NCBI GenBank assembly: GCA_002688015.1
Contig: NZBT01000011.1
Location: 1-59,921, forward strand
Source: Candidatus Pacearchaeota archaeon
GTDB taxonomy: Archaea; Nanobdellota; Nanobdellia; Pacearchaeales; GW2011-AR1
Direction of reading: 5' to 3'
DNA length: 59,921 bases
The position numbers and the translations under genes were made by a program. The notes below the pieces were generated by a model that ran no database searches, was not told the origin of the DNA, and worked only from the letters and a program-made list of their open reading frames with translations. This document shows positions 1 through 59,921 of this stretch, piece after piece. Positions within the stretch are counted from its first letter, which is position 1. The number at the start of each line of letters is the position of its first letter.

Positions 1-104
1 AATTTAGCAGAATTGTTATAAATCTTAAACCTTAATCCAGGAACTTACTCGTTCCTAAAATCAAAACTCCCGTTAACTTAACAATGCACCAGTGTTAAGA
101 AGTA

Positions 105-1097
105 TTACTTATAATAAACTATCAAATAAGGTTTATTCTCCGTAGCCTCACGAGAATTGAAAGTAAGAAAATCTTGATCAGGAACGAACATTCCTCCAAT
201 ATCAAGAGTCAGCTCATCAGTAGGATCAAGATTAACACTCTGAACAACATTATCAGGATCTGAAAATCTTAAAGTTATTCTATCATCAGCAACCCTTTCT
301 AATGCTACATTAACTTGATCCATCACATCTACACAAGTCTCTTCTCCATCAACAACACTGCTCCAAGTCTTGCTTCTAGGAATCTCTTCTGTTTGTGAAT
401 TATAAACGGCTTGAACAATACCTTCAGCCCAATCAGCTTCGATGTAAGAAACCTCAACATTTTCATTAGGAGCCCCTATCACATTTTCTATATAAAAACA
501 AGCCTCTGACTTAGTAATTTCACCAACATTCTGAATCGCAGAAAGCTCAAACATAATTTGAATCTCACTCTGCCTAATTCCTACATGATCTTCACTAACT
601 CCAATATCTTGCAAGGCTTCCAATTTTATAGAACATCCCAAAACAGGATCGCATCCAATAAGCCTCATCACACCTGTCTGTCCAATAATCACTTTTCCGT
701 TCTCATCCGTAAAAATAGGAAATACTTCAACTTTCACAGGATCTCCTGTCAAACCTATCAAATCTAATGTAGAAATTAAAAGGCTCTTCTGTTGAAGAGC
801 AGTCATAGCTGAATCATCAACATCACGACTTTCAATATTTCCATCTGCATCATAAATTAAAACCCTGAGTCCAGAAACATCTTCTCCAGAAAGATGCTTC
901 ACATTAATCGTAAGAGTTTCCTCACTAAGTCCTGCAGATTCAACAGAAAGCCTCGTTGTCAAATCTTTTGTATTAAAACTGCCTCTTGCCCCAAACAAGA
1001 AACCACTAATAAAACCCCAGATAATAAAAATTGCTACAATAGATATCAATATGATAAGAACAGTCGTAATTACTGCACTCACTCCCTTTTTATTCAT
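105..1097 (-). CDS. Archaeal type IV pilin-like protein with C-terminal DNRLRE/CBM96-like domain
   Basis: Class III signal peptide KKG|VSAVITTVLII followed by a hydrophobic helix; the C-terminus FNSREATENKPYLIV resembles DNRLRE-type domain ends. Confidence 0.7.
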   Translation of the reverse strand: MNKKGVSAVITTVLIILISIVAIFIIWGFISGFLFGARGSFNTKDLTTRLSVESAGLSEETLTINVKHLSGEDVSGLRVLIYDADGNIESRDVDDSAMTALQQKSLLISTLDLIGLTGDPVKVEVFPIFTDENGKVIIGQTGVMRLIGCDPVLGCSIKLEALQDIGVSEDHVGIRQSEIQIMFELSAIQNVGEITKSEACFYIENVIGAPNENVEVSYIEADWAEGIVQAVYNSQTEEIPRSKTWSSVVDGEETCVDVMDQVNVALERVADDRITLRFSDPDNVVQSVNLDPTDELTLDIGGMFVPDQDFLTFNSREATENKPYLIVYYK

Positions 1098-1132
1098 TCC
1101 ATAAAAAGAGAAATATAACTTATAAATCTATC

Positions 1133-2125
1133 TCATCTCCAAGTAACTGCTATATCATCCGTTCTTTCTCTCGGCTTAATATCAATCTTATCAACATCTT
1201 CTTTTATTCCAGAATTAAGCATTATCTCTCCAGTATAGGCAATCATCGCTGCATTATCAACTAATAATGGCCTCTCAGGACAAAAGAACTTCGCTCCCCT
1301 TTCTTGGCACATAAGTTTACACATTTCTTGAAGCCTTGCATTACAAGCAACTCCTCCTCCGAGAACAAGTTCAGTCTTTCCAGTATGAGCCAAAGCGCGC
1401 TCGGCCGCTTCAACAAGCATTGCAAAAGCTGTCTCCTGTAATGAAAAACATAATTTAGGAATCTCGAATTCTTTATCTTTAGCAGAATTGTAAAGCTGCT
1501 GAATCTTTGTCTGCATTCCAGAGAAAGAGACATCCATTCCCTTTATAGAATAAGAAAGTTCAATATAATCTTCCTCTGAAGCTTTCAAAGCTTCTTTCTC
1601 TATCTTCGGACCCCCAGGAAATCCCATTCCAAATGTTCTTCCTACCTTATCAATAAAGTTCCCAATTCCCGTATCTAAGGTCTCTCCGAAAACACGATAT
1701 TTCCCAGCCGCGTAAGCAATTATTTGTGTATTCGCTCCGCTAGCATAAAGTAAAACAGGATCTGTAGCCCCAACACTTCTCCCTATCTCCAAATGAGCAA
1801 TACAATGATTAACTCCCACAATTGGAACTCCAAGTTCCTTTGCCTTAGACTTAGCAAACTTCATACCTGAAAGCAAACAAGGAGCAAGCCCAGGAGCATT
1901 TGACAAAGCAATTGCAGTAATTTCACTTTCTTTTACATCGGCTTCTTTTAATGCGCTCTTCCAAATTTCCTCAGCCACAGAATCATGATGCTTCGCACTC
2001 TCCATAGGAATAATTCCCCCTTCCTCTGTTGTATACATATCTCTGACATTACTCAAAATTTTTCCCTTATCAACAACTCCAACTCCAAATGTATGTGCTG
2101 TACATTCAATTCCTACAATTACCAT
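1133..2125 (-). CDS. kae1: tRNA N6-adenosine threonylcarbamoyltransferase Kae1
   Basis: GIECTAHT, VNHCIAH, LYASGANTQ, GETLD, GGGVACN and DNAAMIA motifs. Confidence 0.97.
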   Translation of the reverse strand: MVIVGIECTAHTFGVGVVDKGKILSNVRDMYTTEEGGIIPMESAKHHDSVAEEIWKSALKEADVKESEITAIALSNAPGLAPCLLSGMKFAKSKAKELGVPIVGVNHCIAHLEIGRSVGATDPVLLYASGANTQIIAYAAGKYRVFGETLDTGIGNFIDKVGRTFGMGFPGGPKIEKEALKASEEDYIELSYSIKGMDVSFSGMQTKIQQLYNSAKDKEFEIPKLCFSLQETAFAMLVEAAERALAHTGKTELVLGGGVACNARLQEMCKLMCQERGAKFFCPERPLLVDNAAMIAYTGEIMLNSGIKEDVDKIDIKPRERTDDIAVTWR

Positions 2126-2155
2126 AAGAAAGAAAGAAAAACTCTCCTTAAAAAC

Positions 2156-2497
2156 TTAATTAAAAAGTTCCCCTCTCTTTTCCTCAGACAAAGACTGGTA
2201 TATATTTTGTATAACCAGAGCATATTGATAACAATCAGACAACGGCAATCTATCTCCTGTCTCCTCAGAAAAATTTTGTATCCTAATTAAAAATCCTGGA
2301 AAATCCCTCCTTCGAAGTTCTCTTAGTTCTTCAAGTATTTCATCATGGCTATATTCAACACCAAATACAACATATGACAGATCCTGTTCATCCCCATTAA
2401 CTTTTTGCAATCTACTATCACCAATCCCTAAATAATGACTAGCAGCCTTTCACAATAATGGAGAATGTATCAATCCTAATAATATCTCTAATATCAT
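2156..2497 (-). pseudogene. Hypothetical protein interrupted by an in-frame TGA
   Basis: ATG at 2497 lies 29 nt after a TTTTTATA box and is in frame with the 2156-2410 ORF; a single TGA occurs at codon 16 (2450-2452). Confidence 0.5.
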
Positions 2498-2568
2498 GTT
2501 TAACACTAAAACCAACAATATAAAAACCTTACCAAAACAAACATATAAAGTAAAAAAATAAAAAACTT

Positions 2569-2588
2569 AAGAAGAGTTATCTCTTCTT
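2569..2588 (-). terminator. Hairpin over the stop codon followed by a T-rich tract
   Basis: AAGAAGAG-ttat-CTCTTCTT 8-bp inverted repeat; T-runs follow on the minus strand. Confidence 0.4.
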
Positions 2589-2720
2589 CTTCTTTGCTGC
2601 GGCTTTCTTCTTTCTTCCGCCACGTGCCATTTTAGCCTCACACACGTTTCCCTTACCATCTACATAGTAAAGATATCCAGATTTTCTTTCAACAACACCC
2701 TTTGCAATAATTTTTCCCAT
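2577..2720 (-). CDS. 47-aa highly basic small protein, not in the ORF track
   Basis: MGKIIAKGVVERKSGYLYYVDGKGNVCEAKMARGGRKKKAAAKKKKR; strong SD AAGGAGGTG just upstream. Confidence 0.85.
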   Translation of the reverse strand: MGKIIAKGVVERKSGYLYYVDGKGNVCEAKMARGGRKKKAAAKKKKR

Positions 2721-2781
2721 GTAACACCTCCTTTTTAACAATCAAAACGATTTCGTTAAAACAAAATAACCTCATATGTAT

Positions 2782-3120
2782 TTAAACCTTTCTTCTCCCG
2801 ACGAGAAATTCAATAATTCCTTCATTCTCAGAATTAATAGGAATCTCAACAAGTTTTCTGAATTTTTTTTCAGGAGAAACTGAAAAAGTAAAACTTCTGA
2901 CTTTTCTAAATTCTAAAACTCTATTCTCCCCATCAAGCCAAACTGCCAAGAAAGGAAAGAAAACAAAATAAGAATGAATTGCCATTCTACTTTCTCTTTC
3001 TAAATCAAACAATAAGTTTTCTGTTTCTCTAGATCTAAACATCAAACCACTAATCTTTCCAAACCCAGAAACAGATCTAACTGGAACTTCAATTTCCTTT
3101 TTATTATAATAAATCTTCAT
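2782..3120 (-). CDS. DUF192 family protein
   Basis: GLMFR, IHSYFVFFP and VEIP motifs. Confidence 0.85.
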   Translation of the reverse strand: MKIYYNKKEIEVPVRSVSGFGKISGLMFRSRETENLLFDLERESRMAIHSYFVFFPFLAVWLDGENRVLEFRKVRSFTFSVSPEKKFRKLVEIPINSENEGIIEFLVGRRKV

Positions 3121-3153
3121 AAATATTATAAGTCAAACAGGTTTAAAAATACA

Positions 3154-3543
3154 ATGAAAAGATCATTAACAAACTTATTAGCAGTTCCTTTCCTTTTAGG
3201 ATCTTTATCTATGACTGGTTGTCTCTCTTCAACAGCCATAAAAGACAATGAAAGATATAAAGTTTCAAGACCAATCTTCCCTCCAATCTGGCCAACGGAT
3301 TATATAACTCATGAAACACTCAGAGGCGGAAAAGTTGTAAGAACAACAGAAATAGATTACACAAGGATTCCAATTCTTTGGGGAACCTACGATAAAATTA
3401 TAGTCTCTATGAGGGTTTATGATGAAAATGGAAAAGAAATTGAAAGACAAAAATGGACAAGAAAAGATGATATAAAACCAAAAGAAAAAGCAAAAAGAGA
3501 TAAAAGATTCAAAAAGATTTTTCTTCCTGTATGGGTAAAATAA
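3154..3543 (+). CDS. Hypothetical lipoprotein
   Basis: Signal peptide with lipobox-like MTGC. Confidence 0.6.
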   Translation: MKRSLTNLLAVPFLLGSLSMTGCLSSTAIKDNERYKVSRPIFPPIWPTDYITHETLRGGKVVRTTEIDYTRIPILWGTYDKIIVSMRVYDENGKEIERQKWTRKDDIKPKEKAKRDKRFKKIFLPVWVK

Positions 3544-3547
3544 TTCT

Positions 3548-3979
3548 CTAACTGAAAAACCTTGGCAATTTCTTCCCATCAGGCTTTTTCAATCCCTTCA
3601 AACTCTCAAACTTCTCATGCATTATATCCACATTCTTATCGCAAACAAAATCATGATGGCGGAATCCTCCTCCAAAAGCCTTAGGAATATGCATAAGTTC
3701 ATGAATTATCACCTTATCTTGTTCTTTTTGATCAAGCTTTTCAAAAGCTTCAAGAAATTCAATTGTGTAAAATGCATCTGTCCCCATACCATGTTGCATC
3801 ACTTTCCCCAAAGCATGACATCTTGCTAATGTATTTCTTGTACTGCTTCCGGTACTTCGAATACATTTTACTTTCCCCTCTTTAATATGTTCCATTCCAA
3901 GAGTCGCAATTATATCTATCATTCTGTCTTGTAAATCCCCCGCATCAAAATATTTCATGATTCTACTCTTTTTTGCCAT
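3548..3979 (-). CDS. Putative zinc metallopeptidase (phage metallopeptidase-like)
   Basis: IIHELMHIP HExxH motif; GGGFRHHD. Confidence 0.8.
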   Translation of the reverse strand: MAKKSRIMKYFDAGDLQDRMIDIIATLGMEHIKEGKVKCIRSTGSSTRNTLARCHALGKVMQHGMGTDAFYTIEFLEAFEKLDQKEQDKVIIHELMHIPKAFGGGFRHHDFVCDKNVDIMHEKFESLKGLKKPDGKKLPRFFS

Positions 3980-3986
3980 TTTTTTG

Positions 3987-5159
3987 TCACTTAGTCATTA
4001 TCTCAAGCCCATCTCTATGTTCAAGCACATGATCCTTTCCAACAGCCTTCTTTGTCCTAACATCAATTGCTTTTACAAATCCATTCCCTATATCTGTATG
4101 TAATCTAAAAGCAAAATCCAATGCTGTGCTACCCTTCTCCATTAAATAACAATCAGGAAGAACATTCCCTTTACTATCTGCTAGCTTATCTCCCGCAGGA
4201 AATATACAAACCATTCCTAAAACATCCAAAACCATTGTATTCAAAACTTTCTGAACTCCAGTATCTCCAAATTTCTTAATTTCTTCCAGCGCCGTTTTCT
4301 GCTTATCTGAAATTTCTCCTTTAATTTCAAAGTTATCAGAGCCAGGAACATAGTCAATAAGGCCTGCCTTATCTGCTTCTCTCAAAGCCAATTCTCCCTC
4401 AGCAAAACATGGAACAATAGGATAATCAAACTCTTTCTTTATCTTCTCCAAATTCTCCTTGCTCTTAGGACGATCCATCTTATTAGCAGCGATCACCATT
4501 GGCTTTGTTTCCTTTCTCAAAGCTTGTGCAAATCCAAAAACATCAGAATCAGTCCATCCTGAAGGATGCTCAACATCCAACTTACTTTTCAATAACACTG
4601 CCTTTACATCTTCCTCACTAACCTTTAGCCCGGAAAATTGCTTTGCAATTGATTCCGCTAACTTTCCTTTTTGCATTTCAACAGTTCTCGCAAAAGTTTT
4701 CCATCCTTTCTTAAAGATTCCAGAATACCATAAATCCAACTCTTTTTCTATAATCTCTATGTCCTTGCCAGGATAATAATCATCAACTGGCTTCCCTTCC
4801 CCATTACTTTCTCCAGACATATCAACAATATGGATAAATGCATCAGCAGCACTCAAATCACTCAAAAATTCATTCCCCAATCCTTTCCCCTCTGATGCTC
4901 CTTCAACTAAACCAGCCACATCAAGTAATTCAAATGGAACAAATCTCCACTTGCCTTTTTCTCCTTTAACATATCCTTCCCTAGGATTACTTATCTTCCC
5001 AAATTCAGGAGCTAAATCCTCAATTTTAACAAAACCAATCCCATGATTCGGTTTTATTGTTGCAAAAGGATAATCAGCAATTAAAACATCCATAAGCGTT
5101 GCTGCTTTGAAGAAAGTACTCTTTCCTGAACTCGGACGTCCTAATATTCCAACTAACAT
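3987..5159 (-). CDS. ychF: Obg-family YchF-like ATPase/GTPase with TGS domain
   Basis: GRPSSGKST, YPFATIKPN, DVAGLVEGA, GLGNEFL, NKMD; C-terminal TGS domain. Confidence 0.93.
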   Translation of the reverse strand: MLVGILGRPSSGKSTFFKAATLMDVLIADYPFATIKPNHGIGFVKIEDLAPEFGKISNPREGYVKGEKGKWRFVPFELLDVAGLVEGASEGKGLGNEFLSDLSAADAFIHIVDMSGESNGEGKPVDDYYPGKDIEIIEKELDLWYSGIFKKGWKTFARTVEMQKGKLAESIAKQFSGLKVSEEDVKAVLLKSKLDVEHPSGWTDSDVFGFAQALRKETKPMVIAANKMDRPKSKENLEKIKKEFDYPIVPCFAEGELALREADKAGLIDYVPGSDNFEIKGEISDKQKTALEEIKKFGDTGVQKVLNTMVLDVLGMVCIFPAGDKLADSKGNVLPDCYLMEKGSTALDFAFRLHTDIGNGFVKAIDVRTKKAVGKDHVLEHRDGLEIMTK

Positions 5160-5209
5160 ATTTAAAGTGAATAAAAAAGCTTTAAATAATCTCCTAAATC
5201 CATATTAAT

Positions 5210-5332
5210 GATCCTGTAGCTCAGCCTGGTTAGAGCGCTGCTCTTATAAGAGCCCTGTTCGATAGAACAGAAACTTTCAAGCTAAAAAGCTAAGAAAGGC
5301 AGAGGTCCTGGGTTCAAATCCCAGCAGGATCA
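5210..5332 (+). tRNA. tRNA-Ile(UAU) with a 48-nt intron at 37/38 (5249-5296)
   Basis: Acceptor stem GATCCTG/CAGGATC, T arm CTGGG-TTCAAAT-CCCAG, anticodon TAT at 5245-5247, BHB central helix CTTA/TAAG. Confidence 0.92.
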
Positions 5333-5339
5333 TCATCAA

Positions 5340-5486
5340 ATGAAAAAACTAAGAAAAGAATGGCCATTAGGATTTATTGGTTTCCTAGCAATATTTGGAT
5401 TTCAAGGATTTCAAACAGGAAACTGGATGGATTTTATTTGGCTTATATGGGCAGTTTGGTTTATCTACTTCATACCTATAAAGTAA
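5340..5486 (+). CDS. 48-aa Trp/Phe-rich membrane peptide, not in the ORF track
   Basis: MKKLRKEWPLGFIGFLAIFGFQGFQTGNWMDFIWLIWAVWFIYFIPIK; two hydrophobic segments. Confidence 0.65.
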   Translation: MKKLRKEWPLGFIGFLAIFGFQGFQTGNWMDFIWLIWAVWFIYFIPIK

Positions 5487-5496
5487 TCTCTCCTTA

Positions 5497-5873
5497 CTAA
5501 AAACTCATCCAGTAATCATCAGCCATCGCTCCATGGACATTATTCCATCTAAGAACTGTTACCTTGTTCTCCAAACCAAAATGATGATAATAAGCTTTCA
5601 TTCCCTTTATCATTTCTTCTTGAGAATCAAATCCATCATCTTTATACTCTTGTTCTGTAACTTCTTTCGCCAAACAATGTCTAACATCTGTAATCTTGGC
5701 AGCAACTATAAAGGGATGTAAAGGACAACACAACATTAATTGTCCTCCTTTCTATAATCTCTAAATCCTGCCCTAATAGAAATCTCCTTCTCTCCAGATA
5801 AAACCTTTGTTCTCATAGAATTATCATTAGCAATCAATAAAGCGTATAAGGGATTCTTCAATTTGTCCGACAT
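5497..5873 (-). pseudogene. ASCH/PUA-like domain protein, frameshifted or split into two ORFs (5736-5873 and 5497-5736)
   Basis: N-part VLSGEKEISIRAGFRDY (ASCH GxKxxxxR); C-part ITDV...EVTEQEYKDDGFDSQEEM; frame change near 5750. Confidence 0.7.
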
Positions 5874-5922
5874 AAAGAGGAAGATTAAAACAGGATTATT
5901 AAATATTTAGATTGTTAAACAA

Positions 5923-6864
5923 TCATTTCTTACAAACAACCAAAGCATATTCATTTTCAGAATCAGGCAAAAGCTTCACATCTGAAAAGTAAAACTTACA
6001 AAACTTCTCAAGCTCCTCAGAAAAATACTTGTAAATCTTTGCAACCATAATATCATCTCCTGCTTTGAATGATATCTTCTTCCCTTCAATTTCAACTTCC
6101 TTATCTACTTTTAATTTATAAACAAGCTCAATTCTTACATGATTGAACTTAACATCGTATTCTACTTCATTTTCTTTGAAACCAAGTTCCTTCATCAGAG
6201 GCAAAGTCCAATCTTTAAAAACAGGATGCTTATAAGTTTCCAAGTTAACAAGCCTTTCTCCCTTTCTAATACCGTTTCCAATAATCAAAATATCACCAGG
6301 AAACATTGAATTACTCAATTTAAACAAATAATCATTAACATCGAAACTTGCTAAAATACTCCCTAACAACAAAACAACATTTCCTTGGTACTCACTATTC
6401 CTAAGTTCGGAAATAACTCCATCAGCATCTTGAAAACAAGCAATCTTAGAAGTATAATCTTTAACACATGGGAAATTCTCTTTCTTAACATTCTCCAAAG
6501 TCAGATTAACAAGCTCTTCACTTACAGAAACAGGGCAAAACTTTATCTGATTTTGACAATCATTTAATAATTCAATGAAAACCTTTGCCTTTTGTCCATC
6601 TCCACATCCAAGATCAATTAAGTTAAAATTGCCCTTTCCTATACTGTCTACAAGAAAATCCTTACTTTCTTTTAACATTTCAATCTCTTTGTTAATAACT
6701 AATTCTTTATATCTATCATGATTTCTCATAGCTAAAAACTTCTCAACAAGTTCCGGGTTCATATAAAGAAATTTTCTACTTCCTATATCCCAAACTCTAT
6801 TTCCATCTTTTAAGGAAGGTCCTTCCTTCACCAAATACTTCAACAGTTCTTCTTTTAATTCCAT
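5923..6864 (-). CDS. SAM-dependent methyltransferase, EgtD/L-histidine N-alpha-methyltransferase-like
   Basis: LIDLGCGDGQKA, PVSVSEELV and LLLGSILASF match Methyltransf_33 patterns. Confidence 0.8.
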   Translation of the reverse strand: MELKEELLKYLVKEGPSLKDGNRVWDIGSRKFLYMNPELVEKFLAMRNHDRYKELVINKEIEMLKESKDFLVDSIGKGNFNLIDLGCGDGQKAKVFIELLNDCQNQIKFCPVSVSEELVNLTLENVKKENFPCVKDYTSKIACFQDADGVISELRNSEYQGNVVLLLGSILASFDVNDYLFKLSNSMFPGDILIIGNGIRKGERLVNLETYKHPVFKDWTLPLMKELGFKENEVEYDVKFNHVRIELVYKLKVDKEVEIEGKKISFKAGDDIMVAKIYKYFSEELEKFCKFYFSDVKLLPDSENEYALVVCKK

Positions 6865-6974
6865 AAATGTATACTTTAAAGCGGCTTTTTAAGACTTTCC
6901 TTAACTCTGTTTCACTAGAGACTCCTAACACTCTCAGTTAAGTTTAAAAGGGATTTTTATCTATTCAAATTAAT

Positions 6975-7047
6975 GCCTGTATAGTGTAGTGGCCAATCAC
7001 ATCGCCCTTTCGCGGCGGGGACCCGGGTTCGACTCCCGGTACGGGCA
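6975..7047 (+). tRNA. tRNA-Glu(UUC)
   Basis: Cloverleaf with acceptor GCCTGTA/TACGGGC, anticodon TTC, T loop TTCGACT. Confidence 0.95.
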
Positions 7048-7049
7048 TT

Positions 7050-7691
7050 CTACTTCATATAAGTTGATTCCCAACTTCTCATAGTATCTTCATTAAATTT
7101 TATACTCAACTTATCTTTCTTCTCCCTTTTAATTCTGCGTCTATACAAAGCTCCGAAAATAAACCCAAAAAACATTCCAGATAAATGAGCTATATTTCCA
7201 GTATTATTTATCGGATTTCCTGTAAAGAATCCGATTGCTCCTAAAATATCTCCTCCAGCCCAAATAATTCCTGCAATAAATATAGGCATTGGAACACCAA
7301 ATGCCCAAACAGGCACTCCAGGACGAACAATAATTAATGCCCCAATTATTCCAAATATTGCTCCACTTGCTCCTAAGGAAGAAAGGTAAAAGTTAACACT
7401 AATCAAATTAGCTAAAATGCCTGTAACAAAGAACACAAGTAAGAACTTCTTGTATCCAATAAGTTTCTCCAGAATACTCCCAAACAACAAAAGAGCAAAC
7501 AGATTATAAACTATATGGGCAACAGATCCATGTAAAAATACGGCTGATAAAAATCTCCATATTTCTCCTTGTAAAGCACTTGAGTTCAAAACAAAGAAAT
7601 CTGTAAATCCAGAAATCAATAGCTGCAATATGAACACAATTATGATTATTCCTGAAAGCTTAAATGCCCAAAACCTAAATTCTTCAGTCAT
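7050..7691 (-). CDS. Rhomboid intramembrane serine protease
   Basis: WR motif, FLHG..HI..N, GASGA catalytic Ser, AHLSG; probable start MTEEF at 7691. Confidence 0.93.
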   Translation of the reverse strand: MTEEFRFWAFKLSGIIIIVFILQLLISGFTDFFVLNSSALQGEIWRFLSAVFLHGSVAHIVYNLFALLLFGSILEKLIGYKKFLLVFFVTGILANLISVNFYLSSLGASGAIFGIIGALIIVRPGVPVWAFGVPMPIFIAGIIWAGGDILGAIGFFTGNPINNTGNIAHLSGMFFGFIFGALYRRRIKREKKDKLSIKFNEDTMRSWESTYMK

Positions 7692-7855
7692 AAAAACAAT
7701 AAAACCAACAGCCTTAAAAACCCTTTTTATTTCTAAAAACCATGACACTAGAACAATCATGGGAGTTTGCCCATCATCTCAAGAAAATCTGTTTTTCCTA
7801 GTCTAGGCCTTGATTCTATAAATCTTTATATACCAAATTTCACTCAATTAAATAT

Positions 7856-7927
7856 GGTGGTTGTCGTATAGCGGTAGTACACATGGTTGTGGTCCATGAA
7901 GGGAGAGTTCAATTCTCTCCTTCCACC
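7856..7927 (+). tRNA. tRNA-His(GUG) with genomically encoded G-1
   Basis: Anticodon arm CATGG-TTGTGGT-CCATG, T arm GAGAG-TTCAATT-CTCTC, C73; two U-U mismatches in the acceptor stem. Confidence 0.88.
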
Positions 7928-7928
7928 C

Positions 7929-7973
7929 TCTTTGTCTGCCGAGGTGAGTACTCGAACAAGAGTAGATCAAAGA
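7929..7973 (+). repeat. 45-nt tRNA-trailer hairpin, copy 1
   Basis: 35/45 identical to 58296-58340, with compensatory changes. Confidence 0.8.
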
Positions 7974-8022
7974 TATGAAGTACTCAAGAAGAGAATGTCG
8001 AAAATGATCAAAAAACACCAAA

Positions 8023-9249
8023 ATGAAATTTGAACCAGAAACAGTAAAAGGATTCCAGGACTTTCTTTCTCCTGAATCAGTAAAAAGAAAACAAGTGAAA
8101 AAGATAATTGAAAATTTCTTTGAACTTTATGGTTTTATCCCTATAGAAACTCCTATTGTAGAATATGATGAACTCATGATGCCTGACTCCATAGACTCCA
8201 ATGAAGATGAAGCTGTCTCTGACCGATTTAGACTACAAGACCGTGCAGGACGTAATCTTGGCCTAAGATACGAATTCACATTTCAATTACAAAGAATATT
8301 CAAACAGAATCCAAATCTCAAATTGCCCTTCAAAAGATATCAAATAGGTCCTGTATTTAGAGATGAACCAATTTCATCAAACAGATTCAGACAATTCGTA
8401 CAATGTGATGCAGATATAATTGGTTCCTCATCTGTTGACTCTGATGTAGAATGCCTCTCTCTAATATCTGATATAACAACTGCTCTTGGAATAGAAGCAG
8501 AAATAGAGATAAACAATCGTAAACTCCTCGCTTCGATAATAGAATCTGTTCAGATACCTAATCCAAGTAAAGTAATAAAGGAAATAGACAAATTTGAAAA
8601 AATAGGAGAAGATGAAGTTAAAGCAAACCTAAGAAAATTTACAACTCCAAATCAAATAGTAACTCTTCTTAAGCTCTTAGAAAAACCTTTCTCATTTTTT
8701 CTTGAAAACGCATTTGACGGAGCTGAAGAACTAAAAAAAACAATAGATCAAGCAAAACTCTATAAGATAAAATTAAAATTCAATCCTTATCTTGCTCGTG
8801 GTCTAGGATACTACACAGGGAACATCTTCGAAGTTAAAGTTCAAGGAAGCAAAAACACAATCGCAGCAGGAGGAAGGTACGATAATTCTGTTGGAAAATT
8901 CCTAAATAGAGAAATCCCAGCAGTAGGAATTTCCTTTGGCTTAGAAAGAATAACTCAATTAGCTAAACTTTCTGTTCCCAAACCTGTAAAGGCCTTAATA
9001 ATATCAATAGATGAACCAGAAGACTCCATCTCCCTTACTAAAAAACTAAGAAAATCAAACATCCCTTGCGTTCTAACATTCGGTCAAGTAAGCAAACAAT
9101 TAGAATATGCAAATAGTCAAGAGATTCCTTACGTAATTTTCATAGGATCTGAAGAAATATCAAGCAAGAAATTCAAACTAAAAGATATGCTTTCCGGAGA
9201 AGAAAAGCTTTTAAACGGAAAACAATTAATATCTAAACTTTCAAAGTAA
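8023..9249 (+). CDS. hisS: Histidine--tRNA ligase
   Basis: LRYEFT, FRDEP, RFRQFVQCDADI, ARGLGYYTG, GGRYD, GISFGLER. Confidence 0.96.
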   Translation: MKFEPETVKGFQDFLSPESVKRKQVKKIIENFFELYGFIPIETPIVEYDELMMPDSIDSNEDEAVSDRFRLQDRAGRNLGLRYEFTFQLQRIFKQNPNLKLPFKRYQIGPVFRDEPISSNRFRQFVQCDADIIGSSSVDSDVECLSLISDITTALGIEAEIEINNRKLLASIIESVQIPNPSKVIKEIDKFEKIGEDEVKANLRKFTTPNQIVTLLKLLEKPFSFFLENAFDGAEELKKTIDQAKLYKIKLKFNPYLARGLGYYTGNIFEVKVQGSKNTIAAGGRYDNSVGKFLNREIPAVGISFGLERITQLAKLSVPKPVKALIISIDEPEDSISLTKKLRKSNIPCVLTFGQVSKQLEYANSQEIPYVIFIGSEEISSKKFKLKDMLSGEEKLLNGKQLISKLSK

Positions 9250-9252
9250 AAA

Positions 9253-9504
9253 ATGACAGCAATAACATCGAGTAGAGTTTATGTAGGGAGAAGTCCTAAA
9301 TTAAATGACCCTCAGGGAGCTTCATCCGCAAGAGATGCATCATATATCTATCCAAGAAGAAGAAATCCTTTTATAATAAAAATAGATGAAAATGGGCCTC
9401 ACTGTTCTGGACATGTTACTGGAATGGGCTTTATCGAAGCTTATTGCACTTCCTGCCCAAGAAACGAACCAATTCTTGAAGTTAAAAACCTAAGAAGAGT
9501 CTAA
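9253..9504 (+). CDS. Hypothetical protein
   Basis: ORF 4 nt after hisS; contains a CxxC; no family recognised. Confidence 0.45.
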   Translation: MTAITSSRVYVGRSPKLNDPQGASSARDASYIYPRRRNPFIIKIDENGPHCSGHVTGMGFIEAYCTSCPRNEPILEVKNLRRV

Positions 9505-10434
9505 CTCTCCAAGAGGATCCTTAAAATCACTACTCAAATTCTCTTCCCTTTCTTTCTCTTCATCAGTTAATTCCAAGTTTGCCTTCTCAATCTCAACTTC
9601 AACTTCTTTTCTCATAACTTCAAGCAAAGCTTTATTCTTTCTTTCATGTAAACTCTTAAGCCAAATCCAAATCTCTTCCAAATGCCCTTCCTGTTCCAAA
9701 AGAACACGGTGCTGATGATCTAAATGCAACAAAGGAACAAAAGTAGCCATTTTGTCTTTTCCTTTATGAAGTTCAACAAGCTCTGAGAATGCAAGTCTTT
9801 CTTCCCTCAAAGAAAAAGCATCTCTCAACTTAGAATAAATATCTTTAATCTGATCCCTTATATTAATTGTATTTTTTGGCATTACTGCTTGTGTCTCATA
9901 TTCTCTCTGTCTTTCAACAACAACTCTCTGAATTCTCCTTGTTTCTGTCTGAATTGCTTTCCCTAAAGAAGACATAAGCTCATGCAAAGAAACTTTCTTA
10001 AATCTGGGCAAAGGCGTTCTAGGAACTAATTCAGGAATCTCATCATCAAGCTCAATCCTTTCCTGACTGTATTTCTTCTCATCCTTTTTCCCAAAAAGAA
10101 TATCATCTAATGTCTGTATATCTTTACTAAGCAAAATCTCAGACTTAATCCTTAACAATAGAGAAGCAGCTAATAACACCTTGCTAGAAACAAAGAAATT
10201 AGCTTCTTCAAGCTCACGAACTTTCTCTAAATATTTTCCAGACAACAGAGAAAGATCAATATTCCAAGGATCGAGCTGCTCCGTATTAATCAAATCATAA
10301 ATAATCGCCTGCCAGCTCAGTTTCTCTGAAAACAGCAAATCTTGTACCTGCTCCTGTCCAACAGATCCAACACTCTTTTTCTCTCTCACCTCTTCCACTT
10401 CACTATTTGCCTCTCCCTTCTCCTCTTCTTCCAT
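9490..10434 (-). CDS. scpA: Segregation/condensation protein A (kleisin)
   Basis: LDPWNIDL, LLAASLLLRIKSE, TFVPLLHL, LEQE. Confidence 0.9.
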   Translation of the reverse strand: MEEEEKGEANSEVEEVREKKSVGSVGQEQVQDLLFSEKLSWQAIIYDLINTEQLDPWNIDLSLLSGKYLEKVRELEEANFFVSSKVLLAASLLLRIKSEILLSKDIQTLDDILFGKKDEKKYSQERIELDDEIPELVPRTPLPRFKKVSLHELMSSLGKAIQTETRRIQRVVVERQREYETQAVMPKNTINIRDQIKDIYSKLRDAFSLREERLAFSELVELHKGKDKMATFVPLLHLDHQHRVLLEQEGHLEEIWIWLKSLHERKNKALLEVMRKEVEVEIEKANLELTDEEKEREENLSSDFKDPLGELDSS

Positions 10435-10487
10435 TCCCTGTCAAAAACCACAGGATTTATATTACTTTCTTCTCTCAATTAAACGAA

Positions 10488-10579
10488 CCGAAAACCCTAT
10501 ATATCCTCATAACTCCTAAGGAAAGGCGAAACAATGATGTTCCCATTAAGAAGTTACAACAAACCGAAAACTTTAAATA
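10488..10579 (+). promoter_or_regulatory. Two tandem BRE-TATA promoters
   Basis: CCGAAAAC-cctatata at ~10488 and CCGAAAAC-TTTAAATA at 10564-10579. Confidence 0.6.
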
Positions 10580-10600
10580 CTTATTCGCCTCTCATATACT

Positions 10601-10748
10601 ATCACCTCTTTTTGCCCGGGAGAGGACGTTATATCCTTCTATTTTTAGCTCGGATGTAACCTCCTCTTCAAGGGTTATAATTAAGTAAATTAAACTGATC
10701 TAGAATTTAGCACTGATTTACTTAACAATATTAATCAAATAGCTTTTT
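10601..10748 (+). ncRNA. Candidate structured small RNA
   Basis: Starts ~30 nt after the TATA box; hairpins 10605-10625, 10628-10660 and ~10681-10725; ends in a T-run. Confidence 0.5.
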
Positions 10749-10815
10749 ATACTTTCTACTTTATCTGATATTAGAACAAACAGTTTAAATTTAAAATGAA
10801 AAAAAAGGGTATCTA

Positions 10816-11781
10816 TTGGTTTTCTTCTTCATAGGAGCTTATCTTTTTTCATATTTTCTCTATACTTTCGGTGTTGATTCTGTTAAATTAATAATAGAAA
10901 ATTTTAATTTAACCTATCTTTCAATATTTTTAGCATTAACCCTGATAGGATTCGTTCCGCTAGTTTGGAGATGGCAAGTAATTCTAAAGGCTTATAATAT
11001 TAAAGGAAGATTTTGGACATTGTTAAGAAATACTATGGCAGGATATGCTGTTAGCTATACAACGCCCGTATCAAGAATGGGAGGAGAACCTGTAAGGATT
11101 TTTATGCTCAAAAAAGAATTAGGAGTTAATTATAAAACTGGTAGCACAACAGTCTTAATTGACAGATATATGGAACTCCTTGGAACAGCTGCATATTCTA
11201 TAATGGCCTTGATTGTTCTTATACTATCACCTTCAATACCTTTAATCTTCAAAATAGTCTTTGGAATAGTAAACTTAATAGCAGTTCCAATAATTCTCCT
11301 AATGTTATATAGATTTATGAAAAATAAAGGAATTTTTATTATGCTCTATGATTTTCTAAGACTCTACAAGATAAAAAAATGGAAGAAATTTAGAAGTCAA
11401 TTAGGTAAAGTTGATATTCTGCTTGCTGGTTTCTTTGTAAATCATAAGAAAGAATTTTCTCTTAGTTTATTACTCTATATGGTCTCTGGACTTCTATGGC
11501 TACTAGAATTTAAATTTCTCCTCTTAAGTTTTGGTATTCAGACTTCTATCACTGACTTAATCCTTGTTTCAACAGTCATAGGACTTATAAATTTCATCCC
11601 CGTCCCAGCCCATCTTGGATTCTTAGAAGCAGGACAGACAGGACTTTTCCAAGCCTTAAGAGGAGACAGCAGTATAGGATTTGCTCTCACTCTTCTGCTC
11701 AGAGCAAGATATATAATATTAGTAGCAATTGGTTATCTTTTCGTTGCACACTTTAGCCTAAGAGAGTATTTGAAGAAATAA
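10816..11781 (+). CDS. Lysylphosphatidylglycerol synthase TM / flippase-like (UPF0104) membrane protein
   Basis: RWQVIL, TPVSRMGGEPVR, IDRYME, PAHLGFLEAG; the likely ATG at 10796 is out of frame by one base. Confidence 0.85.
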   Translation: MVFFFIGAYLFSYFLYTFGVDSVKLIIENFNLTYLSIFLALTLIGFVPLVWRWQVILKAYNIKGRFWTLLRNTMAGYAVSYTTPVSRMGGEPVRIFMLKKELGVNYKTGSTTVLIDRYMELLGTAAYSIMALIVLILSPSIPLIFKIVFGIVNLIAVPIILLMLYRFMKNKGIFIMLYDFLRLYKIKKWKKFRSQLGKVDILLAGFFVNHKKEFSLSLLLYMVSGLLWLLEFKFLLLSFGIQTSITDLILVSTVIGLINFIPVPAHLGFLEAGQTGLFQALRGDSSIGFALTLLLRARYIILVAIGYLFVAHFSLREYLKK

Positions 11782-11866
11782 TTCTTTTTTACACTGTTAA
11801 TCTTACTACTATTTTAAATGAAAATTCTACTACTTGATTTAAATACAATCTCTGAGCAAAAGTTTA

Positions 11867-12163
11867 ATGAAGAAATACATTCCAACGGCTTTAATGGCTC
11901 TTCCAATTGTTCTATCAACTCTTAGTGGCTGTGCATCAGATGGAAGAATACCAACTCAAAGAGAAATAACAAGAGCGGAATCAGTTTTAAAAAATAGATG
12001 GACTTCACTGGCAGGATTATTAGGTATATTTTCTGGAAGACTGCCTGAATATGACTCTCATCCTTCAGAACAAATTCCTCATAATTATACAACAAAAGAC
12101 CCTGAAGCATCAGCAATATTAAGTGGATACAGATTAAAAGACAGATTAGCAAGAACAAAGTAA
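11867..12163 (+). CDS. Hypothetical lipoprotein
   Basis: Lipobox-like LSGC after the signal peptide. Confidence 0.6.
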   Translation: MKKYIPTALMALPIVLSTLSGCASDGRIPTQREITRAESVLKNRWTSLAGLLGIFSGRLPEYDSHPSEQIPHNYTTKDPEASAILSGYRLKDRLARTK

Positions 12164-12208
12164 TTATTCAAAGCAACACCTTTTATACTTAATTTTCCTC
12201 CATTTCTC

Positions 12209-12478
12209 ATGGGAGAAAGACTTGAAGCATTGATGAGGATTGTTGTTGCAATTATAACAGGAATTATATTAGGTGTTTGGAAAATCTTAATACAACTATT
12301 CTTTATAATCAATTTCATTTGGACATTGATATCTGGAAAGAGAATAAAAGAACTAGCAACTTTATCTGAAATCTGGAACACTCAATGGTATGTATTCATA
12401 AGATATATAAATTTTGTAACAAACGAGAGGCCTTTCCCATTCAAGCCTTTAACTAAGAGTTTTAGTAAGTTTAAGTAA
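12209..12478 (+). CDS. DUF4389-like membrane protein
   Basis: Two TM segments and a C-terminal YINFVTNERPFPF. Confidence 0.75.
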   Translation: MGERLEALMRIVVAIITGIILGVWKILIQLFFIINFIWTLISGKRIKELATLSEIWNTQWYVFIRYINFVTNERPFPFKPLTKSFSKFK

Positions 12479-12480
12479 AA

Positions 12481-12735
12481 TTATTTCTTTTCTTCAACTT
12501 TCTCTTCAGTCTTATCAGTCTTTCCAACAAACTCAGTATAATGACATTTCCCACAATAAACTCTTGTCTTATGATCAGCTAAAAATGTCCCAGGCCCGCA
12601 TCTCGGACAATGTCTTGTCTTCTTCAACTTGTCCCCATCTAAAGTATAATGCTTATATCTCTTACTTGTTAACTTATTCTTATGTTCTTTCTTTCCTTTC
12701 TTATCTCCCTTTGCTCCGCCTTTCTGTGTTGCCAT
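12481..12735 (-). CDS. rps27ae: 30S ribosomal protein S27ae (eS31)
   Basis: CPRCGPGTFLADH..RVYCGKC zinc ribbon; synteny. Confidence 0.95.
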   Translation of the reverse strand: MATQKGGAKGDKKGKKEHKNKLTSKRYKHYTLDGDKLKKTRHCPRCGPGTFLADHKTRVYCGKCHYTEFVGKTDKTEEKVEEKK

Positions 12736-12736
12736 T

Positions 12737-13129
12737 TTATGATGCTGCCTCCACAGGTTTCTCTTCTACTTTTTCTTCTTTAGATTCTTCTTTCTTTTCC
12801 TCTGGCTTTGCTTCTTCTACTTTTTCCTCAACAGGCTTTTCCTCAACCTTAGCTTCTTCAGCTGGAGCTTCTTCCTTCTTCTCAACTTGCTTACCCTCCA
12901 ACTTCTCCAAATCTTCTTTAGAATCATAAATCATTGCATCAACAACAAAATCGTGTCTACCAAATTCAGATTTAACATTTTTAACAATCACAGTATCTTC
13001 AGGAACTTTAAACTGTTTGACAATAATCTCTTTAGAACTCTTAAATCCTGGATTACTCTCACTCTCAACAACTATCTCAATTTCCCTTCTTTTCAATAAC
13101 TTATTTTCAAAATCATTAACTGTTTCCAT
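12737..13129 (-). CDS. rps24e: 30S ribosomal protein S24e (eS24) with an acidic tail
   Basis: ENKLLKRREI, SEFG, IYDS; synteny; probable start ATG at 13129. Confidence 0.9.
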   Translation of the reverse strand: METVNDFENKLLKRREIEIVVESESNPGFKSSKEIIVKQFKVPEDTVIVKNVKSEFGRHDFVVDAMIYDSKEDLEKLEGKQVEKKEEAPAEEAKVEEKPVEEKVEEAKPEEKKEESKEEKVEEKPVEAAS

Positions 13130-13130
13130 A

Positions 13131-13319
13131 TTATCTAAACTTAATTCCGTAAACTCCCTTTTCAATTATTTCAAGATTCTTAGCTATCTCTCCTTCTCCA
13201 ACATCATCTATCTTTATATTCAAAACTACAACTTTTCCTCTAAGTCTTTCAATTTCTTCTTTAGAAACTCCTGGAACTTTCTTTCCATTCAATTCTTCAA
13301 TTTTAACTGCTCTTTTCAT
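13131..13319 (-). CDS. spt4: Transcription elongation factor Spt4 (RpoE2), cysteine-free variant
   Basis: Lies directly after rpoE1; GKVVVL..GEIAKNLEIIEKGVYGIKFR matches the Spt4 C-terminus. Confidence 0.75.
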   Translation of the reverse strand: MKRAVKIEELNGKKVPGVSKEEIERLRGKVVVLNIKIDDVGEGEIAKNLEIIEKGVYGIKFR

Positions 13320-13930
13320 TTTTCTCTCTTTCCTCCAGATTTTCCTTTTTCAGATTTCTCAGCCCTCTTAGCTGCAGCCTTAGATGCGACTTCCATTTTC
13401 TTCTTATCTTCATCAAGCCATTGCAACTTTCCTAATCCTGGTTGTCTCATTGTTAAACCAATCTTGGGAGAGTCTCCTTTGAACGAAATCGCAACAATTC
13501 TTGCAAGACAAGTATCCTTTTTAGCCAGTGTTCTCTTACTGCTTTTTCCAGACAGTGTTCCAGCTTTATTCAAAGAAACAAAATCTTCCATTGTCTGAGA
13601 AATATGAATCATCCCTTGCGTTGCTCCCATATCAATAAAAGCTCCAAAATTCGCAATCTCTGCTATTGTTCCGTAAATAAGCTCATGAAGCTCAGGCTTC
13701 CAAGTCAATAATTTAAATTGACTCTTATGAAATACAGCTCCATCCCCAGGAATTATAACTCCCTCTTCCATATCTCCAATACTTACCACAGAAATAACAA
13801 ATCCTAACTCCTTATCAATTGAATTAACATAACTCTCGTTAAGCTGGTTCTCTATAGCTTCCTTCGTAGGCAAACCAAAGTGCTTTGGTTCAACTCTAAC
13901 ATGATCCTCAACATCCATCAAATAAAACAT
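13316..13930 (-). CDS. rpoE1: DNA-directed RNA polymerase subunit E' (Rpo7)
   Basis: VRVEPKHFG, IPGDGA, S1 domain FGAFI, KIGLTMRQPGLGK. Confidence 0.96.
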   Translation of the reverse strand: MFYLMDVEDHVRVEPKHFGLPTKEAIENQLNESYVNSIDKELGFVISVVSIGDMEEGVIIPGDGAVFHKSQFKLLTWKPELHELIYGTIAEIANFGAFIDMGATQGMIHISQTMEDFVSLNKAGTLSGKSSKRTLAKKDTCLARIVAISFKGDSPKIGLTMRQPGLGKLQWLDEDKKKMEVASKAAAKRAEKSEKGKSGGKREK

Positions 13931-13991
13931 TTATCTCTCCGTTACTTAACATGTTTATGTGAGAAAAAATCGGTTTTTAAACCTTTGGCTA

Positions 13992-14426
13992 TTATCTCAA
14001 AAAAGAAAAAAGACCTTTAGATTCCTCTTCCTGTCCAGCAGGAACAATTCCCAGAACAGATTCACCTATTTTCCTCAATCTTCTAACTTCTTCTTTTTCT
14101 GTAACAAAAGAACCCCCAAAACACATTCTCAATTTTCCTTCTGAATCATAGAGAAGAGTCTGTTCTCCTTCTCTACCTCTCTTAGTAACACATATTTTGT
14201 CTACTGTATTATCTTTTCCAAGATCATATGCAACAATACTAGTATATTCAGTACTAAAACTCAAGGGAGTTAGTTTAGCACGAACATCAACAGTCCCATA
14301 TCTTTCACTCTCACTCAAATTAATACTATAATCACCATACATCGCAACATTATCTGAACTAGCACAACCTCCAACTAAACTACTCACAAAAAATGTTCCA
14401 GCCAATAAACTATTTCTCCAATCCAT
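13992..14426 (-). CDS. Hypothetical lipoprotein
   Basis: Lipobox-like VGGC. Confidence 0.6.
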   Translation of the reverse strand: MDWRNSLLAGTFFVSSLVGGCASSDNVAMYGDYSINLSESERYGTVDVRAKLTPLSFSTEYTSIVAYDLGKDNTVDKICVTKRGREGEQTLLYDSEGKLRMCFGGSFVTEKEEVRRLRKIGESVLGIVPAGQEEESKGLFSFLR

Positions 14427-14473
14427 AGAAACTTTTCTCTTATGATATATTTAAACATTTATCTACTTCAAAA

Positions 14474-17400
14474 CTACAATCCATAAACATACTCACTGCA
14501 GAACTCACAATTCTTTTCAATCGGGCAAGGCTTAAATCTTTCTCTAAAGGCATTTTGGATCTTATGAGCCGTCTGAATAAGATCAGACTCTATTTCATAA
14601 ATATTGAATCCCTGCATTCTACTACTGCTTGTACACGTAGCATTCCCTTTGTCATCCAATTCAAACTCAAGAGGTTTATCAAGCCTTAGCATATCCAAAG
14701 TAATCCTTTTGACATTTCCTAATTGTCCTGCAGCAAGAGCATAATATCCCAACTGCCAATTCCTCGCTTTTCCTGCAACTTGACTTTTATTTGTCTTATA
14801 ATCAACAATTTCAATTTCCCCATTCTCATCAAAATCAATTCTATCTGCAAACCCAATAAAACTCAAATCTCCTAATTTTGTATTCAACACTTGCTCTGTC
14901 TTACTTTTCTGAGAATACTTGTTCTTATTCCTCTCATAAAAAACTTTAATCAAATGCTCTGCTTCTTCCAAATCCACAGATTCCCAATCATGTTCTAAAT
15001 TTTTCTGCTTTGCATAATCAAGAAAACTTTTTAAATCAGAAAAATTAAGTTTGACTCCCTTCTCCAAGACAGAATGAACAAAACTCCCTAATCTAATTGC
15101 TTCCCAATTTACAATCTTTTCGTCAGGCATATTATATCTATATTTATACTCGTATTTTTTCTGACAATCATCAAACAACAAAAGTGCAGAAGGAGAAAAC
15201 CTAATTTCTGTAACATCTTTATTCATACCATTAACTTCTCCTGCCTTCTGTAAAAGTTCTGTAAATGTTCCTTCAAAATCCCTTGATCTCAAAGCTCTAT
15301 GAATATCCAATCCAGTTTTAACTTCTAACTTGGGCTCCATAAATTTCTCTTCTGAATCAACACTAAAATCTATATCTGAATTTTCCTTAAACTTAATCTC
15401 ATCTAAAAATTGACTTGGATAATGTTTCTTTCCCCCATAGTTTCCAGAATAAGTCAAAATTAAATTATTCTTCGCCCTTGTAAATGCAACATAAGCTAAC
15501 CTTCTCTCCTCATAAAGCTGATGCTTCCTCTCATATTCTTCTATAACATTCTCCCTCTCCTCTTCATTTAACTCATTAATGAAAGAAAGTTCTGGATTCA
15601 ATTCATTTGGAATCAAAGCATTATTTGAATACTTCATCATTGGAAATCTTTTCTGAGCCATTGAAGTTACTATTACTGTTTTATATTCCAACCCTTTAGT
15701 ACTATGGCTCGTCATTAATCTCACACCATGCTTTTCCAACTCACTTGCTTCTATATCAATACCTAAACTCCCCACAATATCTAAATAATGTATAAATTCT
15801 GTCAATCCGGAGCCCTGTAATTCTCTCTGCTCCTTAGAAAGATCATAAAACTTATTCAAATTCAATGTAATTTCCTTCTCTTCCTTAGATCTATTACTAT
15901 TAATCATTCCAGAAATTCTATAAATTTCTTTAACTAAAACCTCAACATCTTTTTCCACAAGAGGCAACATCATCATAATTCTCTCAATAAGAATTTTCAT
16001 ATGCATTTTCCCATTCTGTGACAAATCAAGATTCTCCAATTCATTCAACAACTTCACACTCAAACAATCCTCAGATCTATTTTCTTTAATAAATTTCCCA
16101 ACTTTAATTAAATCACTTTCAGAAAATCCCATCCTATAAACTAAATCCCACCAGGACTGTTCTCCTCCCCTACCTTTACTCTTCAACTTATCCAAAATAC
16201 CAAGATAATCAACAACTTGCTTTATCTCATCTTTTCCTAATAAGCTCCCTTTAGAAACAGAACAATAATCAATTCCTTTCATGTCTAAGAAAGACTTAAT
16301 GATTCTTCCTTGCTGGTGTGTTCTAAACAGAATACATATCTCTTCTTCTTCTGTTCCTTTAGCAATCTCCCTTTCCACAAGTTCCGCAACTTTCCTTGCT
16401 TCTTCTTTTCCATCTCTCAACTCATAAACTTCTATTTTCTCTCCTTCCCTATCTTCAAAATTCTTAACTTCAAAACAATCTTCAGGATCCTCATAATTAT
16501 TCAAAATCAAATTATGTGCCGCCTTCAATATCTTATTTGCAGAACGAAAACTCCTATCTAAATTGAATACTTCCCTCCCAGAAACATCAAAAGCTTTCTT
16601 AAATTCATTAAAATTCTCTTTGTATGCTCCCCTAAATCTATAGATACTCTGATTTAAATCTCCAACAACTGTTACATTCCTCTTTCCAGCCAAAGCAGTT
16701 AACAAATCAAGTTGAACCTTATTAGTATCCTGAAATTCATCAACAATAATATAATCATAATCTTCACTTATTTCCCTGTGCTTCTGCAATAACTCAAGGG
16801 CTTTATTGTTCAAATCGGAATAATCTTGATATCCTTTAATTTTCTTTATCTTCTCATATCCTTTCCAAGCAGAAATAAACTTCCTCAAATCAATAATTTT
16901 CCCAATATCATCAATCTCTTTCATCAAATCACTTTTATTAGTTCTTACATCCTTGCTAGACTTAAAGTTACTCAAATGCATTGTTTGTAATTCAAACTGC
17001 AAACTTTCCAATCTTTTTTCCAAATCCGTAGATTCAAATTTCTTCTCCTTATCTTGTAAGTATTTCTCTAAATCTTCTATCTTGACTCCAAGATCTTTAG
17101 CAGTTCCAATACTTGCAACATATCTATGACAGTAATAAGGTTGAATCTTAAAATTAGAGTGTAAAACAACTTTAGCACTATCGGGATCTAACACTCTAAA
17201 ATCCTTAGAAACATCGACCTTCTCCCCATGCTTCCTCAACAAATCAGCAGAAAAAGCATGAAAAGTCTTTATTATTGGCTCTTTCTCTTCTTCTAAATTA
17301 ATTGCCCTTCTAACTCTCATTAACAATTCATTAGCAGCCTCATTTGAAAATGTAATACAAACAATTTTTTCAGGAGAATATATCTTATTCTTAATAAGAT

Positions 17401-17500
17401 ACTTTATTTTCTCTATGAGCGTGTATGTCTTCCCTGTTCCAGCTCCAGCAAGAATCACACTCACACCTTCGCTTTTTTCAATAGCCCCCTTATCAACCAT
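14474..17500 (-). CDS. UvrD/PcrA SF1 helicase fused to a PD-(D/E)XK nuclease (AddA/AdnB-like)
   Basis: AGAGTGKT, VDEFQD, VGDLNQSIYRFRGA, HSTKGLEY, EERRLAYVAFTRA; C-terminal GFADRID, IVDYKT, QLGYY, C..CxxxxxCxxC. Confidence 0.93.
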   Translation of the reverse strand: MVDKGAIEKSEGVSVILAGAGTGKTYTLIEKIKYLIKNKIYSPEKIVCITFSNEAANELLMRVRRAINLEEEKEPIIKTFHAFSADLLRKHGEKVDVSKDFRVLDPDSAKVVLHSNFKIQPYYCHRYVASIGTAKDLGVKIEDLEKYLQDKEKKFESTDLEKRLESLQFELQTMHLSNFKSSKDVRTNKSDLMKEIDDIGKIIDLRKFISAWKGYEKIKKIKGYQDYSDLNNKALELLQKHREISEDYDYIIVDEFQDTNKVQLDLLTALAGKRNVTVVGDLNQSIYRFRGAYKENFNEFKKAFDVSGREVFNLDRSFRSANKILKAAHNLILNNYEDPEDCFEVKNFEDREGEKIEVYELRDGKEEARKVAELVEREIAKGTEEEEICILFRTHQQGRIIKSFLDMKGIDYCSVSKGSLLGKDEIKQVVDYLGILDKLKSKGRGGEQSWWDLVYRMGFSESDLIKVGKFIKENRSEDCLSVKLLNELENLDLSQNGKMHMKILIERIMMMLPLVEKDVEVLVKEIYRISGMINSNRSKEEKEITLNLNKFYDLSKEQRELQGSGLTEFIHYLDIVGSLGIDIEASELEKHGVRLMTSHSTKGLEYKTVIVTSMAQKRFPMMKYSNNALIPNELNPELSFINELNEEERENVIEEYERKHQLYEERRLAYVAFTRAKNNLILTYSGNYGGKKHYPSQFLDEIKFKENSDIDFSVDSEEKFMEPKLEVKTGLDIHRALRSRDFEGTFTELLQKAGEVNGMNKDVTEIRFSPSALLLFDDCQKKYEYKYRYNMPDEKIVNWEAIRLGSFVHSVLEKGVKLNFSDLKSFLDYAKQKNLEHDWESVDLEEAEHLIKVFYERNKNKYSQKSKTEQVLNTKLGDLSFIGFADRIDFDENGEIEIVDYKTNKSQVAGKARNWQLGYYALAAGQLGNVKRITLDMLRLDKPLEFELDDKGNATCTSSSRMQGFNIYEIESDLIQTAHKIQNAFRERFKPCPIEKNCEFCSEYVYGL

Positions 17501-17534
17501 TAATGCCTATAAAATCAGGATGTTATAAATATTA

Positions 17535-18743
17535 TTATAATACTTCTCCCCAACCAATCAATCTCCAATGTGAATTAATATTCCTCGCAATTCCAACATT
17601 ATCTCCTTTGAAAACAATAGCGGGAACTTTCAAATTCATTTCTAACTCAGCTCCCTTCAAACGCTTAACATTTCCCCCAGTAGTCTCTGTATTAATAGAA
17701 AGCATAAGTGTTTCCGAAGCCTTAATAGGATCAACAGCAACATGCCCTCCAACTCCATAAATTTCTTCAAATAATTCAAATTTCAACTTTATTTCAGAAG
17801 AAAGGTCAGGTAACTTTCCAGAAAGAGAAACAACATTCCCAGAGAGAATATCTCTTGCTCCCAAAGCCATATCCAATTCTGTTTCAATTCCTGCACTTCC
17901 CCCGGGGCCTAAAGTAGAAACTTTTTGACTCCCTAAAAATAATCCAACAACTTTTGTCTTAACAGTTTCATATCTTACTTTGTTCGCCTCCTTCACAACT
18001 CTTCCAGGCTTAATCTCAATCTCATCTCCAACCTTTAGTTTCCCACATTTCAATGTCCCTCCTAAAACAGCCCCACTTAGCTTTTCCACTTCTGTTCCAG
18101 GCTTATTAACATCGAAACTCCTAGCAACTATAAAAACAGGATCACAATCCAATTTCCTTTCAATTAAAGAAAGATTAACAATTGATTTCAAAACTTCAGA
18201 AATATTAACTCCTTGCTGAGCACTCACAGGAATAATTGGAATCTCCCCAGTCCCATAATTTTTTTTCAAAAGTTCTAATATATCATTATGGTTCTTTTCT
18301 GCTTCCTTTTTATCCACAAGGTCAATTTTATTCTGAACGACAATCAACTGCTTAACTCCTTTTGCTTTCAAAGCCATTAAATGTTCTCTAGTCTGTGGCT
18401 TTATTCCCTCATTAGCTGCAATAACAAGAACAGCTGCATCAACCATTGCAGCTCCAGAAAGCATTGTAGCCATTAACATCTCATGTCCAGGAGCATCAAC
18501 AAAACTCACATGCTTCACAGATTTCCCTTCTCCAGAAATGTTATACTCTCCCTTATCTTCATAAATAACAGCATCAGCATATCCAAGCTTAATTGTAATC
18601 CCTCTCTTCAATTCCTCACTATGCTGGCTTGCCCATTTCCCACTTAGTCTCTCTAATAATGTCGTCTTACCATGATCAATATGTCCAACTATAACTACAT
18701 TAATCCCTTCAAGTTTTTCATAATTTATTTTCTTCTCTGCCAT
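17535..18743 (-). CDS. eif2g: Translation initiation factor 2 subunit gamma
   Basis: GHIDHGKTT, HSEELKRGITIKLGYA, DAPGHE, NKID, WRLIGWG. Confidence 0.97.
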   Translation of the reverse strand: MAEKKINYEKLEGINVVIVGHIDHGKTTLLERLSGKWASQHSEELKRGITIKLGYADAVIYEDKGEYNISGEGKSVKHVSFVDAPGHEMLMATMLSGAAMVDAAVLVIAANEGIKPQTREHLMALKAKGVKQLIVVQNKIDLVDKKEAEKNHNDILELLKKNYGTGEIPIIPVSAQQGVNISEVLKSIVNLSLIERKLDCDPVFIVARSFDVNKPGTEVEKLSGAVLGGTLKCGKLKVGDEIEIKPGRVVKEANKVRYETVKTKVVGLFLGSQKVSTLGPGGSAGIETELDMALGARDILSGNVVSLSGKLPDLSSEIKLKFELFEEIYGVGGHVAVDPIKASETLMLSINTETTGGNVKRLKGAELEMNLKVPAIVFKGDNVGIARNINSHWRLIGWGEVL

Positions 18744-18794
18744 TCATTTCTCAAGAAAAAACACTCTTTTAAGTCTTCTGTTTAGTAAATAATA

Positions 18795-19190
18795 TCAAAA
18801 CTCTGGCGCCTCAAAAGGCCCATACAAATCTCCAGGAAATCCTGGAAACTCCCACACATAATATTCAGAAGAACAACTAATAACATAAACAGTCATCCAA
18901 CCCCCAACTATTTCTGGATCTGAAGGACCCTCATACGAATACTCTATAACCACAGCTCGCAAAGCATTACGACAAGACCATACATTTTCTTCAGAATTAT
19001 AAAACAAAGTCTCAGATTCATTCGTTAAGAAACCTTTATAACTTCCATCAGCAACTTTAGGATACATTTGTTCTAATGTGAGATCCTCATAATCCAAAAC
19101 TCCACCAACAGGATGACTCCTAACCCAAAAAAATATCCCTGCCAAAACTAACAAAATCACAATAATTCCAATAATAATTCCCTTCTTCAT
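18795..19190 (-). CDS. Hypothetical membrane-anchored protein
   Basis: N-terminal TM helix; upstream TATA box. Confidence 0.6.
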   Translation of the reverse strand: MKKGIIIGIIVILLVLAGIFFWVRSHPVGGVLDYEDLTLEQMYPKVADGSYKGFLTNESETLFYNSEENVWSCRNALRAVVIEYSYEGPSDPEIVGGWMTVYVISCSSEYYVWEFPGFPGDLYGPFEAPEF

Positions 19191-19292
19191 ATCTAAACAA
19201 GAAAAAAGAACCTTATAAACTAGACGATGGATTCAAGTAGAATAGAACTTATCAAGCTAACATTTTGATTCTGTCTCTTCTTTTAAAATTAT

Positions 19293-19601
19293 CTAATCAT
19301 CCCTTGGATCATTCTGTTGTACAACATCTTTTATATTATCCAATATCCTCTGATACATTCTAATCTCACTCATTAAATTATCTACAACCCCTGTATGTAC
19401 ATTCTCATATCTTACACACCTCTGAGAATGCCCATGCATATCATCACAAGCAATCATCCTTAAACTTATATCTCTAATTCCATATAACCTCTCCAATTCT
19501 AATAAAGCCTCATCACTTATCACTGCCCCTTCAAAATATTTCTTTTTGAACCTATCAAAATCTTCAATATCCATATCGTCAGCAGGTAAATTACTTGGCA
19601 T
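19293..19601 (-). CDS. Hypothetical protein
   Basis: ATG ORF with upstream TATA-like box; no family recognised. Confidence 0.55.
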   Translation of the reverse strand: MPSNLPADDMDIEDFDRFKKKYFEGAVISDEALLELERLYGIRDISLRMIACDDMHGHSQRCVRYENVHTGVVDNLMSEIRMYQRILDNIKDVVQQNDPRDD

Positions 19602-19674
19602 ATCAAAATCTACACTTTTAACTTTATAATAATTATTGTCCTATAATCTCCTCTTTCCATCTAGAATTCCCTCA

Positions 19675-20202
19675 TCACTCTTTCTTTTCTTCCTTAGGGG
19701 CGGCTTCTTCCTTCTTTTCTTTAACCTTAGCTTCTTCCTTTGGAGCTTCCTTTTCTCCCTCAGCTTTCTCTTCTGCTGGAGCTTCCCCTTCTGCTACAGG
19801 CTCAGCCTTCTTAGTTAAATCTTCCCACTTTTTACTTCCTTCTTTAACAACATTAAAATTAATCTGTACCGTCTTCTCAAAAACAGTATTTCCTCTAACT
19901 GTCTTTCTAAGACGAAGACCATCAGGCTGTGGAACTTTCTTCTTATCTCCTCTAGGACGCTTCTGCATTCCCCATCCTTTTGTTAACAAAACTCTTTTGA
20001 GCGTTATCCCCTCAACATCTTCCTTCATAGCAAATCCAGCAAAATCAGTTCCTCCAGTAATCTTTAACTCATATCCAGATAAATCAGCATTAATTTCCTC
20101 TCCCTTAATTGTATCTCCTACCTTCTTTCCAGATAACACTTCTGGCTCTATCTCTACCTTATACGCTTTTCCCTTATTACTTATATTCAATTTTAATACC
20201 AT
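19675..20202 (-). CDS. rps6e: 30S ribosomal protein S6e (eS6)
   Basis: GYELKITGGTDFAGF, GLRLRKTVRGN, QIN. Confidence 0.95.
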   Translation of the reverse strand: MVLKLNISNKGKAYKVEIEPEVLSGKKVGDTIKGEEINADLSGYELKITGGTDFAGFAMKEDVEGITLKRVLLTKGWGMQKRPRGDKKKVPQPDGLRLRKTVRGNTVFEKTVQINFNVVKEGSKKWEDLTKKAEPVAEGEAPAEEKAEGEKEAPKEEAKVKEKKEEAAPKEEKKE

Positions 20203-20506
20203 ATCATTCTCTCAGAAAAACTGGGTTTTTAAATCATTCTGTTAGAAAATAAGATTATCGGTTAATCGGTCAGGCTAGGCGAACTTTCCTTTAGGAAAGT
20301 TAGGTCAAATATTGATTTCCTACAAAAGGAAAAACTTTTGGAAAAAGTTAGATATTTGCCGTCTAGTGGGCATTAACCGAGTCACGAAGTGACCTCTTGC
20401 TGTGAACACAGAACCAAGAGTCTTATGCTTCGTTCTCAGCCGGATTTTTAGCGTAATTGTTGTCTTCTTTCTTTAGGGGGGCTGGCTCCTGTCTTTGTTA
20501 TAATGC

Positions 20507-21220
20507 CTATTTAGAATCCAAGATTCTATAAAATAAATTTGCATACATCTCAGATATCTGTTTTGATTCTATCAGATATCCAACCGGTTTTTCTCCCCAA
20601 GAAAAAATAGCTACTTTATCATCAACTATTGCAATACCTTCTGGAATTGGTAGTTTTGTAAACTTCATTTTGATATTTTTTCTTATTTTCATATGTTTCT
20701 TTACTTCTTCGGAAGCAAGTCCTTGTACAATTATTCCTTTTTCTTGCCTCTTAGCATCATATCGTGAAAAAAATTCTTGAATATCTTCGTTAAATTGATT
20801 TATGTTTAATGAAAAATAAAGATATTTATCTCTCTTACTAACATTTTCAATGAGGATATTCAGCATAGAGATAACTCCTTTTTTTCCTTCAAAAATCTCC
20901 GCTTCTTGCCTATCATCAGAAGATTTCTGTGTTGATTCTAACTCTGGAATTATAGAGATCAATTTTTCTTTTTTGATTTCTAGAAAATCTATCAAATGTT
21001 TAGGATTGATTGCCTTGTAATGTTTTATTTTTCCCCTTTTAATATATGAAATAAGGCCTTTTTCAACAAGAGCATTTATTGAATTATGAACTGCAGAACT
21101 AGCCATGCCTGAATTTTCTATCACTTCCCCAACCTTTACATCTCCCAATTTTAATAGGGCTAAATAAACCTTTATTTCTCCCTGGCTAAGGCCAAGTTCT
21201 TCTAACGCTTGAGTATTCAT
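20507..21220 (-). CDS. TrmB-family transcriptional regulator
   Basis: LEELGLSQGEIKVYLALL winged HTH, LVEKGLI, EIFEGKKG, C-terminal PLD-like effector domain. Confidence 0.9.
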   Translation of the reverse strand: MNTQALEELGLSQGEIKVYLALLKLGDVKVGEVIENSGMASSAVHNSINALVEKGLISYIKRGKIKHYKAINPKHLIDFLEIKKEKLISIIPELESTQKSSDDRQEAEIFEGKKGVISMLNILIENVSKRDKYLYFSLNINQFNEDIQEFFSRYDAKRQEKGIIVQGLASEEVKKHMKIRKNIKMKFTKLPIPEGIAIVDDKVAIFSWGEKPVGYLIESKQISEMYANLFYRILDSK

Positions 21221-21256
21221 GATATAAAAAGAAAACTTGCATTTATAATACTATCT

Positions 21257-21284
21257 ATTAACTCTCCATATTTAGAGAGTTAAT
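21257..21284. promoter_or_regulatory. Perfect 10-bp inverted repeat, probable TrmB operator between divergent TATA boxes
   Basis: ATTAACTCTC-N8-GAGAGTTAAT. Confidence 0.65.
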
Positions 21285-21439
21285 CTTTATAAGGATAATT
21301 TCTAATTATAATCTTAACTAAAGAGTAGTAATATACTCTAAGGAAAACAAAATGACAAACGAACAAAACACAAGAGAAGGCACAAAAGAAAGCCAAACAG
21401 AACTTCCTATTCAAAATAATGAAAGGAGGATAAATCAAA

Positions 21440-21856
21440 ATGACAATTGAAATACCAGAAATAGGTCTTTATAGAGAATGTGATTTTACTGGTGGGTGGC
21501 ATTCGTTGGAAGCACTTAGTGGCCTTGAATTATCAGTTAATCCAAGTTATAATGGTAAATTTGTAGTTATGGGAAATGATGTAATGAATAGTATTATAGG
21601 TTTAGAATCCATCAATCCAAACACACACCTATACAACGATATACCTCATGCACATATTGCAAATATGTTTCATTCAATGCATGATAATTGGAAATACCAT
21701 GCTACTGGCGGGGGACATGTCAAAATTGAAGATGGTAGAATTATTCTAAGTGGGACAGGCGATTTTTGTGGCAAATATGATATGCAAATTGTAAGGCCCA
21801 TTATAGAGAGATTTGTTTCTATGACTCCTCGATTGGAGAGGGTGGTTGTAGAATGA
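21440..21856 (+). CDS. Hypothetical protein, possible Janus/Ocnus (PHPT1 phosphohistidine phosphatase)-like fold
   Basis: GKFVV..PHAHIA..GGGHVKI..IILSG....GKYD; SD AGGAGG upstream. Confidence 0.5.
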   Translation: MTIEIPEIGLYRECDFTGGWHSLEALSGLELSVNPSYNGKFVVMGNDVMNSIIGLESINPNTHLYNDIPHAHIANMFHSMHDNWKYHATGGGHVKIEDGRIILSGTGDFCGKYDMQIVRPIIERFVSMTPRLERVVVE

Positions 21857-22602
21857 TAATCCCAAAAGAAAGTCAATCAGATTCAAGGACTGAAAAAGAG
21901 AAAGTTGTAGATGGAGCTATGGGTCACAGACAAGATAGAGGAATGACTAGGGAAGCAATTAGACAGAAGTTATCTAAATTTGACTCAATAGAACAAATGT
22001 CAGCTTATGTTGATAAGTTTGTAGATGGAATAAGAGAATATCGGCTGCCTGAGGAAACAAGATATAGACTTTTTAGAGAAGCTTTTAATCTGGGTTATAA
22101 ACCACCTAAGAAATTTCAAACTCATATAGAAAATCATTTTGATATGTACAATAGTGTATTTCAAGAAAAATTGGAAGATTTTGATTTAGGAGCACTTATA
22201 ATCGCAAGACAAAATCATCATAGCAATATAAGGTCTGGACCTCTAAGGGACCAAAGAGAGAATTTTGTAGATGAAACATTTAAAAAAATAAATTCAATAC
22301 CTTTGGGTTCTTCAGAAAGACCAGAACGACTTATAACTCTTGTTGAAAGCACAAGGAGAACTGACTTAAGAACAAAAATATTAAATAGCGCATTGAAAGA
22401 ATTCAGATTTATATCTGATGAGGACGAACAAGATTCATTTAGGGATTTTTTTAGAGAAATTTATGGAATAGGTCAATGTATCTCCTACCTTGAAAAAGAT
22501 GAGATAGAGAGAAGAAAAAACGTTGCTACTAAAAAACTTAGGGAACATAAGTTTTCAGAGGAAGACATTTATAGATTTATTGAAGAGGATAAGGAAAGAT
22601 AA
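21853..22602 (+). CDS. Hypothetical alpha-helical protein
   Basis: 249-aa ORF with an ATGA overlap with the upstream gene. Confidence 0.7.
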   Translation: MIIPKESQSDSRTEKEKVVDGAMGHRQDRGMTREAIRQKLSKFDSIEQMSAYVDKFVDGIREYRLPEETRYRLFREAFNLGYKPPKKFQTHIENHFDMYNSVFQEKLEDFDLGALIIARQNHHSNIRSGPLRDQRENFVDETFKKINSIPLGSSERPERLITLVESTRRTDLRTKILNSALKEFRFISDEDEQDSFRDFFREIYGIGQCISYLEKDEIERRKNVATKKLREHKFSEEDIYRFIEEDKER

Positions 22603-22960
22603 AAATAAGATAATTAAAGAACTAACAAATTAACTCGCTCGGCGAGACTATCTGTCGCAAAGCGATTTAAGCCAGCCCCTGTCTTTCTACAACAATTTCG
22701 TTTAAGCAAGCGATTGTGCGACAATTTTTAATTTAGCACTCCAGCGGTTAAGCGGAGCTAAAAATCCATTCAATCACAAAGAATATTGTGATGATATTTG
22801 GGCTGAGAATTGCGTCGCCAAAAGGGCAGGGGACGGGGATCAATTTCTTTGAGGGGACGCAGCAACCCCGAGTGTAACGAGAGGCAAAGCATAAGTTTGT
22901 TTAATGTACCTTAAACGCCCTTTTGGTGTTTAATGTCGAGCGCAATCGGCGCTTCGCGCC

Positions 22961-23785
22961 TCAATTTATTGCAGCTAATGTTCTTTGTTTGCGGGACGGG
23001 AAATTATCAAAGGATGTAATATTATCAAAACCAAATTGAAAATAGGTTTGAACAGGATTTTCTGGTATGGAAAAACCATTCATACGAGAAAAAGTTTTAA
23101 TTTTTCTATAGAATGAATTAGCAATTCTACGAAAATCTCCATCCGAATTTAGAATTCTAACTGGAGTCTCATAAGATAATGCAACTGATTTAGCAAAAAT
23201 TATCGCATCATTTTTATTAGAACTTAAAATTTGACTTTCCCTTTTTTTTGATTTTGGATTAACTAAACATACTCCTGGTAACCTAGAAATGTACAATGCT
23301 GCTTCTTTTAAACCTTCTAAATCATCTGCTCTATCTTCAGGAATATAATCATCAACAGAAACTGAAAAAGATCTTGCTTTAAGCTCTCTTAAAAATCCTG
23401 TCTTTGCTTCAGCAAGCCCAAGCATGTTATCAGATCTTTGCAATAACTCTGCCCTAGTTCCTCCAAAATAGGGATTTCCACTTGTGCAACTAGACCTAAA
23501 TCTATTAGCACCTACCCTTCCAATTTTTCCAGCAAAATCTATAAGTCCTCCACATCCAGTAACAAACTCATCCCATGTTTCAGACGCAATAAAAAAGTTC
23601 TCTGGAAATAATTGATGAGCTTTTGAATAGAAATTTCTTTCCCTGTTTAACCTTAAATCAATAGGAAGGGCGGAGTCAATATATCCAGTTGCCAAATTAG
23701 CTATGAAAGACAAGTCTGTAACTACAAACCCATCAAAATCAAAGGCCTTTTCAATAGCTTCCCTAATAGATTCTTCTATACCCAT
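22961..23785 (-). CDS. PIN-like domain protein
   Basis: VVTDLSFI, ETWDEF and NDAIIFAKSVAL..ILNSDGDF give PIN-like acidic spacing. Confidence 0.55.
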   Translation of the reverse strand: MGIEESIREAIEKAFDFDGFVVTDLSFIANLATGYIDSALPIDLRLNRERNFYSKAHQLFPENFFIASETWDEFVTGCGGLIDFAGKIGRVGANRFRSSCTSGNPYFGGTRAELLQRSDNMLGLAEAKTGFLRELKARSFSVSVDDYIPEDRADDLEGLKEAALYISRLPGVCLVNPKSKKRESQILSSNKNDAIIFAKSVALSYETPVRILNSDGDFRRIANSFYRKIKTFSRMNGFSIPENPVQTYFQFGFDNITSFDNFPSRKQRTLAAIN

Positions 23786-23817
23786 CAAAATTTAGAAATA
23801 TGAAGCTTTTTAAATCT

Positions 23818-25548
23818 TCACATTCCCCAATCATCATCTTTTTTTCTTTTAATCTCAGCAATTTCTTGCAAAACCTTCTTCTCTCCTTCAGAAAGCAATT
23901 CCTTATTCTTTTTGAAGTCACGGAACTGTTTCGCTGAAATATTTGCATACAAATATTTCTTGTCTTTCAATCTACGTTCAAAATTAGTTCCTGGAAGTGA
24001 AACAGCCAGTTCTTTCCCTTCTTCTGCGGAATCCACAGATTCTTTATCCAACTGCAAATCTTTAACTCTTGCAACGGAATCACCAGTTTCATCAATTAGC
24101 TCCGTGTTTTTCACAATTTTTCCATTGGAAACACGAACACCAAACACAGCAGGATTACTATTCCTAAACACATATTGAGGCAAAATCTCAAGCTTACATA
24201 TCGTTGCGAGTCCAAGCATCTTTTCCCTTTCAATTTCTTCCTGCTTTTCCTTTCTCCACTTCTGTAAATCCTCAATTAATTTGTAAACAACTTCATCTCT
24301 AAGAACAACAACTTTCCCCGGGGCTCCCAGGTCTTCATCAACATCAACATTAAATCCAACTATTACAGCATCCAGTTCGTTTATCTCCAAATTTGCCTTC
24401 GCACTAATCATATCTGTTTTTCCAATTGGTCCGATTCCCGCCTTTACAACCTTTACTTGCTCTTGTCTTAACAAAGTCAATAATGCTTCCAAGCTCCCCA
24501 ATGAATCTGCTTTAACAATAATGCCTTGCTTATCTAACTTTATTTCCCCTGAAATTTCCTTCTTGAACTCTTTTTCAATTTCTTTTATGTTTCCCTTCAC
24601 AACTTGGAAAGGCATTCCTGAAAGAACATTTTCTTTGTTTGTCAATTGCAATCTCAATCCTGTAGCAGCACTTGCTTCTTTCTTACTCTTATACCTAAAA
24701 CTTAAGCTCTGTATTTCCTCCAAAGCTCTAACTTTCGTCTCTATAATAGAATCAAATGAAGCAATAGCAATTTCATCCCCTTCAGACAAAGTTCCATCAA
24801 ACAATATAGTTTCAATCTTCTCCCCACTTTTTTCCTTCCTAACTTCTAAAACAACTCCTTTCCCAGTCTCCCCTAATTTCAATCTTTCTTTCAAATACTT
24901 TTCACTTAATCCAGAAAGAACAAACAAAAGTTCTGGAATTCCTTCTTTTGTCTTAGCAGAACAAGGAACAATAGCAACTTTCTTGCTAAAGTCGGAAATC
25001 TCCCAATACAAATCAGATTCAAAACCATGTTCTTGTAAAGCTCCTTGGAAAGTCAATAAACTCTCCTGAAATTCCTGTGAAACATTTATCGCCTGGCTTT
25101 CCACACTTTCTTTCACCGAATCCCTCTTTTGCCATCCGCTAATTGTATCAACCTTGTTTAAAGCAATCAAAAATGGAGTCTTTGAATTCTTCAATATCTG
25201 CAAAACTTCCGCTGTCTGTGGCTTTATTCCTTCTTTAACTGAAACAACCAATATTGCTAAATCTGCTAAGCTCCCTCCCCTTTTCCTTAAATTTGTAAAT
25301 GCAGCGTGCCCAGGAGTATCAATAAACAAAAATCCAGGAATTTCCAATTTGAAACCACTAGATTCAATCAAAGGACTAGCTTTCTTTATCTGTTCTAAAG
25401 GATATTTAGTAAAACTAATCTTCTGAGTTATTCCCCCACTTTCTCCTTCTTGTACCTGTGTGCCCCTAAAACAATCTAATATGCTTGTCTTTCCATGATC
25501 CACATGCCCGGCTACAGTAACTATTGGCTGTCTTATTTTGCTTTCCAT
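23818..25548 (-). CDS. infB: Translation initiation factor aIF5B (IF-2)
   Basis: RQPIVTVAGHVDHGKT, DTPGHAAFTNLRKRGG, KADSLGSLEAL, VFRNSNPA. Confidence 0.97.
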   Translation of the reverse strand: MESKIRQPIVTVAGHVDHGKTSILDCFRGTQVQEGESGGITQKISFTKYPLEQIKKASPLIESSGFKLEIPGFLFIDTPGHAAFTNLRKRGGSLADLAILVVSVKEGIKPQTAEVLQILKNSKTPFLIALNKVDTISGWQKRDSVKESVESQAINVSQEFQESLLTFQGALQEHGFESDLYWEISDFSKKVAIVPCSAKTKEGIPELLFVLSGLSEKYLKERLKLGETGKGVVLEVRKEKSGEKIETILFDGTLSEGDEIAIASFDSIIETKVRALEEIQSLSFRYKSKKEASAATGLRLQLTNKENVLSGMPFQVVKGNIKEIEKEFKKEISGEIKLDKQGIIVKADSLGSLEALLTLLRQEQVKVVKAGIGPIGKTDMISAKANLEINELDAVIVGFNVDVDEDLGAPGKVVVLRDEVVYKLIEDLQKWRKEKQEEIEREKMLGLATICKLEILPQYVFRNSNPAVFGVRVSNGKIVKNTELIDETGDSVARVKDLQLDKESVDSAEEGKELAVSLPGTNFERRLKDKKYLYANISAKQFRDFKKNKELLSEGEKKVLQEIAEIKRKKDDDWGM

Positions 25549-25641
25549 AAAAATCTTAAAGAAAAGTTGTTTTTAAAGCTTCATATTTCAAAATCTGACT
25601 ACTTCAATAATTTTTAAATACTCACTCTATCTCCAAAACAT

Positions 25642-26025
25642 ATGTCTAATAATAATGAAGTAAATGGAATGATAGTACGAAGAGATTCAGGAATCGCTCA
25701 TTTCCTTCCAATTCCTGAAAGAAGAATAAAATATAAGGGGGGAAGAGTATCAATTACGAAACTGCCAATTAATCTAAGATATCTTCAAAAAAGAGATTCA
25801 ACAATAATACAGAGACTTGAAGAAAGTCAAGGAAACAGAATCGAATATTCTCTTCCAAAAGATGAATTTAAACAAGTAGCAAAACAATATGTTAGAGCAT
25901 ACTTTCAAAAACTACGAACATCCAAGAACAAAGAAGAGAGTTCTCTAGCAGATATCGTATTTGAAGATGAAGAAACAAATCCAGATGAGATAGATTATCT
26001 AAGTGATGACGACGAAATAGAGTAA
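25642..26025 (+). CDS. Hypothetical protein
   Basis: Leaderless ATG after TTTTAAATA; acidic tail. Confidence 0.55.
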   Translation: MSNNNEVNGMIVRRDSGIAHFLPIPERRIKYKGGRVSITKLPINLRYLQKRDSTIIQRLEESQGNRIEYSLPKDEFKQVAKQYVRAYFQKLRTSKNKEESSLADIVFEDEETNPDEIDYLSDDDEIE

Positions 26026-26367
26026 CTACATAGCTTCTTCTTTTATGTCGTCAGAAGTTGAATCACCTTCATTTGCTCCGGAAGAGTCTCCGCTTTGCCC
26101 TGGAGAGTCCAATTTCTCTTGATTATCACTATCTTCAGGAACTGGAAGATCTTTCATTAAATCATCTTCAGAAATCGAATTAATAGCTTCTTTAAACTTA
26201 GAAAATTGCTCAACAGGAATTCTCGTTCCAGCCTTTGTAAAACCAGTATATCTCTCTCCTTTAACAAACTCTCTTATAGTCAATCCCCTCCTTCCTCCAA
26301 AATCATCAATTCTTATAACGATCTCTGTATCTGCATTCTTCTGAATCTTGTCAATGTCTTTTTCCAT
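26026..26367 (-). CDS. PC4/Sub1 (p15)-like ssDNA-binding protein
   Basis: IRIDDFGGRRGLTIREF..GFTKAGTRIP fits the PC4 fold; acidic tail. Confidence 0.75.
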   Translation of the reverse strand: MEKDIDKIQKNADTEIVIRIDDFGGRRGLTIREFVKGERYTGFTKAGTRIPVEQFSKFKEAINSISEDDLMKDLPVPEDSDNQEKLDSPGQSGDSSGANEGDSTSDDIKEEAM

Positions 26368-26428
26368 AAGAAGCAAAAAAGAGATTTATATATAAACCTT
26401 TATGTCCCCTAAAGAGTTATAACCTAAA

Positions 26429-27388
26429 ATGCATAATAAAAAAATCAAAATCGGGCCCCTCCTCCTAAAAAACCCCATTATCTTAGCTCCAATGGTAGAC
26501 GTCACAGACAGCGCTTACAGACAATTATGTATCTCTCAGGGCTGTTCCCTTGTTTTCACACAAATGTTATACACAAGCCAAATAATCAATGAAAACCCTA
26601 AAACAAAGGAACTAATGTCTTTCTCTAAATCTGAAAGACCCATAGGAATTCAGATTACAGGCTCTTCTCTTGAAGAATTCAAAGCCTGTCTCCCCTATCT
26701 AAAACCCTACGATGTCATAGACTTAAACTGTGGTTGCCCCTCTCTAAAAATAACAGGAAATCAAGCTGGATCCTATTTATTAAACAATCCAGATAAAATA
26801 GTAAAGATCATCAAACTCCTCAAAACTGCATTCCCAGAAAAAACAATTACAGCAAAAATCCGTCTTGGTTTCAAAAAAAACAATGTTATGAAAATTGCAA
26901 AGGCAATTGAAAAAGCTGGCGCCGATGCGATAACAATTCATCCTCGTCTGGCAACTCAAGGTTCCTCCGTCCCCGCAGATCATAAATGGACAAAGGCTCT
27001 TGTCACCGCTCTAAAAATCCCAGTTATAGCTAATGGGGATATATTCTCAGGAAAAGATGCTCTCTCTATTCTACAACAAACTGGCTGTTCTGCAGTAATG
27101 ATAGCTCGCGGAGCAATAGGAGATCCTACCCTCTTTTCCCGAATTAATCACTATCTAAAAACCAACTCTGAGCCCAAAAGAAATCAGAAAAAGAACATAA
27201 AGCTTTTCCTTGAATACTTGAAAATATCAAAAAAATATAAAATCTCCGATCTTGCCCGCGTTAAATACATAGGTGTTCAGTTCATAAAAGATTTCAAAGA
27301 CTCCGCAAAGTGCAGAGCAGAATTTTCCAAACTAAAATCAATGAAAGAAATAGAACTATATATCAAAGAATTAATTAAATCCCTTTAA
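26429..27388 (+). CDS. dus: tRNA-dihydrouridine synthase
   Basis: LAPMVDVTD, IDLNCGCP, AGSYLL, KIRLG, IANGDI, MIARGAIGDP. Confidence 0.93.
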   Translation: MHNKKIKIGPLLLKNPIILAPMVDVTDSAYRQLCISQGCSLVFTQMLYTSQIINENPKTKELMSFSKSERPIGIQITGSSLEEFKACLPYLKPYDVIDLNCGCPSLKITGNQAGSYLLNNPDKIVKIIKLLKTAFPEKTITAKIRLGFKKNNVMKIAKAIEKAGADAITIHPRLATQGSSVPADHKWTKALVTALKIPVIANGDIFSGKDALSILQQTGCSAVMIARGAIGDPTLFSRINHYLKTNSEPKRNQKKNIKLFLEYLKISKKYKISDLARVKYIGVQFIKDFKDSAKCRAEFSKLKSMKEIELYIKELIKSL

Positions 27389-27826
27389 TATTTCTTCTCC
27401 TTGTGCCTCTGCCACAAAAGCAGGACCAGGGTCATCCAAAGGTGTTTGTGGTCTAGGATCTACATGTGGTCTCATATTTCTATATGGATCACTAACTATG
27501 GAATCAGAATTACCAAAACCAAAATCCTTTGCAGAATCTGTAGGGTCATCTCTAGGATCTGTCGTGTCAGTTAAATAACATTTCCCCCCAGAATCAAATG
27601 ATCTATAAGCTACGTGACCTCTATGAGCCAAAGAATGCTTGGGTTGCCACGCCTTTTTTTTCAAACCTCCTCCACTTCCAGATCTACGAACCTTTCCTCT
27701 GAAAAAAGGACTTCTTCTATAAGCAACAAATCCAGCATTAGAAGTCAAATCAAGAATCTGTGTAGAATAACATCTTAAATCCCCATCCATTCTATCACAA
27801 GTGCGCTCACCGAACACCTTAACCAA
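27371..27826 (-). CDS. Hypothetical protein
   Basis: Fills the gap between dus and cysS; TTG start uncertain. Confidence 0.4.
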   Translation of the reverse strand: MVKVFGERTCDRMDGDLRCYSTQILDLTSNAGFVAYRRSPFFRGKVRRSGSGGGLKKKAWQPKHSLAHRGHVAYRSFDSGGKCYLTDTTDPRDDPTDSAKDFGFGNSDSIVSDPYRNMRPHVDPRPQTPLDDPGPAFVAEAQGEEILKGFN

Positions 27827-27915
27827 TGTAAGTCACCAATTTATTAAATAAAAAAGATTATTTAAGCCTTTGCCCTTGTAAAAACAATTAAATAAGCCTC
27901 TAACTTTTATCATTC

Positions 27916-29310
27916 ATGGAAAAAATAAAACTTTACAATACATTAACAAAGAAGAAAGAAAAGTTCAAACCTCTCAAAAAAGGTAATGTGTCCATTTATT
28001 CATGTGGTCCAACAGTATATTGGTTCCAACATATTGGTAATTTAAGGACATACATCTTTACAGACATATTAAGAAAAACCTTTGAATTCAACAATTACAA
28101 AGTAAAACACGTAATAAATGTTACAGATGTTGGACATCTTGTCTCTGATTCTGACACAGGAGAAGATAAAATGGAAAGAGCAGCTAAAAAGGAAAAAAAA
28201 TCTGCAAAACAGATTGCTGATTTCTATTTCTCTTCTTTCTTAGAAGATCTAAAAAAGCTAAACATTTCTATGCCTTCAAAATGGCCAAAAGCAACAGAAC
28301 ACATTAAGGAGCAGATAGACATGATTCAAACTCTAGAAAAGAAAGGATACACTTACAAGACAAGTGATGGAATCTATTTCAATACAAAGAAATTCAAGTC
28401 CTACGGAAAGCTTTCAAATCTTAATATTTCCAAAATAAAGGCAGGCTCAAGAGTTTCTCTCAGAGAGAAGAAGAACACAACAGATTTCGCTCTCTGGAAA
28501 TTCTCTTCTCCAGAAGAAAAAAGACAACAAGAATGGCCTTCTCCTTGGGGTGTGGGCTTTCCCGGATGGCACATTGAATGTTCAGCGATGTCTACAAAAT
28601 ACCTCGGGAAGACGTTTGACATCCACACAGGAGGACAAGAACATATACAAGTTCATCACACAAATGAAATTGCTCAAAGCGAATGTTGCTACGGAAAAAG
28701 ATTCGTAAATTATTGGATGCACACTGCTTGGCTATTATCTCCCTCTGGTCAAAAAGTATCAAAATCTAAAGGCGGCCTTTACACTCTCTCTGAATTAGAA
28801 TCTTTAGGATATAAGGCAGAACATTTTCGATATTTAGCCCTACAAACACATTACAAAAAACCATTGAAATTCTCTCTAGAAAATTTAGATGCTGCTAAAA
28901 CGGCCTTTGAAAGACTAAAAAGCAAAATCATAACATTGAAGGATCAAAAGCACAAAGGCAAAGACAACAGTAAACCTTTTCTCTCAGCCTTCACCTCCGC
29001 TATAAACGAGGATCTAAACATTCCAAAAGCTCTTTCTATCTTTCTACAAGCTCTGGATGATTTCTCTTTCAATCCAAAAGATAAATTAAAACTCCTCAAA
29101 AAGTTTGACTTTGTATTATCATTAGGAATAGAAGATATGAAAGAATCATCTATTTCCCTTTCAAAGAAAGTAAAATCACTTGTCTCTGACAGAGAAGCAT
29201 TGAGAAAAGCAAAAAAATACGCAGAAGCAGACATAATCAGACAAAGAATTTTAGAACAAGGTTATGAAATCGAAGATTCTTCTGAAGGTACTAAACTGTC
29301 TAAGGTTTGA
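27916..29310 (+). CDS. cysS: Cysteine--tRNA ligase
   Basis: CGPTVY, HIGN, DFALWK, PGWHIECSAM, HHTNEIAQS, KVSKS. Confidence 0.97.
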   Translation: MEKIKLYNTLTKKKEKFKPLKKGNVSIYSCGPTVYWFQHIGNLRTYIFTDILRKTFEFNNYKVKHVINVTDVGHLVSDSDTGEDKMERAAKKEKKSAKQIADFYFSSFLEDLKKLNISMPSKWPKATEHIKEQIDMIQTLEKKGYTYKTSDGIYFNTKKFKSYGKLSNLNISKIKAGSRVSLREKKNTTDFALWKFSSPEEKRQQEWPSPWGVGFPGWHIECSAMSTKYLGKTFDIHTGGQEHIQVHHTNEIAQSECCYGKRFVNYWMHTAWLLSPSGQKVSKSKGGLYTLSELESLGYKAEHFRYLALQTHYKKPLKFSLENLDAAKTAFERLKSKIITLKDQKHKGKDNSKPFLSAFTSAINEDLNIPKALSIFLQALDDFSFNPKDKLKLLKKFDFVLSLGIEDMKESSISLSKKVKSLVSDREALRKAKKYAEADIIRQRILEQGYEIEDSSEGTKLSKV

Positions 29311-29726
29311 TCTGCTTCTCTATACCTACATTCTCTCGGCTTCTTACAAGCCTTACAAGAAAGAACCCCATACAACTCAGATTTCAAAGCATCATCTAAA
29401 TGATAAAGTTTAGCTATTTCTAACACTGGTTTTCTATTTCCACAGAACATGAATCTCGCACCGAGTCCATCCTTACTTATTCTTTCTCTGATACCTAAAA
29501 CTGCAGAAATTGCTGATGAACCAAAGTAACTAACGTCTTCACCGATCTTAATAACAACTAAATCAGTTCCTCTAACTTTTATGTAATCTAGAGCTTCATG
29601 AAATTGATTTATTGAATCATCTGTTGATCTAATATCCGTAGAAACATCAATAATGTAATGGGCTCCAACATCCCTCACTCTAAATCCTTCTCCAAAATTA
29701 ATCATCTTGCCTCTTTTAACAAACAA
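29262..29726 (-). CDS. STAS-like (anti-anti-sigma type) domain protein
   Basis: LVVIKIGEDVSYFGSSAISAVL resembles the STAS phospho-Ser loop; C-terminal CxxC..C. Confidence 0.5.
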   Translation of the reverse strand: MFVKRGKMINFGEGFRVRDVGAHYIIDVSTDIRSTDDSINQFHEALDYIKVRGTDLVVIKIGEDVSYFGSSAISAVLGIRERISKDGLGARFMFCGNRKPVLEIAKLYHLDDALKSELYGVLSCKACKKPRECRYREADQTLDSLVPSEESSIS

Positions 29727-29762
29727 TTAAATTAACTATATAAATTTTATTAATATTCAAAA

Positions 29763-30080
29763 TTAGTTTCTCTTCTTTCCTTTCCTAACAAATCTTCTGA
29801 AAAAACTAAATTCGGAAAGCAAATTTGGAATTGCCCACAGAATAGCAATAAATCCAATTAAAAATATGTAAATATAATATTCTTCAACTGTGTCTGTCAA
29901 AAATGGCTTTCCCGTAAATGAAAAGTAAATCAAAGCAATTCCAGCATAAGTTAATGCAAAAGCCAAAAACTTTTCAATAATTTCTCTCGGATCATCGATA
30001 ATCTTCTTCTCTATCAGAAGCACAGCTAAATAATAAATAACAAACAGAACTACAATAATAATATAACTTATTCCAGCCAT
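29763..30080 (-). CDS. Hypothetical membrane protein (3 TM)
   Basis: Three hydrophobic segments and a basic tail. Confidence 0.65.
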   Translation of the reverse strand: MAGISYIIIVVLFVIYYLAVLLIEKKIIDDPREIIEKFLAFALTYAGIALIYFSFTGKPFLTDTVEEYYIYIFLIGFIAILWAIPNLLSEFSFFRRFVRKGKKRN

Positions 30081-30122
30081 ACTATTTAGAATAACAAAAG
30101 AGAGTTATAAATCTAATGAAAA

Positions 30123-30205
30123 CGCCCAGAGCAGGATTCGAACCTGCGAATCCGTAAGGAAACATGCTCTCCAAGCATGCGCTTTAACCACTCAGCCATC
30201 TGGGC
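30123..30205 (-). tRNA. tRNA-Ser(GGA)
   Basis: Acceptor GCCCAGA/TCTGGGC, anticodon GGA, long variable arm, G73. Confidence 0.95.
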
Positions 30206-30299
30206 ATAATTATCAAAGAAATTTACTCCTTAAAAAGCTATTGTAAAATTAATTATCTAATTTAATTCTATTATGAATATTGACTTCTCCAAACTCATT

Positions 30300-30731
30300 T
30301 CAACTTCTCCCAGTAGAATGGAATCCTTTCTCTCCTCTTCCACTTTCATTAAGTTTATCGATCTTCTCAAATTCTGCTTGAAATGAAGGAACAATTAAAC
30401 CTTGAATTATCCTATCTCCTTTCTTTACTTCAAAATCCTCTTCAGTGGTATTATGGAGAACTACTTTGAATTCTCCCCTATAATCGGAGTCTATAACTCC
30501 TGCAAACTTTGTTATACCCTTGACTCCAATTCCAGATCTATCCCAAAACTGAACACAATATCCTTTAGGAAGCTCCATATGCACTCCAGTTCCAATCAAA
30601 GCAGTTTCCTTTGGCTTTATCGTCCTATCCTCCACAGAATGCAAATCAAAGCCTGCGGCTTCTTCACTCCCATAAAAAGGCATCTTAGCATCGGAATGAT
30701 TTAAATTAACTTTAACACCTATTTTTTCCAT
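30300..30731 (-). CDS. dut: dUTP diphosphatase (trimeric)
   Basis: AAGFDL, DRSG, GVIDSDYRGE, GDRIIQ, RGEKGFHSTG. Confidence 0.96.
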   Translation of the reverse strand: MEKIGVKVNLNHSDAKMPFYGSEEAAGFDLHSVEDRTIKPKETALIGTGVHMELPKGYCVQFWDRSGIGVKGITKFAGVIDSDYRGEFKVVLHNTTEEDFEVKKGDRIIQGLIVPSFQAEFEKIDKLNESGRGEKGFHSTGRS

Positions 30732-30815
30732 AGCCTTCCCTGTCTTTCACAATATAAAACATTTACTATATCAAATCACAACAATCCTTAAAAATTAGTA
30801 TATCATAAAAATCTA

Positions 30816-31898
30816 ATGATTGACGAAGCCAAATATCAAGAGGAGTGTCTTGCTCTCAGAAGAGAGATGGAACATCCAGAACAGCAATACCTTAACTTAT
30901 TAAGAGAAGTTAAGACTCATGGATCTACAAAAGAAGATTACTCTTCTAAAGGAAAAAGGACAATAAAATCTGTTTTTGGTAAACAGTCTCGTTATGATCT
31001 CTCGGACGAAACCCTTCCCTTACTAACAACGAAAAAAGTTTTCTTTAAAGGAATTGTTCACGAACTCGTGTGGTTTCTAAGAGGAGAAACAAACATAAAA
31101 TATCTTGCAGATAATAACGTTCACATCTGGGACGACTGGCCTTATAAAGAATACAAAAAAGCAATAGATGCGAAAACTGAAGAACCTCTAAATCAAAAAG
31201 AATTCATAGAAAAAATAAAAGGCCTGTCTGCAGACGATCCTTTTGTAACAAAATGGGGGGAGCTTGGACCAATATATGGAAGACAATGGAGAAAATGGAA
31301 AGCTGGAGATGGCAGAGAAATAGATCAACTAAAATGGGCATTATGGAAAGTCCAAAAATATCCAGACAGAAAACACGCCCTTGTTTCCGCATGGAATCCT
31401 GAATTTATTTACGAGATGTCTACTCCAGGAACATCAATGGCAATACCTCCTTGTCACACATTATTTCATCTAAATTCATCAGATGAAAAATTATCATTAC
31501 TGTTATATCAAAGGTCTTGCGACTCTTTCCTAGGAGTTCCATTTAATATTGCCTCTTATTCAATGTTAACTGTTGCTCTCGCTCAACTATCTGGGCTCAA
31601 GCCCGGAGAATTCATTCACACATATGGAGATTTCCATATTTATGATAATCATTTTGATCAAGTCGAAGAACAAATATCAAGAGATCCGAGACCCTTCCCA
31701 AAATTCAGATTTAATCCTGACAGAACAAGTTTGGATGAAATTGTTTTTGAAGATTTTCAAATAGAAGATTATAAATCTCACCCAGCCATAAAAGCAGATA
31801 TAACTGTTGTTGGAGGATTTGATGAAAAAGACAGAGAGGAAATTCAAAAAAAATCAGACCTTTTAACTAGAGATCAGGCATTAAGAAAATCTAAATAA
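30816..31898 (+). CDS. thyA: Thymidylate synthase
   Basis: PLLTTKKVF, ELVWFLRG, LGPIYGRQWR, SAWNP, PPCH, YQRSCD, PFNIASY, HIYDNH. Confidence 0.97.
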   Translation: MIDEAKYQEECLALRREMEHPEQQYLNLLREVKTHGSTKEDYSSKGKRTIKSVFGKQSRYDLSDETLPLLTTKKVFFKGIVHELVWFLRGETNIKYLADNNVHIWDDWPYKEYKKAIDAKTEEPLNQKEFIEKIKGLSADDPFVTKWGELGPIYGRQWRKWKAGDGREIDQLKWALWKVQKYPDRKHALVSAWNPEFIYEMSTPGTSMAIPPCHTLFHLNSSDEKLSLLLYQRSCDSFLGVPFNIASYSMLTVALAQLSGLKPGEFIHTYGDFHIYDNHFDQVEEQISRDPRPFPKFRFNPDRTSLDEIVFEDFQIEDYKSHPAIKADITVVGGFDEKDREEIQKKSDLLTRDQALRKSK

Positions 31899-32331
31899 TC
31901 CCTAACTTCTCAAACCAATATTTTGCAGTTCCTTCCAAATCTAACTCTTTTATCTCTTCAGAACTGAACCAATCACAAGATTCAACTTCTTTTTCATTTG
32001 AATTCATTTCCCCAGAAACCTCGCAACTATAAATTTTCCAATAATGACAGTCAGCACCTTTGTTACAGGAGTAATCCTTTAACTCTCCCTCTCCAATCAA
32101 TTTCTTTTCAACAACATCAAAACCACTTTCTTCCTTAACTTCCCTAATAATCGCCTCATCACTATCTTCTCCCTCATCAACATGTCCCATAATAAAAGAA
32201 TATCCTTTTGGAAAAGTTGCCCTCTTAATTAGAAAATACTTCCCTTCTTTTTCAATAAACGCAGCAACACCATAATGCATTAATTTCCCTTCAGAATTTT
32301 TCCCAATTTTTATGGAAGACATTTCCATCAC
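31891..32331 (-). CDS. NUDIX hydrolase
   Basis: Nudix box GHVDEGEDSDEAIIREVKEESG. Confidence 0.92.
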   Translation of the reverse strand: MMEMSSIKIGKNSEGKLMHYGVAAFIEKEGKYFLIKRATFPKGYSFIMGHVDEGEDSDEAIIREVKEESGFDVVEKKLIGEGELKDYSCNKGADCHYWKIYSCEVSGEMNSNEKEVESCDWFSSEEIKELDLEGTAKYWFEKLGII

Positions 32332-32636
32332 TCTTTCATTTCAATCTTAATCTGTACACTTCTTGGAATTTGTAATTTCATGATTGGATGTAAAATCCTA
32401 TCTTCAGCAGGAATATCTAAAATTCTTCTGTGAACACGCATCTCAAATCTATCAAATGTAGCAGTTCCGTCTCCACAAGGACTCTTTCTTGTAGTTACTT
32501 TTAACTTCCTAGTTGGTAAAGGTATTGGGCCTCTCATAACAACTCCAGCTCTACTAGTAATTTCCTTAACAGAACCTATAACCTCGTTTAACTGCGCAAT
32601 ATCAATGCTACTTAGTTTTATTCTTACTTTTGCCAT
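32328..32636 (-). CDS. rps10: 30S ribosomal protein S10 (uS10)
   Basis: GPIPLPTRKL, RKSPCGDG, FEMRVHRR. Confidence 0.97.
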   Translation of the reverse strand: MAKVRIKLSSIDIAQLNEVIGSVKEITSRAGVVMRGPIPLPTRKLKVTTRKSPCGDGTATFDRFEMRVHRRILDIPAEDRILHPIMKLQIPRSVQIKIEMKE

Positions 32637-32709
32637 CTTAATACTCCTTGAGTTTGAGAGACAGGGATTTTCCTGATCTCTGTATGAGTCATTCAGAAAA
32701 AATCACTTT

Positions 32710-32797
32710 AAAAAGCTTGCTATGCGAATGGGTGAAGCCTGAAGCGCCGCGTGTGCCTCAGGCTTCGTCACCTCAGCCTAAGCGAGGTGAATATGAT
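32710..32797 (-). ncRNA. Candidate two-hairpin small RNA
   Basis: GC-rich island ~30 nt after TTTTTATA (32826); stems TCACCTC/GAGGTGA and a 12-bp GAAGCCTGAGGC/GCTTCAGGCTTC; a G-U pair favours the minus strand. Confidence 0.6.
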
Positions 32798-32898
32798 ACA
32801 AATAACAAAAAATGTCCCTATAAAAACCTATTTAAAACGCAATTCATTTACTACTCTACCTTTATGAAAGAATTTATAAAAAAAAGAGGTAAAAAGTA

Positions 32899-34590
32899 AT
32901 GGCAGAACAAATCTTAATCGCGTTAAGCTTAATCATCGGTTTAGCTGCAATTCTAACAATTCTTGGAAGAATGATTAAACAACCTCCAATTATCGCATAT
33001 ATACTAACAGGAATTCTCGCAGGCCCATTACTCTTCGGACTAATACTCCCTGAACAAGCATCTTCTCAAATGATACAAACCTTCTCACACATCGGTGTTG
33101 CCTTCTTATTGTTCATTGTAGGCCTTTCTCTTGATTTAAAAGTCCTAAAAGAGGTCGGAGCAGTTTCAACAGTAACAGGAATAGGAGGAATAATCATAAC
33201 AGTTCTAGCAGGATACTTCATAGCTATTGGATTAGGATTCCAAAGCATTCCAGCACTTTACATTGCATTCGCTATATCATTCTCATCTACTGTTGTAGTA
33301 GTTAAACTCCTTTCTGACAAAAGAGAAATGGACACATTACATGCAAGAATTGCTTTAGGTATTCTAATTATTCAAGACTTTGTTGCCGCCTTAGCCTTAC
33401 TAATACTACCTATAATGCAAGACGCAAACGTAAACACCATATTATTTCAAATAGGAAAAATTGTAGGATTGGTAATTTTAATCTTCTTATTCGCTAAAAT
33501 TTTCGTAAAACGCCTCCTAGACTATTTAGCGACAAACCAAGAAGTTCTATTCTTATTTGGAATTGCATGGGCCTTAATAATTGCAAGCCTATTCGATTAT
33601 CTCGGCTTGTCTTTAGAAGTCGGGGCACTAATTGCAGGAATCTCCATTGCTTCGTCTAAATATACTCTAGAACTTGGAGGAAAAATAAAACCTCTTCGTG
33701 ACTTCTTTGTAATTCTATTCTTCATTTTCTTCGGAAGTCAATTAACAGAGCCCATAACCTCTTCTGTCTTAAAAAGTGCAGTAATTATTTCTGCATTTGT
33801 CTTAATAGGAAAACCATTAATAACAATGACTTTCATGAGAATTTTTGGATACAAGAAGCGTACTAACTTTCTAACAGGATCAAGTCTCGCTCAAATTTCT
33901 GAATTCTCCTTAATACTGATTCTATTAGGATTTGGCCTAGGACACTTATCAAAAGAAGTTATGAGTTTAGCAATTCTTGTTGCCCTAATAACAATTACAA
34001 TAAGTAGTTATGGAATTCACCATTCAACAGGCATTTTCAACAGAATATCTTTCATCCTAAATCCATTTGAAGGGAAAAGAGAAGAAATAGAAACAAAACC
34101 AAAGTTTCCTGCAGAAATAGTTCTATTTGGATATAATAGAACAGGTTACAGCCTTGTAAATACATTCAAGAAGCTAGGCTACAAATTCATAGTAGTTGAT
34201 TACAATCCAAGAGTAATATCTAATCTTTTAAAGAGAGGAATAAACGCAGTTTATGGAGATGCATCTGATGAAGAATTTGTCAAAGAATTAAGATTGGCAA
34301 GAGCAAGATTAGTTGTTTCTACAATCCAAGATGTAGGTTCCAACATAGTAATAAAAGATAGATTAAGTGAAGTTAACTCCAAAGCTCTTTTCATAGCAAC
34401 TGCAGAACATGGTTCTGAAGCAAAAAGATTATACCAATCAGGAATCGACTATGTTCTTTTGCCTCATATGCTTGGAGGAGAATATGCCTCAAAGCTAATT
34501 GAAAAATTCAAAACTTCTCCAAACAGATATCAAGAGTTAAAGAAAAAACAATTGAAAGAGATAAAAATAAGAGAAAAAGAACAAGGATAA
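32899..34590 (+). CDS. CPA2/Kef-type cation:proton antiporter with TrkA-N (RCK) domain
   Basis: Multiple TMs, SSTVVVVKLL, GILIIQD, AQISEFS; C-terminal GYNRTG and VYGDA. Confidence 0.93.
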   Translation: MAEQILIALSLIIGLAAILTILGRMIKQPPIIAYILTGILAGPLLFGLILPEQASSQMIQTFSHIGVAFLLFIVGLSLDLKVLKEVGAVSTVTGIGGIIITVLAGYFIAIGLGFQSIPALYIAFAISFSSTVVVVKLLSDKREMDTLHARIALGILIIQDFVAALALLILPIMQDANVNTILFQIGKIVGLVILIFLFAKIFVKRLLDYLATNQEVLFLFGIAWALIIASLFDYLGLSLEVGALIAGISIASSKYTLELGGKIKPLRDFFVILFFIFFGSQLTEPITSSVLKSAVIISAFVLIGKPLITMTFMRIFGYKKRTNFLTGSSLAQISEFSLILILLGFGLGHLSKEVMSLAILVALITITISSYGIHHSTGIFNRISFILNPFEGKREEIETKPKFPAEIVLFGYNRTGYSLVNTFKKLGYKFIVVDYNPRVISNLLKRGINAVYGDASDEEFVKELRLARARLVVSTIQDVGSNIVIKDRLSEVNSKALFIATAEHGSEAKRLYQSGIDYVLLPHMLGGEYASKLIEKFKTSPNRYQELKKKQLKEIKIREKEQG

Positions 34591-34594
34591 CCTT

Positions 34595-35236
34595 TTAAAC
34601 AGGCCCAGGTTCTCCACTTCTCGAAAAAGATCTTACTGTACTTCCCAATCTCAAAATAATTTCAACTACAAATATAACAAAAAAGAAAGCGAAAACCTGA
34701 TCAAACAATATTCCTAACCCAGCAGCCCTCAGAAAAACCCCTTCCAAATTAAACGCTCCAGGAGACAATAAGAATATACTTAATGTAATAAATGGAAACA
34801 ACTTTGCTAAATCTTGAGCAATCTCTTTATGAACATAAGCCAAAATCCTTATCGCTCCAATCAAAACAGCTGATAAAAACAAAACCCCTTGAACACTCTG
34901 CTGATCTGCTATAACTAAGATAATGAAAGCCAGAGCTGTAAACCACACCAAAATCAAAAACGGCATTACTAAAATGTATTCTATAAAATACAACATAACT
35001 GCTAAAATCTTACTAATAGTGGGATGCTCAGAGCGATTATATTTATATAAATTTAAAGTTATAAGATCCTTTTGACTTAGGCTTTTATAAAAATACCATA
35101 TAAACAAAGCAACTATAACAACTAAAATCATTGCTAAAATCAAAGTAATGAATGAGGTCCAACTTTCAGGAAAGATTCCCAAAATACTTTGATAAACCTT
35201 AAAAAGCCCTTCAAAAAGAGATTCTGTCGCCCCCAT
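34595..35236 (-). CDS. Hypothetical membrane protein
   Basis: About 5 TM segments; leaderless start. Confidence 0.7.
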   Translation of the reverse strand: MGATESLFEGLFKVYQSILGIFPESWTSFITLILAMILVVIVALFIWYFYKSLSQKDLITLNLYKYNRSEHPTISKILAVMLYFIEYILVMPFLILVWFTALAFIILVIADQQSVQGVLFLSAVLIGAIRILAYVHKEIAQDLAKLFPFITLSIFLLSPGAFNLEGVFLRAAGLGILFDQVFAFFFVIFVVEIILRLGSTVRSFSRSGEPGPV

Positions 35237-35286
35237 TTTAAAACGAAGCCAATAAGGTTTAAATAACTATTCCTTTTATTATTCAT

Positions 35287-36600
35287 ATGATAGATATCAA
35301 ACTAATTCGTGAAAATCCAGACTTAGTTAAGAAAAATATAAAGAAGAAATTCCAAGATGAAAAGCTTTCCCTAGTAGATGAAGTAAAGACCTCTGACTCC
35401 AAATGGCGTTCTCTAAAAGCAAAAGCAGATAAATTAAGGCAAGAAAGGAATTCCATCTCCAAAGAAATCAGTGAAGCAAAAAAATCTAAAGATAATAAAA
35501 AAGCCTCTGAATTATTAAAAAAAGCCAAACTTATTCCAAAGAAGATAGAATATCTTGAAACCCAAACAAAAGCTCTACAAACAGAAATATCAGAGATTAT
35601 GAAAAAAATTCCAAACATAATTCATGAATCTGTTCCAATAGGAAAATCTGATAAAGATAATGTAGAAAGAGAAAAAATTGGAGTTCCCAAAAAATTAACA
35701 TTCCCAATAAAAGGTCATGCAGAACTTGGAGAATCTCTTGGCGTTCTAGATTTTGACACTTCTGCTGAAACTTCTGGAAATGGATTTTATTACATAAAGG
35801 GTGATTTAGCTCTTCTAAATCAAGCATTAATAAGTTACGCTCGTGATTTTATGACTTCAAAAGGATATGAATACGTAGAGCCACCCCTAATGATAAGAAA
35901 AAAGGTCCTCGATGGGGTCTATTCAAAAGCGGAAATAGATCAAATGTCTTATAAAGTACAAGATGAGGATCTTTACTTAATTGCAACTTCAGAACATCCT
36001 TTAATTGGGATGTTTATTGGGAGAACACTAAATCAAAAAGAGCTCCCTATCAAAATAACAGGATATAGCATGTGCTTTAGAAAGGAAATTGGATCTCATG
36101 GAATAGATGAAAAAGGAATTTTTAGAACGCATCAATTTAACAAGCAAGAAATGATAGTTATTTGTAAACCAGAAGATTCATACAAATATTATGATGAACT
36201 CTTAAATCTTTCAAAAGAACTTTTCAAAAAATTGAAAATCCCAATAAGAGAACTTGAATCTTGTTCTGCTGATCTCTCTGATCTTAAAGCGAAAGGTGCA
36301 GATCTAGAGGCTTTCTCCCCTCGACAAAAGAAATACTTCGAAATAACTTCTGTAACAAACATGGAAGCAGCACAAGCTCGTCGATTAGGAATCAAATTCG
36401 TAGATAAAGATGGACAAAAAGTATTTGCACATACATTAAACAACACAGCAATAGCAACTTCTCGTGCCCTAGTAGCAATAATGGAAAACAATCAAACTCG
36501 GGATGGAGACATCAAAATCCCTGCTATTCTTCAAAAATACATGGGCGGGAAAAAGGTAATTGAATCTAAAAAACCAGAAAAGCCAAAGAAAAAGAAATAA
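35287..36600 (+). CDS. serS: Serine--tRNA ligase
   Basis: MIDIKLIREN, IATSEHP, FRKEIG, RTHQFNKQE, EITSVTN, HTLNNT. Confidence 0.97.
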   Translation: MIDIKLIRENPDLVKKNIKKKFQDEKLSLVDEVKTSDSKWRSLKAKADKLRQERNSISKEISEAKKSKDNKKASELLKKAKLIPKKIEYLETQTKALQTEISEIMKKIPNIIHESVPIGKSDKDNVEREKIGVPKKLTFPIKGHAELGESLGVLDFDTSAETSGNGFYYIKGDLALLNQALISYARDFMTSKGYEYVEPPLMIRKKVLDGVYSKAEIDQMSYKVQDEDLYLIATSEHPLIGMFIGRTLNQKELPIKITGYSMCFRKEIGSHGIDEKGIFRTHQFNKQEMIVICKPEDSYKYYDELLNLSKELFKKLKIPIRELESCSADLSDLKAKGADLEAFSPRQKKYFEITSVTNMEAAQARRLGIKFVDKDGQKVFAHTLNNTAIATSRALVAIMENNQTRDGDIKIPAILQKYMGGKKVIESKKPEKPKKKK

Positions 36601-36664
36601 CTACATAACTTTCTTCATAAAAACTCAAATATCAAATAGAGATTAAAAACCTTGCTCTACGCTG

Positions 36665-37036
36665 TTAATCTCTTTCTACACTAAGAGAATTCTTAGCACT
36701 TAAAATAACAACTCTATTCGGCACTTCTCTTTTTATTGCTCTATCTAAAGTGGCAATATAAGCTCCCCCTCTCCCCTTCTGAATAAGCCCTTCATCAACT
36801 GTTCTTCCCCCAATCCTTGTTTTCTTAACTCTTCTATCATCCAAAATCTGCATAGCTAATTCAATAGCAACTCTTCCATCTCTCCCAACTTTACTATCTT
36901 TCTTCAAATCCTTAAGCTCTTGAGAAACCCCTAAAGGAATTTTAATCCTAAATCCTAAATTCCCAAGCTCCTCGATAAAGTTAATTTTCCTCTTAATACA
37001 GGAAATTATAAAATTAGTATCCAAAAGCACTTCCAT
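36665..37036 (-). CDS. PIN-domain protein (Fcf1/Utp24-like)
   Basis: VLLDTNF, QEL, TVDEGL, IATLD. Confidence 0.85.
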   Translation of the reverse strand: MEVLLDTNFIISCIKRKINFIEELGNLGFRIKIPLGVSQELKDLKKDSKVGRDGRVAIELAMQILDDRRVKKTRIGGRTVDEGLIQKGRGGAYIATLDRAIKREVPNRVVILSAKNSLSVERD

Positions 37037-37129
37037 AAGTTTGTTAGATTATTAAAGTATAAAAACATAACTGTATGCTCATAAAGATTCTAAAGGAATC
37101 TTTATATAATATCTTTAACATTCATAATC

Positions 37130-37696
37130 ATGAAATTACCAAAAGAGGAATGTGAAAATGCTGCATTTGTATTAGAAAAAACAATTAAAGCTCTAAAAAA
37201 GAAAGATGCTCCCGCTCTCAAATCTCTTTCTGATAAAACAATTCATTCTTCATGCACATACCAAGATTCAGGAACAACAACTTCTGCTGTCTTAATCTAT
37301 GCTCTTTCAAAGATAATTGAACGTGAAGATTATAAAAAAATGATAGACTGGGACAAATTTGAAAAAAAAGCCATTGACTTATTCAACCTTGCAATAGACG
37401 CTCTCAAAAAAAACAAACACGAAGCCTATGAAAAATATATACTACAAACAAGAAAACTCTTAGAACAAACTGCAGGATCTCTAAAGGATTATATAAAAGA
37501 AGTTTTAAGAAAATCCTCCATAAATAAGGCTTCTAAGTTATACGAGCACGGAATCTCCTCAGAACAAACCGCACATCTTCTAGGACTAAGTCAATGGGAA
37601 ATTGCAGAATATCTCGGTACAAAAACAGAGATAAAACAAAAAGAAAAAATAACAATTGAAAAGAGGGCAAAGATTGCTTTGCAATTTTTCTCTTAA
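37130..37696 (+). CDS. Hypothetical protein with a C-terminal HTH-like motif
   Basis: LYEHGISSEQTAHLLGLSQWE; adjacent to a PIN gene. Confidence 0.7.
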   Translation: MKLPKEECENAAFVLEKTIKALKKKDAPALKSLSDKTIHSSCTYQDSGTTTSAVLIYALSKIIEREDYKKMIDWDKFEKKAIDLFNLAIDALKKNKHEAYEKYILQTRKLLEQTAGSLKDYIKEVLRKSSINKASKLYEHGISSEQTAHLLGLSQWEIAEYLGTKTEIKQKEKITIEKRAKIALQFFS

Positions 37697-38371
37697 ATGA
37701 AAGTCTTAATCTTTGACTCCGGACCTTTAATCAATTTTTCAATGAACGGACTCCTATACATTCTTGAAGAACTCAAGAAAAATTTTGACGGAAAATTTAT
37801 TATAACAAAGGATGTCAAGACCGAAGTTCTTGATCGTCCTATAAAGATACAAAGATTTGAACTAGAAGCTTTAAGAATTCAACGCCTTATAGATAACAAA
37901 GTTCTCGAACTCCCTTCTTCTCTTAATATCAATGAATCTGACTTAAATAAAAAAACTTTTGACTTGATGAAATCTGCAAATAATCTATTAGAAAATAAAA
38001 AGAAGAAAATAAAAATTGTAAGTGAAGCAGAAATCTCATGTTTAGCTTTATCTGAAATTCTAAATAAAAAAAACATAGAAAATATCATCGCTATCGATGA
38101 AAGAACAACGCGCCTCCTTTCAGAAGCCCCTCAAGAACTAGAAAAAATAATTTCTAGAAAAATGCATTTTCGAGTTCATTTTTCTTCAAAAGATTTTTCA
38201 AAATTTGAAAAATTCAAATTCATCCGTTCTCCAGAAATTGTTTATGCAGCCCACAAAAAAGACCTTCTCAAAATCAAAGATTCAAGAGCTCTAGAAGCAA
38301 CAATTTACGCAACCAAATTTAAAGGCTCCAGTATAAGCTGGGACGAAATTAAAATTCTTAAGAAGCTCTAA
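37697..38371 (+). CDS. PIN-like domain protein
   Basis: LIFDSGPLI, EAEISCLAL, IDERTTR. Confidence 0.75.
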   Translation: MKVLIFDSGPLINFSMNGLLYILEELKKNFDGKFIITKDVKTEVLDRPIKIQRFELEALRIQRLIDNKVLELPSSLNINESDLNKKTFDLMKSANNLLENKKKKIKIVSEAEISCLALSEILNKKNIENIIAIDERTTRLLSEAPQELEKIISRKMHFRVHFSSKDFSKFEKFKFIRSPEIVYAAHKKDLLKIKDSRALEATIYATKFKGSSISWDEIKILKKL

Positions 38372-38418
38372 TTCTATCAAATACAAACATTTAAGAATCA
38401 CCTCCTACAAAAAAAAAT

Positions 38419-39078
38419 ATGGGAATACCTGCAGATCTTCAATGGAGACTTTTAGAAAGAAATACATCTGAAAAGATAGTTGAAAGAGTAAAAGAAGTTA
38501 AAAAAATAAAGGAAATTACTAGTAAGAAAGATAAAGGTACTTTGTATGATCCAACAACAACTATAGGAATTCTTCAAAATAATATCTACGTCGGTTCAAG
38601 GTATCACACCGGTGAAGGTAAAGAAGGATATATAGCAACATTCTATGATTCCGGAGACCTCATAGAAGAAGATACCTTCTTAATGAAACAAGATTACAAA
38701 TCTACGCTTGGACTCTCCGCTTTCTTTTCCATTGTTGGAATCGGAGTTCCCTTTCTCCTTCACAACCTAAGGCCCTCTGTTTCACAAAGAGCTAAAAAAA
38801 CAAAAGAATTCTTTGATATAGAAAGTAGAATATACCATGCAAACATGATTCAAATAGAAGAACTAGCCGCCCCTATAGAAGTTCATCAAGGATCAATCGA
38901 CGAAGTAGAAAGAATAACTGGAAGATCTCTAAAAGCAGTAGACACAAAACAGTCAGAAAAATACATTGCAGGCGGTAGTATCTTCATTAAAGCCGAAGCA
39001 GCACTATTAGGGGCAGATGCAATTGTACATTATCAATCACATGCAGGAACAGGAACTCCTGTTGAATACTTAGATTAG
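38419..39078 (+). CDS. Hypothetical membrane protein with a YbjQ-like C-terminus
   Basis: One TM; KAEAALLGADAIV...GTPV. Confidence 0.5.
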   Translation: MGIPADLQWRLLERNTSEKIVERVKEVKKIKEITSKKDKGTLYDPTTTIGILQNNIYVGSRYHTGEGKEGYIATFYDSGDLIEEDTFLMKQDYKSTLGLSAFFSIVGIGVPFLLHNLRPSVSQRAKKTKEFFDIESRIYHANMIQIEELAAPIEVHQGSIDEVERITGRSLKAVDTKQSEKYIAGGSIFIKAEAALLGADAIVHYQSHAGTGTPVEYLD

Positions 39079-39081
39079 CAA

Positions 39082-39171
39082 TGGACCCGGAGAGAATCGA
39101 ACTCCCGACTTCTGCTGGCTCTCCGCTTAAAGGCGCTGGAGGCAGGTATTATACCATTTAACTACGGATCC
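39082..39171 (-). tRNA. tRNA-Trp(CCA) with a 19-nt intron (39117-39135)
   Basis: Acceptor GGATCCG/CGGGTCC, anticodon CCA, relaxed BHB helix CTCC/GGAG, T loop TTCGATT. Confidence 0.88.
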
Positions 39172-39638
39172 TTCTGGTGCAACTCTCTATGACAATTAGC
39201 ACACACCAATACACAGCGTTTTACCTCTTTTAAAACATTTTGTTCGGAAGTATTCTTAATCAATTCTGCAATACTGGCATCTTTTTCTTTTGTTTTATGG
39301 TGGAACTCCAATGCCGGAACGCACCGATTATATCCACAAAGGCTACATTTCCCTCCCATCAATTTGACTAACTTCAATTTTATTCTCCAACGCCGATCCA
39401 TTCTCCTTCGATGAACTTTAGACTTATTCTTTAGATAATATCTTTTATCAATGATTTCACGAGGAGTTACATCTCCCATCCTCTTCACTAACATCCCTTT
39501 TCTGCCAACACCCAATCTCACAGCCTTATGTTGAACAGATCTTCTACCCCTTTTCAAATATAAACAAATATCGTCAACATGTACTCTTTTTGAATAATTA
39601 TTGACTAAGTATTTAATATCTCTATCAGTCCATTTCAT
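39162..39638 (-). CDS. HNH endonuclease with an N-terminal Myb/HTH-like domain
   Basis: CSLCGYNRC..ALEFHH..CANCHRELH; N-terminal WT....L...Y..LKRGRRSVQHKAVRLG. Confidence 0.88.
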   Translation of the reverse strand: MKWTDRDIKYLVNNYSKRVHVDDICLYLKRGRRSVQHKAVRLGVGRKGMLVKRMGDVTPREIIDKRYYLKNKSKVHRRRMDRRWRIKLKLVKLMGGKCSLCGYNRCVPALEFHHKTKEKDASIAELIKNTSEQNVLKEVKRCVLVCANCHRELHQKDP

Positions 39639-39769
39639 TACTAATTGAAAACCTTAGCGTATATAAATTCCCCTTACCACTTTCAAGGGTACGATATACT
39701 ACGCACCCTACACTTCTTACAAAATCCCCATTTAAAAAGGTTTATAAAACTCTTTCACTTATCTAAAAT

Positions 39770-40192
39770 ATGCCAAAAAAGAGGACAAAGAAATCCACAA
39801 CTAAAAGGAAAAAAACTTCTGTAAAAAGAAAAGCCCCTGAGAATATAACAAGAGAAATAGCTTCTAATTTAGTAGAATTACAAAAAGTACATACAGATCT
39901 AGCAGGAAAATTTGATAAACTTGCTTCCGAAATATCCTCACTATTAAAACTATTTGAATCAGCAGCAAGATCTTTCGCTTCTCACCCAGCAATAAAATCA
40001 ACCGAAAAAGACAAAGAATTCTTGGACAAAATTGACAAACTCTTAGAACAGAACAAGACAATCGCAAAAGGACTTTCTTTAATGGAAGGAAAAATAAAAG
40101 AAAGAGTTTACGGCTCCCCTGAACAAACACATAATGAATATGCTGAATCAGCCTCTGTCCCTCCTACTGGCCGCCCCCTTCCAAGATTCTAA
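39770..40192 (+). CDS. Hypothetical coiled-coil protein
   Basis: Basic N-terminus; heptad-rich core. Confidence 0.7.
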   Translation: MPKKRTKKSTTKRKKTSVKRKAPENITREIASNLVELQKVHTDLAGKFDKLASEISSLLKLFESAARSFASHPAIKSTEKDKEFLDKIDKLLEQNKTIAKGLSLMEGKIKERVYGSPEQTHNEYAESASVPPTGRPLPRF

Positions 40193-40194
40193 CC

Positions 40195-40743
40195 ATGATA
40201 AAAAAAAGAGATATTAGAAAAATATTCATAATTCAATTTGTAAAGTCTTTAGCTTCCAATTATAAACCTCTTCCTGAAGTTAAATTCCCTGAAGAAATCG
40301 TTATTTCCAACTATAAAGAACATAAAAAAACAAATCAAAAAGTAAAGGAATTTGAGAAAGTAGTTCCTTTGCCAAATCTCCCTGATCTTCCCGAACTCCC
40401 TCCCCTTCCCCTTATTCCAAACATGCCTCAAATGCAAACCCTTTCCATACAAGAGCCTATACAAAGGATTACTTTACTATTGAGAGATCCATCAACAGTA
40501 GGTCTAGAATGTCCAGGCCCTGGAAAACACATTTTGATAAACCGCTCAGGACAAATTCAAGTATCTCCAATCGTTCTATCAGAAATACAAATAGATGAAA
40601 CAATACAACACATCTCTCAAAGAACAAAAGTTCCCATCATTCCAGGAATATTCAAAGCAGTTCTTGGAAATCTATTAGTGACTGCAGTTATTTCAGATCT
40701 CGTAGGAACAAGATTCATAATTCAAAAAAGAGCTCCTTTTTAA
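40195..40743 (+). CDS. Hypothetical protein resembling the N-terminal domain of VirB11/FlaI-type ATPases (no P-loop)
   Basis: ITLLLRDPSTVGLECPGPGKHILI; Pro-rich linker. Confidence 0.55.
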   Translation: MIKKRDIRKIFIIQFVKSLASNYKPLPEVKFPEEIVISNYKEHKKTNQKVKEFEKVVPLPNLPDLPELPPLPLIPNMPQMQTLSIQEPIQRITLLLRDPSTVGLECPGPGKHILINRSGQIQVSPIVLSEIQIDETIQHISQRTKVPIIPGIFKAVLGNLLVTAVISDLVGTRFIIQKRAPF

Positions 40744-40763
40744 TCTATTTGTAAAATTATATT

Positions 40764-43700
40764 CTAATCTATCGATTCACGAAACTGTCTACCTAATCTC
40801 TTCAAAATCTTTTCTTTATCAATACTATGTCCAAACTTAAAAATCGAAAACTGCTCATTTAATCTCCAGAAAATAACAACTACAGTTAAAAGTAAGGCTG
40901 CCCATAATCCAAAGTCTGAAATCAAATCTATGTCAATCAAGAAACTCAAAGGAGAAGTTCTCTTATCTAATACACAACCCTTACAATCTCCTCCACAATC
41001 AACACTTTCCTCAGTTTCATCTAAAACGGCATTAGAACAACTCTCAGGATAAATTGAATCTGATTGAACAAAACTAATATCTAATTCTCCATCTTCCTTC
41101 CAAGAATCTATATCTATCACAGCTCCGGTTAATCCTGTCTTTCTATCTCTAATCGTGGCTCTACTTCCGCCACCGCCTCCTCCTCCTCCAGGTCCAGGAG
41201 GCCCTGTAACAGTAACAACAGGGGGAAGAACAGTCTGCTCAGGATCTATAATAGAATCACCATCTGAATCTAAATCATCATCATTATCGATTCCATCTCC
41301 ATCTATATCGCTATCATTCTCATTATCGATTCCGTCTCCATCCACATCTTCATCATCTCCATTCAAAACTCCATCATTATCGACATCCCCATCATCTCCA
41401 TTGTCGACACCATCTCCATCAGTATCAGTGTCATTTTCATTGTCAATTCCGTCTCCATCCATGTCATCATCTTCATCATTCGAAATACCATCATCATCTC
41501 TATCATCATCAACTTCTTCTCCATAATCTAAAACTCCATCTGAATCATCGTCTGAATCATCTTCGTTTGGAATTCCATCTCCATCCATGTCATCATCTTC
41601 ATCATTGTCAATTCCATCTCCGTCTAAATCATCATCTTCATCATTCGGAATACCATCATCATCCAAATCATCATCAATGGTTCCATCATCATCAGTTCCA
41701 TCATCAATAACTTCACAGTCAATTGCACAATTATCTAAACTCTCTCCACTGCCACAAATACTATCTCCACAACAATTGTATTCCAATGTACATCCATTCT
41801 CATCAATTTCTGAAATAATTAAATCCCCACTACAAGCAGGCTCATCAACAAGATCACATGAAAAACCTATTCTACAATCAGAAGCACAATTATCTGAAGT
41901 CTCTCCTTCTTCTGATTCGCAAACATCATTTCCACAACAAGTATAGTCTAGAACACAAGAATTCCCATCAATACTATTAATAATAGGATCTCCTCCAGAA
42001 CAAGAAGGCTCTGCCTGGGCACAAACTAAAGGACAATCAGCAGCACAATTATCAAATGCCTCTCCTAAATCTTCCTCACACTCCTTATTTCCGCAAACAA
42101 AGGTACATTCCAAAGTTCCACAACTTGTCATACAGCCAGTCTCATCAATTACAGGATTAATATATCCACATCCTTCAGCAAGAGCCTCACAATAAAGAGG
42201 ACTACAAGCAGCTTCTGGCTGACATTCAGAATTACACCCATCTCCATTTACTAAATTCCCATCATCACACTCCTCAACTCCAAATTCAATAAACCCATCT
42301 CCGCATTCTGCATTAACACATTCTCCCTCTCCTACAATACAACTATCAGTATTGATACTATTTCCATCATCACATTCTTCTCCAGAATCGACATTTCCAT
42401 TCCCACATTCTGGAGGCAAAATTCTACACTCATATCTTACAACACACTCTGTAACTTCATCAACTATCTCAATCCTCTCTTGATCAACAGAACATCCAAT
42501 ATCATTAACAACAGGACATTGTGATACACATTCAGATCCTAAACTACACCCATTCTCATCATCTCCCAAACTAACCAACTCTTCTCCTTCTGCACAAGCA
42601 GGAATTGCGACAGGAGGACATTCAGTTTTACAATCAGCAGAACAATAATACTCACTATTTACATCATTCTCTCCCAATAACTCCTCGCAAATGTCATTCC
42701 CACATTCAGGCTCTTGAACTAAAGTACATGAATCATATTCATATTGCCCATAATCACATCTATCATTATAGCAATAAGCTGTTGCTCTTCTTCCTTCCGT
42801 AGGATCATAATCTACAGATAAAATACTATTACTATTTCCTAGTGGATCACAGCTTTCTCCCTCAATAGGATCACAAGTTATTGGGAAGCCTTGATCACAA
42901 CTAACTTCCTGCTCTTCATCTCTACATCCCTCTTCTCCATATAAAGCATAATCTTCTTCAGTACATTCATGTCCATCAAGATCATCACACACTCCATCAT
43001 AATCAATCTCAATCTCTGTCTTTTCAGCCAAACAACTATTCCCATAGGTTTCCCCATCAACTCCACAAACAGGATCTTCTACATTAGGACAAGCAACAAC
43101 ACAATCTCCATCTTCTAAATCAATCAAACCATCAGAATCATTATCAATTCCATCATCACATATCTCCACAGGAATAGTCTCACAATATCCTTCATTACAT
43201 TCTTCCCCTTCTGTACATTCACTATCTAAAATACAAGAATCTCTATCATCAGAAACACATAATCCTGTATCAAGCTCGCAAATCTCTCCTTCTGCACACT
43301 CCTTCTCCGTACCTTGGCAAATTCCTACATCTGAACAAGAATCAAACCTCGTACAAGAATTTCCATCATTACATGCATTTCCATTAGGTTTAAGAGTATT
43401 AACACATCCTTCAACAGAATCACATCTATCACTTGTACAAGAATTTCCATCATTACATTCTAAATTAGTTTTACAAGAATCTATTTCTCTACACTCATAT
43501 CCTATAACACAACCAGTATCTTCATCAATTATTTCATAACTTTCCCGACCACTTGAACAACCAACATCAATAATTACCGGACACGCAAAACAATCTACAG
43601 CACAATTCTCAGCTGTCTCTCCTAAAGCTTCTTCACACTGTCCATTCCCACACTTCTCCTTTGGAAGAATACACTGACAATCTATAAAGAATCCTCCAGA

Positions 43701-46700
43701 ACAAGAATAAATTCCTCCTTTATCCTCACACTTTTTCCTATCTTCATCAATTCTACTTCTAAATTTACAATCTCCGGTACAATCTTGAGAGAAAAGAGAA
43801 AATGTTCCAGCATCACAATCTTCATCAGGATAATCAATATTCCCATCTCCACAACTTCCCCCTCCAAACGTTGCTTGCTTACACTCAAAACTACAATAAC
43901 TACATTCCCTCCTATACTCTGGAGTACAACCAACCCCGTTAAGTGGCCCTGCGTCACATCCTTCATTTTCTTCTAAAATTCCATTCCCACATACTGGATC
44001 TTTAGGATCCTCAATGTCAGAACAATCACAATACTTTTCAGATTCTCTTGTAAAGAAGTTTATCAAACTAAACTTCTCTTTCTCTGTACACCCATCAGTA
44101 ATCTGCTGAGGAGTACAAACCTGCCCTGGTTCAGGACACCAAATTTCCCCACAATCCGTCAAACAACTATTTTCATCATATTCTGGATTAATATAATTAC
44201 ATCCCTCATTTTCAGGATCAGGATCAGCACAAACTATCTTCATCTCAACACACTTATCTTCATCATCCCCTCCACCATCATCAGGAAGAGTACAACAAAC
44301 ACCCTGTCCATTATTACAATCATATGTTCCAGGGCCTATTCCTCCTTCTTCAGTACAAGCAAATTTTGACATACAAACACTTCCTCCAGAACATCCATCA
44401 TCTCCTCCACCATCATCATCAAGAACACATTTACAAGTCTCTCCTATTCCAAAGAATCCTCCAGTACATTCTTCGACAAAACCAATATCACATTCTTCTC
44501 CATCTGGAACACATTCCCCATTATAAGCAATATCAATATCTTTCCCAGACTCCCACGCCTTCTTAATCTTACACTGATTCCCATAAGTAACTCCATCAGT
44601 TCCACAAACAGGAGCATAAACAGTAGAACATATGATCCCATCATCATTAGGAACACATGCACATTTCTCTCCAAATCCCAAAAATCCTCCTGAACATTCT
44701 TCAACTTGTCCTATATTACATCCCTCATCTCCTTTTTCAACTTCACAAAATACAGAACAACCATCCCCATTAATCAAATTCCCATCATCACAACTTTCCC
44801 CCGAATCCAAATCACCATTTCCACACACAGGATCTCCACTCTCTCCTCCACCTCCACCATACCCACTTTCTCCCACAGCAGGACTCACCAAATCCAAAAC
44901 TTGTGATGTTTCAAATCCTCCCAATCTTCCAGCCTCAACATCATGTATCTTAGTATTAGCAACTAAAGCTTGTCTAATCAAACTTCCTTTCCCATTTCCT
45001 CCTCCAATCTTCTTATTCGCACTCCCTTCCAAACTACACTTAGCAACATCAACACACTTTCTTTTTATCTTTCCATTAAGTGGCTCACTCCAATCTCCAC
45101 ACACCCATACAGGCTCACAAACTTCAAGAACACAAGAATTCCTATCCTCAATAGTTCCTGAGCAACCTTCAGCATTCCCAATTAAAGAACAGGTTCTCGT
45201 CCTCTCCTTATCAACAGGATCACAAGTACTCCATTCTCCACAATCTCTCTGACAATCCTCAACAAGAATTATAGCTTCATCTTTCTTCTCCTCTTTCTTA
45301 GTAACTGTACTTCCTCCACCTCCGCCGCCCCCTCCCCCGGAAGAAACAGCTGCAGGCACAGCAACTGTATAACTAACATTCGTCGTAAAGTTCCTATTCC
45401 CAGCATAATCATTACAATAAGCCCATAAAACAAAATCCGCATTCGCATTTCCAGTTCTTGCAATAGTAAAATCAACCTTCCCATTATCTTCTAAAGTACC
45501 ATTCGTCAATCCAGCATCAATACTATAAACACAAGCTCCCCCATCCCCATCCTCAAGAGTAATATTAATATCAACAGTACTCGATGTATATGTCGTTGAA
45601 GCAACAGGAGAATTTATTGTAACATTAGGTGTTGTTGCATCATAAACAAAAGTCACATTCTCTGTATAATTCGCATTTGCACTTGTATCATTAACATAAG
45701 CATAAAATGTCCACTGCCCCTCCGCCATTGTAGCGTTTGTAGCGTTGTGCATCTCTCCAAAGAATGTGCTCTCATTTCCACTCATAGAGAAATTATTCAA
45801 ACCATTATCAAAACTATAAGAAGCAGTTCCATTCTCATTTATAGTTATATTCCAATCCAGCGACAAATTCGCACTTCCATAGCTCACATTCCCGGGGAAG
45901 TTTATTGTTATCACAGGCCCAGTGCTGTCGGTTGTATCAGCGGCCAAGGACAAATTCCCATAATGATGTAATTTATTATCTCCTCCTCCAACATAAACAG
46001 AGCCTCCAACAATAATTGGAGAAGACCTAAGATCTGTTATCGATACAAATGCAACCCCGCTTGTCAGATTTGTGGCATTAAACTGATAAAGTCCTGCGGG
46101 ATTATTTGAAGATATAAATAGATAATCATCATTGACTGCAGAAAATTTAGCAACAGTATTTGTAATAGGAGAGGAAATATTCGCAATAATTGTACTTACG
46201 TTTGTTGCATTAAGTTGATAAAGCCTATCAGAAGCAAGGGCGAAAACTGAATTCCCTCTTATTGCAGGAGCAAGAGAATTAAAACCAAAGTTTATAGCAG
46301 TTATGGCTCTACTTACATTTGTAGAATTTAATTGATACAAAACAGATTCTTCAACAAAATAAATCGATTCTCCTGAAAGACCTATATCTCCAAGAGTTGT
46401 AGGAGCCCCTGCCGTAATTGAATAAGTGTTGATGAGATTACTGACGTTTGTTGAATTCAATTGATACACAATAACCGATGATCCAGCGCCTACATCCTTT
46501 ATGATAGCCGTATAAGCATTCCCATTAGAGACAATAAAAGACTTCGAACCCTCAGGATTAGCATTCGGAGTATAAAGAGTATAATTATTAATTAACTCAC
46601 TAATATTTGTTGCATTAAGTTGATAGGCCTGACCATCAAATGAAGCCATATAAACATACCCATCTTCTATAGTAGGGGAAGCGCCATCGGGGCTTTCAGT

Positions 46701-47282
46701 AAGATTATACTTATTAATCAAATGACTAGCATTTGTCGCATTAACTTGATAAAGGTGCTCATCATCGCTTCCAAAATATACAAAACCTCCAGCATAAGCT
46801 GGAGAAGAATCAATATCCCCTCCAGTAGTATAGTTAGCCAAATACTGGCTCACATTACTCGCGTTAACCTGATAAAATGCATCATCCCTTGATCCAAAGT
46901 AGATAGAATTATTAACAACAATAGGTGTACTAGCTATTGCGCCGCTAGCAGTATAAGCAAGAGTATCAGTGGCGCTGATATTTTCGGGAGTACTTGAATT
47001 CGTATAACTGCTGTGATTCAAATGTCTCCCAAACATCGACCATTCATCCTCAAATAAAGAATTTGAACTAGATACTCCATTTATTCCCTCTCCAAAAACA
47101 ACAGAAGCAAAAACTACAGTCAAGAATAAAATTAACAAACTAGCAACAACAGTTTTCTTCAAACCCAAACTCAATTTCTTTCCGATATATCGTTTCTTAA
47201 CCTTGTCCCCTTCCCTATAAGATTCATAATAATAGGGCCCATGCAATTTACCGTTTTTCCTTACAAATCTTTTATGAACCAT
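40764..47282 (-). CDS. Giant modular cell-surface protein (PQQ-type propeller, Ig-like, Cys-rich, Kazal and TSP3 repeats)
   Basis: WSMFG/SSP..G.VYFGSDD propeller; CGNG....E.CDDGN..NGDGC repeats; PVCG.DG.TYGN.C Kazal x2; D.DGDGI.N repeats; TM near both ends. Confidence 0.9.
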   Translation of the reverse strand: MVHKRFVRKNGKLHGPYYYESYREGDKVKKRYIGKKLSLGLKKTVVASLLILFLTVVFASVVFGEGINGVSSSNSLFEDEWSMFGRHLNHSSYTNSSTPENISATDTLAYTASGAIASTPIVVNNSIYFGSRDDAFYQVNASNVSQYLANYTTGGDIDSSPAYAGGFVYFGSDDEHLYQVNATNASHLINKYNLTESPDGASPTIEDGYVYMASFDGQAYQLNATNISELINNYTLYTPNANPEGSKSFIVSNGNAYTAIIKDVGAGSSVIVYQLNSTNVSNLINTYSITAGAPTTLGDIGLSGESIYFVEESVLYQLNSTNVSRAITAINFGFNSLAPAIRGNSVFALASDRLYQLNATNVSTIIANISSPITNTVAKFSAVNDDYLFISSNNPAGLYQFNATNLTSGVAFVSITDLRSSPIIVGGSVYVGGGDNKLHHYGNLSLAADTTDSTGPVITINFPGNVSYGSANLSLDWNITINENGTASYSFDNGLNNFSMSGNESTFFGEMHNATNATMAEGQWTFYAYVNDTSANANYTENVTFVYDATTPNVTINSPVASTTYTSSTVDINITLEDGDGGACVYSIDAGLTNGTLEDNGKVDFTIARTGNANADFVLWAYCNDYAGNRNFTTNVSYTVAVPAAVSSGGGGGGGGGSTVTKKEEKKDEAIILVEDCQRDCGEWSTCDPVDKERTRTCSLIGNAEGCSGTIEDRNSCVLEVCEPVWVCGDWSEPLNGKIKRKCVDVAKCSLEGSANKKIGGGNGKGSLIRQALVANTKIHDVEAGRLGGFETSQVLDLVSPAVGESGYGGGGGESGDPVCGNGDLDSGESCDDGNLINGDGCSVFCEVEKGDEGCNIGQVEECSGGFLGFGEKCACVPNDDGIICSTVYAPVCGTDGVTYGNQCKIKKAWESGKDIDIAYNGECVPDGEECDIGFVEECTGGFFGIGETCKCVLDDDGGGDDGCSGGSVCMSKFACTEEGGIGPGTYDCNNGQGVCCTLPDDGGGDDEDKCVEMKIVCADPDPENEGCNYINPEYDENSCLTDCGEIWCPEPGQVCTPQQITDGCTEKEKFSLINFFTRESEKYCDCSDIEDPKDPVCGNGILEENEGCDAGPLNGVGCTPEYRRECSYCSFECKQATFGGGSCGDGNIDYPDEDCDAGTFSLFSQDCTGDCKFRSRIDEDRKKCEDKGGIYSCSGGFFIDCQCILPKEKCGNGQCEEALGETAENCAVDCFACPVIIDVGCSSGRESYEIIDEDTGCVIGYECREIDSCKTNLECNDGNSCTSDRCDSVEGCVNTLKPNGNACNDGNSCTRFDSCSDVGICQGTEKECAEGEICELDTGLCVSDDRDSCILDSECTEGEECNEGYCETIPVEICDDGIDNDSDGLIDLEDGDCVVACPNVEDPVCGVDGETYGNSCLAEKTEIEIDYDGVCDDLDGHECTEEDYALYGEEGCRDEEQEVSCDQGFPITCDPIEGESCDPLGNSNSILSVDYDPTEGRRATAYCYNDRCDYGQYEYDSCTLVQEPECGNDICEELLGENDVNSEYYCSADCKTECPPVAIPACAEGEELVSLGDDENGCSLGSECVSQCPVVNDIGCSVDQERIEIVDEVTECVVRYECRILPPECGNGNVDSGEECDDGNSINTDSCIVGEGECVNAECGDGFIEFGVEECDDGNLVNGDGCNSECQPEAACSPLYCEALAEGCGYINPVIDETGCMTSCGTLECTFVCGNKECEEDLGEAFDNCAADCPLVCAQAEPSCSGGDPIINSIDGNSCVLDYTCCGNDVCESEEGETSDNCASDCRIGFSCDLVDEPACSGDLIISEIDENGCTLEYNCCGDSICGSGESLDNCAIDCEVIDDGTDDDGTIDDDLDDDGIPNDEDDDLDGDGIDNDEDDDMDGDGIPNEDDSDDDSDGVLDYGEEVDDDRDDDGISNDEDDDMDGDGIDNENDTDTDGDGVDNGDDGDVDNDGVLNGDDEDVDGDGIDNENDSDIDGDGIDNDDDLDSDGDSIIDPEQTVLPPVVTVTGPPGPGGGGGGGGSRATIRDRKTGLTGAVIDIDSWKEDGELDISFVQSDSIYPESCSNAVLDETEESVDCGGDCKGCVLDKRTSPLSFLIDIDLISDFGLWAALLLTVVVIFWRLNEQFSIFKFGHSIDKEKILKRLGRQFRESID
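41250..41700 (-). repeat. Tandem thrombospondin type-3-like Ca-binding repeats (coding)
   Basis: About 10 copies of DxDxDG[IV]xNxxD; boundaries approximate. Confidence 0.85.
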
Positions 47283-47619
47283 GTAGAGTAACTACTCAAA
47301 TCCTCTTTTTTACTACCCAAACAAGCAAAAATACCTATTTAAAGGTTGTTCTACAAAAATTATTAACCTTTTTTCTCAGAAACAGCACCAACATACTCTT
47401 TTAGCTCTTCCAAACTAACACTTCCAACTTTCTTAGAATCTCCAAATAGCACCAAATCAACTCCTTCAAATCTATTAAGTCTTGAAACATACAACTTCGC
47501 TCTTTCTACACTATAATCAAAATCAACCCTTAGAGACAACAGTATCAAACAACTAAAACTCTTTTCTCCACAACAATTAATCTTAAATACCTTAATTTTT
47601 ATCCATTTCAGTAGTAAAA

Positions 47620-48819
47620 ATGGCAAGAAGAAAACTAAGCCTAGCAAAAAAAATCGCTTTTTCAGCAGTAGTAGGAGCAGGAGCTCTCGCAGCCGCAAAC
47701 GGAACTCTTGGAGTTTGGTGGGACCACATTTTGCCTGCAAGAGACATAGGAAAACAAATGACCTTTCAATTAAGTACTTATAACGAGAGAGTAAGACAAG
47801 AAACTAAACAAGCATCTTACATGAGATCCCAGGAAAGAATGGGAGGCCCAATAAAAGTAAAAAACAGATGGGGACACAGAAATCCTGATAATTACGATGT
47901 GATACCCCCAGAAGGACAATATAGAATAGCTTGCGTTGGAGAATCCACAACACTAGGAGAATTCGTGGAGATGCATGAAACTTGGCCTATTCAATTACAA
48001 GAAAGCCTATTCAAAAGATTCCCGAATAAAGATTACTTAGCAATGAACATGGGACATGGAGGAGCAGTTATGAAGACAACTCTCTTAGAATACATAAAGT
48101 TTCATCAAAAGTTTAACGCAGATTTGGTAATTCTCAAAGTAGGAATGAACGACGCTGAAGCAAGAGTAAGTCTCGCAACATCTGAAGCTAATCTTACCAT
48201 AGAACTAAACGAAACACCAAGATACGGGGAAACCCTCCTATTAAATCATTGGGGCACAAAAAACTTTGTTCAACCATTTTATCGTTGGTGGTTGCCTAAA
48301 AGTAATGAACAACTAACAGAAATGATGGAGAAAAGGGAAAAAGCAATAGAAGAAGGAAAAAGAAGAACAATTGAAGGATATGGGGGAGAAACTGAAGCAG
48401 AAGAAAAAGCCAGAGACACTAGTGCCTTTGAAGATTACGCAAGAACTCTAGTAAGATTGGCAAAACTAAACGGATCTGAAGTTATAATTTTCCAAATTCC
48501 TAGAAATCCTTACATGAAAAGAAAGGGATCCGGAAGACTAGAAGATTATGGATCACACGCGAATGATTTAGCATTACAAAGGATATCTAAAGAAGAAAAT
48601 GTTTTGTATGTGCCTGTAGATCCATTATCAATTCCAGAAAAAGAATGGAAAGACCATTGTCATGTTCTTAAAGGGGGCCAAAAAATTAAAACCAACCTAA
48701 TAGAAAAAGCCGTTCTCACTCATTTCCTAGATGAAGAAGGAAGACCACTTGATAGAAACTTAAAAGCCTTTGCCAAAAATCCAGACCACACCTTAAAAAC
48801 AACTGTGAATAACAATTAA
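47620..48819 (+). CDS. SGNH/GDSL hydrolase family protein, membrane-anchored
   Basis: IACVGESTT (block I), GMND (block III), DHCH (block V). Confidence 0.85.
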   Translation: MARRKLSLAKKIAFSAVVGAGALAAANGTLGVWWDHILPARDIGKQMTFQLSTYNERVRQETKQASYMRSQERMGGPIKVKNRWGHRNPDNYDVIPPEGQYRIACVGESTTLGEFVEMHETWPIQLQESLFKRFPNKDYLAMNMGHGGAVMKTTLLEYIKFHQKFNADLVILKVGMNDAEARVSLATSEANLTIELNETPRYGETLLLNHWGTKNFVQPFYRWWLPKSNEQLTEMMEKREKAIEEGKRRTIEGYGGETEAEEKARDTSAFEDYARTLVRLAKLNGSEVIIFQIPRNPYMKRKGSGRLEDYGSHANDLALQRISKEENVLYVPVDPLSIPEKEWKDHCHVLKGGQKIKTNLIEKAVLTHFLDEEGRPLDRNLKAFAKNPDHTLKTTVNNN

Positions 48820-48853
48820 CAAAACCTATAAATCCCTTCTCCCTATCTAATTC

Positions 48854-49417
48854 ATGCAAAAAGAGATCAAAGCCCGTTTAGAAGAATTTCAAAATCTCTC
48901 CGAAAAACAAAAATATCAAGAATTTTTATTTTGCCTTCTAACACCACAAAGCAAGGCACAAAGCTGCTGGCAAGCCGTCCTTGAACTTTCCCGATTAACA
49001 AAGAAAGAATGGACTCTTCCTAAAATAAAATCCATCATAAAAACAAAAACAAGATTCCACAACACTAAGGCAAAACGTGTCTTCAAAGCAAAAGAAACTT
49101 ACAAAACAATCAAACCTCTCCTTGAAGATGAATCACTATCAATACCTTATAAAAGAGCGGTCCTCTCAAAAACAGTAAATGGATACGGATTAAAAGAAGC
49201 AAGCCACTTTTTGAGGAACATCGGCCTTTCTCAAAACAAAATAGCCATCCTTGATCGTCATATATTAAAAAACCTGCGTGTCTCCAAAATAAAATCTCAA
49301 AAACACTATCTGCAAACTGAACGTCTTTTTCTTAGATATGCCAGACTTCTAAACAAAAAACCAGATGTTCTTGATCTTCAACTCTGGAGCAAAGAAAACG
49401 GAGAAATATTCAAATAA
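48854..49417 (+). CDS. ogg: 8-oxoguanine DNA glycosylase/AP lyase (archaeal Ogg2 type)
   Basis: FCLLTPQSKA, RFHNTKA, GYGLKEASHFLRNIG, AILDRHIL. Confidence 0.92.
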   Translation: MQKEIKARLEEFQNLSEKQKYQEFLFCLLTPQSKAQSCWQAVLELSRLTKKEWTLPKIKSIIKTKTRFHNTKAKRVFKAKETYKTIKPLLEDESLSIPYKRAVLSKTVNGYGLKEASHFLRNIGLSQNKIAILDRHILKNLRVSKIKSQKHYLQTERLFLRYARLLNKKPDVLDLQLWSKENGEIFK

Positions 49418-49459
49418 CCAATAGAAACATTTATATAATCTTATATAATACTATACAAC

Positions 49460-49675
49460 ATGGCAGTAAAGACATTTAATGTTGATCCGAAAGTATATCA
49501 AAAATTTTTACATTTGTGCAAAGATAATGGAATCAGTATGAGCAAACAAATAGAGATGTTCATGAAATCAAGAGTAGAAAACAAAGAAGAAGTCAGAGAA
49601 GAATATTTACAAAAACTAGAGAAGATAAGAAGAGGAAAATTTATTAGAGTGAATAACCTTGATGAAATATTATGA
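49460..49675 (+). CDS. Ribbon-helix-helix antitoxin
   Basis: KTFNVD..VY..F...C...GISMS..IE..M; ATGA overlap with the toxin gene. Confidence 0.75.
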   Translation: MAVKTFNVDPKVYQKFLHLCKDNGISMSKQIEMFMKSRVENKEEVREEYLQKLEKIRRGKFIRVNNLDEIL

Positions 49676-49938
49676 ATTATAAATTAGAGGTTGATGAAAA
49701 ACTAAGATTGAAATTTTTGAAAATAAAGAAAAAAGATAAATTACATTCTGAGATTATAAAAAGAAAAATCAATCACATTCTAGAAAACCCATATCAGTTT
49801 AAACCACTAAGAAACGAAATGGCAGGAATAAGGAGAGTTCATATAGGAAAGAGCTTTGTCTTAACTTACGAAATTCTAGAGAATGACAAGACAATTAAAC
49901 TATTAGATTATGATCATCACGATAAAATATTCAAATAA
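49672..49938 (+). CDS. RelE/StbE-family toxin
   Basis: NPYQFKPLRNEMAGIRRVHIGKSFVLTYEI...DYDHHD. Confidence 0.88.
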   Translation: MNYKLEVDEKLRLKFLKIKKKDKLHSEIIKRKINHILENPYQFKPLRNEMAGIRRVHIGKSFVLTYEILENDKTIKLLDYDHHDKIFK

Positions 49939-50412
49939 CTAATTAGAATCATAAAACTTATCGATTGTATCAATAATCAAACGAATAGCATCAAGGTAAA
50001 TAGAGGAAGCAACAACAGCTCTTGAAGAAAATTTTGTCTGCTTAGTTTTCTTAAAAAAACTTCTATCAAGATCAAGACTAAGAATGGTTTCGCCGCCTTC
50101 TGCTTTAACACTTCTTGAATTCAAAACAGAAGCTAATGGCAATGGCTCTCTTCTTGTTTCATCCAAAGCCAAAGACAAATAATTAGCAAGCTGAGAAGCA
50201 TCTCCTTCATTACTATATATTACTACATCTAACAACCCTTCCTTAGGAACCCTATCTACTTGTTCAGGGTCTATTGACAAACGATATTTTCCATTCAAAG
50301 TTAATTGGCTTGAAAATACCTCATCATAAGAAAGCCTTCCAGAATATTTATCTTCCCGTTCTGCCCTATTAAAAACACGAGCCATAACATCTTCATTAGT
50401 ATTCTTGACCAT
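49939..50412 (-). CDS. Hypothetical protein
   Basis: 157-aa ATG ORF with upstream TATA box. Confidence 0.55.
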   Translation of the reverse strand: MVKNTNEDVMARVFNRAEREDKYSGRLSYDEVFSSQLTLNGKYRLSIDPEQVDRVPKEGLLDVVIYSNEGDASQLANYLSLALDETRREPLPLASVLNSRSVKAEGGETILSLDLDRSFFKKTKQTKFSSRAVVASSIYLDAIRLIIDTIDKFYDSN

Positions 50413-50526
50413 AACTTTCTCCCTCTTTATAGCTTAAAAACCATTTATATACTGAAGGACATATAAAAATTCACTACTCAATCTTACATTAATAACTTTT
50501 ATTAAGCAACTTCTACTAAGATAATA

Positions 50527-51219
50527 ATGAAAAAGCTCATCGTTCTATCTCTCGGGGGCTCTTTAATAATCCCTAATGAAGTAGATCACAAATATATAGA
50601 AAAATTTAGATCTGTTCTTCGTTCCCTATATAAAACACATAAATTTGTAGTTGTCACAGGAGGCGGAGCAACAGCAAGAAAATACATTGCTCCATTAAAA
50701 AAAGAAGGGAAATCTCCAAGAGAACAAGCAGCAGCAGGAATAGCTGCAACAAGAATGAACGCTAAATTCATGATGCAATTCTTCGGACCTAATGAAGCAA
50801 ACGATGTCTTGCCTCTAAGCATGAAAACCGTCTCCAACAACCTAAAAAAGAATAACGTTGTTTTCTGCGGAGCCCTAAGATTTGCCCCAAAAGAAACAAC
50901 AGATGGAAGTGGAGCCAAACTAGCCAATTTCTTAAAAACAGACTTCATAAATCTAACAAACGTCTCCGGACTTTACACGAGCAATCCAAAGGCAAACAAA
51001 AAAGCAAAATTTATCAAAAAAATCAGTTGGAAAGATTTTGACTCTATGACTTCAAAAATAAAATTTCAAGCAGGCCAACACTTTGTATTAGATCAATCAG
51101 CAGCTAAACTAATTTATAAAAACAAAATCCCAACATATATCATCTCAGGCCATGATTTAAAACAATTAAAGAAAATACTTAAAGGGAAGAAATTCAAAGG
51201 TACTCTAATAGAAGGTTAA
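50527..51219 (+). CDS. pyrH: Uridylate kinase
   Basis: SLGGS, VTGGGATARKYI, GIAATRMNA, TTD, TNVSGLYTSNP, GTLI. Confidence 0.95.
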   Translation: MKKLIVLSLGGSLIIPNEVDHKYIEKFRSVLRSLYKTHKFVVVTGGGATARKYIAPLKKEGKSPREQAAAGIAATRMNAKFMMQFFGPNEANDVLPLSMKTVSNNLKKNNVVFCGALRFAPKETTDGSGAKLANFLKTDFINLTNVSGLYTSNPKANKKAKFIKKISWKDFDSMTSKIKFQAGQHFVLDQSAAKLIYKNKIPTYIISGHDLKQLKKILKGKKFKGTLIEG

Positions 51220-51220
51220 A

Positions 51221-51607
51221 ATGATAACAGAACCTAATGCCTCCAAAGCAAAGCAGTTAATAAAAAACTCGAAATCTGAAAACATAGAGATTCTCTCACA
51301 AGATCATGCATTCAATCGCGCCGTAATAGAATACGGTAAGTTTTCCACAATAATTTTCCCAAACACGAAAATAAAAACGCGAAGAACACTAAGAATGATT
51401 GATTCTGGACTTGATCGTGTCTCAGCAAAAGCGGCTGCAAAGAATAAAATCACTATATCCTACGATATCTCCGCCCTAAGAAATCTTTCCAAAAAAGAAA
51501 AAGCCATAGAAATGGAAAAATTCCTTAGGATTATAAAACTAGTAAGGAAACACAAAGCAAAATTTCAATTTCTCAACGCAAAAAGCAATCAGCCATTAAG
51601 TTTTTAA
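51221..51607 (+). CDS. Truncated RNase P subunit Rpp30-like protein
   Basis: FNRAVIE, DSGLDRVSAKAAAKNKITI, KLVRKH; only 128 aa. Confidence 0.6.
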   Translation: MITEPNASKAKQLIKNSKSENIEILSQDHAFNRAVIEYGKFSTIIFPNTKIKTRRTLRMIDSGLDRVSAKAAAKNKITISYDISALRNLSKKEKAIEMEKFLRIIKLVRKHKAKFQFLNAKSNQPLSF

Positions 51608-51629
51608 TCCTGGCTTCTTTACAAATAAA

Positions 51630-53159
51630 ATGCCTGAAAAAGAAAATATACAAAAAATCATTGAATCTCTTTCCCCCATAGAAAGATCCATAATACCTCA
51701 CCTAAATTCCCCTATCCCTGAAATAATTGAAAAATCTGGCTTAGACTCTACTTCTGTTTTAAGAGCCCTTCAATTTCTATCTAACAAAGGTCTTATAATA
51801 TTTTCAAAAACAACAAAATCCGTCATAGATTTAGGAACAAACGGAGTTTATTATAAAAAGAATCATCTCCCAGAACGTCGTCTGATACTCCTATTAGAAG
51901 AAAAAAACCATCTCCCTATACAAGAAGCAAAAAAGCTTTCCAAACTAAGTGACAACGAATTCAAAGTCTCCTTGGGTGTTCTAAAATCAAAAGCCCTTAT
52001 CTCATTAGATAACGGAAAAATATCATTACAAGCAAAAAAAGAAGAACTAACAAAAAATACAATTGAAGAAGCTCTTTTAGAACTCTTGCCAATAGAAGAA
52101 TCAAAAATAAAAGATGAGCAACTCTTAGCTCTTCAAAATCTTCAAAAAAGAAAAGATATAATTGAAATAAACAAAAAAACCATAGTCTCTTTCTCAACCA
52201 CAGACTTAGGAAAACAAATAGCAAGTACTCCTCTCCAAACAGACCTAATAGAGTCTGTGACTCCAAAACTGATAAAATCTTGGAATTCTCAAAAATCAAA
52301 GAGATTTAGATCTTATGATCTTTCTTCTACAGGCCCAAAAATATATGGAGGAAAAAAGCATTTCGTAAATCAAGGAATTGAATACGGAAAACGTATCTGG
52401 CTTGATCTCGGATTCAAAGAGATGCAAGGAAGTTTAGTACAAACAAGTTTTTGGAACTTCGATGCCTTATTCACTGCTCAAGATCATCCCGTAAGAGATT
52501 TACAAGATACATTCTATATTAAAGACATAAAGGGCCAACTTCCGAAAGATAAAAATCTTGTAAAAGCAGTCAAACAAGCCCATGAATCCGGCGTCAAAGA
52601 CAGTAAAGGATGGCAATACTCTTGGGATCCAGAAGAAGCATCTTCAGTTGTCTTAAGAACACATACTACTTGCCTTTCAGCTCAAACCCTGTCTTCCCTA
52701 GACATAAAAAAGGATCTTCCTGCAAAATTCTTCTCTATAGGAAAAGTCTTACGAAATGAAACTGTCGACTGGTCTCATGGATTTGAATTTCTCCAGACAG
52801 AAGGAATCGTAGTCTCCGAATCTGTCTCTTTCCGTGACTTATTGGGGTACTTACAAGAATTCTATAAAAAGATGGGCTTCGAAAAAATTCGTTTCGCTCC
52901 CGCTTATTTCCCTTACACAGAGCCAAGTGTAGAAGTCTCCGTCTATCATCCTGAAAAAAAAGTCTGGCTTGAACTAGGCGGGGCTGGGATCTTCCGTCCA
53001 GAATTAACAATCCCTCTACTTGGGAAAGCAATTCCCGTGCTAGCTTGGGGACAAGGATTCGATAGAATTCTCATGGATTACTACAAAATCAAAGACTTCA
53101 GAGAATTTTATCAAAACAATCTAAAATCTCTCAGAGAAAAGAGGGCATTTATAAAATAA
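51630..53159 (+). CDS. pheS: Phenylalanine--tRNA ligase alpha subunit
   Basis: FWNFDALF, QDHPVRDLQDTF, LRTHTT, YFPYTEPS, ELGGAGIFRPE. Confidence 0.97.
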   Translation: MPEKENIQKIIESLSPIERSIIPHLNSPIPEIIEKSGLDSTSVLRALQFLSNKGLIIFSKTTKSVIDLGTNGVYYKKNHLPERRLILLLEEKNHLPIQEAKKLSKLSDNEFKVSLGVLKSKALISLDNGKISLQAKKEELTKNTIEEALLELLPIEESKIKDEQLLALQNLQKRKDIIEINKKTIVSFSTTDLGKQIASTPLQTDLIESVTPKLIKSWNSQKSKRFRSYDLSSTGPKIYGGKKHFVNQGIEYGKRIWLDLGFKEMQGSLVQTSFWNFDALFTAQDHPVRDLQDTFYIKDIKGQLPKDKNLVKAVKQAHESGVKDSKGWQYSWDPEEASSVVLRTHTTCLSAQTLSSLDIKKDLPAKFFSIGKVLRNETVDWSHGFEFLQTEGIVVSESVSFRDLLGYLQEFYKKMGFEKIRFAPAYFPYTEPSVEVSVYHPEKKVWLELGGAGIFRPELTIPLLGKAIPVLAWGQGFDRILMDYYKIKDFREFYQNNLKSLREKRAFIK

Positions 53160-53160
53160 A

Positions 53161-54798
53161 ATGGCAAACGTAAAATTTCCAAGAAAAGAATTCGAATCTT
53201 CTTTAGGAAGCAAGATAACAAAAGAAATGGAATCTCTAATTCCCCTATTCGGAACTCCATTGGAATCCTTATCTGATTCCGAAATTGAACTAGAAATATT
53301 CCCTAACAGGCCTGACCTATTAAGTATGCAAGGCTTTCTTCGCGCATTCAAAGCATTTATAGGTAAATCTCCTGGCCTTAAGGGATATAAAATTAACCCT
53401 CCAGAAAAAAAATATAAAGTTACTATTTCCCCTTCTGTAAAACCCGTACGTCCCTTCACAGCTTGTGCAATTGTTAAAAATCTTAAATTCAATGATGAAT
53501 CAATAAAGGAAATTGTAGATCTTCAAGAAAAACTCCACAGCACTGTAGGAAGAAATAGGAAAAAACTCGCAATTGGTATTTATCCCCTAGAAAAAATCAA
53601 ACTCCCCATAAAATACCTTGCTCTCCCCCCTAGTAAAATACATTTTATTCCCTTAGAATCAGAAAGGGAACTCTCCGGGCAACAAATACTACAAAAACAT
53701 CCTGCTGGGAGAGAATATGCCCATCTTCTTGAAGATAAAGACAAATATCCTGTTTTCGTAGATGCAAACAACAAAATCCTCTCAATGCCTCCAATTATAA
53801 ACTCTCATGATACAGGAAAAATCACTGAGTCTACTGATTCCGTATTTATAGAATGCTCCGGTTGGGATCAACAAGTACTACAAAAAACACTTAATATAAT
53901 TGTTACAACTCTCTCTGATCTAGGGGGGAAAGTATATTCAATGAATCTTCATTATGGAAGTAAAAAGCTTGTCACACCAGATCTCTCTACTGAGAAAATA
54001 AAAATCTCTCTTCCAGACATTAACAAACTTCTCGGTTTAGATCTAAAAGAATCGGACCTTTCCAAGCTCCTTCCAAAAATGGGATATGATTACAAAAACT
54101 CCATAGTCCAAATTCCTGCCTGGAGAACAGATATCTTACATCCTGTAGATATCACAGAAGACATTGCTATAGCTTATGGATATGACAACCTTGTGCCTTC
54201 AATTCCTAATGTTGCAACAGTTGCTTCTGAGTCTCAGCAAAGTAAAATAGAATCAAAGATCAGAGAAATCCTAATAGGTCTTGAATTAATTGAAATTTCC
54301 TCATATCATTTAATAAAGGCCTCTGAATCCAGACTCTACAAACTGAAATCTGTGATTGCACTAGAGGATTCCAAAACAGAATACAAAATTCTTCGCCCCA
54401 ACCTCTTAATCCCAGCCTTAAGAATTCTTGCTGAAAACAAAGACAATGAATACCCTCAAAACATATTTGAATTGGGAACTATATTCTCCCATGACGAAAA
54501 AACCGAAACAGGCCTTTCTGAATCCACTAATTTGTTAATTGCTTCTTCTCCAAGTAACTTCACAGATTTAAAGAAAATTCTCGACTATTTCGCTTCTTCT
54601 TTATCTATTAAGTTAGAAATAAAAGAATCCGAACATCAATCACTAATTCCTGGAAGAACAGCCTCAGTCCTATTAAACAACAAACCTATTGGATACATCG
54701 GAGAAGTTCATCCTCACACATTAAATCAATGGAATGTTAAGATGCCTCTTTCCGTTTTGGAAATCAGTTTAGAAGAAATTTTTAATCTCTTAGAGTGA
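53161..54798 (+). CDS. pheT: Phenylalanine--tRNA ligase beta subunit
   Basis: PNRPDLLS, QEKLH, LSMPPIINS, RTDILHPVDITEDIAIAYGY, GEVHP. Confidence 0.97.
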   Translation: MANVKFPRKEFESSLGSKITKEMESLIPLFGTPLESLSDSEIELEIFPNRPDLLSMQGFLRAFKAFIGKSPGLKGYKINPPEKKYKVTISPSVKPVRPFTACAIVKNLKFNDESIKEIVDLQEKLHSTVGRNRKKLAIGIYPLEKIKLPIKYLALPPSKIHFIPLESERELSGQQILQKHPAGREYAHLLEDKDKYPVFVDANNKILSMPPIINSHDTGKITESTDSVFIECSGWDQQVLQKTLNIIVTTLSDLGGKVYSMNLHYGSKKLVTPDLSTEKIKISLPDINKLLGLDLKESDLSKLLPKMGYDYKNSIVQIPAWRTDILHPVDITEDIAIAYGYDNLVPSIPNVATVASESQQSKIESKIREILIGLELIEISSYHLIKASESRLYKLKSVIALEDSKTEYKILRPNLLIPALRILAENKDNEYPQNIFELGTIFSHDEKTETGLSESTNLLIASSPSNFTDLKKILDYFASSLSIKLEIKESEHQSLIPGRTASVLLNNKPIGYIGEVHPHTLNQWNVKMPLSVLEISLEEIFNLLE

Positions 54799-55192
54799 GA
54801 TCTCTTTCTCTTGCTAAAGCATCCAGATACAACGATATTTGAGGGTATATTCCCTCTTCTGTTATAAAATGAATATCTTCATGATCTCTCCAATCGTACC
54901 CTTTTTCTATCACGGCATCAAGATATTGTTTAGAATTACTTAGAGTAACTTGACGTTTAATAAACTCCGAAGCCAAAAGTGAAGTAAGATGCCTAGCATG
55001 AACAAAATCCATCGTTGATGTATCTAAATCATAAGGAAGGCCTACAACATATAAAAGTCGTTCTCTTTTAGTCGGATCCTCTGGCAATTCAGATTTCCAA
55101 TCAGAAAGTTTTTCAAGCAACCATCCAACTGCTCCAGTGCTAGGACCAATAACATCTGTTTCGCCAATATGTCCTCTCTCTCCTAATACCAT
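54782..55192 (-). CDS. Hypothetical protein
   Basis: ATG ORF with upstream TATA box. Confidence 0.55.
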   Translation of the reverse strand: MVLGERGHIGETDVIGPSTGAVGWLLEKLSDWKSELPEDPTKRERLLYVVGLPYDLDTSTMDFVHARHLTSLLASEFIKRQVTLSNSKQYLDAVIEKGYDWRDHEDIHFITEEGIYPQISLYLDALARERDLTLRD

Positions 55193-55232
55193 AAAAATTA
55201 GTGAACAAGATCCTTAATAAATATTTATGTAA

Positions 55233-55703
55233 TCAACCAAAATAATTCTTTTCCTTCTTTTGAAATTCCTTAGGATTTCTCATATTCTTAAGAATTTGCT
55301 TCAAATCTCCTTTGATATCCTTCCAAGAACCAAAAATCTTCTTAATAACTTCTGATTCTTCTTTCTCATCATATTCTATCTCCAAATCAAGAGAATCCAC
55401 AATCAAACCTGCTAAAACACCATACATCTTGTTAATCTTATTTCTATCATCCTGGCCCATTGTATTCAAATAAACAGCATACATCCGAGGAGCATTCATA
55501 GGATTTAACATCATCTCCAAAAACCCAAGAGTATTTACAATTTTATCCATCATGGTCTTTCTAATAGACTTAACAAAATTACCACTTATCTTATCAAGCT
55601 TATCAATTTCAAAATCATTATTCAACTCTTTAAAACTAGGTAACTTATACTTTTTCTCATATTTTGCATATTCCTCTTCTAACTCTTTAAATTCAATGCT
55701 CAT
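55233..55703 (-). CDS. Hypothetical helical protein
   Basis: SD-like GAGGGAG; KYKLPSF..LN..FEI; ends in YFG. Confidence 0.7.
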   Translation of the reverse strand: MSIEFKELEEEYAKYEKKYKLPSFKELNNDFEIDKLDKISGNFVKSIRKTMMDKIVNTLGFLEMMLNPMNAPRMYAVYLNTMGQDDRNKINKMYGVLAGLIVDSLDLEIEYDEKEESEVIKKIFGSWKDIKGDLKQILKNMRNPKEFQKKEKNYFG

Positions 55704-55742
55704 AGCTCCCTCACAAAAACTTGCTTTATATAATTAACTAAA

Positions 55743-56240
55743 TCAACATTCCAATCTAAACTTATCCTGTCCCACTTCAACAGATGCACATGCTGCATCT
55801 TTTTCAATATCATCTATTTTCATAACTAAAAATCTCTGCCTAATAGTATAGTACGGCTTCACAACTAAAGGCACGAATGGAGAACTCGTCTCAGACTCTT
55901 CAATACATTTTCCAGCTATTTTAGGATTAACAATAAGTTTTATTGTAAGATTTAACTCCCGATCTTCCTCATTAGTAACTGCAACATCATAATGATAGTA
56001 ATCATCATCAATTTCTCCAAGTTTAGGATTGAGGTAATCTATCGAAAAAGTCAAATTATTCCTAACCCTCTTGCATCCTTCTTGAACAAAAGTACCGTTC
56101 TCCCCAAATCTATCAGATAATTCAGTCCCTCTATTTTGTTTGTCTTTCTCCCCATAATTCAATTTAAAAAAGAGTCCTGCAAAAACTATCAAAATCAAAA
56201 CTAAAATTATCAATGCATATGTTTCAAATCCTTTCCTCAT
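55743..56240 (-). CDS. Hypothetical membrane-anchored protein (possible class III signal)
   Basis: MRKG|FE followed by a hydrophobic helix. Confidence 0.6.
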   Translation of the reverse strand: MRKGFETYALIILVLILIVFAGLFFKLNYGEKDKQNRGTELSDRFGENGTFVQEGCKRVRNNLTFSIDYLNPKLGEIDDDYYHYDVAVTNEEDRELNLTIKLIVNPKIAGKCIEESETSSPFVPLVVKPYYTIRQRFLVMKIDDIEKDAACASVEVGQDKFRLEC

Positions 56241-56287
56241 TTAAAACTTAAAATCCCAAACTATTTATTCTTTCGTATAAAGAATAA

Positions 56288-56463
56288 AGCCACTACCGGG
56301 AATCGAACCCGGGACCTCTACATATTCACTATATCAAAGGAAGGTGACCTATTATGGAAAACTTCAATCTCGTTTTGAGTTGGAGTTCCAGAGAGTAAAA
56401 CTCTCTAGGACCTTGATTTCATATAATACCAATGTAGCACTCTACCGGCTGAGCTATAGTGGC
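56288..56463 (-). tRNA. tRNA-Thr(GGU) with a ~103-nt insertion in the anticodon loop (56324-56426)
   Basis: Acceptor GCCACTA/TAGTGGC, U73, anticodon stem CTACA/TGTAG, T arm CCGGG-TTCGATT-CCCGG. Confidence 0.88.
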
Positions 56464-56504
56464 CTAACTCCTAAAAAATTCAATCATATAAAAAGATTGT
56501 GCAG

Positions 56505-56759
56505 CTAACTATCTCCAAAAAGTCCAGAGTTTCTAAGAACTTTAGAACCTATATCAGTAGAATCATTAGGAAGCCATTCTGACTTTACAACATACCCAGT
56601 AATAGCCTTAGCATTATCAAACAAATTTGAAAGCCAACTAGTATAAATTCCAACAAACTTATCAAAATCATCAGAATCTGAAAGGTAAAGATTCTGCGTA
56701 CTTACTATAAACAATGCACCTATAAACAAGAATTTAATAACGATTAAACTGAGCTTCAT
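56505..56759 (-). CDS. Small membrane protein, paralog of 56765-57064
   Basis: Shared motif Y.SWL.....N...I.GYVV...W. Confidence 0.7.
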   Translation of the reverse strand: MKLSLIVIKFLFIGALFIVSTQNLYLSDSDDFDKFVGIYTSWLSNLFDNAKAITGYVVKSEWLPNDSTDIGSKVLRNSGLFGDS

Positions 56760-56764
56760 GTTGC

Positions 56765-57064
56765 CTATCCTATAGTGTCGTTAACACCCCAATCTTGATT
56801 CACAACATATCCTGCAATTTTAGCACCATTGCCCATTATTGATCCAAGCCAACTAAAATAAGCTTTAATAAAACCTATAACTCCATCGAAAGAAGTCAAA
56901 TCAGCAGAAGAATCAACGTAAACAATCGCCAAAGAAATAATAATAAGAAGGATTGAAACAGCTATCAAAAAATTAATAAACGGTCCATGAAGATTCTGAG
57001 CCTGATAAAGGTATACAACTATAAATGCAAGAAAAACCAGAATAATAATCAACAGTAACCCCAT
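56765..57064 (-). CDS. Small membrane protein, paralog of 56505-56759
   Basis: Two TMs plus the shared motif. Confidence 0.7.
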   Translation of the reverse strand: MGLLLIIILVFLAFIVVYLYQAQNLHGPFINFLIAVSILLIIISLAIVYVDSSADLTSFDGVIGFIKAYFSWLGSIMGNGAKIAGYVVNQDWGVNDTIG

Positions 57065-57101
57065 AACAAGTCATATCTAAAATTCTATAAAAACCTTTCT
57101 A

Positions 57102-57560
57102 CTAAAAATAATATACAAATAGAACAACAATTAGAGTTATATTAATGAAGACAAAGGTCCAGAAAAGAACATCCTCTATCCTTCCCCCTGTAGTAACCTT
57201 TCCAGAGGACACTTGCTTAATTGGCCAAAAAGGCTTTATTCCTCTAGGAGTGAAACTATCTGCAAACAAATGAAAACCATATCCTAAAAAGAAGGGGAAA
57301 GCTAAAATAGGATAAAAAAAGGCAAAAAGCAAAGAAACAAGTATACAAAACGTATAACTATGGAAAATACCTCTATGAGTTGAAAGATCGCTTATAGGCT
57401 TCCCAAACCAAGTTTTTCCCAAAAAACTGCTCGGAGAATCAATATCAGGCAAAATACTAGAAACTAAAACCACAATCAAGAACAAAGCCTTACTCTCAAT
57501 ATGCGGCAAAAACTGCAATGCAACTGCCAATCCAATAACTAAATGGGTCCTCCTTAACAT
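57102..57560 (-). CDS. Membrane-bound metal-dependent hydrolase (YdjM-like)
   Basis: THL, LPDID, HRGIFHS, HLFADSFT..GI..FWP. Confidence 0.92.
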   Translation of the reverse strand: MLRRTHLVIGLAVALQFLPHIESKALFLIVVLVSSILPDIDSPSSFLGKTWFGKPISDLSTHRGIFHSYTFCILVSLLFAFFYPILAFPFFLGYGFHLFADSFTPRGIKPFWPIKQVSSGKVTTGGRIEDVLFWTFVFINITLIVVLFVYYF

Positions 57561-57614
57561 TTCTAAAAGAATGAAAAGAAACATTTAAATGTATCTTTCA
57601 GGACCTTCATATAT

Positions 57615-57687
57615 AGCCCCTTAGTATAGTGGTCAAGTATACGTGGTTCTGGGCCATGTGACCCAGGTTCGAATCCTGGAGGGGCTA
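57615..57687 (+). tRNA. tRNA-Gln(CUG)
   Basis: A1-U72 acceptor AGCCCCT/AGGGGCT (archaeal Gln signature), anticodon CTG. Confidence 0.95.
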
Positions 57688-57731
57688 TTTTCGCAATATT
57701 TTTACCTGATATCTCGTTAGAGATGATGGTT

Positions 57732-57755
57732 AAAGATTTCCTTGGAAATCTTTTT
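57732..57755 (+). terminator. 10-bp inverted repeat plus T-run after tRNA-Gln
   Basis: AAAGATTTCC-tt-GGAAATCTTT-TT; could instead be an operator. Confidence 0.4.
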
Positions 57756-57798
57756 ATACTCTTTATACCTCAATATTCTATGGCAAGGGAAGCATAAA

Positions 57799-58071
57799 AT
57801 GGCAAAAGAAAAAGAAGAAAGCCTTGGAAAAGAAGTAGGTGAAGTATCTGACTATTTCTCACATGTAGAAGTAGCAGCCTTGAAAGTTTCTGGAAAGATT
57901 AGCGTTGGAGACAAGATAAGAATTAAAGGTCATACAACAGATTTCGAACAAACAATAGACTCCATGCAAATAGATAGAAAAGATGTTGAATCTGTAAAAA
58001 AAGGAGATGATGTAGGAATAAAAGTCTCTGATCGTGTCAGAAAACACGATAAAGTGTATCTTGTTAAATAA
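57799..58071 (+). CDS. EF-Tu domain II-like / peptidase U32 C-terminal beta-barrel protein
   Basis: VGEVSDYFSHVEVA, GDKIRIKG..TDFEQ..SMQI, VGIKV..RVR..DKVY. Confidence 0.8.
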   Translation: MAKEKEESLGKEVGEVSDYFSHVEVAALKVSGKISVGDKIRIKGHTTDFEQTIDSMQIDRKDVESVKKGDDVGIKVSDRVRKHDKVYLVK

Positions 58072-58127
58072 TTTCTAATTATCTCTCAGAGGAATCTTTT
58101 TAAAGCAACTATAATTCTACTCATTAG

Positions 58128-58295
58128 GCTCCTGTAGTCTAGTGGCCAAAGATACTGCCCTCTCGTGTGCCGAGGATTACCTCTCTGGAGAATATCCTCA
58201 GTTCTCTCTAGGACAGGCCAAAAGTTTTGTGCCTCTTCAATATTGAAGGGGCACGGAGAACGGCGGTGACCCGGGTTCGACTCCCGGCAGGAGCA
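58128..58295 (+). tRNA. tRNA-Glu(CUC) with a 95-nt intron at 37/38 (58166-58260)
   Basis: Acceptor GCTCCTG/CAGGAGC; canonical BHB with CTCT/GGAG helix, 3-nt bulges and outer helix GTGCC/GGCAC. Confidence 0.95.
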
Positions 58296-58340
58296 TCTTT
58301 GTTCACAGATGCGAGTACTCGAGCAATAGTGAATCAAAGA
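58296..58340 (+). repeat. 45-nt tRNA-trailer hairpin, copy 2
   Basis: Homologous to 7929-7973. Confidence 0.8.
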
Positions 58341-58350
58341 AAAAAACAAA

Positions 58351-58515
58351 ATGGTAAAGAAGAAGAAATGTTTTGAATGCAAGAAGGAATTTGAAGTCAA
58401 ACCTACTGCGAGGTATGTTAGAAAATATTGCGACACTTGCGGTAAAAAAAGAAAGAAAATGTGGGATAATCAATGGAAATTGAAGTTTGAAGACTTCGAT
58501 GATGATGACGAATAA
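58351..58515 (+). CDS. 54-aa zinc-ribbon protein, not in the ORF track
   Basis: MVKKKKCFECKKEFEVKPTARYVRKYCDTCGKKRKKMWDNQWKLKFEDFDDDDE. Confidence 0.75.
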   Translation: MVKKKKCFECKKEFEVKPTARYVRKYCDTCGKKRKKMWDNQWKLKFEDFDDDDE

Positions 58516-59268
58516 CTAAAGCCTTAGCTTCCCATCTCTCCAATCCCTAATTACTTGAAAAATAGTCCTATGCTCATCAACCCTATTTCCTTTCAGTAAA
58601 AAACCTCGAGCCCTCCCTATTTCCAATAAAATATCATATTTATCGCTCCCTTCCCCAATTTTCATTTTATAAAATTTTTCTAAATTTTCTTTTCCATAAT
58701 CCAAAAACATTTTTATAATTTCCAAAGCCACAGATTCTGGATCTCTCAACCTCTCCGGATTCTTAGCTCCTAAAATTCCAAGCATTATTTCATCATCACT
58801 CCATGGCACAACTCCAGGACTGTCAAGAATCCTAAGACTTCCTGCATTCACCCACTGAATCCCTCTTGTAGTTCCTGCTTTGTTAGAAACTTTTGCTCTA
58901 GCTCTTTTAGCCAAAGCATTAATTATGGCACTCTTTCCGACATTTGGATATCCAACAATTCCAATCATTGGCTCTGCGATTCCTGCCCTCTTAGAAGAAA
59001 TTAGAATCTTTTCCTTTAATTTTCTCATTCCAATATTCCTAACCCCAGAAACAAAAACACTATCTTTCTCTTTTGCTTTTAAAAAATTCAAATAATCTTT
59101 CGAAACAAGATCAATCTTCGTATAAACTTTAATTAATATCTTTTTATGGAGTTTAATAAGATCTTCTACTTCATCATTCCTAGAAATCTTAGGCATTCTC
59201 GCATCCATAATTTCCAATACAACATCACTTTCATTTACAACTTTCTTAACTACTGGCCAAAATCCCAT
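58516..59268 (-). CDS. Circularly permuted ribosome-biogenesis GTPase (RbgA/YlqF-like)
   Basis: DARMP, TKID (G4) before GYPNVGKS (G1), GTTRG, DSPG. Confidence 0.93.
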   Translation of the reverse strand: MGFWPVVKKVVNESDVVLEIMDARMPKISRNDEVEDLIKLHKKILIKVYTKIDLVSKDYLNFLKAKEKDSVFVSGVRNIGMRKLKEKILISSKRAGIAEPMIGIVGYPNVGKSAIINALAKRARAKVSNKAGTTRGIQWVNAGSLRILDSPGVVPWSDDEIMLGILGAKNPERLRDPESVALEIIKMFLDYGKENLEKFYKMKIGEGSDKYDILLEIGRARGFLLKGNRVDEHRTIFQVIRDWRDGKLRL

Positions 59269-59299
59269 GCCTCTCCTAAACAAAGAAGGCTTTTAATCC

Positions 59300-59533
59300 T
59301 TACTCAAACAAAGAATTATAACACGGAACATGAAAATATAAAAGACTCGCCCCTTTTCCATGCTTCACAACAACTTCGTAAGCATCATCTCCATCAATTT
59401 CGCCAACACAAGACTCACATCTATGATAATCTTTCTTACGAAAAATAACATCTACGCTTGGATCGTCAAAGGTTATTCTTGTTGCTAAATCTTTAAAGAA
59501 TACTTCTCTTTGCGCACCTATATCAATTCCCAT
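59300..59533 (-). CDS. Small putative zinc-binding protein
   Basis: CESC..HVPC. Confidence 0.5.
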   Translation of the reverse strand: MGIDIGAQREVFFKDLATRITFDDPSVDVIFRKKDYHRCESCVGEIDGDDAYEVVVKHGKGASLLYFHVPCYNSLFE

Positions 59534-59570
59534 AATAATTCAAAGCATCCAAAAAATATAAACCTATTTA

Positions 59571-59843
59571 TCAATTATCTCTCAAAGGAGCAAGAAAAGA
59601 ATCTCCTGCTTTAATCTCTCTAAAACAACTTCTACAAGAACAATATCTCTCAATATGTTTCCTATCATTATCATCAACAAAATTTCTAGCCAATAGTATC
59701 ATTCCTCCCTCAATATGCTCTGAACAGAAATAACAATGATTATTTGGAGAGGGCAAATCAATCAACGTTAATTTCCCCTGTCTAACTTCCTCAATCAAAT
59801 TATCTCTATTCTCCCAGTAATCTATTCCTGCAATAATTTTCAT
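59571..59843 (-). CDS. Small putative zinc-finger protein
   Basis: CYFC..CRSC. Confidence 0.55.
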   Translation of the reverse strand: MKIIAGIDYWENRDNLIEEVRQGKLTLIDLPSPNNHCYFCSEHIEGGMILLARNFVDDNDRKHIERYCSCRSCFREIKAGDSFLAPLRDN

Positions 59844-59921
59844 GATTTTTCATGAAAAGCAATCTTTATAAACACACTTTTTCTCTGCCTATCATGAAGC
59901 GTTCCTCAAGAAGATGGAAAA

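Follow-up and report, generated by a model that had tools for sequence, protein, structure and literature searches.

The short hairpins which directly follow two tRNA genes in a contig of a Candidatus Pacearchaeota archaeon are probably copies of a non-autonomous, palindromic miniature mobile DNA element that docks in a fixed orientation at the processing junctions of tRNA genes. Many copies exist which share one hairpin structure, are placed exactly and in an oriented manner, are spread patchily among related genomes and lie, in some cases, in frame within coding genes. Among the explanations offered in a preliminary description of this DNA, that of a tRNA-targeting miniature mobile element is the one favored here, since the element is multi-copy and patchy, has a filled and an empty site, and includes tandem, orphaned and in-frame copies. 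The window, that is, the whole stretch of 59,921 nucleotides that was analysed, is contig C11 of the source genome (G000), which comprises 592 kb in 18 contigs with a G + C content of 0.34. The features around the two hairpins are the following.

7857..7928, + strand: tRNA-His(GTG), called by ARAGORN; Rfam tRNA model 49.2 bits, placed at 7857-7927
7929..7973, + strand: element copy 1, short form; 66.3 bits with the covariance model R1
8023..9249, + strand: HisRS ORF of 408 aa, from the ORF list; its relatives were retrieved as HisRS loci; context only
58128..58295, + strand: intron-bearing tRNA, read as Glu(CUC); ARAGORN with introns allowed, isotype by eye
58296..58340, + strand: element copy 2, short form; 65.9 bits with R1
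58351..58515, + strand: ORF of 54 codons with two C-x-x-C pairs, read by eye, 10 nt 3' of copy 2; context only

Both 45-nt hairpins were recovered at the places first reported for them; the reported identity of 35/45 agrees with the 10 differing positions counted in the alignment, and both copies begin, as had been claimed, at the next base after the tRNA. Copy 1 is built of a 6-bp outer stem, a bulged T, a 5-bp inner stem, an internal loop and a palindromic apex. The HisRS ORF begins 50 nt 3' of this copy, and no TATA-like box intervenes. The tRNA-His has a G at 7856 as a possible G-1 and no encoded CCA; its Rfam score of 49.2 bits is the lowest among the window tRNAs, and two T-T oppositions are seen by eye in its acceptor stem. 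The host of copy 2 is found by ARAGORN only when introns are allowed, is called tRNA-Ser with a misplaced intron, and is absent from the Rfam scan at the gathering threshold; its long intron, roughly 95 nt, bears no relation to the element. Because its anticodon loop reads CT-CTC-G by eye and its exons are like those of the tRNA-Glu(UUC) at 6974-7048, the assignment as Glu(CUC) is reasonable. The apex decamer, with at most one mismatch, occurs five times in the window against 0.95 expected, a number reached in 0 of 100 shuffles; the outer-stem pattern alone is weak, its two window matches being reached in 10 of 100 shuffles. Elsewhere in the window, ARAGORN calls a tRNA-Asn(ATT) with a 2235-nt intron on the - strand (53270-55599), which is probably false and could hide a split or long-intron tRNA. 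In addition, nearly all tRNA genes of the source genome have a TTTAAA or TTTATA box some 30 nt upstream of base 1 (window 6940-6950, 7826-7833 and 57580-57590), a spacing which suggests that the tRNA 5' leaders are very short or absent, though RNase P RNA is present.

As is usual for MITEs, copies with terminal inverted repeats are dispersed, eight in the source genome and up to 25 in any one genome. A profile search and R1 agree on the eight copies of the source genome, all of which are tRNA-linked. Six are trailers (of tRNA-His, Glu(CUC), Lys(CUU), Gly(CCC), Leu(AAG) and Gly(GCC)), one makes up the initial 43-45 nt of a 59-nt canonical intron in tRNA-Gly(GCC), and one, weaker at 22.3 bits, is inverted, that is, it lies on the opposite strand and abuts the 5' end of tRNA-Arg(UCG). 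The trailer copies of Gly(CCC) and Leu(AAG) have mismatched stems, and the latter overlaps the end of a convergent ORF. Over the seven sense copies 89.7% of the stem cells are paired and 9 of the 14 stem pairs are changed on both sides, which none of 500 shuffles matched, so that the covariation claimed for the hairpin holds in the larger set. Self-BLAST of the genome revealed no other repeat related to the element. A different hairpin repeat (AAACTTT-AGAA-AAGTTT, followed by an A-rich stretch and GGAG) stands just upstream of gene starts (C12 near 560, C14 near 37640, C4 near 3640 and C2 near 1800) and may be a shared promoter or leader.

ARAGORN makes 33 tRNA calls in the source genome, one of which is implausible for its 2.2-kb intron, leaving about 32 tRNAs, six of them with an element trailer; most tRNAs are therefore without the element. 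This count bears on the unlikely alternative that the hairpin serves the tRNA precursor as a functional RNA module, either a processing or insulation signal at a helix junction or the precursor of a protein-bound, stable small RNA. In its favor, two copies precede close co-oriented genes, where a 5'-terminal hairpin could shield the mRNA after the RNase Z cut. These two are the window copies, for which the co-oriented downstream gene of the preliminary description is real; as a rule it fails, since only 2 of the 7 copies examined in the source genome (six trailers and the inverted one) have a close co-oriented gene with no TATA-like box between, two of the remaining copies face convergent genes, and the others have a TATA-like box further downstream. 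A general role as separator of tRNA-mRNA co-transcripts was rejected on the same count (2/7). Against an RNA module stand the six trailers on about 32 tRNAs, the lack of a match in 130 of 151 sampled genera and the presence of the standard processing enzymes: RNase Z (298.8 bits, above the cut-off), archaeal RNase P RNA (118.4 bits) and EndA (an ORF of 171 aa) are all encoded in the source genome. The idea that the hairpin substitutes for a missing RNase Z or RNase P was rejected because both are present, as is EndA. A required 3' processing or read-through signal, one of the functions proposed at first, is likewise disfavored by the presence of the enzymes, by the many tRNAs without the element, by intact inverted copies and by the lack of an excess of G:T pairs in the stems.

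The element exists in a long form of about 68 nt, a medium form of about 62 nt and a short form of 45 nt, the last two being without part or all of the apical stem-loop. Long versions (66-70 nt) were found by R1 in the congener G001 and in the genus g12; they have the same basal stems, bulged T and internal loop and, in addition, an apical stem-loop. Seven long copies share a consensus fold with compensated changes in 15 of 19 pairs, and R2 is the covariance model of this long form. In 108 copies from the family, 95.8% of the stem cells are paired and all 19 pairs show double changes, as was reached in none of 500 shuffles, although the alignment was fitted to the model and is biased toward pairing. 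The 1959 stem cells comprise 1836 Watson-Crick pairs, 41 G:T, 31 A:C and 51 others. G:T is thus no commoner than A:C, which argues against selection at the RNA level, where G:U should be tolerated far better than A:C, and thereby against an RNA module. The stems look like a DNA palindrome, being almost purely Watson-Crick, and nearly all stem changes are transitions, so that the 5' arm stays pyrimidine and the 3' arm stays purine. The copies are mostly richer in G + C (0.32-0.65, most 0.43-0.63) than the genome (0.34).

Outside the stems, 85 of 108 copies have the extra-helical T, several unpaired purines hardly vary across genera, and one loop column is A in 107 of 108 copies. This constancy of the loop bases over 21 genera, while the stems vary, would suit an RNA module, and so would the intron copies of tRNA-Gly(GCC) in G000 and G001, orthologs which differ by compensated stem changes only. 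The trailers of His, Glu and Lys(CUU), compared between G000 and the orthologs in G001, keep the outer stem, differ in the inner stems and all have the short apex; from such patterns the copies within a genome appear to correct one another. A medium form follows tRNA-His in two distant genomes (L141 and L142), and the short apex equals, by eye, the medium form minus its apical 19-21 nt with one change. The short form was consequently not accepted as a plain deletion of the long form, the medium form of L141 and L142 being the nearer precursor.

No known RNA family accounts for these features. A K-turn or K-loop has a canonical stem, a 3-nt bulge and tandem sheared G-A / A-G pairs. In the short form tandem G/A can be drawn between two G-C pairs without a 3-nt bulge; in other registers GA is not kept on both strands, and one internal-loop position varies between G and T with its partner column. 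The suggestion of an L7Ae K-loop-like site was consequently dropped upon inspection, the 3-nt bulge beside the tandem G/A being missing and the apex being swapped in the medium and long forms. K-turn, hammerhead, HDV-like and hatchet ribozyme structures were rejected by eye and with Rfam, and the Rfam comparison, which also covers the twister and pistol ribozymes, gave no matching family. The Rfam scan of the window at the gathering threshold gave only tRNAs, scans of seven long-form loci at E up to 10 gave nothing overlapping the element, and eleven further loci at gathering gave only tRNAs and one 5S rRNA. The reservation made at the outset, that further copies might lack the structure or the tRNA association or might match a known Rfam or REP family, applies only in part; further copies keep both structure and tRNA link, and no Rfam family matches.

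Placement relative to tRNAs was classed for the 111 distinct copies outside the source genome, taken from all R2 matches in the sample of 151 genomes.

41 of 111 copies: sense, abutting the 3' end of an ARAGORN-called tRNA
4 of 111 copies: sense, behind a T-loop and acceptor end only
10 of 111 copies: inverted, abutting the 5' end of a tRNA
6 of 111 copies: in a canonical intron, at its extreme 5' end (the 5' splice site)
3 of 111 copies: at a contig edge
47 of 111 copies: unclassed context

Sense copies begin directly after the discriminator base, inverted copies lie directly before base 1 and intron copies directly after base 37. For the register on the acceptor stem only clear cases were used, namely tRNAs 70-90 nt long with 7/7 acceptor pairs and a spacer of 1, since chance matches of 7-mers within 330 nt make the script noisy; in these cases model position 1 either coincides with the discriminator or follows it. 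None of the 111 copies was classed in either of the two mirror arrangements, so that the same arm faces the tRNA on either side, and the end of the pyrimidine-rich arm is always the one joined to the tRNA helix end; a possible exception is a weak copy of 25 bits (L029:1228-1293), which may lie antisense with its end next to the 3' end of a tRNA. As to the ends of the element, the first base is usually T (78/106) and a T often follows, and no consistent direct repeat that would define a target-site duplication was found at the copies.

The 47 unclassed copies include tandem and nested ones and ones behind orphan tRNA 3' fragments, for example a copy behind an 11-nt repeat of the 3' end of tRNA-Glu, and some may follow multi-intron tRNAs missed by ARAGORN. 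At L009, L046 and L047:1437-1560, the element is separated from the intact tRNA by degenerate tRNA 3' fragments or by a repeat of 11 nt from the tRNA 3' end, as though the tRNA had received a new 3' end and the former one had retained its hairpin. In G126, two high-scoring copies (L027:1455-1500 and L048:1455-1500) lie behind the same conserved segment of about 45 nt with TGATGA (C-box-like), in which neither a tRNA nor an Rfam family was found. In G175, a copy (L030:1480-1590) is flanked by a 9-nt direct repeat within a larger inverted repeat, and an adjacent tRNA was not detected.

The exact coincidence with the RNase Z site and the 5' splice site speaks for an RNA module, as does the intron of tRNA-Gly(GCC), in which the hairpin forms, by eye, the helix beside the 5' bulge of a plausible bulge-helix-bulge motif. 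Such a motif consists of two 3-nt bulges on opposite strands with a 4-bp helix between them. To draw a putative one by eye in this intron, the 16-nt tail beyond the hairpin is needed; TTGC of the exon would pair with GCAA close to the end of the intron, and the hairpin helix would adjoin the 5' bulge. In trailer copies a single unpaired base, the discriminator, separates the acceptor stem from the hairpin, and since the second bulge is absent, the motif is not formed there. Moreover, at 62-75 bits the inverted copies of 5' ends are no less well preserved than the sense ones, although their loops would be complementary in the precursor, which is difficult to reconcile with a function of the RNA.

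A fixed orientation relative to the tRNA body on both sides would also be expected if the hairpin were a DNA-level protein-binding site kept by the host beside tRNA genes as a terminator, a boundary or a barrier to integrating elements. The strand-symmetric stems and the perfect 8-10 bp palindrome at the apex of the short form agree with such a site. The long and medium forms, however, are without a palindromic centre, the extra-helical T (85/108) and the asymmetry of the loops suggest a folded single strand, and copies in coding genes and a patchy distribution do not suit a binding site of the host, so that this explanation is held to be highly improbable.

The scan of related genomes with a covariance model, which the preliminary description had recommended, showed that copies recur, are tRNA-linked and keep the structure. 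R2 matches were found in 21 of 151 genera of the same family (one genome per genus), with 1-25 copies per genome, and 130 were without a match. A second sample had matches in 12 of 105 genomes from the family and in none of 45 genomes from eight sister families; as far as searched, the element is restricted to one family of DPANN archaea with small genomes. By comparison, the five genomes examined with the Rfam tRNA model yield 26-37 tRNAs each. Close relatives by HisRS are MAGs labelled Woesearchaeota, Pacearchaeota or Nanoarchaeota. Presence is mixed even within genera (2/3, 1/2, 3/4 and 1/4), and the orthologous tRNA-Lys(UUU) site holds the element in G001 and is empty in G000, with the downstream flank conserved. 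Filled and empty orthologous sites (tRNA-Lys(TTT)) together with a patchy spread (the within-genus counts) are features of MITEs, and one filled and one empty ortholog is not what an RNA module predicts. Other sites recur: the intron copy of tRNA-Gly(GCC) is found in at least five genomes, and the order tRNA-His, hairpin, HisRS is shared by the source genome and the distant L141 and L142. His-specific marker bases were dropped as proof of orthology, since the variant also occurs behind other tRNAs. When the Lys/Gly(CCC) locus was compared with metagenome contigs of four runs, which offer only pieces too short to show an empty site, filled sites were confirmed and no clean empty site was found. 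Two contig pieces (X2 record 6 and X3 record 13) span tRNA, hairpin and downstream sequence without differences. A joint that skips 163 nt at this locus was not trusted, as it rests on a single contig with a 30-nt side.

At least four copies lie within coding genes, all in one common phase, without stops and with the downstream frame kept.

L032: copy in MetRS, ORF of 505 aa
L056: copy in MetRS
L031: copy in an L31e-like gene, ORF of 206 aa
L058: copy in an unnamed ORF of 162 aa

These four behave like RPE inserts, the reading frame being kept open. To keep the frame, an insertion must add a multiple of three nucleotides, as 68+1 would, though this agreement is no proof. The two MetRS copies occupy the same site in two genera (G072 and G120), and the hairpin is kept through compensated changes. 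At a further locus of G120 (L079), two copies occur within about 700 nt, one of them in an open frame of 329 aa in a phase unlike that of the other coding-gene copies. The existence of in-frame coding copies and of tandem copies is a further argument against an RNA module.

The search for a mobilising enzyme gave no related autonomous element or transposase, as would be sought for a MITE, among Y1_Tnp proteins or viral contigs. A Y1 transposase of the IS200/IS605 type is not associated with the element, being found in 6 of 21 element-bearing genomes and in 41 of 130 others, a comparison which assumes that both counts cover the same 151 genomes; nor was it found in the four richest genomes (G120, G156, G126 and G064), which are incomplete. 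Viral contigs gave eight matches to a two-motif pattern, none of which was confirmed by the model and none of which is near a tRNA. Reverse transcriptase was found in 1 of 6 element-bearing genomes searched; the genomes used in the transposase and reverse transcriptase searches are all incomplete (62-95%).

The last result bears on movement at the RNA level, in which an excised hairpin RNA would be joined to tRNA ends (after 73 or 37) by tRNA ligase or reverse splicing and then copied into DNA. Such a route would explain why the junctions coincide with RNA cleavage sites, all three kinds being cleavage sites of RNase Z, RNase P and EndA, and why one element is met both in trailers and as the 5' portion of introns. 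The introns of similar sequence that Thermoproteales have at different tRNA positions, treated in passages of a review on the subject (PMC4090602), are in line with it. The same passages favor a DNA-level process, though; inverted 5' copies and in-frame coding copies are not expected from ligation to tRNA ends, and reverse transcriptase was met in the single genome mentioned. Movement of the RNA is accordingly very improbable.

A mobile DNA element remains the preferred reading, and its life cycle may be pictured as follows. The element would insert at tRNA junctions outside the mature tRNA and be transcribed within the precursor, and RNase Z, RNase P or the splicing endonuclease would then remove the hairpin. 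An insert of this kind would be harmless and persistent because it lies outside the mature tRNA and is removed by normal processing. Elsewhere, the element would survive only where it is tolerated, that is, beside another copy, behind dead tRNA ends or in frame in proteins, where the tolerated sites are presumably surface-exposed parts rich in lysine and glutamate. The hairpin, the extra-helical T and the unpaired purines would be kept because the folded single strand is read by the mobilising or copy-correcting machinery, and gene conversion between copies would make the apex uniform within a genome. In short, we infer that mobility is at the DNA level, that the target is chosen by structure and that the tRNA processing enzymes remove the insert.

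Some features suggest selection in place instead, namely, the near-invariant unpaired bases, the recurrent copy in the intron of Gly(GCC), the compensated MetRS copies and the recurrent His/HisRS order; these could equally result from reinsertion at hot spots or from gene conversion. A more far-reaching version of the mobile element, which is put forward tentatively and has a rather low chance of being right, is structure-guided homing to three cut sites of the pre-tRNA (after 73, before 1 and after 37), which would make the element a living example of the gain of introns and flanks, with some copies adopted by the host and a mobilising machinery of an undescribed kind. A copy landing at 37/38 would become an intron or extend one, and the host could have taken over some copies as a splice-motif helix or as a hairpin that acts like a cap at the 5' end of a co-transcribed mRNA, for instance that of HisRS. 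The undescribed machinery is proposed because the richest genomes were without Y1 transposase and reverse transcriptase in the searches.

In behaviour, the nearest analogues appear to be the palindromic GC clusters of fungal mitochondria. GC-rich palindromes of Neurospora mitochondria reportedly flank tRNA genes, and the archaeal element similarly sits beside tRNA genes. Where they are treated in PMC4478555, the yeast GC42 and related mitochondrial GC clusters are short G + C-rich hairpin repeats in an AT-rich genome which end in AG or ACT direct repeats, and fungal mitochondrial GC clusters are sporadic, vary in copy number, merge and shuffle, change rapidly in their stems and lie in some cases in a protein gene. 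The archaeal element is likewise a short hairpin, G + C-rich relative to its genome, sporadic and sometimes in a protein gene; unlike these clusters, it is unrelated in sequence, resides in an archaeal chromosome, has an exact and oriented junction and has no direct repeat defined at its ends. Rickettsia palindromic elements (RPEs) are small palindromic repeats of a reduced genome, some of which are inserted in frame in genes without disrupting them. The archaeal element resembles them in its in-frame copies in MetRS (twice), L31e and one further ORF, and differs in being unrelated in sequence and mostly at tRNA ends, a preference for tRNA gene termini being, to our knowledge, not reported for RPEs.

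Within the archaea, the tRNA introns of Thermoproteales offer another comparison, since similar inserts are found in different tRNAs and positions, by a mechanism that is described as unknown and probably DNA-level (Fujishima et al. 2010, as presented in passages of PMC4090602). The present element likewise implies spread among tRNA genes, whereas the Thermoproteales introns are bounded by bulge-helix-bulge on both sides and the element is found mostly in trailers and leaders outside the tRNA; unlike those introns, the hairpin is not a full intron alone, as a tail of 16-22 nt completes it, and it also occurs in coding genes. REP/REPIN sequences with RAYT and the hairpin ends of IS200/IS605 are imperfect hairpins which are read as folded single strands and inserted in an oriented manner beside a target. 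Unlike in these systems, no co-occurrence with a Y1 (HUH) transposase was seen, and the target is a structural position rather than a fixed tetranucleotide. Integron attC sites are imperfect hairpins, with extra-helical bases conserved over sequence, at the 3' end of a gene unit. The likeness to attC is one of design only, as no arrays are found here and the boxes differ. No known element among those compared is related in sequence or reported to dock with base precision and in one orientation at tRNA gene ends, and a search of the accessible literature found no description of this element.

For annotation, the element matters because it confuses tRNA finders and could pass for a regulatory RNA, and its in-frame copies would lengthen essential proteins by about 23 residues. 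Docking that is oriented and exact to the base at a structural landmark would also be of interest as an engineering principle once the enzyme is found. The mechanism by which archaeal tRNA introns are gained is called unknown in the passages of PMC4090602 on this matter, and why similar introns turn up in unrelated tRNAs is an open question, for which the element may show how tRNA genes gain sequence. With one element in trailers, leaders and 5' splice sites, in many copies and at filled and empty sites, this question becomes testable by comparative genomics and enzyme assays. For the archaeon itself, the finding would mean that a minimal DPANN genome of 0.6 Mb harbors selfish DNA, parked where the tRNA processing enzymes erase it.

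Follow-up and report, generated by a model that had tools for sequence, protein, structure and literature searches.

Why do the two non-coding ends of a small gene block in the 592-kb genome of a Candidatus Pacearchaeota archaeon complement each other across the genes between them, and what kind of element does this block represent? We addressed these questions computationally in the 59,921-nt stretch of DNA that carries the block (the window) and in related loci of other genomes.

Location and gene content of the cassette

The cassette occupies window positions 20254–22937 and lies between rps6e and infB. The features of the locus, in window coordinates, are as follows.

19675–20202, minus strand: rps6e (ribosomal protein S6e; Pfam Ribosomal_S6e, E = 1.2e-27), left chromosomal neighbour
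20254–20268, plus strand: left junction with the core GGTTAAT (20260–66), where homology to the internal array junctions found elsewhere begins
20257–20381, plus strand: M domain, structured element of five helices, closed by TCGGTTAAT/ATTAACCGA
20381–20421, plus strand: two small hairpins (predicted folds), GTCACGAAGTGAC and CTCTTG...CAAGAG, between M and the left tract
20422–20500, plus strand: left tract (L), 5' strands of the six helices formed with the right module (exact complements)
20507–21220, minus strand: cargo gene 1, TrmB-family winged-helix (wHTH) regulator (Pfam TrmB, E = 3.6e-14)
21440–21856, plus strand: cargo gene 2, 138-aa ORF, unmatched in Pfam, PHROGs and PADLOC
21853–22602, plus strand: cargo gene 3, 249-aa ORF, unmatched in Pfam, PHROGs and PADLOC, with its 3' end 77 nt before R1
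22610–22905, plus strand: right module (R), 3' strands of the six helices with local hairpins between them, ending in AAGCATAAGTTTGTTTAAT
22679–22772, plus strand: R1 hairpin, with the outer stem TTCGTTTAA/TTAAGCGGA, an inner stem and a conserved loop
22898–22937, plus strand: right junction with the core GTTTAAT (22899–905)
22936–22975, no strand assigned: conserved GC hairpin landmark GAGCGCAATCGGCGCTTCGCGCC plus tail, outside the cassette, recurring in genomes G001, G010, G019 and G137
22961–23788, minus strand: 275-aa ORF between the cassette and infB, no family match in Pfam, PHROGs and PADLOC
23818–25548, minus strand: infB (aIF5B; Pfam GTP_EFTU, IF-2 and GTP_EFTU_D4), right chromosomal neighbour

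The gap between infB and rps6e is at most 121 nt in 8 of the 29 relatives' loci, compared to 3.6 kb in the window genome. Because the two genes adjoin each other in these relatives, the block is an insertion, as the preliminary description of this DNA had stated. A small R1-bearing unit is present at the corresponding infB-rps6e position in G010. The 275-aa ORF had no tblastn match at E ≤ 1e-5 in any of the 29 relatives' rps6e loci. The G+C content of the flanks (0.42 and 0.45) is higher than that of the cargo (0.31) and of the genome (0.31–0.35). The Pfam scan of the window ORFs found no enzyme gene within the cassette, in agreement with the earlier observation that it contains no transposase, integrase or reverse transcriptase. 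PHROGs and PADLOC returned weak wHTH matches to the TrmB-like protein only, and none to the other three ORFs.

A circle, an empty site or a second context of the window cassette was not seen; the contigs searched for it came from four marine DNA runs of four studies. Among the runs indexed as carrying this DNA, none was an RNA run. The marine-run contigs carry pieces of the cassette, some of which bridge flank and cargo without any difference, and contain no supported cassette skip or back-joint; the sides of the listed joints are shorter than 30 nt. These contigs cover the cassette in part, and the uncovered stretches carry no weight.

Pairing between the two ends

The left tract and the right module are connected by six long-range pairs in nested order, namely 20422–30/22887–95, 20433–41/22801–09, 20442–52/22757–67, 20455–63/22689–97, 20478–87/22670–79, and the innermost pair TTTGTTA (20494–500)/TAACAAA (22623–29). 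All six, as well as the local pair 20258–66/20372–80, had been noticed by inspection and are exact reverse complements. The chain test was based on nested blocks of ≥7 nt with exact complementarity between positions 20401–20510 and 22601–22910. The best chain amounted to 55 nt, which was reached in none of the 2000 shuffles of the left tract (mean 10, maximum 29) and in one of the 20000 random genomic segment pairs of equal spacing (mean 11.9); the direct-orientation control gave 14. These exact-block chains took the place of a permissive dynamic-programming zipper aligner, which was too loose (136 for the window; shuffle mean 107, maximum 141). The longer complementary blocks are single-copy in the 592-kb genome.

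The flanks were also joined by a 4-A linker and folded as the + strand with RNA parameters. Four of the six helices (TTCTCAGCC, GGATTTTTAGC, AATTGTTGT and GGGGCTGGCT) were found in the minimum-free-energy fold, where the gaps on the right side were occupied by local hairpins, as had been described. The outermost helix (CTTATGCTT) and the innermost one (TTTGTTA) were absent from this fold.

The preliminary description had also predicted covariation in the helices. Among the subfamily-B loci compared, this was found for H1 (three complementary variants), H4 (five variants) and H3, with H2 being nearly invariant; R1 and M covary as well. Neighbouring cassettes in the G083 array carry different left/right pairs, each of which is internally matched. 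The own-versus-other test of the innermost helix gave a weak signal, with a diagonal mean of 19.3 vs 11.2 off the diagonal and the own partner scoring best in 6 of 15 cases. Mismatches in the zipper interior (2 G:T, 0 A:C, 7 other) are too few to separate RNA from DNA. Recent duplication is ruled out, because the blocks differ between loci yet remain complementary, and the comparison of loci indicates that the left/right complementarity is under selection.

The R1 hairpin and the M domain

The right module can be aligned with its homologues in G073, G095 and G137 as far as the core, and its R1 hairpin matched model R1 with 77.8 bits. R1 is present in one copy in the source genome and occurs in 24 of the 150 other family genomes. 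The 44 distinct homologues are paired in 95.8% of the cells, with compensatory changes in 11 of 17 pairs, a level equalled by 0/500 shuffles. The alignment indicates that R1 folds as the + strand, because its oppositions on this strand comprise 107 G:T vs 5 A:C; one U-G is retained in 41 of the 44 sequences. R1 was confirmed in 24/24 further loci tested, from records titled Woesearchaeota, Pacearchaeota, Nanoarchaeota or Nanoarchaeia. The model recognized none of three viral loci (pattern matches in viral contigs) and none of three loci from candidate-phyla-radiation (CPR) bacteria. The many bacterial records matched by an 18-base pattern scan, for which we estimate ~50 chance matches, were set aside. 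R1 copies lie 1.9–3.1 kb apart and at contig ends, an arrangement that had hinted at rRNA flanks. The ORF immediately upstream of R1 is on the + strand in at least 17 of 30 loci.

The M domain of the window matched model R2 with 122 bits (E = 1.9e-25). In seven subfamily-B homologues, M comprises 49 pairs that are 95% paired, 28 of them with compensatory changes, and this level of covariation was reached by 0/500 shuffles. The stem base is GGTTAAT/ATTAACC in the window, and a TTAATC/GATTA base is present in all seven homologues. In subfamily A, where the structure was assigned by hand and RNAalifold gave no consensus on the gappy alignment, the stem base AAC...GTT is invariant (18/18), compensatory changes occur in 14 of 21 pairs, and pairing extends to 76.9% of the cells vs 68.8% in shuffles. 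The subfamily-A stems contain 22 G:T vs 19 A:C oppositions and thus show no strand bias. M occurs in 18 of the 150 other family genomes, with up to eight copies per genome in same-strand clusters 0.9–4 kb apart (seven copies in G073, eight in G070, and four in G137). An exact 23-nt piece of M had no match in the metagenome collection.

The multibranch domain, previously described as separate, lies inside the cassette, and the unit boundary is located to its left. By analogy with attC, M is a candidate recombination site. Its five covarying helices are more than attC requires and are also compatible with an RNA. Hairpins equivalent to the small pair between M and the left tract are present in the G137 homologue, and the motif AGTGACCTC from this hairpin region (20381–20421) is common to subfamily A.

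A family of cassettes with variable cargo

Comparison of the loci assigns the flanks to a conserved family of end-modules that are folded and enclose different genes in tiny archaea of the Woese-/Pacearchaeota type, and resolves the unit order as core, M, left tract, cargo, right module, core. The members were found in MAGs titled Woesearchaeota, Pacearchaeota or Nanoarchaeota. In sister genomes the units are arranged in tandem, head to tail and on the same strand, and the source genome contains a single cassette (one M and one R1) and no array. The expected recurrence of the paired flanks with different cargo was observed, as 15 of 30 loci show complementarity between left tract and right module and enclose different cargo, and the ORFs upstream of R1 do not cluster, which indicates that the cargo is unrelated between units. 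Elsewhere, this cargo includes GNAT acetyltransferases, a ParE-like toxin with its partner, small membrane proteins and unknowns. One two-gene cargo module is common to two genera and two subfamilies, with 67% and 87% identity.

The preliminary description had recognized no known family, and cmscan likewise assigns none from Rfam: there was no gathering-threshold match in the window, no credible match up to E = 10 in 20150–23050 (weak chance rows only), and no match in 19 related loci. Covariance models of group I/II introns, HEARO/omega RNA and known ribozymes matched neither the window nor the 19 related loci. An interrupted RNase P RNA was rejected, as RNase P RNA is intact on contig C16. 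An interrupted SRP RNA was rejected as well: the source genome yielded no SRP RNA, but the 260-nt SRP RNAs of relatives have nothing in common with the flanks. The same holds for rRNA processing stems, with no rRNA or other Rfam family in 12 related loci.

Junctions and linked recombinases

The internal junctions in the arrays of other genomes read ...GGTTAATC / N3-4 CAGGCTAAAAGAAC. Here the right-module end is followed by the core and the start of M, also in most of 26 metagenome contigs, whereas in the last units the right-module end and the core are followed by a short terminal site or a recombinase gene. A terminal flank similar to that of the window follows the last cassette in G073, G095, G137 and metagenome contigs. 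In the window, the right junction contains a 10-nt direct repeat, TGTTTAATGT (22898–907 and 22926–935), with CTTAAAC between the copies, and we read it from its sequence as a reduced, M-like terminal site. No target duplication had been noticed at the ends of the cassette, but they do share a short core, GGTTAAT on the left and GTTTAAT on the right.

Co-occurrence with tyrosine recombinases, suggested earlier as a check, was found in relatives. A gene for a XerA-type tyrosine recombinase is located 110–260 nt past the last right-module end in 5 of the 31 R1 hits and within 2.6 kb in three more (8/31 in all). Array-bearing genomes contain 1–4 full-length copies of the recombinase, and G088 additionally contains fragments. 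Subfamily-A arrays end directly beside the XerA-type gene. In subfamily B, to which the window belongs, no recombinase adjoins the arrays, and the nearest paralogue is ~10 kb off, in G095. The source genome has one XerA gene, unlinked, on contig C8; the closest gene to it (65%–71% identity) is on off-array contigs in all four genomes that have it. Against the integron integrase model TIGR02249 (cut-off 265 bits), the array-linked recombinases scored 187–192 bits and the source gene 215 bits. They matched in two stretches, skipping approximately model positions 180–237, and are thus without the IntI-specific domain. Their best family is XerA (NF040815; 203–255 bits), with three of four above the 220-bit cut-off.

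Proposed explanation and its alternatives

The cassette family most likely represents a new kind of mobile gene cassette, one that is integron-like. For the window, our preferred reading is a non-autonomous, integron-like cassette that is recombined in trans, with a probability of roughly 0.55. The earlier interpretation as a non-autonomous unit with exchangeable cargo, a trans-acting enzyme and a single-strand fold stands; we infer the movement itself, the core as the place of recombination, the single-stranded nature of the substrate and the zipper's role. A tyrosine recombinase would cut and join at the core, on the 5' side of the M hairpin's base, and circular cassettes would be excised and inserted as by an integron integrase at attC. 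The only candidate enzyme in the source genome would be the unlinked XerA on contig C8. In the excised circle, the right module, M and the left tract would be contiguous and could form a ~600-nt hairpin-like fold of the + strand, and the fold described as lying around the cargo may be this local fold of the circle. In the integrated state, the left/right pairing would bring both junctions of one cassette together. More speculatively, R, M and L might together be a ~600-nt structured nucleic acid for the cassette's own mobility, and the family a second, archaeal integron-like lineage with XerA-type recombinases, a giant multi-helix site and a cargo-spanning zipper; we would put low odds on this. 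Its boldest form would be a self-processing RNA able to cut at the junctions and to circularize the cassette transcript.

It is possible, but rather unlikely, that R, M and L belong to one large structured RNA, be it an untranslated region, a self-processing RNA or an independent non-coding RNA located between cassette genes. On this reading, the pairing across the cargo would process, circularize or stabilize the enclosed mRNA, similar to the processing stems around archaeal rRNA, and the DNA cassette pattern would be secondary. Such an RNA would suit the wobble pairs of R1, which occur on the + strand, the five helices of M with their 28 compensatory pairs, and the finding that in at least 17 of 30 loci the cargo ORFs share the strand of the fold; moreover, the covariation of H1 and H4 requires both partners on one single strand. 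However, five subfamily-B loci have TATA-like boxes (by eye) in the interval from the left tract to the start codon, and the cargo mRNA would therefore be without the left tract. In subfamily A, R1 is preceded by a T-run, and the window gene adjoining the left tract is on the opposite strand. Neither an Rfam ribozyme, intron or RNA family match nor, by eye, a bulge-helix-bulge motif in the zipper was found, and the recombinase at array ends and the shared core would be left unexplained. Less probable still is double-strand exchange by host XerA at a dif-like site or in a pdif-like module, with the folds accessory or unrelated. Archaeal dif sites have been described as a 6-nt spacer flanked by imperfect inverted arms of 11 nt each (PMC2958812). 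The right junction can be read in this format as AGTTTGTTTAA TGTACC TTAAACGCCCT, with 8 of 11 arm positions matching; the arms of the R1 stem resemble these arms, and the family-linked recombinases are solely of the XerA type. The left junction, in contrast, has poor inverted arms (5/10 matching), and the spacers are unequal (TCGGTC on the left vs TGTACC on the right, and 9 nt in the G095a terminal site). In addition, the covariation of M, R1 and the zipper shows that pairing within one strand is under selection, which a duplex site would not need. Decayed terminal inverted repeats of a MITE-like, non-autonomous transposon, or a recent inverted duplication with hairpin insertions, would account for complementary blocks that are inverted repeats at the DNA level and for the lack of an internal enzyme. 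Yet the element is single-copy in the source genome, the blocks vary between loci and stay complementary, and the units are repeated in tandem on one strand with a junction in common. No linked transposase was found in 30 loci (by ORF clustering, with part of the ORFs Pfam-scanned), and a target-site duplication of the usual type is absent; we consider this explanation highly improbable.

Comparison with known systems

The host-dependent DPANN archaea have tiny genomes, and their gene gain and shuffling are poorly understood. The family described here is a concrete, sequence-defined candidate vehicle for both, with matched structured ends and no enzyme, carrying toxin-antitoxin pairs, acetyltransferases, regulators and many small unknown proteins. 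If a XerA-type enzyme moves the cassettes, integron-like capture would be possible without the IntI-specific domain, and the integrase-less archaeal attC clusters would gain a candidate enzyme. M and R1 are two new, well-supported covarying structured elements that are absent from Rfam and can be used as search models.

Unlike a MITE, the cassette is single-copy, its repeats are interrupted and covary, and no transposase cluster was found among the neighbouring ORFs. Processing stems bracket archaeal rRNA genes, and like these stems the flanks of the cassette pair over a long range on one strand and enclose a kilobase-sized insert; in contrast, the cassette cargo is protein-coding and variable, bulge-helix-bulge motifs were not seen, and no rRNA is present in 12 loci.

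The CTX phage is an IMEX (integrative mobile element exploiting Xer), the single-stranded genome of which folds to a forked hairpin that mimics dif, and in the pdif modules of Acinetobacter plasmids the cargo is bracketed by inverted Xer sites. As in IMEXs and pdif modules, the cassette has no recombinase of its own and would depend on a Xer-family enzyme acting in trans. Such elements likewise form tandem arrays at a single site, and, as in the CTX phage, the site would exist only in the folded single strand. The cassette differs in its archaeal host, in having no phage or plasmid genes, and in its far larger structured modules. IMEXs integrate at the 28-bp dif of the host. In a term search of a review of archaeal tyrosine recombinases (PMC8371274), 'IMEX' and 'cassette' did not occur.

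The cassette had not been recognized as any described family, but its logic matches that of integron cassettes and attC sites. Both are enzyme-less units whose short genes, one or a few per unit, are diverse (toxin-antitoxin, acetyltransferases, unknowns), and each unit has one folded, imperfect-hairpin site in which structure rather than sequence is kept. Relatives of the source genome, which itself has one unit, carry same-strand tandem arrays with spacings below 4 kb, and, as in integrons, a tyrosine recombinase is located at one end of some arrays, with most loci lacking a nearby enzyme. The subfamily-A stem base AAC...GTT corresponds to that of RYYYAAC/GTTRRRY, and the unit boundary is at the 5' AAC arm on the + strand; in attC, the recombined bottom strand is cut at the position matching this boundary. 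The window M is without the attC core sites R'' (RYYYAAC) and R' (GTTRRRY) and has the TTAATC/GATTA base instead. M is also 125–180 nt long, with several conserved covarying helices, and is located upstream of + strand ORFs, with the right module downstream, whereas attC lies at the ORF 3' end. Further differences from integron cassettes are the pairing of the left tract with a 250–300-nt right module and the second conserved hairpin, R1. Integrons and integrase-less attC clusters (CALINs) were reported in archaea by Ghaly et al. 2022 (PMC9668308), where an array had to contain two or more same-strand sites spaced by less than 4 kb and separated by short ORFs. The integron integrase has an IntI-specific additional domain around patch III (PMC9668308), which the linked XerA-type enzymes are without. 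The Nanoarchaeota attCs of that study may include members of the window cassette family.

Chromosomal position of the cassette

The block at about 20254–22937 is real, conserved and strongly structured, and it is set between ribosomal and translation-factor genes in the following order.

Gene and element order around the cassette (window coordinates)
Left side: eIF2-gamma, two small ORFs and rps6e (all −), then the left flank
20257–20381: M, a multi-helix domain
20422–20500: left tract
Cargo, between the flanks: TrmB-family regulator (−); 138-aa ORF and 249-aa ORF (+)
22610–22905: right module, including the hairpin R1 (22679–22772)
Right side, past the right flank: 275-aa ORF (−), infB (−)

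The preliminary description had taken this block to be an insertion, and the relatives bear this out. In 8 of 29 rps6e loci of relatives, the end of infB lay 35–121 nt from the start of rps6e, compared to 3.6 kb in the window, which makes the block an insertion and its location a variable one. The gap measured 286–1340 nt in 11 of these loci, and infB was absent from the fetched stretch in 10. A small R1-bearing unit lacking a + strand ORF was observed upstream of rps6e in one relative (locus L019, G010:C34, 1020–1420), at the same chromosomal position as the window's cassette.

Adjacent to the block, a tailed GC hairpin (GAGCGCAATCGGCGCTTCGCGCC...TATTGCAGCTA; 22936–22975) recurs with conserved nucleotide sequence in genomes G001, G010, G019 and G137. 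It adjoins cassette ends in the source genome (G000), G010 and G137, is cassette-free in G001 and G019, and may mark the insertion site. The 275-aa ORF between the cassette and infB (22961–23788, − strand, TTG start) had no family match and no tblastn match in the 29 relatives' rps6e loci (E ≤ 1e-5). It may be another inserted gene.

Paired flanks and organization of the unit

Seven complementary pairs had been listed previously, six of them forming nested helices between the left tract and the right module (the zipper). Each of the seven was exact at its coordinates. Counting only exact complementary blocks of 7 nt or longer, the nested chain linking the left tract to the right flank totaled 55 nt. 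When the left tract was shuffled, the maximum was 29 nt (0/2000 at 55), and only 1 of 20000 random genomic segment pairs with equal spacing reached 55 nt; the direct orientation gave 14 nt. The minimum-energy fold of the linker-joined flanks as + strand RNA contained four of the six helices, as well as the local hairpins that had been described in the right-side gaps. The G+C content of the flanks was 0.42 and 0.45, compared to 0.31 for the cargo, and the longer blocks were unique within the 592-kb, 18-contig source genome.

The anatomy of the unit was derived from comparison of solo, internal and last units. On the window's + strand, a unit consists of a core, M, small hairpins, the left tract, the cargo, the right module with R1, and a core. 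In arrays, the next M follows directly after the right-module end, and such a direct run-on was seen in most of 26 metagenome contigs. In subfamily B, the window's own type of unit, the junction reads ...AAAGCAAAAGTTTGGTTAATC up to the boundary and N3-4 CAGGCTAAAAGAAC after it. The last unit is followed on its 3' side by a short terminal site or, in the sister type (subfamily A), by a recombinase gene. The cores of the window are GGTTAAT (20260–66) and GTTTAAT (22899–905), and the terminal site 3' of GTTTAAT comprises a 10-nt direct repeat, TGTTTAATGT (22898–907 and 22926–935), around ACCTTAAACGCCCTTTTGG. Similar short terminal hairpins were observed after the last cassettes of metagenome contigs L228 and L237.

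R1 and M are conserved structured elements

An 80-nt core of the right flank was matched by blastn in four other genomes, and the R1 covariance model was built from it. Of 150 other genomes in the taxonomic family, 24 carried R1 by this model, some in two or three copies; the model also matched all 24 further tested loci titled Woesearchaeota, Pacearchaeota, Nanoarchaeota or Nanoarchaeia. Among the pattern matches, it hit 0/3 viral and 0/3 CPR bacterial sequences. Standard pairs filled 95.8% of pair cells across 44 distinct R1 sequences, with compensatory changes at 11 of 17 pairs, in an alignment that was fitted to the R1 model and is thus biased towards structure. None of 500 shuffles scored as well, and pairing was 38–49% when the structure was slid along the alignment.

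M had been described as a separate multibranch domain. Its conservation stood, with a five-helix consensus and matches of its covariance model (R2) in 18 of 150 other genomes; its separateness did not, as M lies inside the unit, after the core. The consensus from seven subfamily-B copies has 49 pairs, of which 28 show compensatory changes, with 95% pairing for a structure predicted on the very alignment used for scoring (0/500 shuffles as good; 36–50% when slid). M copies form same-strand clusters spaced 0.9–4 kb apart, with up to eight in G070 and seven in G073; the source genome has one by R2. The subfamily-A M forms a hairpin with an AAC...GTT stem base that was invariant in 18/18 copies. 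Its outer positions and a TTAA-centred second stem covary, with 14 of 21 pairs compensatory. For this hand-named structure, 76.9% of cells were paired compared to 68.8% in shuffles, and 0/500 shuffles reached this value.

Searches for known RNAs gave no match to these elements. Rfam returned only tRNAs over the window and nothing credible up to E = 10 over 20150–23050. An interrupted RNase P RNA was rejected, as an intact one is encoded on another contig. SRP RNA (RF01857) was not found in the 82.7%-complete source genome, and blastn with the SRP RNAs of four relatives was also blank there; full-length SRP RNA (about 260–262 nt) occurs in 48 of 60 relatives and has no similarity to the flanks, so that this identity was rejected too. 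The occurrence of R1 copies 2–3 kb apart and near contig ends had suggested rRNA flanks, which were dismissed since the loci carry no rRNA. Elsewhere in the window, tRNA genes with long insertions (introns) at 5210–5332, 39082–39171 and 56288–56463 were detected by Rfam and missed by ARAGORN.

The zipper is maintained within cassettes

Nested complementarity between the left tract and the right-module joiners was found in 15 of 30 loci within a scan range of 1.4 kb upstream; the window's own left tract, 2.2 kb upstream, was recovered by a wider search. Within subfamily B, helix H2 (TTCTCAGCC/GGCTGAGAA) was nearly invariant. H1 occurred in three variants and H4 in five, every one complementary, and H3 was variable with partial compensation. 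Two adjacent cassettes of the G083 array carried different left/right sets, matched within each cassette and not across the junction. Because complementarity is kept within a cassette, the left and right partners must meet on one single strand. Their pairing can either span the cargo or, if the cassette is excised as a circle, take place locally by way of M. The innermost helix taken alone is a weak test, with its own partner best in 6 of 15 loci.

On the + strand, R1 showed 107 G:T oppositions compared to 5 A:C, which identifies this strand as the folding strand. Manual counting gave the same lean for subfamily-B M (19 G:U-type vs 6 A:C-type); subfamily-A M was unbiased (22 vs 19), and zipper mismatches were too few to be informative. 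No RNA run was among the sequencing runs matched to this stretch.

Cargo and recombinases

The R1-adjacent ORFs did not cluster among themselves. Ten of them were scanned, and they comprised two GNAT acetyltransferases, a ParE-like toxin with its DUF7557 partner, and six ORFs without a family; many other cargo ORFs appeared by eye to be small membrane proteins. The toxin/DUF7557 two-gene module was present in L082 (435–924, G075) and L100 (G095:C10), which are arrays of different genera and different subfamilies, with identities of 67% and 87%. Chromosomal proteins are less similar across the family (rps6e 39–57%, infB 45–66%), and the higher identity of the toxin pair fits cassette exchange.

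A same-strand tyrosine recombinase gene (262–275 aa) starts 110–260 nt past the right-module end in 5 of 31 R1 hits, and three more hits have one within 2.6 kb. One of the five adjacent genes (G088:C4:60898–61718), beside an R1 element, is disrupted by several stop codons. The array-linked recombinases are XerA-type (NF040815, 203–244 bits; two of three above the 220-bit cut-off). They fell below the cut-off of the integron-integrase model, aligning in two stretches that skipped the IntI-specific region. Subfamily-A genomes with arrays hold one to four full-length recombinase copies, and G088 fragments too. No subfamily-B array adjoins a recombinase; the gene closest to the XerA of the source genome (65–71% identity) lies off the array contigs in all four genomes having one. 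The source genome has a single XerA gene (C8:41080–41889), with no module adjoining.

Comparison with integron cassettes

An integron-like cassette system explains these data most simply: M would take the part of attC, and the enzyme acting in trans would be of XerA type. After excision, M and the left and right modules might fold together as a single large structure; alternatively, the two modules might draw together both junctions of one cassette. M and the paired modules may instead have an RNA function, as the M structure is more elaborate than an attC requires. TATA-like boxes were read by eye between the left tract and the start codon at five subfamily-B loci, and a T-run lies 5' of R1 in subfamily A; these signals suggest that the cargo's own mRNA would not span both zipper partners. 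Three points limit the integron-like reading: this elaboration of M; the window's subfamily has neither the AAC/GTT core nor a linked enzyme; and no cassette movement was seen in contigs of four marine DNA runs or in a metagenome scan with an exact 23-nt piece of M.

In the open full-text literature, with subscription journals outside its scope, no paper paired Woesearchaeota with attC, only PMC9668308 combined DPANN, tyrosine recombinases and gene cassettes, and no description of the zipper, R1, a multi-helix M or XerA-type linkage was found. A term search of an archaeal tyrosine recombinase review (PMC8371274) gave no occurrence of 'IMEX', 'cassette' or 'DPANN'. PMC9668308 reports integrons and integrase-less attC clusters in 75 archaeal MAGs, Nanoarchaeota included, and an IntI-specific domain in the IntIs of archaeal integrons. 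Archaeal dif sites have an 11 + 6 + 11 bp format, according to PMC2958812. The stem base of subfamily-A M has the same layout as the R box of an integron attC, and the subfamily-A unit boundary would lie after ...GAACAT, at the 5' AAC arm. Subfamily B differs from both attC and subfamily A in carrying TTAATC/GATTA instead of AAC...GTT. With its mechanism inferred, the window's cassette is best filed as a variant form of the integron cassette in DPANN archaea.
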